NCBI GenBank assembly: GCA_027593235.1
Contig: JAQCIU010000049.1
Coordinates: forward strand, 1-18,203
Origin: Chloroflexota bacterium
Lineage (GTDB): Bacteria > Chloroflexota > Dehalococcoidia > UBA2979
DNA: 18,203 nt
Reading direction: 5' to 3'
In this document: piece after piece, positions 1-18,203 of the stretch
Position numbering within the stretch: the first letter of the stretch is position 1
Layout: every line of letters begins with the position of its first letter
The notes under the pieces: model-generated
Seen by the model: the letters and a program-made list of their open reading frames with translations, nothing else
Database searches by the model: none
What the model was told of the DNA's origin: nothing
Translations under genes and position numbers: made by a program

Positions 1-2
1 CC

Positions 3-587
3 AGCGCGATTCTACCGCCCAACAGTCCCCCCGACGATCCCCGCCAGCCCTTTTTCAGCACCCTGCTAGGGCTTGAGCGCATCTCGTCTCTTGAGATCAG
101 CTTTTTCCCTCCAAAAGTCGCTGTGGGCAGAAACGGCGACCCAACGGCGAGCCCGACGAGGATTCCCGCGAACCTCGAACTGACCGACATCCAAGTGGTC
201 GAAGACAACGCCACCGGCCGCCTGATCATGAAGGTCCGAAATACCGGGGAGGAGTTGGCACTCGTCACGGATGTCGAGATCTCCATCGAGGAGATCACCG
301 GAGCGACCCTGAGCGGTGAGGTCCTTATTTCCCGTCGCTATGACGTCGAGTTTCCATACGCTGCTGACAGTTTCCCCAGAGTGATCCCAGTCGATGTCTC
401 GCAAGTCGTCGCCCCGGTCGGGGCTGACTCGTTTGACTCATTCGAGTTGACCGTCGTGGTCGAAGAGGGCGCACCAAACGGGTTCCGCGACTACACGTTC
501 CGAGCTCGGATTCTCTACAACAAAGATCTGGCGACGCCTTGGTCCGATCCAACGTCGGTCCGAATCTTCACCAGCGAGCGTCCATGA
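3..587 (+). CDS. Hypothetical protein, probably 5'-truncated by the window; C-terminal beta-rich (Ig-like?) region
   Basis: The frame of track ORF 123..587 has no stop back to position 3 (SAILPPNSPPDDPRQPFF...), so the GTG at 123 may be internal. Alternating hydrophobic beta-strand pattern and a 'KVRNTG' turn motif. Visibly more AT-rich than the downstream genes. Confidence 0.6.
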   Translation, partial: SAILPPNSPPDDPRQPFFSTLLGLERISSLEISFFPPKVAVGRNGDPTASPTRIPANLELTDIQVVEDNATGRLIMKVRNTGEELALVTDVEISIEEITGATLSGEVLISRRYDVEFPYAADSFPRVIPVDVSQVVAPVGADSFDSFELTVVVEEGAPNGFRDYTFRARILYNKDLATPWSDPTSVRIFTSERP

Positions 588-625
588 AGCCGCAGGAATC
601 GGAACTGATCATCCGTGCATACGAA

Positions 626-655
626 TTGACGAGGCACCCCCGAGATCGCTAAAGT
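626..655 (+). promoter_or_regulatory. Sigma70-type promoter TTGACG-N18-TAAAGT
   Basis: -35 TTGACG at 626-631, -10 TAAAGT at 650-655; predicts a TSS near 662, just ahead of the SD at 664-677. Confidence 0.7.
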
Positions 656-681
656 GGATCTCAAGAAAGGGGGTGATGCGA

Positions 682-753
682 ATGGCTCATGCTAATAGTC
701 TTCGTTTGAACATGGAGGGTCGGAGCGTCTCAACGGAGGTTGTCTCCACCTAA
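682..753 (+). CDS. 23-aa micro-ORF MAHANSLRLNMEGRSVSTEVVST
   Basis: ATG 682, TAA 751-753, preceded by AGAAAGGGGGTGAT (664-677) at normal SD spacing. Too short for the ORF track. Confidence 0.5.
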   Translation: MAHANSLRLNMEGRSVSTEVVST

Positions 754-784
754 AAGACCCCCTGTTCATAACGGGGACTCTTAC

Positions 785-821
785 GGGCCCGTTCGGCGAA
801 TGCCGACGGGCCCTTTTCTTT
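785..821 (+). terminator. Rho-independent terminator
   Basis: GGGCCCG-T-TCGGC-gaat-GCCGA-CGGGCCC (12-bp stem, one bulge) followed by TTTTCTTT at 814-821. Confidence 0.85.
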
Positions 822-884
822 GCCCGCCCCCTGCCCGGCAGGGGATAGGCTGCGTCGAACGCGCGTCACCTTCGAGGCCTCCCG

Positions 885-1676
885 ATGCCCTTCGACCTCG
901 CCCGCTACCACGCCCGCCTCGCCAGCTCCGCGGTCGGTCGCCGCGTCGAATACCGTGAACAGACCGGCTCGACGATGGACGACGCGCGCGCACTCCGCGA
1001 CGCCGAGCCGACCCTCGCACCGGGCGCCGCCTGCATCGCCGGTGAGCAAACCAGCGGACGAGGGCGCCTCGGTCGCCCCTGGGTCTCCGCGCCCGGCATC
1101 GGCCTCTACGTCACCTACTACCTGCGCCCGCGCGTCACCCCCAACGCCCCGCTGATCTCGCTCGCCGCCGCACTCGCCGTCGCCGAGGCGACCGAGGCCG
1201 TGAGCGACGTTCGCCCCGTCTTCAAGTGGCCGAACGACGTGCTCCACGACGGTCGCAAGCTCTGCGGCATCCTCGCCGAATCGCGCACCGCCGGCGACGC
1301 GCTCGACGTCTTCCTCGGCATCGGCATCAACGTCCGCCCGAACCCGAATCACCCGCCCGAGGTGGCCGCGATCGCCACCAGCCTCGAATCGATCGCCGGC
1401 GTCGCTCCCGCCGTCGAGGACCTCGCAGCCGCCCTCGCGAACGCCCTCGAGCGCCACGTCGCCGCCGTCGACCAGGATCCGGCGGCGGTCGTCGCCGCCT
1501 GGCGCGCGAACCTCGGCACCCTCGGCCAGCCCGTCACCGTCTCGACCGCCGCCGGCGAACTGCAGGGCGAGGCGATCGACGTCGGTCCCCGCGGCGAGCT
1601 GATCGTCATCACGGCGGACGGCGCACGCCACGAAATCTCCGCCGGCGACGTCGTCACCCGCACCCGCGTCGGCTAG
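885..1676 (+). CDS. birA: Biotin--[acetyl-CoA-carboxylase] ligase, monofunctional (no N-terminal HTH)
   Basis: Motifs GSTMD, EQTSGRGRLGRPW, KWPNDV, RKLCGILAE, GIGINV and C-terminal 'SAGDV'; 263 aa, too short for a DNA-binding domain. Confidence 0.95.
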   Translation: MPFDLARYHARLASSAVGRRVEYREQTGSTMDDARALRDAEPTLAPGAACIAGEQTSGRGRLGRPWVSAPGIGLYVTYYLRPRVTPNAPLISLAAALAVAEATEAVSDVRPVFKWPNDVLHDGRKLCGILAESRTAGDALDVFLGIGINVRPNPNHPPEVAAIATSLESIAGVAPAVEDLAAALANALERHVAAVDQDPAAVVAAWRANLGTLGQPVTVSTAAGELQGEAIDVGPRGELIVITADGARHEISAGDVVTRTRVG

Positions 1677-1687
1677 TCGAACGGGCC

Positions 1688-1733
1688 GTCCCCGCGCCCG
1701 CCCGAGGCCTCGGGCGGTGCGCCGCGTAGGGAC
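1688..1733. repeat. GC-rich inverted repeat with a perfect 20-bp palindrome core
   Basis: CCGCCCGAGG|CCTCGGGCGG at 1698-1717, extended by GCGC (1694-1697)/GCGC (1719-1722) and GTCCC (1688-1692)/GGGAC (1729-1733). No U-tract. Confidence 0.7.
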
Positions 1734-1740
1734 ATCGCGA

Positions 1741-1770
1741 TTGACGCTGCGCGGCTGGCCTGCCTAGGCT
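1741..1770 (+). promoter_or_regulatory. his operon promoter TTGACG-N18-TAGGCT
   Basis: -35 at 1741-1746, -10 at 1765-1770; the expected TSS coincides with the ATG at 1778. Confidence 0.7.
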
Positions 1771-1777
1771 CGACTCA

Positions 1778-1864
1778 ATGGACGATCGAACCGCCCGCAC
1801 GACTCACGCGCATCGACATGCACATCTGCATGCCTTGCCGTCGCGCGCGCGAACGTCCCGCTAG
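1778..1864 (+). CDS. hisL: Histidine attenuator leader peptide, 28 aa (MDDRTARTTHAHRHAHLHALPSRARTSR), probably leaderless
   Basis: Five His codons at alternate positions (1805-1831) directly upstream of his genes; ATG 7 nt after the -10 box with no SD; TAG at 1862-1864. Confidence 0.8.
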   Translation: MDDRTARTTHAHRHAHLHALPSRARTSR

Positions 1865-1929
1865 CTCACCGCTCTCGGAACGCCTCGAACTCCGCCGCGA
1901 CGGCCCAGGCCATCGCGGCGTTTCTGTGT
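1837..1929 (+). terminator. Attenuator: conditional terminator (1893-1929) and antiterminator (1837-1845 with 1896-1904)
   Basis: Terminator CGCCGCGA-c-GGC-ccag-GCC-a-TCGCGGCG then TTTCTGTGT. GCCGTCGCG (1837-1845) is the exact complement of CGCGACGGC (1896-1904) in the terminator 5' arm. Confidence 0.78.
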
Positions 1930-1989
1930 CCCCCGGACGCGCCGCGACTACCGCACACCACCGCAGAGGGGCGCTCAACCGAGGCTTGC

Positions 1990-3042
1990 ATGACAATCGC
2001 ACAGACCCCAGCCCGCGCGGACGCCGACGCGTCCGCAAACACGCTCGATGACGGAGGTACCCCGGTGGCCGATTCCTGGCGCAGCAATGGCATGCGCGAG
2101 CTCGATCCCGAGGCGATGCGTCGCTTCCGCCGCGTCGAACGTGAGTTTCTGTCGATCACCGGGGAGCGTGGCTTCGAGGAGATCCGCACCCCCACGATCG
2201 AGCCCCTCCACCTCTACACCACCGCCGGCGCCCTCTCGCCGGAGCTGCTCGACCGCGCCTACTCCTTCCTCGACTGGGACGGCTGGAGCGGCGAGCGCGT
2301 CGTGCTGCGTCCCGACGCCACCGTGCCCGCCGCCCGCTGGTTCGCCGGCAGTGGCCGCTCCGAGGCCCGCGTCAGCTACGTGGAGCCCGTTTACCGCTTC
2401 GAGCCCGGCGACGCCGACCGCGAACTCTGGCAGTGCGGCGTCGAACTCTTCGGCCCAACCGCCGCCGAAGGAGATCCGGAACTGCTCCGCGTCGCCCTCG
2501 ATCTGCTGGAAGCGCTCGGCCTCGAGGATCGCCGTGTCGATCTCGCCCACGCCGGCCTGATCCGTGCCGTCCTCGCCGCCGCCGGCCTCGATCCCACCGC
2601 CCAGATCGCCGCCTACGACCGCATGCTCGAGGGCGATGCATCGCTCATCGAGGAGCTGAGCGCCGCCCGTCCTGAGGGCGCTGGTGCCCTCCGACTGCTC
2701 GCCGATGTCGACGGCGACAGCGTCGGCTACGTCGCCAACCTGCGCACTGCGATGCTCCCCGTCGTCCCCGCCGCCGCGCAGCCGCTCGCCGAACTGGAGG
2801 GCGCCGCGCGCGCCCTCGATGCTCTCGGCGCCAGCTACCGCATCGTCCCCGGCACCGCCTCCAGCTTCGAGTACTACAGCGGCCTCACCTTCCGCATCAC
2901 CGCCGGCGGCGTGAGCTGCATCAGCGGCGGCCGCTACGACGGCCTGACCGCCTCGGTCGGCGGCAGCGCCGTCCCCGCCTCCGGCTTCGCCGCCTCGCTG
3001 TCGAGGTTGGCCACCCTCGTCGCCAACGGCGGCGCCGCATGA
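1990..3042 (+). CDS. hisZ: ATP phosphoribosyltransferase regulatory subunit
   Basis: HisRS-like core (GMRE, EIRTPTIE, LRPDAT, YRFE...ELWQCGVELFG, EYYSGLTF, GGRYDGL, GFA) ending without an anticodon-binding domain; ATGA overlap with hisG. Start could lie slightly downstream. Confidence 0.9.
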   Translation: MTIAQTPARADADASANTLDDGGTPVADSWRSNGMRELDPEAMRRFRRVEREFLSITGERGFEEIRTPTIEPLHLYTTAGALSPELLDRAYSFLDWDGWSGERVVLRPDATVPAARWFAGSGRSEARVSYVEPVYRFEPGDADRELWQCGVELFGPTAAEGDPELLRVALDLLEALGLEDRRVDLAHAGLIRAVLAAAGLDPTAQIAAYDRMLEGDASLIEELSAARPEGAGALRLLADVDGDSVGYVANLRTAMLPVVPAAAQPLAELEGAARALDALGASYRIVPGTASSFEYYSGLTFRITAGGVSCISGGRYDGLTASVGGSAVPASGFAASLSRLATLVANGGAA

Positions 3043-4469
3043 CCGCGACAACCGACGCCACCGCACAGCCGATCCGGGTCGCCCTCCCCCGCGGTGAACT
3101 CCGTTCCCCGCTCGCCGCGCAGCTCGCCGCCATCGACTTCGTCGCAGAGGGCTACGGCGAGGGCTCGCGCTCCTACCGCTTCGAGGTGAACGATCGTCCC
3201 GGCATCCAGGTCCGCGTCTTCTCCGACGAGGACATCCCGATCCAGGTCGCCCTCGGCAACTACGATCTCGCGGTCTGCAGCCGCGCCTGGGTCGACGAGC
3301 TGCTCGTCCGCTACCGCCACGACTCGATCGTCCCGCTGCGCGCCATCGATCTGCCGAGCGAGCCATTGGTCATTGGCGGCGCCGCTGGATCGAGCCTCGA
3401 GGCGATGGCCGCCGCCAGCCCCGTGCGCGTCGCCACCGAGTACCCGAACCTCGCGCAGCACGTGCTCACCCGGCTCCGCATCCCCAACGTGCAGCTCTTC
3501 GAGGTCTGGGCGCAGGCCCAGGCCTGGCCCCCCGACGACGCCGAACTCGCGATCGGCCTCGCCAGCGATCTGGCGAAAGACAACCTCGTCGCCCTCGGTG
3601 AGGCCCACCGCGGCGGCGTCTGGCTGATCGCCAACCGCGAAGCGCTCTCGCAGCGCAACCTCGAAGCTGCGCTCGCGCCGCTGATGCGCCTCCCGCTCGG
3701 CGATGCCGGCTCCGGCGTCGCCTCGCCCAGCCCGCTCCGCCTCGAGGGCGCCCCCACCCCCGCCGCGCGCCCCGCGCGCGACACCTTCCGCATCGCCGTC
3801 CCCGACGGCCACGCGCAGAAGGGCACCGTCCAGGCGCTCGCCGAGGCTGGTATCGCCTTCGACGGCTACACCGAGGATCGCGCCGACCGTTGGCCCCGCT
3901 CCTCGATTCCCGGCGTCGAGGTCAAGATGATGCGACCCCAGGACATGCCGCGCGCCGTCGCCCTCGGCGGCTTCGACATGGCGATGACCGGCCAGGACTG
4001 GCTCGGCGTCTTTGAATCGCTGTTCCCGGCCGCCCCGGTGACCGAACTCTGCGACCTCGGCCGCTCCAACTACCGTCTCGGCGCCGTGGTCTCCGAGGAT
4101 CTCCCGGTCGAAACGATGGCCGAAGCCGTCGCCTACTGGCGTCGCGACGATCCCGCTCGCACCATCCGCCTCGCCTCGGAGTACGCGTCGCTCGCGGACC
4201 AGTACGCGCGCGACCAGCACCTCGGCCGCTACCGCGTCATCCCGCTCTCCGGCGCCTCTGAGGGCTTCGTCCCCGAAGATGCCGAGATCCTGATCGAGGG
4301 CACCGAGACCGGCACGACCTTGAAGGCAAACCGCCTGCGTATGATTGATGTGATCATGGAGTCGACCAACTGCGCGATCGGTCACACCACGCGCCCACCC
4401 GGTCGGCGTGGCGAGCTGCGCGACGAGTTCGTCCAGCGTCTCAGTGACGCGAACAGTCGCGCGGGTTAG
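3039..4469 (+). CDS. hisG: ATP phosphoribosyltransferase catalytic subunit with two tandem short-form HisG units
   Basis: Unit 1: IRVALPRG, EDIPIQVALGNYDLAV, RVATEYPNLA. Unit 2: FRIAVPDG, RPQDMPRAVALGGFDMAMTGQDW, RLASEYASLA, GASEG, ETGTTLKANRL. No C-terminal regulatory domain. Confidence 0.9.
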   Translation: MTATTDATAQPIRVALPRGELRSPLAAQLAAIDFVAEGYGEGSRSYRFEVNDRPGIQVRVFSDEDIPIQVALGNYDLAVCSRAWVDELLVRYRHDSIVPLRAIDLPSEPLVIGGAAGSSLEAMAAASPVRVATEYPNLAQHVLTRLRIPNVQLFEVWAQAQAWPPDDAELAIGLASDLAKDNLVALGEAHRGGVWLIANREALSQRNLEAALAPLMRLPLGDAGSGVASPSPLRLEGAPTPAARPARDTFRIAVPDGHAQKGTVQALAEAGIAFDGYTEDRADRWPRSSIPGVEVKMMRPQDMPRAVALGGFDMAMTGQDWLGVFESLFPAAPVTELCDLGRSNYRLGAVVSEDLPVETMAEAVAYWRRDDPARTIRLASEYASLADQYARDQHLGRYRVIPLSGASEGFVPEDAEILIEGTETGTTLKANRLRMIDVIMESTNCAIGHTTRPPGRRGELRDEFVQRLSDANSRAG

Positions 4470-4481
4470 GGCTCTGCAGGG

Positions 4482-5231
4482 ATGCCGTCGCTCGGTTCCC
4501 ACATGGTGCGCGCTCGGCTCATCGCCGCTGCGCTCGACCTCGAGGAGATCGACGCCGATCGCGGCGCGTTCATCCTCGGCTCCACCGCGCCCGATATCCG
4601 GGTCGTCTCGCGCGGCAATCGCGCCGATACCCACTTCTTCGACCTCGATGACCTCTCGAAGCAGGACTCCGTCGAGCGCATGTTCCTGGCGCACCCGCAC
4701 TTCCGCACGCCCGCCGGCCTCGACGTGGCGACGACCGCCTTCATCGCCGGCTACATCACCCACCTGGTACTCGACGAAGCCTGGATCGAGGAGATCTACC
4801 GGCCGTCGTTCGGCATCTACTCCGACATCGACGCCGATCCGCGCAGCAACGTCCTCGATCGCGTGCTCCAGTACGAACTCGATCGGCGCGACCGCATCGA
4901 CGATCAGTGCCGCCACGATCTGCAGGGGGCGCTCGCCGCGACCGCCCCGCCTCGCGGTATCCCGTTCATCACCGACGACCACCTCGACGAGTGGTTCACC
5001 GTCGTGAGCGACGTCGCCCAGCAGGAACCCGACTACTCGCGCTTCCGCCGCATGATGTCGCGCCACCTCGCCGGCGCCGGCTTCTCCGAAGACGCCATCG
5101 AGGAGTGCTGTAGCGATCCGGAGCTGATCGTCGGCGAAGCAATCGGCGTGGTCTCCCCCGAGCGCATCGAGCGCTTCTGGGAACACGCCGCGGATCTCAT
5201 GCACGACCGGGTCACGCGGTATCTGCGGTGA
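4482..5231 (+). CDS. Zinc-dependent phospholipase C-family (Zn_dep_PLPC-like) protein, function unknown
   Basis: N-terminal MPxxxxH, LGSTAPD, THFF and GYITHLVLDEAW motifs; no signal peptide; GTGA overlap with hisD. Confidence 0.75.
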   Translation: MPSLGSHMVRARLIAAALDLEEIDADRGAFILGSTAPDIRVVSRGNRADTHFFDLDDLSKQDSVERMFLAHPHFRTPAGLDVATTAFIAGYITHLVLDEAWIEEIYRPSFGIYSDIDADPRSNVLDRVLQYELDRRDRIDDQCRHDLQGALAATAPPRGIPFITDDHLDEWFTVVSDVAQQEPDYSRFRRMMSRHLAGAGFSEDAIEECCSDPELIVGEAIGVVSPERIERFWEHAADLMHDRVTRYLR

Positions 5232-6586
5232 CCAGCACCACGGCAAGGACCACCATGCCCTCATTCACCATCGTCGAGGGCGCCGATGCCGCGCGAGCAG
5301 GCGTCCTTCGGCGTGCCCCAATCGGCGACACCGAACTCTCCGAGGCCGTCCGCGCCGGCATCGCTGATCTCTGGGGCGAGCCGCTCAGCGCCGCCGCCCA
5401 CGTCGCGCGCATCCTCGAGGCCGTCGCCACCGAGGGCGATGCCGCGGTCGCTCGCCTCTCCCGGCGCTTCGACGGCTCCGCCTACGATCGCATTGAGGTA
5501 TCACCGGATGAGATCGCCGAGGCCTTTGGCCTCGTCCCCCAGGAGCAGATCGACGCCATCGAGTTCGCCGCGAACCGTGTCCGCCACTACCACCGCGAGC
5601 AGCTTCTTCACGCCCCGCAGAGCTTCAACGCCCGCGGCGCCGGGATGCTCGTGCGCCCGCTGCAGCGTGTCGGCATCTACATGACCGGCTCCGATGCCGC
5701 GTTGCCGTCCTCGGTGCTCCACACCGCGATCCCCGGCGTCGTCGCTGGCGTCGACGAGGTGATCGGCGTTACCGCCGCGCAGGCGGATGGCACCGTCAAC
5801 CCGCTCAAGCTCGTCGCCGCTCGCTTCGCCGGCATCCACCGCATCTTCCGTGCCTCGGGTGCGCAGGCGATCGCCGCGCTCGCCTTCGGCACGGAGACCA
5901 TCCCCCGCGTCGACAAGATCTACGGACCCGGCAACATCTTCGTCACGCTCGCGAAGCAGCAGCTCTTCGGCCGCGTCGGCATCGACGCCATCTACGGCCC
6001 GACCGAGACGCTGGTCATCGCCGACGAATCCGCCAGCATCGACCTCGTCGCGGCGGATCTGCTCGCGCAGGCCGAGCACGATCGCATGGCCACCCCCGTG
6101 CTGATCACCACCAGCCGCGCCGTCGCAGAGGCGACGGCAGTGGAGATCGAGGCCCAGCTCGCAACCCTCGAGCGTGGCGAAATCGCCCGCGCCGCCGTTG
6201 AGCGCGGCGGCGCCGTCGTCGCCGCCGATCTCGAGGAAGCCGTCACCCTCGCGAACGAGTTCGCGCCGGAACACCTCTGCCTGCTCGTCGCCGATCCGGC
6301 CGCGCTGGTCCCGCGCATCCGCAACGCTGGCGGCATCTTCCTCGGCGAGTCATCACCCGAGGTGCTCGGCGACTACACCGCCGGACCCAGCCACGTCATG
6401 CCCACCGGCGGCTCGGCGCGCTTCGCCTCGCCGCTCTCTGTCCTCGACTTCCTCAAGATCACCTCGATCGTCAGCTTCGACGAACACGAGTTGGACCGTC
6501 AGGGCCCGTACGCCGCCACGCTCGCACGCGCCGAGGGCCTCACCGGCCACGCCCGCAGCATCGAACGCCGAATCGAGGGACGCTAA
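5228..6586 (+). CDS. hisD: Histidinol dehydrogenase
   Basis: GAQAIAALAFGTE, GPGNIFVTLAK, GPTE, DLLAQAEHD, APEHL, GDYTAGPSHVMPT. Alternative start ATG 5255 with AAGGA upstream. Confidence 0.96.
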   Translation: MTSTTARTTMPSFTIVEGADAARAGVLRRAPIGDTELSEAVRAGIADLWGEPLSAAAHVARILEAVATEGDAAVARLSRRFDGSAYDRIEVSPDEIAEAFGLVPQEQIDAIEFAANRVRHYHREQLLHAPQSFNARGAGMLVRPLQRVGIYMTGSDAALPSSVLHTAIPGVVAGVDEVIGVTAAQADGTVNPLKLVAARFAGIHRIFRASGAQAIAALAFGTETIPRVDKIYGPGNIFVTLAKQQLFGRVGIDAIYGPTETLVIADESASIDLVAADLLAQAEHDRMATPVLITTSRAVAEATAVEIEAQLATLERGEIARAAVERGGAVVAADLEEAVTLANEFAPEHLCLLVADPAALVPRIRNAGGIFLGESSPEVLGDYTAGPSHVMPTGGSARFASPLSVLDFLKITSIVSFDEHELDRQGPYAATLARAEGLTGHARSIERRIEGR

Positions 6587-7692
6587 TGGCCCGCTTCGAC
6601 CCCATCGCCTCGTTGCGGCCGCACATCCGCAACCTGCCACCCTACGAGGCCCTCGAAGACCTCGAGGAACTCGCGGCCGAGTACGGCTTCGATCCGGCCG
6701 ACGTCCTCAAGCTGGACGGCAACGAGAACCCGTTCGGTCCCTCGCCGAAGGCGCTCGCCGCGTTGCAGACCAACTACGGCGCCGATCGCTACGCCGATGC
6801 CGCCCAGTTCCGGCTCCGCTCCGCGCTCTCCAGCTACGTCGGCGTGCCGCCTGAGAACATCGTCGCCGGCGCCGGCTCGGACGAGTTGATCGATCTGATC
6901 TTCCGCCTCTGGGTTCAGGAGGGCGACACCGTCGTCACCTCCGGCCCCACCTTCGGCATGTACGCCTTCGACTCTGGCCTCAACGGCTCCACCCTTGTCG
7001 ATGTGCCCCGCAACGCCGACTGGGCCGTCGATCCCACCGCGCTGATCGGCGCGGCCCTCGAGGCCAAAGCCGTCTTCCTCGCCTCGCCGAACAACCCCAC
7101 CGGCAACCTCCTGCAGCCCGATCTGCTGGACGCGCTCCTCGAGACCGGCGCACTCGTCGTCCTCGACGAGGCCTACATCGAGTTCGCCGGCGTCGAGTCC
7201 GCCGCCGTCCGCTCGATCACGAACCCCGCCCTGCTCGTGCTCCGCACCTTCAGCAAGTGGGGCGGCATCGCCGGCATGCGTGTCGGCTACGCCACCGGCA
7301 CCGCCGAGGCCATCGACGTGATGCTCCGCGCCAAGCAGCCCTACAACATCTCCGCCGCCAGCCAGGCCGCCGCGCTCGCCACCCTCGAGGACGTCCCGAT
7401 CCTCGACGAGCGCGCGCGCATCCTCGTCGCCCAGCGCGATCGCCTCGCCGACGCGATGCGCCAGGCGGAGTGGCTCGAGCCCTTCCCCTCCGACACCAAC
7501 TTCCTGCTCGTCCGCGTCCACGACGGCCGCAGCGGGCGCGAGGTCTCCGAGGCCCTGCGCCGCCACGGCATCTTCGTCCGCACCTACGGCACGCCTCGCC
7601 TCGCGGACTGCTTCCGCATCTCCATGGGCACGCCGGAACAGACCGACCGCATCATCGCGGCGATCAGCGAAATGGGAGCCACCAGTGCGTGA
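6586..7692 (+). CDS. hisC: Histidinol-phosphate aminotransferase
   Basis: KLDGNENP, GSDELI, SPNNPTG, DEAYIEF, LRTFSK (PLP lysine), GMRVGY; TAATG overlap with hisD. Confidence 0.96.
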   Translation: MARFDPIASLRPHIRNLPPYEALEDLEELAAEYGFDPADVLKLDGNENPFGPSPKALAALQTNYGADRYADAAQFRLRSALSSYVGVPPENIVAGAGSDELIDLIFRLWVQEGDTVVTSGPTFGMYAFDSGLNGSTLVDVPRNADWAVDPTALIGAALEAKAVFLASPNNPTGNLLQPDLLDALLETGALVVLDEAYIEFAGVESAAVRSITNPALLVLRTFSKWGGIAGMRVGYATGTAEAIDVMLRAKQPYNISAASQAAALATLEDVPILDERARILVAQRDRLADAMRQAEWLEPFPSDTNFLLVRVHDGRSGREVSEALRRHGIFVRTYGTPRLADCFRISMGTPEQTDRIIAAISEMGATSA

Positions 7693-8296
7693 AGGATCCT
7701 CGAACCGCCGCGCCACCATCGATCGCGAGACCGCGGAGACCTCCATCCACGTCACCCTGAACGTGGACGGCGTCGGCCGCGCCCGCATCTCCACCGGCAT
7801 CGGCTTCTTCGATCACATGCTCGACGCCTTCGCCCGCCACGGCCGTTTCGACCTCACCGTCGAAACGAACGGGGACCTCCAGGTCGACGCGCACCACACC
7901 ATGGAAGACACCGCGCTCGCCGTCGGCCAGGCATTCGATCAGGCGCTTCAGAGCCGTGCCGGCATCGTCCGCATGGGCGACGCGCTCGTCCCGCTCGATG
8001 AGGCGCTCGTTCAGGCGATCGTCGATATCTCCGGCCGCCCCTACGCTGCCACCAGCTTCGACTTCGTCGGCGAACGCATCGGCGACGCGCCCACGGAAAT
8101 GGTGCCGCACGTCCTCTCCTCGTTCGCCACCGGCGCGCGTCTCACGCTCCACGTCCGCCAGCTCGCCGGCGCCAACGATCACCACATCGCCGAGGCCGCG
8201 ATGAAGGCGCTCGGCCGCGCCCTCGACGCCGCCACCCGCATCGATGGCCGCATCGTCGGGGAAGTCCCCTCGACGAAAGGCACGCTCACGACCTAG
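7685..8296 (+). CDS. hisB: Imidazoleglycerol-phosphate dehydratase (monofunctional)
   Basis: TGIGFFDHML, DAHHTMED, PLDEAL, NDHHIAEA, PSTKG; GGGAG SD at 7674-7678. Confidence 0.96.
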   Translation: MREGSSNRRATIDRETAETSIHVTLNVDGVGRARISTGIGFFDHMLDAFARHGRFDLTVETNGDLQVDAHHTMEDTALAVGQAFDQALQSRAGIVRMGDALVPLDEALVQAIVDISGRPYAATSFDFVGERIGDAPTEMVPHVLSSFATGARLTLHVRQLAGANDHHIAEAAMKALGRALDAATRIDGRIVGEVPSTKGTLTT

Positions 8297-8316
8297 CGCC
8301 CTCCGAGGAGGATCGC

Positions 8317-8955
8317 ATGCGCCTGCTCCTGACCGGCTTCGAACCGTTCGGCGGTGAGACCGTGAACCCATCGGGTGAAGTCGTGCGCGAGCTCGCCGCC
8401 GATCCACCGCCCGGCATCGAGCTGACGACGATCGTCATCCCGGTCCGTTTCCGCGCCGTCGCCGACGCGATCCTGCCCGCCCTCGCCAGCGACGCCCACG
8501 ACGTCTGGCTCGGCCTCGGCGAGGCCGGCAAGCGCTCCGAACTCTCCGTCGAGCGCGTCGGCATCAACGTCTTCGTCGATGCCGCGCTCCCCGTCTCGAA
8601 GCGCCGTGAGCGGCCAATCCGCGAGGCGGGGCCGGACGCCTACTTCGCGCGCCTCCCGCTCCAGCCGCTCGCCGCGATCATGCGCGAGGCGGGCGCCCCC
8701 TCCGTCGTCTCGAACACCGCCGGCACCTACTGCTGCAACGAGTCGCTCTACACCGTCCAGGACTACCTCGCGACCACTGCCCGCGACATCCCCAGCGGCT
8801 TCATCCACCTCCCCTACCTGCCGTCGCAGGTCGCGAACAAACCCGCCGGCACGCCCTCGATGGCGCTCGAAACCCAGCTCCGCGGCATCCGCGCCGCGAT
8901 CGAGCTGCTCCGCGCCCAACTCGCCACCACCACCCCCGCGCTGGCCAACGCATGA
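8317..8955 (+). CDS. pcp: Pyroglutamyl-peptidase I (peptidase C15)
   Basis: LLTGFEPFGGETVNPS; catalytic Glu (VERVGIN), Cys (AGTYCCN) and His (GFIHLP); SD GAGGAGG upstream. Confidence 0.93.
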   Translation: MRLLLTGFEPFGGETVNPSGEVVRELAADPPPGIELTTIVIPVRFRAVADAILPALASDAHDVWLGLGEAGKRSELSVERVGINVFVDAALPVSKRRERPIREAGPDAYFARLPLQPLAAIMREAGAPSVVSNTAGTYCCNESLYTVQDYLATTARDIPSGFIHLPYLPSQVANKPAGTPSMALETQLRGIRAAIELLRAQLATTTPALANA

Positions 8956-9770
8956 CCGAGGCCAACGACACCGCCTCCCTCCTCCGCTTCGCCCTCGATC
9001 TCGCCGACGAGGCCGACCAGATCTCCATGCGCTACTACCGAGGTGAACTCGGCACGGAACAGAAAGCGGACGGCTCGCTCGTCACCAAGGCAGACAAAGC
9101 AGTCGAAGCACACCTCCGCACCCGCATCACCGAGACCTATCCCGACCACGACATCCTCGGCGAGGAACAGGGCTTCACCCCCGGCGCCACCGCCGCCGCA
9201 GGCACCAGCACCGCCCGCTGGATCCTCGATCCGATCGACGGCACCCACGGCTTCGCCCGCGACCTCCCGGTCTGGGCGACCCTAATCGCCCTCGAACGCG
9301 ACGGCACCATCGAGGTCGGCGTCGCCTCCGCGCCCGCGCTCGGCACGCGCTGGTGGGCAGCACGCGACCTCGGCGCCTATCGCGGCGACCTCCACGCGCG
9401 CGGACGGGCAGGGGAGCGCATCGCCGTATCGGACATAACGACCATCGAGGAGGCCCATCTTCTCTACGGCTCCTACGGCCTCACCCTCGACGCCTGGCCG
9501 GGCGCCGACGCCCTCCTCCGCCGCGGCTGGCGCACCCGTGGCCTCGGCGACTTCTGGGCGCACTGCCTCGTCGCCGAAGGCTCCGCGGAGCTGATGCTCG
9601 AGGCGATCTGTTCGCCGTGGGACATGGCCGCCCTGATCGTCATCGTCGAGGAAGCCGGCGGCCGCATGACCGACCTCGCGGGCAACGCCGCCTTCGACGC
9701 CGGGCAATCCATCACCTCGAACGGCCACCTGCACGACGCGGTGCTCGCCGCGCTGCAGGAGTCTCGCTAG
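8952..9770 (+). CDS. hisN: Inositol monophosphatase-family histidinol-phosphate phosphatase
   Basis: VTKAD, ILGEE, WILDPIDGT, RGLGDFW, WDMAA motifs; in a his operon whose HisB has no phosphatase domain. Confidence 0.85.
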   Translation: MTEANDTASLLRFALDLADEADQISMRYYRGELGTEQKADGSLVTKADKAVEAHLRTRITETYPDHDILGEEQGFTPGATAAAGTSTARWILDPIDGTHGFARDLPVWATLIALERDGTIEVGVASAPALGTRWWAARDLGAYRGDLHARGRAGERIAVSDITTIEEAHLLYGSYGLTLDAWPGADALLRRGWRTRGLGDFWAHCLVAEGSAELMLEAICSPWDMAALIVIVEEAGGRMTDLAGNAAFDAGQSITSNGHLHDAVLAALQESR

Positions 9771-9796
9771 CGGCTTACAGTGCTGGCGGGGGACTG

Positions 9797-10051
9797 ATGG
9801 CCCACGTCGACGAGCAGATCACGAAGCTGGCGGCCGAGGACGGATACCGCGTCATCTCGCGGGACGAGCGCGTGGTGGTGCTGGAGCGGAAGAACTCCTG
9901 GCTCGCCGTCGCCATCACGGCAATCCTTGCCGGCGTGGGCGGCGGTGGCATGGCGATCCAGCGCTCTGACTGGGTCTACCTCGACGTTGACGAACGCGGG
10001 GAGGCGGTTGTGCAGCTATCGCCTCCACCTCGACAGGCCGAGCAGACGTAG
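9797..10051 (+). CDS. 84-aa hypothetical protein with one hydrophobic segment
   Basis: ATG 9797 after GGGGGA; MAHVDEQITKLAAEDGYRVISRDERVVVLERKNSWLAVAITAILAGVGGGGMAIQRSDWVYLDVDERGEAVVQLSPPPRQAEQT. It is the protein-like tail of track ORF 9353..10051 and fills the gap between hisN and the MFS gene. Confidence 0.7.
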   Translation: MAHVDEQITKLAAEDGYRVISRDERVVVLERKNSWLAVAITAILAGVGGGGMAIQRSDWVYLDVDERGEAVVQLSPPPRQAEQT

Positions 10052-11293
10052 CTACGTCGAGTCACGGCCAGGACGAGGCGCACGACCGGCGCGAGAGCGA
10101 ACGATCACCAGCCCGGCCACCGCGGCCGTCGCCGCCGCACAGCTGAAGATCACCGCGAGGCTCGCCGACTGAGCCACGATCGCCAGCGTCCCCCCGGCAA
10201 GGATCTCCCCGAACGACTCCATCTGCGCGAGGAACGACTGCACTGTCGCCCGCACATCGCTCGTCGCCCGCCGGTTCACCCAGATCTCGCTGACCGAGCG
10301 CGCGACCGGCCACCCCACGCCCTGCGCGAGGATCACCCCCGCCATCGCCGTCACGTCCTCGGGCGCGTGCGCAACCACGAGCAGCCCGGCCGCCCCGACC
10401 GCGCACGCGACGACGTACGTCCGCCGCGCCACCCCCGTGTCGTCGATTCGCGCCTCCACGAAACGCAGCGCCACCGCGCCCGCCGCCAGCGTGACAAGGC
10501 CCAGCGCCGTCAGCCACACGATCGGTGCCGGGTCCTGCGGCAGCCCGAGGGCGATCAGCTGCTTCGGCACCAGGAAGCTCACCTCGGAGGCCGCGTTCAC
10601 CAGTAACCACGCCGCAAAGACGGTCAGGATCTCGTGGTCGTGCCGCGCGACCCGGACCCCGCGACGAAAGATCGAGAACGACTCGCGCAGCCGGTTCCCC
10701 TTCGCCCTCGTGAAGTTGCGCTCCGGGAACACCACCGCGACAACCAGCCCAAGCACCACCGTCGCGGACCCGGCCACGACGATCGCCGCCGCCAGGCTCA
10801 CGACCCACGCCAGCGCGCCAAACGTAACCAGCCCGACCGCGCCGCCAAGCTGCGCCCAGCGCGCACGCGCGATCAGCACGCGCGAGATGCGCGCTGGCTG
10901 GTTCAGCTCGTCGGTCACCCAGGCAATGTCCGCGCCACTGGCGAACGTCCACCCCAGCCCCCACAGCACCTGCGTCAGCAGGATCAGCGGGAACGCCGTG
11001 ACGAACCCGGTCATCGCCATCCCCGCGCCCATCACCAGTTGCGCGATCACCAGCGACCACTTGCGGCTGATCGTGTCCGCCATCACCCCGGTCGGCACCT
11101 CGGCGACCACGGTCGTCAGCGCAAGCACCGCCCCGTAGACCAGTAACTGCGCCGCCGACAGCTCCGCCTCGACCACGAGGTACAGGCTCGTCACCAACCA
11201 CCAGCCGCGATGGAAGACGGCGTGAATCGACGACCACCAGATGAAGGTGCGCGCGACGTCGCGAGGCGATCCGGGAGATGGGTGTGAGGTCAC
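10052..11293 (-). CDS. Major facilitator superfamily transporter
   Basis: About 12 hydrophobic segments in 413 aa; motif A-like EVPTGVMADTISRK; GWTFASGAD; RATVQS. Confidence 0.9.
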   Translation of the reverse strand: MTSHPSPGSPRDVARTFIWWSSIHAVFHRGWWLVTSLYLVVEAELSAAQLLVYGAVLALTTVVAEVPTGVMADTISRKWSLVIAQLVMGAGMAMTGFVTAFPLILLTQVLWGLGWTFASGADIAWVTDELNQPARISRVLIARARWAQLGGAVGLVTFGALAWVVSLAAAIVVAGSATVVLGLVVAVVFPERNFTRAKGNRLRESFSIFRRGVRVARHDHEILTVFAAWLLVNAASEVSFLVPKQLIALGLPQDPAPIVWLTALGLVTLAAGAVALRFVEARIDDTGVARRTYVVACAVGAAGLLVVAHAPEDVTAMAGVILAQGVGWPVARSVSEIWVNRRATSDVRATVQSFLAQMESFGEILAGGTLAIVAQSASLAVIFSCAAATAAVAGLVIVRSRAGRAPRPGRDST

Positions 11294-11384
11294 GGCGAAC
11301 AGCTCTCAGCGTTCGGGCACGGCGCCTGTTGCGGTCGTGGAGCTGGGATCGCCGGCTAAGCCGGCTGCGAGTGTAGCCGTCGGG

Positions 11385-11657
11385 TCAATCGCCGGCGGCT
11401 ACCGCAACCTCCGCGAGGTCGAAGCGGAAGTCCTCGATCACCTGGTTCGCCAGCAGTTGCCGGCACATCTCCGTGATCGACGCCTCCGCGGACTCGGCGC
11501 TCGGCGCCTCCAGCGTGACCTCGATCCGCTTGCCCACCCGTACCCGCTGCGCCCCCGCGAACCCGAGGTTCTTCAACCCATCGAGGACCGCCAACCCCTG
11601 CGGGTCGTTCACCAGCGGCTTCAGCATCACTTCGATCTCGGCGAGGTAGCTGGCCAT
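11385..11657 (-). CDS. purS: Phosphoribosylformylglycinamidine synthase subunit PurS
   Basis: LKPLVNDPQG, VRVGKRIE, MCRQLLANQVIEDF; SD AAGGA. Confidence 0.95.
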   Translation of the reverse strand: MASYLAEIEVMLKPLVNDPQGLAVLDGLKNLGFAGAQRVRVGKRIEVTLEAPSAESAEASITEMCRQLLANQVIEDFRFDLAEVAVAAGD

Positions 11658-11710
11658 CGGTTGTCCTTCTCGTCGGTCTCAATCGAGACCCGTTGTTCCA
11701 GTCGGGGGCG

Positions 11711-12619
11711 CTAGCCCGGCAGTTCGCTCCCGGTGATCAGGCGGTACGCCTCCAGGTAGCGCGCGCTCGTCGCCTCAACCACCTCGTCCGGCAGCACCGG
11801 GCCCGGCGCCGTCTTGCCCCAGTCGAGACCTTCGAGGTAGTCGCGCAACGGCTGCTTGTCGAAGGACGGCTGGTCCGCGCCTGGCAGGTACTTCGACGAC
11901 GGCCAGAACCGCGAGGAGTCGGGGGTCATCACCTCGTCGATCAGCGTCACTTCACCGTTCAGCATCCCGAACTCGAACTTCGTGTCGGCGACCAGGATCC
12001 CCCGCTGTGCCGCGTGATGCGAGCCGTACCGATAGAGCGCCAGCGCGCGCAGCCGCACCGCGTTCGCCACCTCGACGCCCAGCACCGCCTCGGCCTCCTC
12101 GAACGTCATCGGCGCATCGTGGTCGGGTGGCTCCGCCTTCGTCGAGGGTGTGAAGATCGGCTCCATCAGTTGGCTGCACTTCAGCAACCCCTTCGGCAGC
12201 GTGATCCCGCAGATCGATCCGCTTCGTTGGTACTCCGCCCAACCAGACCCCGCGACATAACCGCGCACCACCGCTTCGACCTTCAGCACCTCGGCGCGGC
12301 GCATCACCATCGAGCGCCCGTAGTACTCCGCCGGGCAGTCCACCCCCAGCTCCGAGGCGTTCGAGGCATCGAGGACCGCGATGAAGGCGTTGGGCACGAC
12401 CTCGGTGGTGCGCTGGAACCAGAACTCCGAGAGGCGGGTCAGTACCTCGCCCTTCCTCGGGATGCCGTTCGGCAGCACCACGTCGAACGCCGAGACGCGG
12501 TCGGTGGCGACGAGAAGCAACCGGTCGTCGCCCAGTGCGTAGAGGTCGCGCACCTTGGCGCGGTGCAGCAGCTCGAGGTCGAGCGACGTCTCCATCATCA
12601 CTGGCGTGGCGACAGTCAT
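11711..12619 (-). CDS. purC: SAICAR synthetase
   Basis: KVRDLY, DRVSAFD, FTPSTKA, DTKFEFG, DEVMTPDSSRFW, FDKQ. Confidence 0.96.
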   Translation of the reverse strand: MTVATPVMMETSLDLELLHRAKVRDLYALGDDRLLLVATDRVSAFDVVLPNGIPRKGEVLTRLSEFWFQRTTEVVPNAFIAVLDASNASELGVDCPAEYYGRSMVMRRAEVLKVEAVVRGYVAGSGWAEYQRSGSICGITLPKGLLKCSQLMEPIFTPSTKAEPPDHDAPMTFEEAEAVLGVEVANAVRLRALALYRYGSHHAAQRGILVADTKFEFGMLNGEVTLIDEVMTPDSSRFWPSSKYLPGADQPSFDKQPLRDYLEGLDWGKTAPGPVLPDEVVEATSARYLEAYRLITGSELPG

Positions 12620-13938
12620 GCGTTCACTCCACTGGCGGCGGCGCCGAGGCCGAGTCGATCGAACGAGTCGTCGACGTGAGCCAGATACGCCTCGATGTTG
12701 AACAGGGCGTCGAAGTCGGCCGGCGAGAGTCTCGAGGTCACCTCGGCGTCCGCCTCGAGCAGCTCGCGGTAGGGGAGGTCGTCGTGCCAGGCGCGCATCG
12801 CGTGCCCCTGCACGATCTTGTACGCCGCCTCGCGGGTCATGCCCGCCGCCAGCAGCGCGTTCAGCACCTTCGCCGAGAAGATGAGGCCGCGCGTCATGTC
12901 GAGGTTCTGGCGCATCCGCTCGGGGTACACCACCAACCCGCGCATCACCCCGGTCAAGATCTTCAGGCTGTAGGCCAGCAGGCCGGTCGAGTCGGGGAAC
13001 GCGATCCGCTCTGCGCCCGAGTGCGAGATGTCGCGCTCGTGCCAGAGCGGCACGTTTTCAAGGCCGACCGTCGCGTAGCCGCGCAGCGTGCGCGCGAGAC
13101 CGCAGACCCGCTCGCACAACTCCGGGTTCCGCTTGTGCGGCATCGAGGACGATCCGGTCTGCGCGCCCTCGGTGAACGGCTCCTCCGCCTCGCGGATCTC
13201 CGTGCGCTGGAGCGCGCGGATCTCGGTCGCGAACTTTTCGAGCGAAGCGCCGACACCGGCGAGCACCGAGAGATAGAACGCGTGTCGGTCCCGCTGAATG
13301 ATCTGCGTCGTGATCGGCGCGACCGCGAGGCCCAGCCGGTTGCAGGCGTTCGCCTCGACCGACGGCGGCACCGAGGCGTGCGTGCCGACCGGACCGGACA
13401 TCTGGCCGACGGCGACCTGCTCGCGCGCCAGCGCGAGGCGCTCCTCGTGGCGGCGCAGCTCATCGACCCAGACGGCGAGCTTGAGGCCGAAGGTGGTCGG
13501 CTCGGCGTGAACGCCGTGGGTACGGCCGATGCAGATGGTGCGACGGTGCTCGACCGCCCGCTTCGCGATGACGGCTTTCAGCTCCCCGACCTGGGCGGTC
13601 AGGAAGTCCAGCGCGTCCACGAGCTGCAGGCAGGTCGCGGTGTCCCAGACGTCGTTGCTGGTGAGGCCGTAGTGCACCCAGCGCGACTCGTCGCCCAGCG
13701 AATCGGCGACTGATCGCAGGAACGCCGTCACGTCGTGGTGCGTCTCCTCGATGTAGCGCATCACGTCCGGCACGTGCACCCGCGCCTTCGAGGTGATCGC
13801 CGCCACGTCCGCGGCCGGGATCACACCCTCGTCGCCCCACGCCTCCACGACCGCCAGTTCGACCTTCAGCCAGGTCTGGAACTTGTGCTCGTCGGACCAG
13901 ATCGCCGTCAGCTCCGGAACGCTGTAACGGTCAATCAT
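12616..13938 (-). CDS. purB: Adenylosuccinate lyase
   Basis: MIDRY start, HHDVTAF, HYGLTS, GRTHGVHAEPTTFG, SSSMPHKRNP, HERDISHS. Confidence 0.97.
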   Translation of the reverse strand: MIDRYSVPELTAIWSDEHKFQTWLKVELAVVEAWGDEGVIPAADVAAITSKARVHVPDVMRYIEETHHDVTAFLRSVADSLGDESRWVHYGLTSNDVWDTATCLQLVDALDFLTAQVGELKAVIAKRAVEHRRTICIGRTHGVHAEPTTFGLKLAVWVDELRRHEERLALAREQVAVGQMSGPVGTHASVPPSVEANACNRLGLAVAPITTQIIQRDRHAFYLSVLAGVGASLEKFATEIRALQRTEIREAEEPFTEGAQTGSSSMPHKRNPELCERVCGLARTLRGYATVGLENVPLWHERDISHSGAERIAFPDSTGLLAYSLKILTGVMRGLVVYPERMRQNLDMTRGLIFSAKVLNALLAAGMTREAAYKIVQGHAMRAWHDDLPYRELLEADAEVTSRLSPADFDALFNIEAYLAHVDDSFDRLGLGAAASGVNA

Positions 13939-14269
13939 TCGCGAACTCCTCGCGTACCGGCGAGAACACCTCGATCAGCGTCGCCGCATCCACGGCGCGC
14001 ACGTAGTGCGGCATCCCACCCGGGATCAGATAAGACGCACCCGGTCCCAGCATCCAGTTCTCGTCGCCGATCTCAAGCTGAATCTCACCGTCGGCGACGG
14101 TACCCGCCTGCTCGTGCGGATGCGTGTGCCCCGGAACCTCGGCGCCCGGACTGAGCGTGATCTGAACCAGCGTCACGTGATCGCCGGAGACCAGCGTTCG
14201 CCGGACCACCCCCGGAAACATCTCGATCGGTTTCGTCTCGCTGTATTCGCGTGTTCGGGGGTCGGCCAT
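13931..14269 (-). CDS. Cupin domain protein (Cupin_2-like, metal-binding)
   Basis: HTHPHEQ and IPGGMPH cupin motifs, C-terminal EVFSPVRE; SD AAGGAG; 8-bp overlap with purB. Confidence 0.9.
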   Translation of the reverse strand: MADPRTREYSETKPIEMFPGVVRRTLVSGDHVTLVQITLSPGAEVPGHTHPHEQAGTVADGEIQLEIGDENWMLGPGASYLIPGGMPHYVRAVDAATLIEVFSPVREEFAND

Positions 14270-14357
14270 GGGGAGGCTCCTTCGAGCTAGCCGGCGTGTC
14301 GGTTCGTCGTTCGGTCAGTTGCAGCGCGGTTGTTCGTCTCGTTGCTCATCGGCCAGC

Positions 14358-15644
14358 TCATCGCACGCCGACCTGCAAGGGCTGATCGGCGGTCAGTCCG
14401 ATGTCCGTCCGATAGTGCGCGCCCTCGAAGGAGATGCGCGCCACGTTCTCGTAGGCGCGCACGCGCGCCTCCTCGATCGTCGTGCCGCGCGCGACCACGC
14501 AGAGCACGCGCCCGCCCGCCGTCACGAGCTGGCCGCCCTCCTCGCGCGCTCCCGCCACGAACACCTGCACGTCCGCGTCGACGCGATCGAGGCCGCTGAT
14601 CGGCTTTCCCGTTTCGTAGCTTCCGGGATACCCGCCCGACGCCATCATCACGCCCACCGTCGCGACGTCGTCCCACTCCACCTCGACGTCCGCCAATCGG
14701 CGTTCCGCCACGGCGAGGCAGATCTCCAGCAGGTCGCTACGCAGCTTCGTGAGCAAGATCTCGGTCTCGGGATCCCCGAACCGCGCGTTGAACTCCACAA
14801 CCTTCGGGCCAGCCGGAGTCACCATCAACCCGGGGTAGAGCACCCCCGCGAACGGTCGGCCCGCCGCGGCGAGCGCTGCGATCGCGCGCTCGGTCACGTC
14901 AAGGCGGATCCGCTCGGCAATCTCCTCGTCGAGCCAGCCGGGCGGCGAATAGACGCCCATCCCGCCCGTATTCGGACCAACGTTCCCGTCGAACACCGGC
15001 TTGTGGTCGCAGGAGAACGGCATGTGCCGCACCGTCGTCCCGTCGCTGAACGCGTGCGCCGAGGTCTCGCGCCCGTACATCCGTTCCTCGACGACGATCC
15101 GCGTACCCGCGTCGCCGAACAGGCGCTCGACCATCACCTGATCGATCGCCGCCTCCGCCTCCGCGATGTCGTCACAGACAGTCACGCCCTTACCGGCGGT
15201 GAGGCCGTCGGGCTTGATCACGACCTGGTAGCCGCACTCCCGGACATAGCGTTTCGCCGTCTCGGGGTCGTCGAACGATTGGGAGATCGCGGTGGCGATG
15301 CCAGCCTCGGCCATGAGCTGATTGGCGAATGCCTTCGAACCCTCGATCTGCGCCGCGGCGGCGCTCGGGGCAAAGACCTTGAAACCCGCCTCCGCGAGGC
15401 GATCCGCGAGACCGGCGGAGATCGGGTCGTCCGGACCGACGATCACGAGGTCCGCGCTGACACGCTCCGCAAGTCCGAGCACGGCGTCAAAGTCCATCAC
15501 CGTGACGTCGGACACCAGCTCGCCAAGCTGCTGCATCCCGGCGTTCCCGGGCGCGATCCAGAGCTTCGAGAGCCGCGGAGATTGTGCGAGCTTCCAGGCG
15601 ATCGCGTGCTCGCGTCCGCCGCTGCCGAGTAAGAGGACGTTCAT
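14358..15644 (-). CDS. purD: Phosphoribosylamine--glycine ligase
   Basis: GSGGREHA, EGSKAFA, KPDGLTAGKGV, GPNTGGMG, EFNARFGDPE, TAGGRVL. Confidence 0.97.
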   Translation of the reverse strand: MNVLLLGSGGREHAIAWKLAQSPRLSKLWIAPGNAGMQQLGELVSDVTVMDFDAVLGLAERVSADLVIVGPDDPISAGLADRLAEAGFKVFAPSAAAAQIEGSKAFANQLMAEAGIATAISQSFDDPETAKRYVRECGYQVVIKPDGLTAGKGVTVCDDIAEAEAAIDQVMVERLFGDAGTRIVVEERMYGRETSAHAFSDGTTVRHMPFSCDHKPVFDGNVGPNTGGMGVYSPPGWLDEEIAERIRLDVTERAIAALAAAGRPFAGVLYPGLMVTPAGPKVVEFNARFGDPETEILLTKLRSDLLEICLAVAERRLADVEVEWDDVATVGVMMASGGYPGSYETGKPISGLDRVDADVQVFVAGAREEGGQLVTAGGRVLCVVARGTTIEEARVRAYENVARISFEGAHYRTDIGLTADQPLQVGVR

Positions 15645-15662
15645 CGCCCTACCCCCACTCGC

Positions 15663-17339
15663 CTACTCCCACTCAATCGTGCCCGGTGGCTTCGAGGTGA
15701 TGTCGTACACCACCCGGTTCACCTCCGGCACCTCGTTTGTGATCCGCGTCGAAATGTTCGCCAACAGGTCGTACGGCAACCGCGCCCAGTCCGCCGTCAT
15801 CGCGTCCTCGGCCGTCACCACGCGCAGCGCGATCAGGTGCCCGTACGTCCGGAAGTCCCCCTGCACGCCAACCGTCGAGGTATCCGTCAGCACCGCGAAC
15901 GCCTGCCACAGTTCGTAGTAGAGGTTCGCCTTCTTGATCTCGTCCATGACGATCCAGTCGGCGCGCCGCAGCACGTCCAACTTCTCCGCCGTCACCTCGC
16001 CGATCACCCGGATCGCCAGCCCCGGCCCCGGGAACGGCTGCCGGTAGACCATCTCGTCGGAGAGCCCCAGCTCCTTGCCGACGCGCCGCACCTCGTCCTT
16101 GAACAGGTTCCGCAGCGGCTCAATCAGCGTGAACTGCATGTCCTTCGGCAACCCGCCCACGTTGTGGTGGGTCTTGATCTTCACCGCCGCGTCGCTGCCC
16201 GTCGAGGCCGACTCGATCACGTCCGGATACGTCGTCCCCTGCGCGATGAAGTCGACCTTGCCGAGCTTCTCCGCCTCCGCCTCGAACACCCGGATGAACG
16301 TCTCGCCGATCCGAATCCGCTTCGTCTCCGGCGCCGTCACCCCGGCCAGTTCGCGCATGAACCGGTCCTGCGCCTCGACGTGCAGCAGGTTGATTTTCAT
16401 CTGCTCGCGGAACGTCGAAACCACGCGCTCCGGCTCACCCATCCGCAGCAGCGCGTTGTCCACGAAGATGCACGTGAGCTGGTCGCCGACCGCGCGATGC
16501 ACGAGGGCTGCCGCCACCGCCGAGTCGACCCCGCCCGAGAGCGCGCAGATCACCTTGCCGTCGCCAACGGCCTTCCGGATCGCCTCGACCGACTCGTCCA
16601 CGAACGACGAGGCCGTCCAGTCCCCCGCGCAGTGCGCCACCTCGAACAGGAAGTTGCGGATCACCTGCTCGCCCTGGCGCGTATGCACCACCTCCGGGTG
16701 AAACAGGATCCCGTACCGTCCGGCGTCGTCCGCCATCGCCGCGATCGGCGCGTTTTGTGACTGCGCGATCGCCCGGAACCCCGGCGGAAGCTGCTCGATC
16801 CGATCGCCGTGCGACATCCACACCGGCAACGAGGTGGGCAGCGTCTTGAACAGTTCGTTCGAGGCCTCGGCAACCTCGATGATCGCGTGCCCGTACTCCC
16901 GGCTGCCCGCCGCCTGCACGCTGCCGCCCAGCGTGTGAACCAGCAGCTGCATCCCGTAGCAAATCCCGAGGATCGGCAGTCCCGAGGCGATCACCCAGTC
17001 CGGGAGCTGTGGTGCGCCGTCGGCATAGACCGAGGCCGGCCCGCCCGACAGCACGAACGCCTTCACCCGCAGGTGGCTCAGTTGTTCCGGTGGCGTGTTC
17101 CACGGAACCAGCTCGGAGTAGACGCTCGCCTCGCGGATCCGCCGCGTGATCAGCATCGAAAACTGCGAGCCGTAATCGAGCACGACAACCGTCTCCGGCG
17201 CGTTCGGCGCCGGCGTCAGGACCTGCCCCGGTTCGCGCCGCTCCGCGATTTCGAGGTAGGTCGCAACCTCGCTGTCGCCGGAAGCGCGAATCCGATCCGC
17301 CGAGGCGGAGCTGTCTGTGGTTGGTTCGATCATGGGCAC
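15663..17339 (-). CDS. guaA: Glutamine-hydrolyzing GMP synthase with an N-terminal extension
   Basis: LDYGSQ, GICYGMQ (Cys), FHPEV (His/Glu), [31 protein letters not shown]. Start is GTG 17339 or ATG 17333. Confidence 0.97.
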
Positions 17340-17370
17340 GGATTCCAGGGGAGTGGACCGCTAAGAAAGC

Positions 17371-17399
17371 AGCCTATCCAGCCGCTATAGTCCGGTCAA
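17371..17399 (-). promoter_or_regulatory. guaA-pur operon promoter TTGACC-N17-TAGGCT
   Basis: Minus strand: -35 is the complement of GGTCAA (17394-17399), -10 is the complement of AGCCTA (17371-17376); same -10 hexamer as the his promoter. Confidence 0.7.
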
Positions 17400-17448
17400 C
17401 GAACACCGTCCGCCCCGCCTCCCGACCCCACCCGCCGAGGAGCGACCG

Positions 17449-18141
17449 CTGCCCATTCTCACCCCCGCCGAATCCGAAGACGTCATCAGCCGCATCCTCG
17501 CGGGTGGCATCGCCGGCATCCCCACGGACACCGTCTACGGACTCGCCGCGCTCGCCACCGACCGCCAGGCCGTCGCCAGCCTCGTCGAGGCCAAAGGCCG
17601 CGCCGCCGATCAGCCGATCGCCCTCCTCTTCGACTCGATCGCCGATGTCAGCCGCCACCTCGCCGATCCGCGCGTCCTCGATGAGATCGCTCGCTTCTGG
17701 CCCGGTGGCCTCACCGCCGTCGTCCGCGCCGCGCCCGGTTCCACGATCGTCGCCCCCGTCGTCACCGAGGCCGGCACGATCGGCATCCGTAAGCCGGACG
17801 ACACCTTGGCGCGCGCCATCATCCGCGCCTGCGGCGGCGTCCTCGCCGTCACCAGTGCCAACCGCCACGGCCAACCCCCCGCCACCACCGCCGACGAGGT
17901 CATCGCCGCCTTCGGCGATCTGCTGCCCGTCCTCGACGGCGGCGACCGCCCCGAGGGCATCCCCTCCACCGTCGTCGACCTGACCGTCGATCCCCCGCGC
18001 CTGCTCCGCGCCGGTGCCGTCGATGTCTCAGTGCTCTTCCCGCCGCCCCAGCGCGACCCGTCGCGCGACCCCGACGGAGATCCACCGAGGCCCAACGACC
18101 CCGATCAACCCGCGCCGGACGCGCCTGAAACAGCCCTCTAG
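17449..18141 (+). CDS. tsaC: L-threonylcarbamoyladenylate synthase (TsaC/YrdC type, no SUA5 C-terminal domain), probable CTG start, 230 aa
   Basis: The frame of track ORF 17806..18141 extends upstream through IPTDTVYGL, KGRAADQPI, FWPGGLT, TIGIR, then TSAN and PSTVVD. SD GAGGAG (17437-17442) lies 6 nt before CTG 17449; in-frame TAA at 17362-17364. Confidence 0.9.
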   Translation: MPILTPAESEDVISRILAGGIAGIPTDTVYGLAALATDRQAVASLVEAKGRAADQPIALLFDSIADVSRHLADPRVLDEIARFWPGGLTAVVRAAPGSTIVAPVVTEAGTIGIRKPDDTLARAIIRACGGVLAVTSANRHGQPPATTADEVIAAFGDLLPVLDGGDRPEGIPSTVVDLTVDPPRLLRAGAVDVSVLFPPPQRDPSRDPDGDPPRPNDPDQPAPDAPETAL

Positions 18142-18203
18142 GTGACTGGTGTCAATCGAGGGCGGGCACCCTCTCGCCGCGGGGTAACCGGCGGTCCGAG
18201 CCG

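What the first reader, a model, noticed from the sequence alone, without database searches (positions are those of the whole stretch)
626..821. Stand-alone ~160-nt transcript whose 5' end is a 14-nt complement of the 16S rRNA 3' tail: candidate ribosome-binding small RNA or micro-peptide gene
Seen: a near-consensus promoter (626-655), then AGAAAGGGGGTGAT (664-677) right at the predicted 5' end, ATG 682, a 23-codon hydrophilic ORF and a strong terminator (785-821). Established: many bacterial 16S rRNAs end ...AUCACCUCCUUUCU, whose complement is AGAAAGGAGGTGAT. The element matches this at all 14 positions with one G:U wobble, far longer than the 4-7 nt SDs I saw on the window's other genes. Inference: a whole transcription unit devoted to an over-strong SD may work as an RNA that captures or stores 30S/70S particles, or may express a very abundant unannotated peptide. 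I do not recognise it as a named family.
Basis: partly seen in the sequence, partly recalled or inferred. Interest (0 to 1): 0.85.

Follow-up and report, generated by a model that had tools for sequence, protein, structure and literature searches.

The report
Ribosome-gated micro-ORF RNA of Chloroflexota
A small, strongly promoted RNA conserved across many Chloroflexota carries an unusually long ribosome-binding site, a short reading frame whose peptide is not conserved, and internal copies of the ribosome's own docking sequence that mask it, so it looks like a new RNA device worked by the ribosome itself.

Summary
Window 626-821 is an autonomous unit: promoter, 14-nt complement of the 16S tail, ATG 682, 23-codon ORF, hairpin plus U-tract. 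No Rfam, Pfam or NCBIfam family matches it. A covariance model finds it once per genome in 73 of 99 genomes of the host's family, and in further families and classes of Chloroflexota, usually just upstream of birA (89 of 96 unique copies). All 96 copies keep an ORF of 18-24 codons with ATG/GTG starts and all three stop codons, yet amino acids evolve neutrally (70 synonymous against 197 non-synonymous codon changes; no third-position excess). The residues that look conserved are RNA helices. The long SD pairs 14 nt with the 16S tail in 87 of 96. It also pairs in cis with a C-rich tract after the stop, with compensatory changes. A second SD-like GGRGG ends exactly 11 nt before the stop in 93 of 96. 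No antiterminator was found, and some lineages carry the unit without birA. Best reading: a translated, self-masking small RNA whose fold is opened by ribosomes; the peptide is a by-product. Its cellular role is still inferred. Expression could not be checked.

The parts
626..631 (+). -35 hexamer TTGACG
   Evidence: Invariant in 7 aligned relatives. TTGAC(G/A) at the same place in distant families (printed flanks).
650..655 (+). -10 hexamer TAAAGT (18-nt spacer); transcript start inferred near 661-664
   Evidence: Relatives have TAGAGT, TATTGT or TACTGT and TAGTGT, TACCGT or TATACT. The start site is inferred, not mapped.
664..677 (+). Extended SD (SD1), 14-nt complement of the 16S 3' tail with one G:U
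   Evidence: 14 contiguous pairs in 87 of 96 unique family members, mean duplex -22.7 kcal/mol against -8.7 for GGAGG alone.
675..679 (+). GAUGC, 5' strand of a long-range helix with 725-729 (GCGUC; GCAUC in relatives)
   Evidence: Helices 3 and 4: 97.8-100% paired. Compensatory GAUGU:ACAUC in L033/L039 and in L247.
682..753 (+). 23-codon ORF (ATG 682, TAA 751-753), frame conserved, peptide not
   Evidence: 18-24 codons in 96 of 96; the other two frames are not kept open; synonymous:non-synonymous 70:197.
697..721 (+). P1 5' arm, inside the ORF (codons 6-14)
   Evidence: MFE, z = -5.3. 23 pairs, 85.7% paired, 3 pairs with double changes in 7 sequences. Alignment-free duplex test: mean z -2.85 in 96.
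735..739 (+). Internal SD-like GGAGG (SD2), ending 11 nt before the stop codon
   Evidence: Present in 96 of 96. Ends 11 nt before the stop in 93 and 8 nt in 3, always in the same codon phase.
758..762 (+). Post-stop C-run CCCCC (cis anti-SD); pairs with SD1 669-673 or, within P1, with GG.GGG 714-719
   Evidence: RNAalifold helix. Helix 2 is 97.9% paired with compensatory changes. SD-core against C-tract table.
756..779 (+). P1 3' arm, between the stop codon and the terminator
   Evidence: The distance from stop to hairpin is 20-26 nt in most of the 96.
785..821 (+). Intrinsic terminator: stem 785-797 / 802-813, loop GAAU, U-tract 814-821
   Evidence: 12 of 12 stem pairs covary in 30 sequences. 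Mean hairpin energy -27.2 kcal/mol in 96. The U-tract is weak in some lineages: 3 or fewer U in 8 nt in 30 of 96.
885..1676 (+). birA (group I biotin-protein ligase, 263 aa), conserved downstream neighbour, not shown to be regulated by the element
   Evidence: TIGR00121 128.6 bits against a cut-off of 83.1. Downstream on the same strand in 89 of 96 unique elements.

Best explanation
It is an autonomous gene for a structured RNA of about 160 nt that is translated, but whose working part is the RNA and the act of translating it, not the peptide. Shown by comparison: the RNA starts with a 14-nt SD, has a start codon 8 nt after the SD core, and keeps an 18-24-codon frame free of amino-acid constraint. 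It has a second SD-like GGRGG ending 11 nt before the stop, which is 8 nt before the last sense codon, the same spacing as SD1 to the start codon. It has C-rich tracts that mimic the 16S tail and pair with the SD, a long helix (P1) between the 5' half of the ORF and the segment after the stop, and a stable hairpin with a U-tract. Inferred mechanism: without ribosomes the RNA closes on itself, with the SD and start codon masked. A 30S subunit can open it only because the SD:anti-SD duplex is unusually strong. The translating ribosome melts P1. On reaching the stop it is held again through SD2, and its footprint covers the post-stop anti-SD, so SD1 stays free for the next ribosome. The RNA would therefore switch between a closed, inert state and an open, ribosome-loaded state according to ribosome availability. 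That would tie its own lifetime to translation. A 5' ribosome would block RNase J, and closed P1 may be an RNase III substrate. In lineages with no room for a separate birA promoter, the same switch would set the amount of read-through transcript reaching birA.
For: Conservation and copy number: 73 of 99 family genomes, mostly one hit each. 51 of 80 pattern-scan loci were confirmed by the model, among them records titled Dehalococcoidia and Tepidiformaceae. It occurs in other families and classes. ORF: kept in 96 of 96, with ATG 60 / GTG 36 and TAA 42 / TAG 40 / TGA 14; the other frames are not kept. No protein-level selection: 70 synonymous against 197 non-synonymous changes, and differences by codon position 105:143:105. 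The 'conserved' residues coincide with helices: the x-E/G-V codons are NNG-GRG-GUG = GGRGGUG, and the G-I codons are GCAUC, which pairs with GAUGC. SD1: 14 pairs in 87 of 96. SD2: fixed spacing in 93 of 96. SD:anti-SD covariation: GGGGG goes with CCCC(C) in 33 of 34; GGAGG goes with CCUCC, CUCC or UUCC in 47 of 62; no crossed combinations, and a double change within one genus, L027. P1: mean z -2.85. RNase J is present. The unit stands alone with unrelated neighbours in four families. Solved analogues for individual steps, abstracts read: icaR 3'-UTR UCCCCUG pairing with its own SD (PMC3868564) and hbs strong SD plus 5'/3'-UTR pairing (PMC5737220).
Against: No transcript, ribosome-binding or half-life data exist for any member, and no RNA run was listed. 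The transcript start is inferred from promoter geometry only. The SD2 spacing could reflect a structural module rather than ribosome geometry, and outside the main set it is 7, 8 or 10 nt or the motif is missing (L249, L242, L238, L239, L264, L226, L263). 13 of 62 GGAGG-type members have no recognisable C/U tract within 12 nt before to 22 nt after the stop. Sequences are phylogenetically related, so the counts overstate independent events. The pattern scan required an internal GGRGGTG, which biases 51 of the loci; the 71 unique model-derived family members still show the motif in 71 of 71. The model itself was built from 7 sequences that carry the motif. The near-universal birA neighbour remains unexplained by this reading.
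Confidence: 0.5

Rival explanations
1. Cis-regulatory leader of birA: the micro-ORF and hairpin form an attenuator, or another translation-dependent gate, that sets how much transcription or translation reaches birA.
For: birA follows on the same strand in 89 of 96 unique elements, even where BirA is only 33-38% identical to the window's. In Tepidiformaceae-type copies and in L247 the start codon lies about 0-30 nt after the U-tract, which leaves no room for a promoter, and birA often has no SD. A short translated ORF before a terminator is the classical attenuator layout.
Against: No antiterminator was found. The terminator 5' arm shows no excess complementarity to the SD/start region (mean z -0.32) or to the post-stop segment (z 0.2), whereas P1 scores -2.85 in the same test. 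The terminator persists in every fold with a ribosome footprint placed along the ORF, in the 14 sequences tested. The 5' region does not pair with the birA start region (z 0.07, n = 85). No amino acid is enriched in the ORF. The unit occurs without birA in families f88, f74, f7 and f53, whose birA genes carry no second copy. In the host's family many birA genes have their own SD (25 of 40) or a leaderless-type -10 (8 of 40) in the gap.
Confidence: 0.2
2. Trans-acting ribosome-binding RNA. With two anti-SD docking sites, one in initiation geometry and one in termination geometry, and a frame long enough for two ribosomes, the RNA would titrate, park or report free 30S/70S particles.
For: SD1 and SD2 are the most conserved features, and both sit 8 nt before a P-site codon. 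The peptide is unconstrained. The promoter is near consensus in all lineages read. The unit stands alone in some lineages.
Against: There is no evidence of abundance and no precedent. A translatable ORF releases ribosomes rather than storing them. The self-masking helices argue for regulated access, not constitutive capture.
Confidence: 0.15
3. Gene for a functional micropeptide of 19-24 residues (M-x-D-D-S-S-H ... I-S-x-E-V-x-x-T/G).
For: The ORF, start and stop are conserved in 96 of 96. M1, D3 and V20 are nearly invariant in 50 aligned peptides.
Against: Synonymous to non-synonymous changes are 70:197, with no third-position excess. The invariant residues map onto RNA helices, and E/G swaps keep the purine of GGRGG. 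Peptides of distant members are unrelated in the middle. No Pfam hit in 40 scanned, none in NCBIfam, and none of 10 exact sequences is in a 15-billion-protein collection. Four of those ten start with GTG and may have been looked up with V first.
Confidence: 0.08
4. CsrA-sequestering small RNA (several GGA motifs).
For: The host encodes CsrA (67 bits). The RNA has GGA in SD1, SD2 and, in the host's genus, mid-ORF.
Against: CsrA is found in only 41 of 99 family genomes. It is found in 0 of 19 genomes of genus g6 and 0 of 5 of g15, where the element is found in 17 of 19 and 5 of 5.
Confidence: 0.02

Closest known systems
icaR mRNA 5'-3' UTR interaction of Staphylococcus aureus (PMC3868564, abstract and outline read)
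   Same: A C-rich motif downstream of the stop codon (UCCCCUG there, (A/G)CCCCCUG here) pairs with the SD of the same RNA and would block initiation. The duplex is a potential RNase III substrate.
   Different: icaR encodes a normal protein and has a long 3' UTR. Here the whole RNA is about 160 nt, the ORF is 18-24 unconstrained codons, the SD is 14 nt, and there is a second SD-like site at fixed distance from the stop. Cleavage and translation block were not tested here.
Strong-SD 5' stabilisers: Bacillus subtilis hbs mRNA (PMC5737220, abstract read) and STAB-SD of cryIIIA (search listing only; details recalled)
   Same: An unusually strong SD close to the 5' end where an initiating ribosome protects the RNA from RNase J. 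hbs also has a 14-bp 5'/3'-UTR pairing. RNase J is present in the host.
   Different: Those elements protect a long protein-coding mRNA. Here the protected body is the small RNA itself, ending at a terminator. Stabilisation was not tested.
Ribosome-mediated attenuators and attenuator-derived small RNAs (trpL / rnTrpL of Sinorhizobium, PMC6614838, listing and start of abstract only)
   Same: A short translated leader ORF followed by an intrinsic terminator upstream of a biosynthetic or enzyme gene. The liberated leader RNA can have a life of its own.
   Different: No regulatory codons and no antiterminator. The downstream gene is birA. The unit also occurs alone.
Type I toxin mRNAs with fold-back inhibition (hok type; recalled, no call)
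   Same: A small ORF in a compact, highly structured mRNA whose SD is masked by long-range pairing, including 5'-3' end pairing.
   Different: The peptide here is hydrophilic, variable and unconstrained. No antisense RNA was looked for.

Membership tests
   0 matches in the whole window. Best sub-threshold hit 17.7 bits against a cut-off of 191, E 0.16. 0 matches to the element in 7 divergent members.
Leader-peptide transcription attenuator (trp/his type) | Short translated ORF immediately upstream of an intrinsic terminator | tested here: met
   ORF 682-753 and terminator 785-821. Conserved in 96 of 96. Translation itself is inferred.
Leader-peptide transcription attenuator (trp/his type) | Mutually exclusive antiterminator that overlaps the terminator 5' arm | tested here: not met
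   Duplex z-scores -0.32 and 0.2 against -2.85 for P1. The terminator is retained in all footprint-constrained folds of 14 members.
Leader-peptide transcription attenuator (trp/his type) | Run of regulatory codons for the amino acid made by the downstream operon | tested here: not met
   Peptides are variable with no repeated codon class. The downstream gene is biotin-protein ligase.
3'-UTR/5'-UTR SD-masking mRNAs (icaR type) | C-rich tract after the stop complementary to the RNA's own SD, kept by compensatory change | tested here: met
   (GGGGG with CCCC(C) in 33 of 34; GGAGG with CCUCC, CUCC or UUCC in 47 of 62; no crossed pairs).
3'-UTR/5'-UTR SD-masking mRNAs (icaR type) | Pairing blocks initiation and creates an RNase III site | not testable with these tools
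   Needs toeprinting and cleavage assays.
5' stabiliser / STAB-SD | Strong SD near the 5' end in an organism with a 5' exonuclease | tested here: met
   The SD begins 8 nt after the -10 hexamer ends (start site inferred). RNase J 570 bits against a cut-off of 400.
5' stabiliser / STAB-SD | SD-dependent increase of RNA half-life | not testable with these tools
   Needs rifampicin chase with SD mutants.
Micropeptide gene / dual-function small RNA | Purifying selection on the encoded amino acids | tested here: not met
   70 synonymous against 197 non-synonymous changes on 58 nearest-neighbour comparisons. Codon positions 105:143:105.
CsrA-binding small RNA (CsrB/RsmZ type) | Co-occurrence with CsrA | tested here: not met
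   Genus g6: CsrA 0 of 19, element 17 of 19. Genus g15: CsrA 0 of 5, element 5 of 5.

The most novel reading that the evidence does not exclude
A ribosome-docking RNA. Two anti-SD landing sites are placed with identical 8-nt spacing, one before the start codon and one before the last sense codon. Both are masked by built-in copies of the 16S tail. Together they would let the RNA measure free ribosomes, or hold one initiating and one terminating ribosome at once. That would give Chloroflexota a direct RNA sensor or buffer of translational capacity, with birA read-through as one output.
Probability: 0.2. Interest if true: 0.9.

Novelty: new variant of a known kind. Interest (0 to 1): 0.72.

Why it matters
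If the reading holds, this is an undescribed and widespread RNA family of a poorly studied phylum. It combines features known only singly: a super-strong 5' SD, SD masking from the 3' UTR, and a leader-type ORF without a functional peptide. It adds one feature not described elsewhere as far as my searches reach, an SD-like site locked 11 nt before the stop codon. It gives a compact natural system of about 160 nt for studying three questions: how SD:anti-SD strength competes with RNA structure, what an SD-like site does to a terminating ribosome, and whether cells sense free ribosomes through an RNA. It also shows that conserved-looking micropeptides can be an imprint of RNA helices, which is a caution for small-ORF annotation. 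The literature claim rests on four full-text searches that returned no paper on such an element.

Tried and rejected
- Rfam at gathering and at E up to 10: nothing.
- Host 16S: not in the assembly; relatives' 16S used instead.
- Antiterminator searches: footprint-constrained folds, truncated folds and duplex z-scores. No support.
- Pairing of the 5' region with the birA start region: none (a first run timed out).
- CsrA sponge: rejected by the distributions.
- Peptide homology: the search for homologous proteins refuses queries under 40 aa. Exact look-up of 10 peptides found none in the collection. Pfam on 40 peptides and NCBIfam on 2: no hit. The profile, atlas and structure tools need 30 aa or more and were not used.
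- RNA-seq: no RNA holder listed for window 400-1700 (after four unanswered tries).
- A second covariance model was not built, because the pooled alignment A6 contained six antisense terminator hits.
- The family model misses real members: genus g11 scored 0 of 4, yet a pattern search found the element between the aminotransferase and birA in 2 of 2 genomes tried. Genera g10 and g16 gave no pattern match in 3 genomes.
- Of the 24 new class-level loci I examined, 14 lacked the SD and ORF, so the raw tally of 34 of 151 overstates true members. At phylum level 8 of the 13 loci examined lacked them.
- The second-best SD-like site in the genome (C76:6059) is intragenic and due to chance.
- Complex prediction and structure prediction were not relevant.

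Full report
**What is in the window**

- TTGACG 626-631, 18 nt, TAAAGT 650-655.
- AGAAAGGGGGTGAT 664-677.
- ATG 682 and a 23-codon ORF ending at TAA 751-753.
- A GC-rich hairpin 785-813 followed by TTTTCTTT.

The RNA 662-821 folds to -73.6 kcal/mol, z = -5.3 against 200 shuffles. The window is a whole contig of a metagenome-assembled genome that is 89.7% complete. The left 830 bases have 54-63% G+C against 69-77% further on. Rfam gives nothing at gathering scores. At E up to 10 it gives only weak hits, the best 17.7 bits against a cut-off of 191.

**Is the SD really that long?**

The assembly has no 16S gene. Five relatives, one of the same genus, all end their 16S with GGATCACCTCCTTTCT. Against this tail 664-677 forms 14 contiguous pairs with one G:U. 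Only three sites reach 14 or more pairs on both strands of the 3.39-Mb genome. One of the other two lies inside a 286-codon ORF; I did not examine the third.

**Conservation**

- blastn finds the element in 6 of 60 other genomes.
- A covariance model built from seven sequences finds it in 73 of 99 genomes of the family (17 of 21 genera), as a rule once per genome.
- The model misses real copies. A pattern search recovered the element in genus g11, which had scored 0 of 4.
Of the 80 loci listed, 51 were confirmed by the model. Their titles are mostly Dehalococcoidia, Tepidiformaceae or Chloroflexi assemblies, so the host is a Chloroflexota of class Dehalococcoidia.
- In an even sample of the class, 10 of the 24 new loci I examined are true members (families f16, f7, f2, f3, f53, f11). 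The other 14 are terminator-only or spurious hits.
- In a sample of the phylum, 5 of the 13 loci examined are true members (families f74, f76, f88).
- Seven divergent members give no Rfam match to the element.

**A kept reading frame without a kept protein**

I pooled the model-derived and pattern-derived hits and removed duplicates, which left 96 unique elements.
- All 96 have ATG (60) or GTG (36) 2-5 nt after GGTGATG(C/T).
- All 96 have an open frame of 18-24 codons closed by TAA (42), TAG (40) or TGA (14).
- The first stop in the +1 frame scatters from codon 0 to beyond 99. In the +2 frame it falls within 6 codons.

So start, stop and frame are under selection. The amino acids are not. On 58 nearest-neighbour comparisons there are 70 synonymous and 197 non-synonymous codon differences. 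Differences by codon position are 105:143:105. This is the pattern of neutral or RNA-constrained change, not of a protein.

In 50 aligned peptides only M1, D3 and V20 are nearly invariant. No peptide hits Pfam (40 scanned) or NCBIfam. None of 10 exact sequences is in a 15-billion-protein collection.

**The 'conserved residues' are helices**

- The x-E/G-V codons are always NNG-GRG-GUG, that is GGRGGUG. E and G interchange while the purine is kept, and the preceding codon always ends in G.
- The G-I codons give GCAUC, which pairs with GAUGC between the SD and the start. This is compensated as GAUGU:ACAUC in two separate lineages.
- The D/S-H codons (GAUCAC, AGUCAC) complement GGUGAU of the SD.

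**Structure**

- The terminator stem covaries at 12 of 12 pairs.
- A long helix P1 joins the 5' half of the ORF to the segment between the stop and the terminator (window 697-721 with 756-779).
  - In seven close sequences it has 23 pairs, 85.7% paired, with three double changes.
  - In an alignment-free test on all 96 its duplex averages -23.7 kcal/mol, z = -2.85, with 97% below -1.
- The SD core pairs with a C-rich tract just after, or at the end of, the ORF.
  - GGGGG-type SDs have CCCC(C) there in 33 of 34.
  - GGAGG-type SDs have CCUCC (24), CUCC/CCUC (10), UUCC/UCCC (13), CCCC (2) or nothing recognisable (13) out of 62.
  - The crossed combinations do not occur, and one genus contains a clean double change, L027.
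- In the window the C-run 758-762 can pair either with the SD or, inside P1, with GG.GGG 714-719. These are two exclusive states.

**Two docking sites for the ribosome**

The long SD is a family trait: 14 contiguous pairs with the 16S tail in 87 of 96, at least 11 in all, mean -22.7 kcal/mol against -8.7 for GGAGG alone. Its core ends 8 nt before the start codon in 72 of 96.

Every one of the 96 also has an internal GGRGG in the same codon phase. It ends 11 nt before the stop in 93 and 8 nt before it in 3. The 71 unique model-derived family members, which the pattern did not select, show the same: 68 at 11 nt and 3 at 8 nt. Eleven nt before the stop is 8 nt before the last sense codon. A ribosome with the stop in its A site would therefore see SD2 in the geometry of an initiation complex. 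This is an inference from spacing. In distant members the spacing is 7, 8 or 10 nt, or the motif is missing.

**Neighbours**

In the family the order is class-III aminotransferase, element, birA, hisZ. birA follows on the same strand in 89 of 96 unique elements. That includes families where BirA is only 33-38% identical and where the start codon lies about 0-30 nt after the U-tract.

This suggested a birA leader. Four results speak against regulation through structure.
1. No antiterminator could be found.
2. The 5' region does not pair with the birA start region.
3. The unit stands alone in four families, beside unrelated genes, and their birA genes have no second copy.
4. In the host's family many birA genes have their own SD (25 of 40) or a leaderless-type -10 (8 of 40).

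Read-through probably supplies birA where there is no room for a promoter. Regulation is not shown.

**Other rivals**

CsrA is encoded by the host. It is not found in 58 of 99 family genomes, among them all 19 searched in genus g6, where the element is found in 17. RNase J is present.

**Mechanism proposed**

Shown: the parts listed above and their covariation.

Inferred: the ribosome-free RNA is closed, with the SD and start masked and P1 formed. A 30S subunit wins access through the 14-nt duplex. Translation melts P1. The terminating ribosome is re-anchored through SD2 and covers the post-stop anti-SD, which keeps SD1 open. The RNA would thus flip between an inert state and a ribosome-loaded state. 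That would couple its stability, and any read-through into birA, to translational capacity.

Single steps have solved precedents, of which I read the abstracts: icaR (PMC3868564) and hbs (PMC5737220). Attenuator-derived small RNAs are a looser analogue (PMC6614838, listing only). The combination, and SD2 in particular, was not found in four full-text searches. Supplements were not available.

**Limits**

- There are no expression data; no RNA holder was listed.
- The transcript start is inferred.
- The sequences are related, so counts overstate independent events.
- The pattern scan and the seed model both favour copies that look like the window's.

Noticed in passing
window 1-830: This stretch has 54-63% G+C against 69-77% in the rest of the contig. 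ORF 3-587 (+, cut by the contig start) has no Pfam or NCBIfam family. It sits where most relatives have a class-III aminotransferase. It may be an insertion or rearrangement at the contig edge.
   Followed up: partly
G000:C76:6059 (L091:501): A 15-nt complement of the 16S tail, GGAAAGGAGGTGATT, lies inside a 286-codon ORF (codons D-G-K-E-V-I). It is a chance intragenic match.
   Followed up: yes
L258:1240-1435 (G253, family f74): Here birA is not behind the element. It sits 15 nt behind another tiny unit: TTGACT-17-TACACT promoter, GGGAGGTGGAG SD and a 28-codon very basic ORF with no NCBIfam hit. birA riding behind a small, strongly signalled gene may be a recurring arrangement.
   Followed up: partly
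L249:1501-2202, L246, L248 (genus g161, family f88): A 14-codon version of the element with a consensus TTGACA-17-TATACT promoter lies about 360 nt from the 3' end of a convergent 23S rRNA gene. All three contigs end there.
   Followed up: partly
gaps between the element and birA in family f1 loci (for example L050, L054, L056, L058, L062): TAnnnT ends 5-9 nt before the birA start codon in 8 of 40 loci with a clear MPFD start. This is the geometry of leaderless mRNAs.
   Followed up: partly
G000:C32:44032-44181 (L270): The host encodes CsrA (67 bits), but only 41 of 99 genomes of the family do. Its neighbourhood was not annotated.
   Followed up: partly
G000:C16:107939-108050: A weak second hit of the covariance model (24.1 bits, E 0.0014). 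It lacks the SD motif and was taken as a terminator-like hairpin.
   Followed up: partly

Follow-up and report, generated by a model that had tools for sequence, protein, structure and literature searches.

The described systems closest to the locus reported here are the trp and his leader attenuators, in which, as here, a short ORF near the promoter and, after it, an intrinsic terminator precede biosynthetic genes, and the frame is conserved while the peptide is not. The transcript of such an attenuator can also have a life of its own, as reported for Sinorhizobium rnTrpL/peTrpL (PMC7298713 and PMC7968998, both in excerpt). A different use of a short 5' segment is represented by STAB-SD (cry3A), where a 30S subunit bound to a strong Shine-Dalgarno (SD) sequence near the 5' end blocks RNase J1 (PMC4113751, in excerpt), and by the B. 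subtilis hbs mRNA, where the initiating ribosome blocks RNase J1 and long-range 5'/3' pairing modulates decay (PMC5737220, also in excerpt). Structure placed past the start codon is exemplified by the fepA translation-activating stem-loop, a hairpin at a defined short distance from the start codon that acts on initiation (a 2017 report, as cited in the available part of PMC11979758), and structure that silences a whole message by type I toxin mRNAs, which are kept translationally inert by intramolecular pairing until opened (PMC11228461, in excerpt). Finally, in Staphylococcus aureus, extended pairing between the SD and the anti-SD (aSD) defines the start codon, and a short leader ORF with rare codons, rbfL, acts by ribosome pausing (PMC13009471, in excerpt).

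Here, we describe a putative small RNA gene of the Chloroflexota that is previously undescribed in Rfam and in the literature searched. It lies near the start of an 18,203-nt stretch of DNA (hereafter, the window, i.e., the whole stretch that was analyzed), and its core is a hairpin of far higher stability than expected by chance that encloses most of a 23-codon micro-ORF. The likeness to leader attenuators does not extend to two of their defining traits, as neither runs of regulatory codons nor complementarity that could serve as an antiterminator was found, and the locus differs further in that the body of its ORF is one arm of the hairpin, its stop codon lies inside the hairpin, and stand-alone copies exist. 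With hbs and STAB-SD it shares a strong SD, here of 14 nt and located where the transcript is predicted to begin; many of its lineages also show 5'-3' pairing, and RNase J is encoded. However, those systems protect a long protein-coding message, whereas here a peptide-indifferent micro-ORF ends at a terminator and any stabilization would be hypothetical, and STAB-SD, unlike the present element, has no start codon. As in fepA, the hairpin base lies at a short distance from the start codon (a median of +16), and an activating effect would likewise be hypothetical here; fepA is a normal gene with a small, local stem-loop, whereas the present hairpin spans the rest of the ORF plus the post-stop segment. 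Type I toxin mRNAs resemble the locus in carrying a small ORF in a compact RNA, and differ in that the peptide of the present locus is hydrophilic and unconserved and the locus itself single-copy and syntenic; SD pairing is significant in 33 of 66 sequences here, and is predicted to be mostly lacking in the window's genus. In rbfL, as far as the excerpt describes it, the leader occludes the next gene's ribosome-binding site, whereas here a terminator intervenes before the next gene and a hairpin envelops the ORF.

Layout of the locus

The putative transcription unit is ~160 nt long and would comprise a promoter, a 5' SD, the ORF, the hairpin and a terminator, with both ends placed by consensus motifs. 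Its features, and the gene downstream, are as follows:

626-655, plus strand: promoter-like, sigma-70-like site of putative function, with TTGACG at 626-631, an 18-nt spacer and TAAAGT at 650-655 (consensus scan)
662-663, plus strand: predicted transcript start, CA, 7-8 nt past the -10 hexamer (placed by the onset of conservation)
664-677, plus strand: extended SD, AGAAAGGGGGTGAT, with a GGGGG core at 669-673 (complementarity to the 16S 3' tail)
682-753, plus strand: micro-ORF of 23 codons (MAHANSLRLNMEGRSVSTEVVST) plus TAA (ORF list; frame kept in relatives)
697-779, plus strand: long bulged hairpin with arms 697-721 and 756-779 (RNAfold minimum-free-energy, MFE, structure and comparative tests)
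722-725 and 744-747, plus strand: inner helix, GGAG/CTCC (RNAfold MFE)
within 722-747, plus strand: apical hairpin with pairs C729-G738, U730-A737 and C731-G736 and loop 732-735 (RNAfold and relatives)
735-739, plus strand: internal SD-like GGAGG, 8 nt ahead of the last sense codon at 748-750 (spacing across relatives)
758-762, plus strand: C-run, CCCCC, just past the stop codon (partition-function pairing and duplex tests)
785-821, plus strand: intrinsic terminator with stem 785-797/802-813, loop GAAT and T-tract 814-821 (a hairpin of -24.8 kcal/mol, then TTTTCTTT)
885-1676, plus strand: birA, encoding a biotin-protein ligase without the N-terminal DNA-binding domain (Pfam; NCBIfam TIGR00121, above its cut-off)

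An initial annotation, made from the letters of the window, had described a 23-bp hairpin with two G:U pairs and three bulges, and RNAfold reproduced it base for base. That is, in the MFE structure of 693-783 (plus strand), the 5' arm consists, in order, of AGTCTTCGTT (697-706), TGAACA (707-712), t713, GG (714-715), a716 and GGGTC (717-721), and the 3' arm of GACCC (756-760), CC (761-762), TGTTCA (763-768), t769 and AACGGGGACT (770-779), which together form 10 + 6 + 2 + 5 = 23 bp with two G.U pairs (U701.G775 and U702.G774) and three single-nucleotide bulges. The comparison with shuffled sequences that the annotation had suggested bore the hairpin out as well, with a fold of -36.3 kcal/mol vs. 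-23.9 +/- 3.2 kcal/mol in 200 dinucleotide shuffles (z -3.93; 0/200 as stable). The minus strand of the same segment folds less stably (-32.4 kcal/mol; z -3.37; 1/200 shuffles), a difference in keeping with a contribution of the G.U pairs and with an RNA that is read from the plus strand. The first paired base, 697, is at +16 relative to A682 of the AUG, and the terminator stem begins 5 nt beyond the last paired base, 779. Two details of the initial picture held only in part: TAA (693-695) and TTA (781-783), proposed as an extension of the stem, are complementary yet unpaired in the MFE structure, and, of the inner pairs, GGAG/CTCC is part of that structure, while CAAC/GTTG (731-742) is present in the sequence, but the fold and the relatives favor the apical hairpin instead, whose general form is (G)CAUCUC-loop4-GAGGUG(C).

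The 16S 3' end, which is GGATCACCTCCTTTCTA as read in one genome of the same genus and one of the same family, could pair with the SD over 14 contiguous positions, including one G.U; no more than three loci of the 3.39-Mb assembly (68% G+C) achieve an uninterrupted pairing of that length with this tail. The motif GG.GGTGATGC is invariant in 31/31 seed sequences, and the distance from the 5' GGRGG to the start codon is 8 nt in 58 of 64 sequences. Upstream of it, TTGAC followed by TAnnnT occurs at the same place in 24/24 loci of the window's family, and also in the distant loci shown. The SD is predicted to lie close to the transcript 5' end, a proximity that depends on the predicted start site; C6 and A7 of our alignment A1 are nearly invariant or invariant, and the columns upstream of them vary. 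At the other end, an equivalent terminator hairpin was found in 66/66 sequences, followed by at least five T in eight in 36/66, a figure that is an undercount because the hairpin finder often took the T's into the stem.

Co-evolution of the arms and conservation of the frame

The arms of the hairpin co-evolve, covariation across homologs being among the checks that the initial annotation had proposed. In the window's own group (nine sequences), 82.9% of cells are paired vs. 42-54% with slid partners, and both-sided changes affect five pairs vs. 2.0 +/- 1.0 in shuffles, with 4 of 500 shuffles reaching five. Examples of compensatory changes are CGTT/AACG to CGTC/GACG, TGAACA/TGTTCA to TGGACA/TGTCCA, and, in the inner helix, CGGAG/CTCC to CCGAG/CTCGG, the last as carried by locus L071. 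Run on a plain MAFFT alignment of 25 sequences, RNAalifold missed the long hairpin and reported a local pairing of an SD half with GUCACC instead, because the variable middle of the element was not structurally aligned. Given that this middle is unalignable across groups, we compared the arms directly, setting their duplex energies against those of shuffles and of non-cognate arms. By this test, the duplex between the ORF from codon 4 onward and the stretch that separates the stop codon from the terminator is more stable than at least 95% of 200 dinucleotide shuffles for 48 of the 66 unique sequences (mean z -2.85), noting that these sequences are interrelated, so that counts across them overstate independence, and that the terminator finder sometimes took in flanking bases and thus shortened the post-stop segment in some of the tests. 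The window's own arm duplex has -33.2 vs. -13.8 kcal/mol in shuffles. Among 26 representatives (one per subgroup, genus or family), the cognate 3' arm is the best of the 26 partners in 17 cases and among the top three in 25.

The geometry of the hairpin is conserved along with its pairing. The stem base was proposed to sit where the leading edge of an initiating ribosome would be, and its position across relatives agrees with this (median +16; +10 to +19 in 47/66 sequences); similarly, the proposed ending of the hairpin beside the terminator is general, with 0-7 nt between its 3' end and the terminator stem in 65/66. Based on the co-evolution of the arms and this conserved geometry, we consider the hairpin to be the core of the family. 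The apical hairpin is conserved as well (91.5% of cells paired across the 66 sequences vs. 42-68% when slid); its covariation in the 66 sequences is not significant, there being too little variation.

The start-to-stop frame is open in 66/66 sequences, with 18-24 codons and with length differences between groups that are whole codons, even though the start codon (ATG in 31, GTG in 31, TTG in 4) and the stop codon (TAA in 34, TAG in 27, TGA in 5) both switch. Such frame conservation with whole-codon length steps is the pattern that selection on translation would produce, and the open frame together with the switching start and stop codons suggests, therefore, selection on ribosomes reaching the stop codon. 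These data also lend no support to the idea, raised initially, of a dead-end ribosome trap that opposes elongation. On the other hand, the peptide itself appears free to change: within-group substitutions at codon positions 1, 2 and 3 number 22, 29 and 19 (no third-position excess), and 39 of 51 variable codons change the residue while 12 are purely synonymous, all of which sits well with the earlier view that this is not an ordinary small gene. D, S, H, R, E and G abound in the peptides, which are hydrophilic and either acidic or basic; those listed contain no hydrophobic stretch, and the six compared with Pfam and NCBIfam matched no family at E <= 10. Several early codons in the window (CAT, AAT, AGT, CTT, CGT and TTG) are rare in 11 window genes, where, for instance, AGT accounts for 2.3% of Ser, AAT for 2.5% of Asn and CAT for 5% of His codons, and tandem AGT codons are retained in genomes of 68% G+C. 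At the E of the recurrent E-V pair, close relatives differ between E and G (GAG/GGG), an alternation that the true SD shows from one genus to another, and in two loci (L242 and L244) the GAGG motif stands in a different codon phase. The selected property thus looks like translation of the frame plus motifs at the RNA level rather than the peptide.

Two motifs concern the end of the ORF. In 59 of the 64 sequences with an internal GRGG (2 of 66 have none), the end of this motif is exactly 11 nt ahead of the stop codon, so that the spacing from the internal GRGG to the last sense codon equals that from the 5' GGRGG to the start codon, i.e., 8 nt. Once the stop codon occupies its A site, a ribosome would accordingly be expected to meet an SD at an initiation-like distance from its P site. 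Alternatively, a conserved peptide tail of fixed length (E-V-x-x-x, i.e., three codons after GAG GTG) could give the same spacing. The second motif is a pyrimidine run past the stop codon that is complementary to the SD in most lineages of the window's family and in families f16 and f23, significantly so in 33 of 66 sequences, and partition-function folds of the entire predicted transcripts give P >= 0.85 for its pairing with the G-run of the SD in most groups other than the window's. In the window's genus, the C-run (758-762) is held instead by GGAGGG (714-719) within the long hairpin, i.e., the hairpin occupies the anti-SD of the other lineages; the folds predict an SD that the C-run leaves largely free and a start codon that is unpaired with a probability of 0.48-0.98 across six sequences of the genus (0.98 in the window). 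The initial suggestion of a tightly gated mRNA is partly supported, in that it fits the sister lineages, in which the post-stop C-run pairs with the SD; SD/anti-SD closure, being significant in only half of the sequences, is not a universal part of the mechanism.

Distribution and linkage to birA

BLAST recovered the whole 600-840 stretch in the same genus and two other genera, and short matches to the SD and the ORF start in further genera; when extended, these loci all share the promoter, the SD, the short ORF, the internal GGAGGTG, the post-stop C-run and the terminator. When one genome per species was scanned with a sequence pattern, 26 loci were obtained, 23 of them true copies, all in records titled Dehalococcoidia or Chloroflexi/Chloroflexota. 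An apparent restriction to one family, seen with a strict GGGGG pattern (6 of 401 class genomes), was rejected as an artifact of the pattern, as relatives with GGAGG exist upstream of birA; for instance, five family genomes without a strict-pattern match carry a diverged GGAGG copy directly upstream of that gene. A covariance model built from 31 sequences, the E-values of which are rough, found exactly one copy in 81 of the 99 genomes of the window's family (46 of the 48 high-quality ones) and in 19 of its 21 genera, the sampled genomes being related and many of them incomplete metagenome assemblies; no copy was found with the model in the other two genera, both of which have small genomes. 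An order-level search covered the same 99 family genomes and added nothing. Beyond the family, the model matched 64 of 151 sampled class genomes at E <= 0.01, and nine genomes of other Chloroflexota classes at E <= 1e-4 among the 150 other genomes of a phylum-wide sample. Upon inspection, 19 of 20 distant loci of the class were real, and all seven loci from other classes had the same layout; one match (L246; E 6.7e-5) was dropped since it lies inside a coding region. Rfam 15 gave no match at gathering score in the window or in 14 related loci, a permissive Rfam scan of 540-900 gave only chance-level, terminator-driven sRNA matches (E 0.16 or worse), and no description of the element, or of any birA leader, was found in the literature searched.

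A same-strand birA follows in 24 of 25 family loci (the 25th ends too early), 16 of 19 loci from other Dehalococcoidia families, and five of seven loci from other classes, i.e., in 45 of 51 overall, and the upstream neighbor varies between loci while birA stays. In the window, birA is followed by hisZ(-like), hisG, hisD, hisC(-type aminotransferase) and hisB. A link to biotin through the aminotransferase upstream was considered and dropped, given that this is a generic class-III enzyme that falls below every NCBIfam cut-off, including that of bioA. Only 17-19 nt separate the terminator hairpin from the start codon of birA in family f16, where that codon also has a GGAGG of its own; this leaves no space for a promoter, and hence birA there must be co-transcribed with the element. 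By contrast, a -10-like TAnnnT stands between the terminator and birA in many loci of the window's family, and five genomes carry an intact element that is unlinked to birA. In these five, birA is located elsewhere, with no match to the model at E < 0.01 within 1.5 kb of it (filters off), and in the two unlinked loci for which downstream ORFs were listed the next long ORF is convergent.

Two of the features by which classical attenuation is recognized were not found. An antiterminator would require an upstream segment that pairs with the 5' arm of the terminator, yet the complementarity of the post-stop arm to it exceeds that of 95% of shuffles for 1 of the 66 sequences (mean z +0.2), and that of the ORF plus the post-stop arm for 3 of 66 (mean z +0.3). 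The peptides contain 0-2 His each (none in the window or in group C), with no run and no enrichment for codons related to the downstream genes. Classical his attenuation is thus ruled out by the missing His runs and the missing antiterminator.

Possible modes of action

We favor, tentatively, the hypothesis that the element is an autonomous RNA built around a ribosome-gated micro-ORF, conserved, single-copy and self-contained, for which the act of translation, and not the peptide, is selected. The hypothesis starts from the observed structure, its conservation, the co-evolving arms, the conserved frame, the spacings and the distribution. Under it, the exposed 5' SD and the AUG would receive a 30S subunit, the leading edge of which comes up against the hairpin base; bound in this way, the subunit could also shield the 5' end from RNase J. 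Elongation would then have to melt the hairpin. By the time the stop codon reaches the A site, opening of the apical hairpin would have released the internal GGAGG, leaving it 8 nt from the P-site codon, the distance that the true SD keeps from the start codon, and based on this matching distance we propose that the terminating ribosome can be held at the stop codon, where it would cover the C-run and the first half of the 3' arm. After release, the C-run may re-form the hairpin (in the window's genus) or pair with the SD and close the message (in most sister lineages). The transcript would end at a constitutive terminator, and birA probably receives read-through. Transcription, translation, the holding of the ribosome and the physiological output are, in this scheme, all predictions from sequence comparison.

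The strong and phylum-wide linkage to birA (45 of 51 loci) argues for a role in cis, which is secondary in the autonomous reading and central in its main rival, a cis-acting leader of birA (here, of the birA-his cluster) in which the strong promoter would drive the leader, and passage of the terminator or 5' stability conferred by the bound SD would set birA expression. This rival, which we regard as somewhat unlikely, accounts directly for a birA that stays on the same strand in all three sets of loci while the upstream neighbor changes, for the co-transcription that the short gap in f16 imposes, and for a frame that is kept without conservation of the peptide, as is typical of leader ORFs. 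Stabilizers of the 5' SD type are also known (PMC4113751 and PMC5737220, as excerpted), and the window's genome encodes RNase J (TIGR00649, 570 bits vs. a cut-off of 400). It is at odds, however, with antiterminator complementarity no better than in shuffles, with the lack of enrichment for His or other codons linked to the downstream genes, with the five genomes in which the element and birA are unlinked and no copy lies near birA, and with the -10-like sequence that precedes birA in many family loci. Because the element has its own promoter-like site and terminator, occurs in unlinked copies and lacks two defining features of a classical attenuator, we rank the autonomous reading ahead of the birA leader; read-through transcription into birA is likely under either of them. 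The same conserved frame, start and stop (66/66) could also mean that the 18-24-residue peptide is an effector and the RNA structure tunes its synthesis, and the N-terminal D-D/S-S-H/R and C-terminal E-V-x-x-x patterns that recur across the phylum, as well as a very strong SD that would mean high output, are consistent with a micro-protein gene. We find this unlikely in view of the substitution pattern described above (22/29/19, with residue changes in 39 of 51 variable codons), the E/G alternation at E-V, which is exactly what an SD motif would show, the shifted codon phase of GAGG in two loci, the rare AGT codons kept in a genome of 68% G+C, and the lack of any Pfam or NCBIfam match.

Two further alternatives deal with the RNA irrespective of the frame or with a toxic product. 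The element might act in trans through its SD and anti-SD motifs, as a decoy that titrates 30S subunits or as an sRNA that pairs with other messages by its C-rich or purine-rich segments, translation being merely tolerated and cleanly terminated. In layout it resembles an sRNA, with a 5' segment that is single-stranded, then a stable body, and a Rho-independent terminator at the end; stand-alone copies exist, the 5' GG.GGTGATGC is invariant beyond what an SD needs, and each RNA has two SD-type sites at ribosome-compatible spacings; nevertheless, a pure decoy needs neither a conserved ORF length nor a conserved position of the stop codon, and we hold a trans-acting role to be highly doubtful. 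A type I toxin mRNA silenced by sequestration of its SD would have a small ORF and 5'-3' pairing of the kind seen in many lineages here, resembling the case described in the accessible part of PMC11228461, but the peptides are hydrophilic and without a hydrophobic stretch, there is one copy per genome at a chromosomal site that is syntenic across the phylum, and no selection at the peptide level was seen, which makes a toxin extremely improbable. Returning to the autonomous RNA, a more specific version of it, quite unlikely as it stands, is a holder of ribosomes with two stations, the start-codon SD set against the hairpin base and the internal SD holding the last sense codon, that would read out or buffer free ribosomes or 16S 3' tails. 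If so, it would be a translational counterpart of what 6S RNA is for RNA polymerase, and the read-through that reaches birA and the genes that follow would be proportional to the state of the ribosome pool.

If the autonomous reading holds, the locus represents an unannotated, ancient RNA gene of the Chloroflexota, present in at least 19 of the 21 genera of one family, in many families of the Dehalococcoidia and in other classes. Its design departs from that of textbook leaders in that the frame is wholly wrapped in a hairpin, the SD is the most extended that the genome offers, a second SD stands before the stop codon at an initiation-like spacing, and no antiterminator is present. It would offer a concrete model, open to mutation, of how SD-aSD pairing at both ends of an ORF may gate a message, and it would serve as a reminder that conservation of an open frame need not mean conservation of a protein. 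It would also provide an annotation target upstream of birA in hundreds of metagenome-assembled genomes. In our own scan of metagenomes, at least eight of the 80 loci among the matches listed pass the element filter, two of which are identical to known loci; another, L092, is a partial copy, and the remaining loci inspected are unrelated genes that share a strong SD.

Candidate start codons within the extended Shine-Dalgarno sequence

Three potential start codons lie in one common frame in the window (GTGATGCGAATG), and the GTGATGCnnRTG arrangement that they form (673-684) is invariant across the window's family:

673: GTG, within the stretch predicted to pair with the 3' tail of 16S rRNA
676: ATG, within the same predicted pairing
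682: ATG, outside it

A scan of the whole genome that carries the window revealed a single locus exceeding the element's Shine-Dalgarno (SD) sequence in complementarity to the 16S tail, namely a 16-nt stretch (GGAAAGGAGGTGATTC) outside the window, at about 6059-6074 of contig C76, with an ATG about 15 nt downstream.

In metagenomes, 71 of the 80 listed matches to the strong-SD pattern (loci L058-L137) were unrelated to the element. Among the matches listed, a large number of the unrelated loci precede tiny ORFs whose hydrophobic peptide products have lysines at the C-terminal end, and the contigs carrying such ORFs have lower G+C (examples of strong-SD metagenome loci are L058, L070, L090, L094, L104 and L119). 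These ORFs look like small membrane-peptide genes having the same extended SD as the element.

Genera without a covariance-model match

The covariance-model search returned no match in two genera of the family, g16 (0/4 genomes) and g10 (0/8), which have the smallest genomes among the family's genera (0.7-1.9 Mb). Several of these genomes are 83-92% complete and still gave no match with the model. Such absence could reflect loss during genome streamlining or, alternatively, divergence of the element beyond the reach of the covariance model.

The region between the terminator and birA

In some family members, the spacer between the element's terminator and birA, the usual downstream neighbour, contains a terminator-like GC hairpin unit repeated in tandem two to four times; examples are the related loci L021, where the array lies about 140-330 nt downstream of the SD, L044 and L122. 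In another related locus, L203, a short tandem repeat, TGTCTGGGCTTCTGCTCG, follows the terminator. Such repeats lengthen the spacer to 200 nt, and in L040 to about 400 nt.

One subgroup (L021, L031, L032, L045 and L047) has a -10-like hexamer, TAnnnT, 6-7 nt upstream of the birA ATG, a placement that, from sequence, would yield a leaderless birA mRNA in these members. In the window, TAGGCT (846-851) lies 33 nt upstream of the birA ATG.

Gene calls in the his region

Two ORFs of the window's his region deserve comment:

3039-4469: hisG as called, 476 aa
4482-5231: 249-aa ORF between hisG and hisD, with a weak match to zinc-dependent phospholipase C

Because the HisG domain is confined to residues 299-452 of the called hisG product, the true start of this gene may lie far downstream of the called one.
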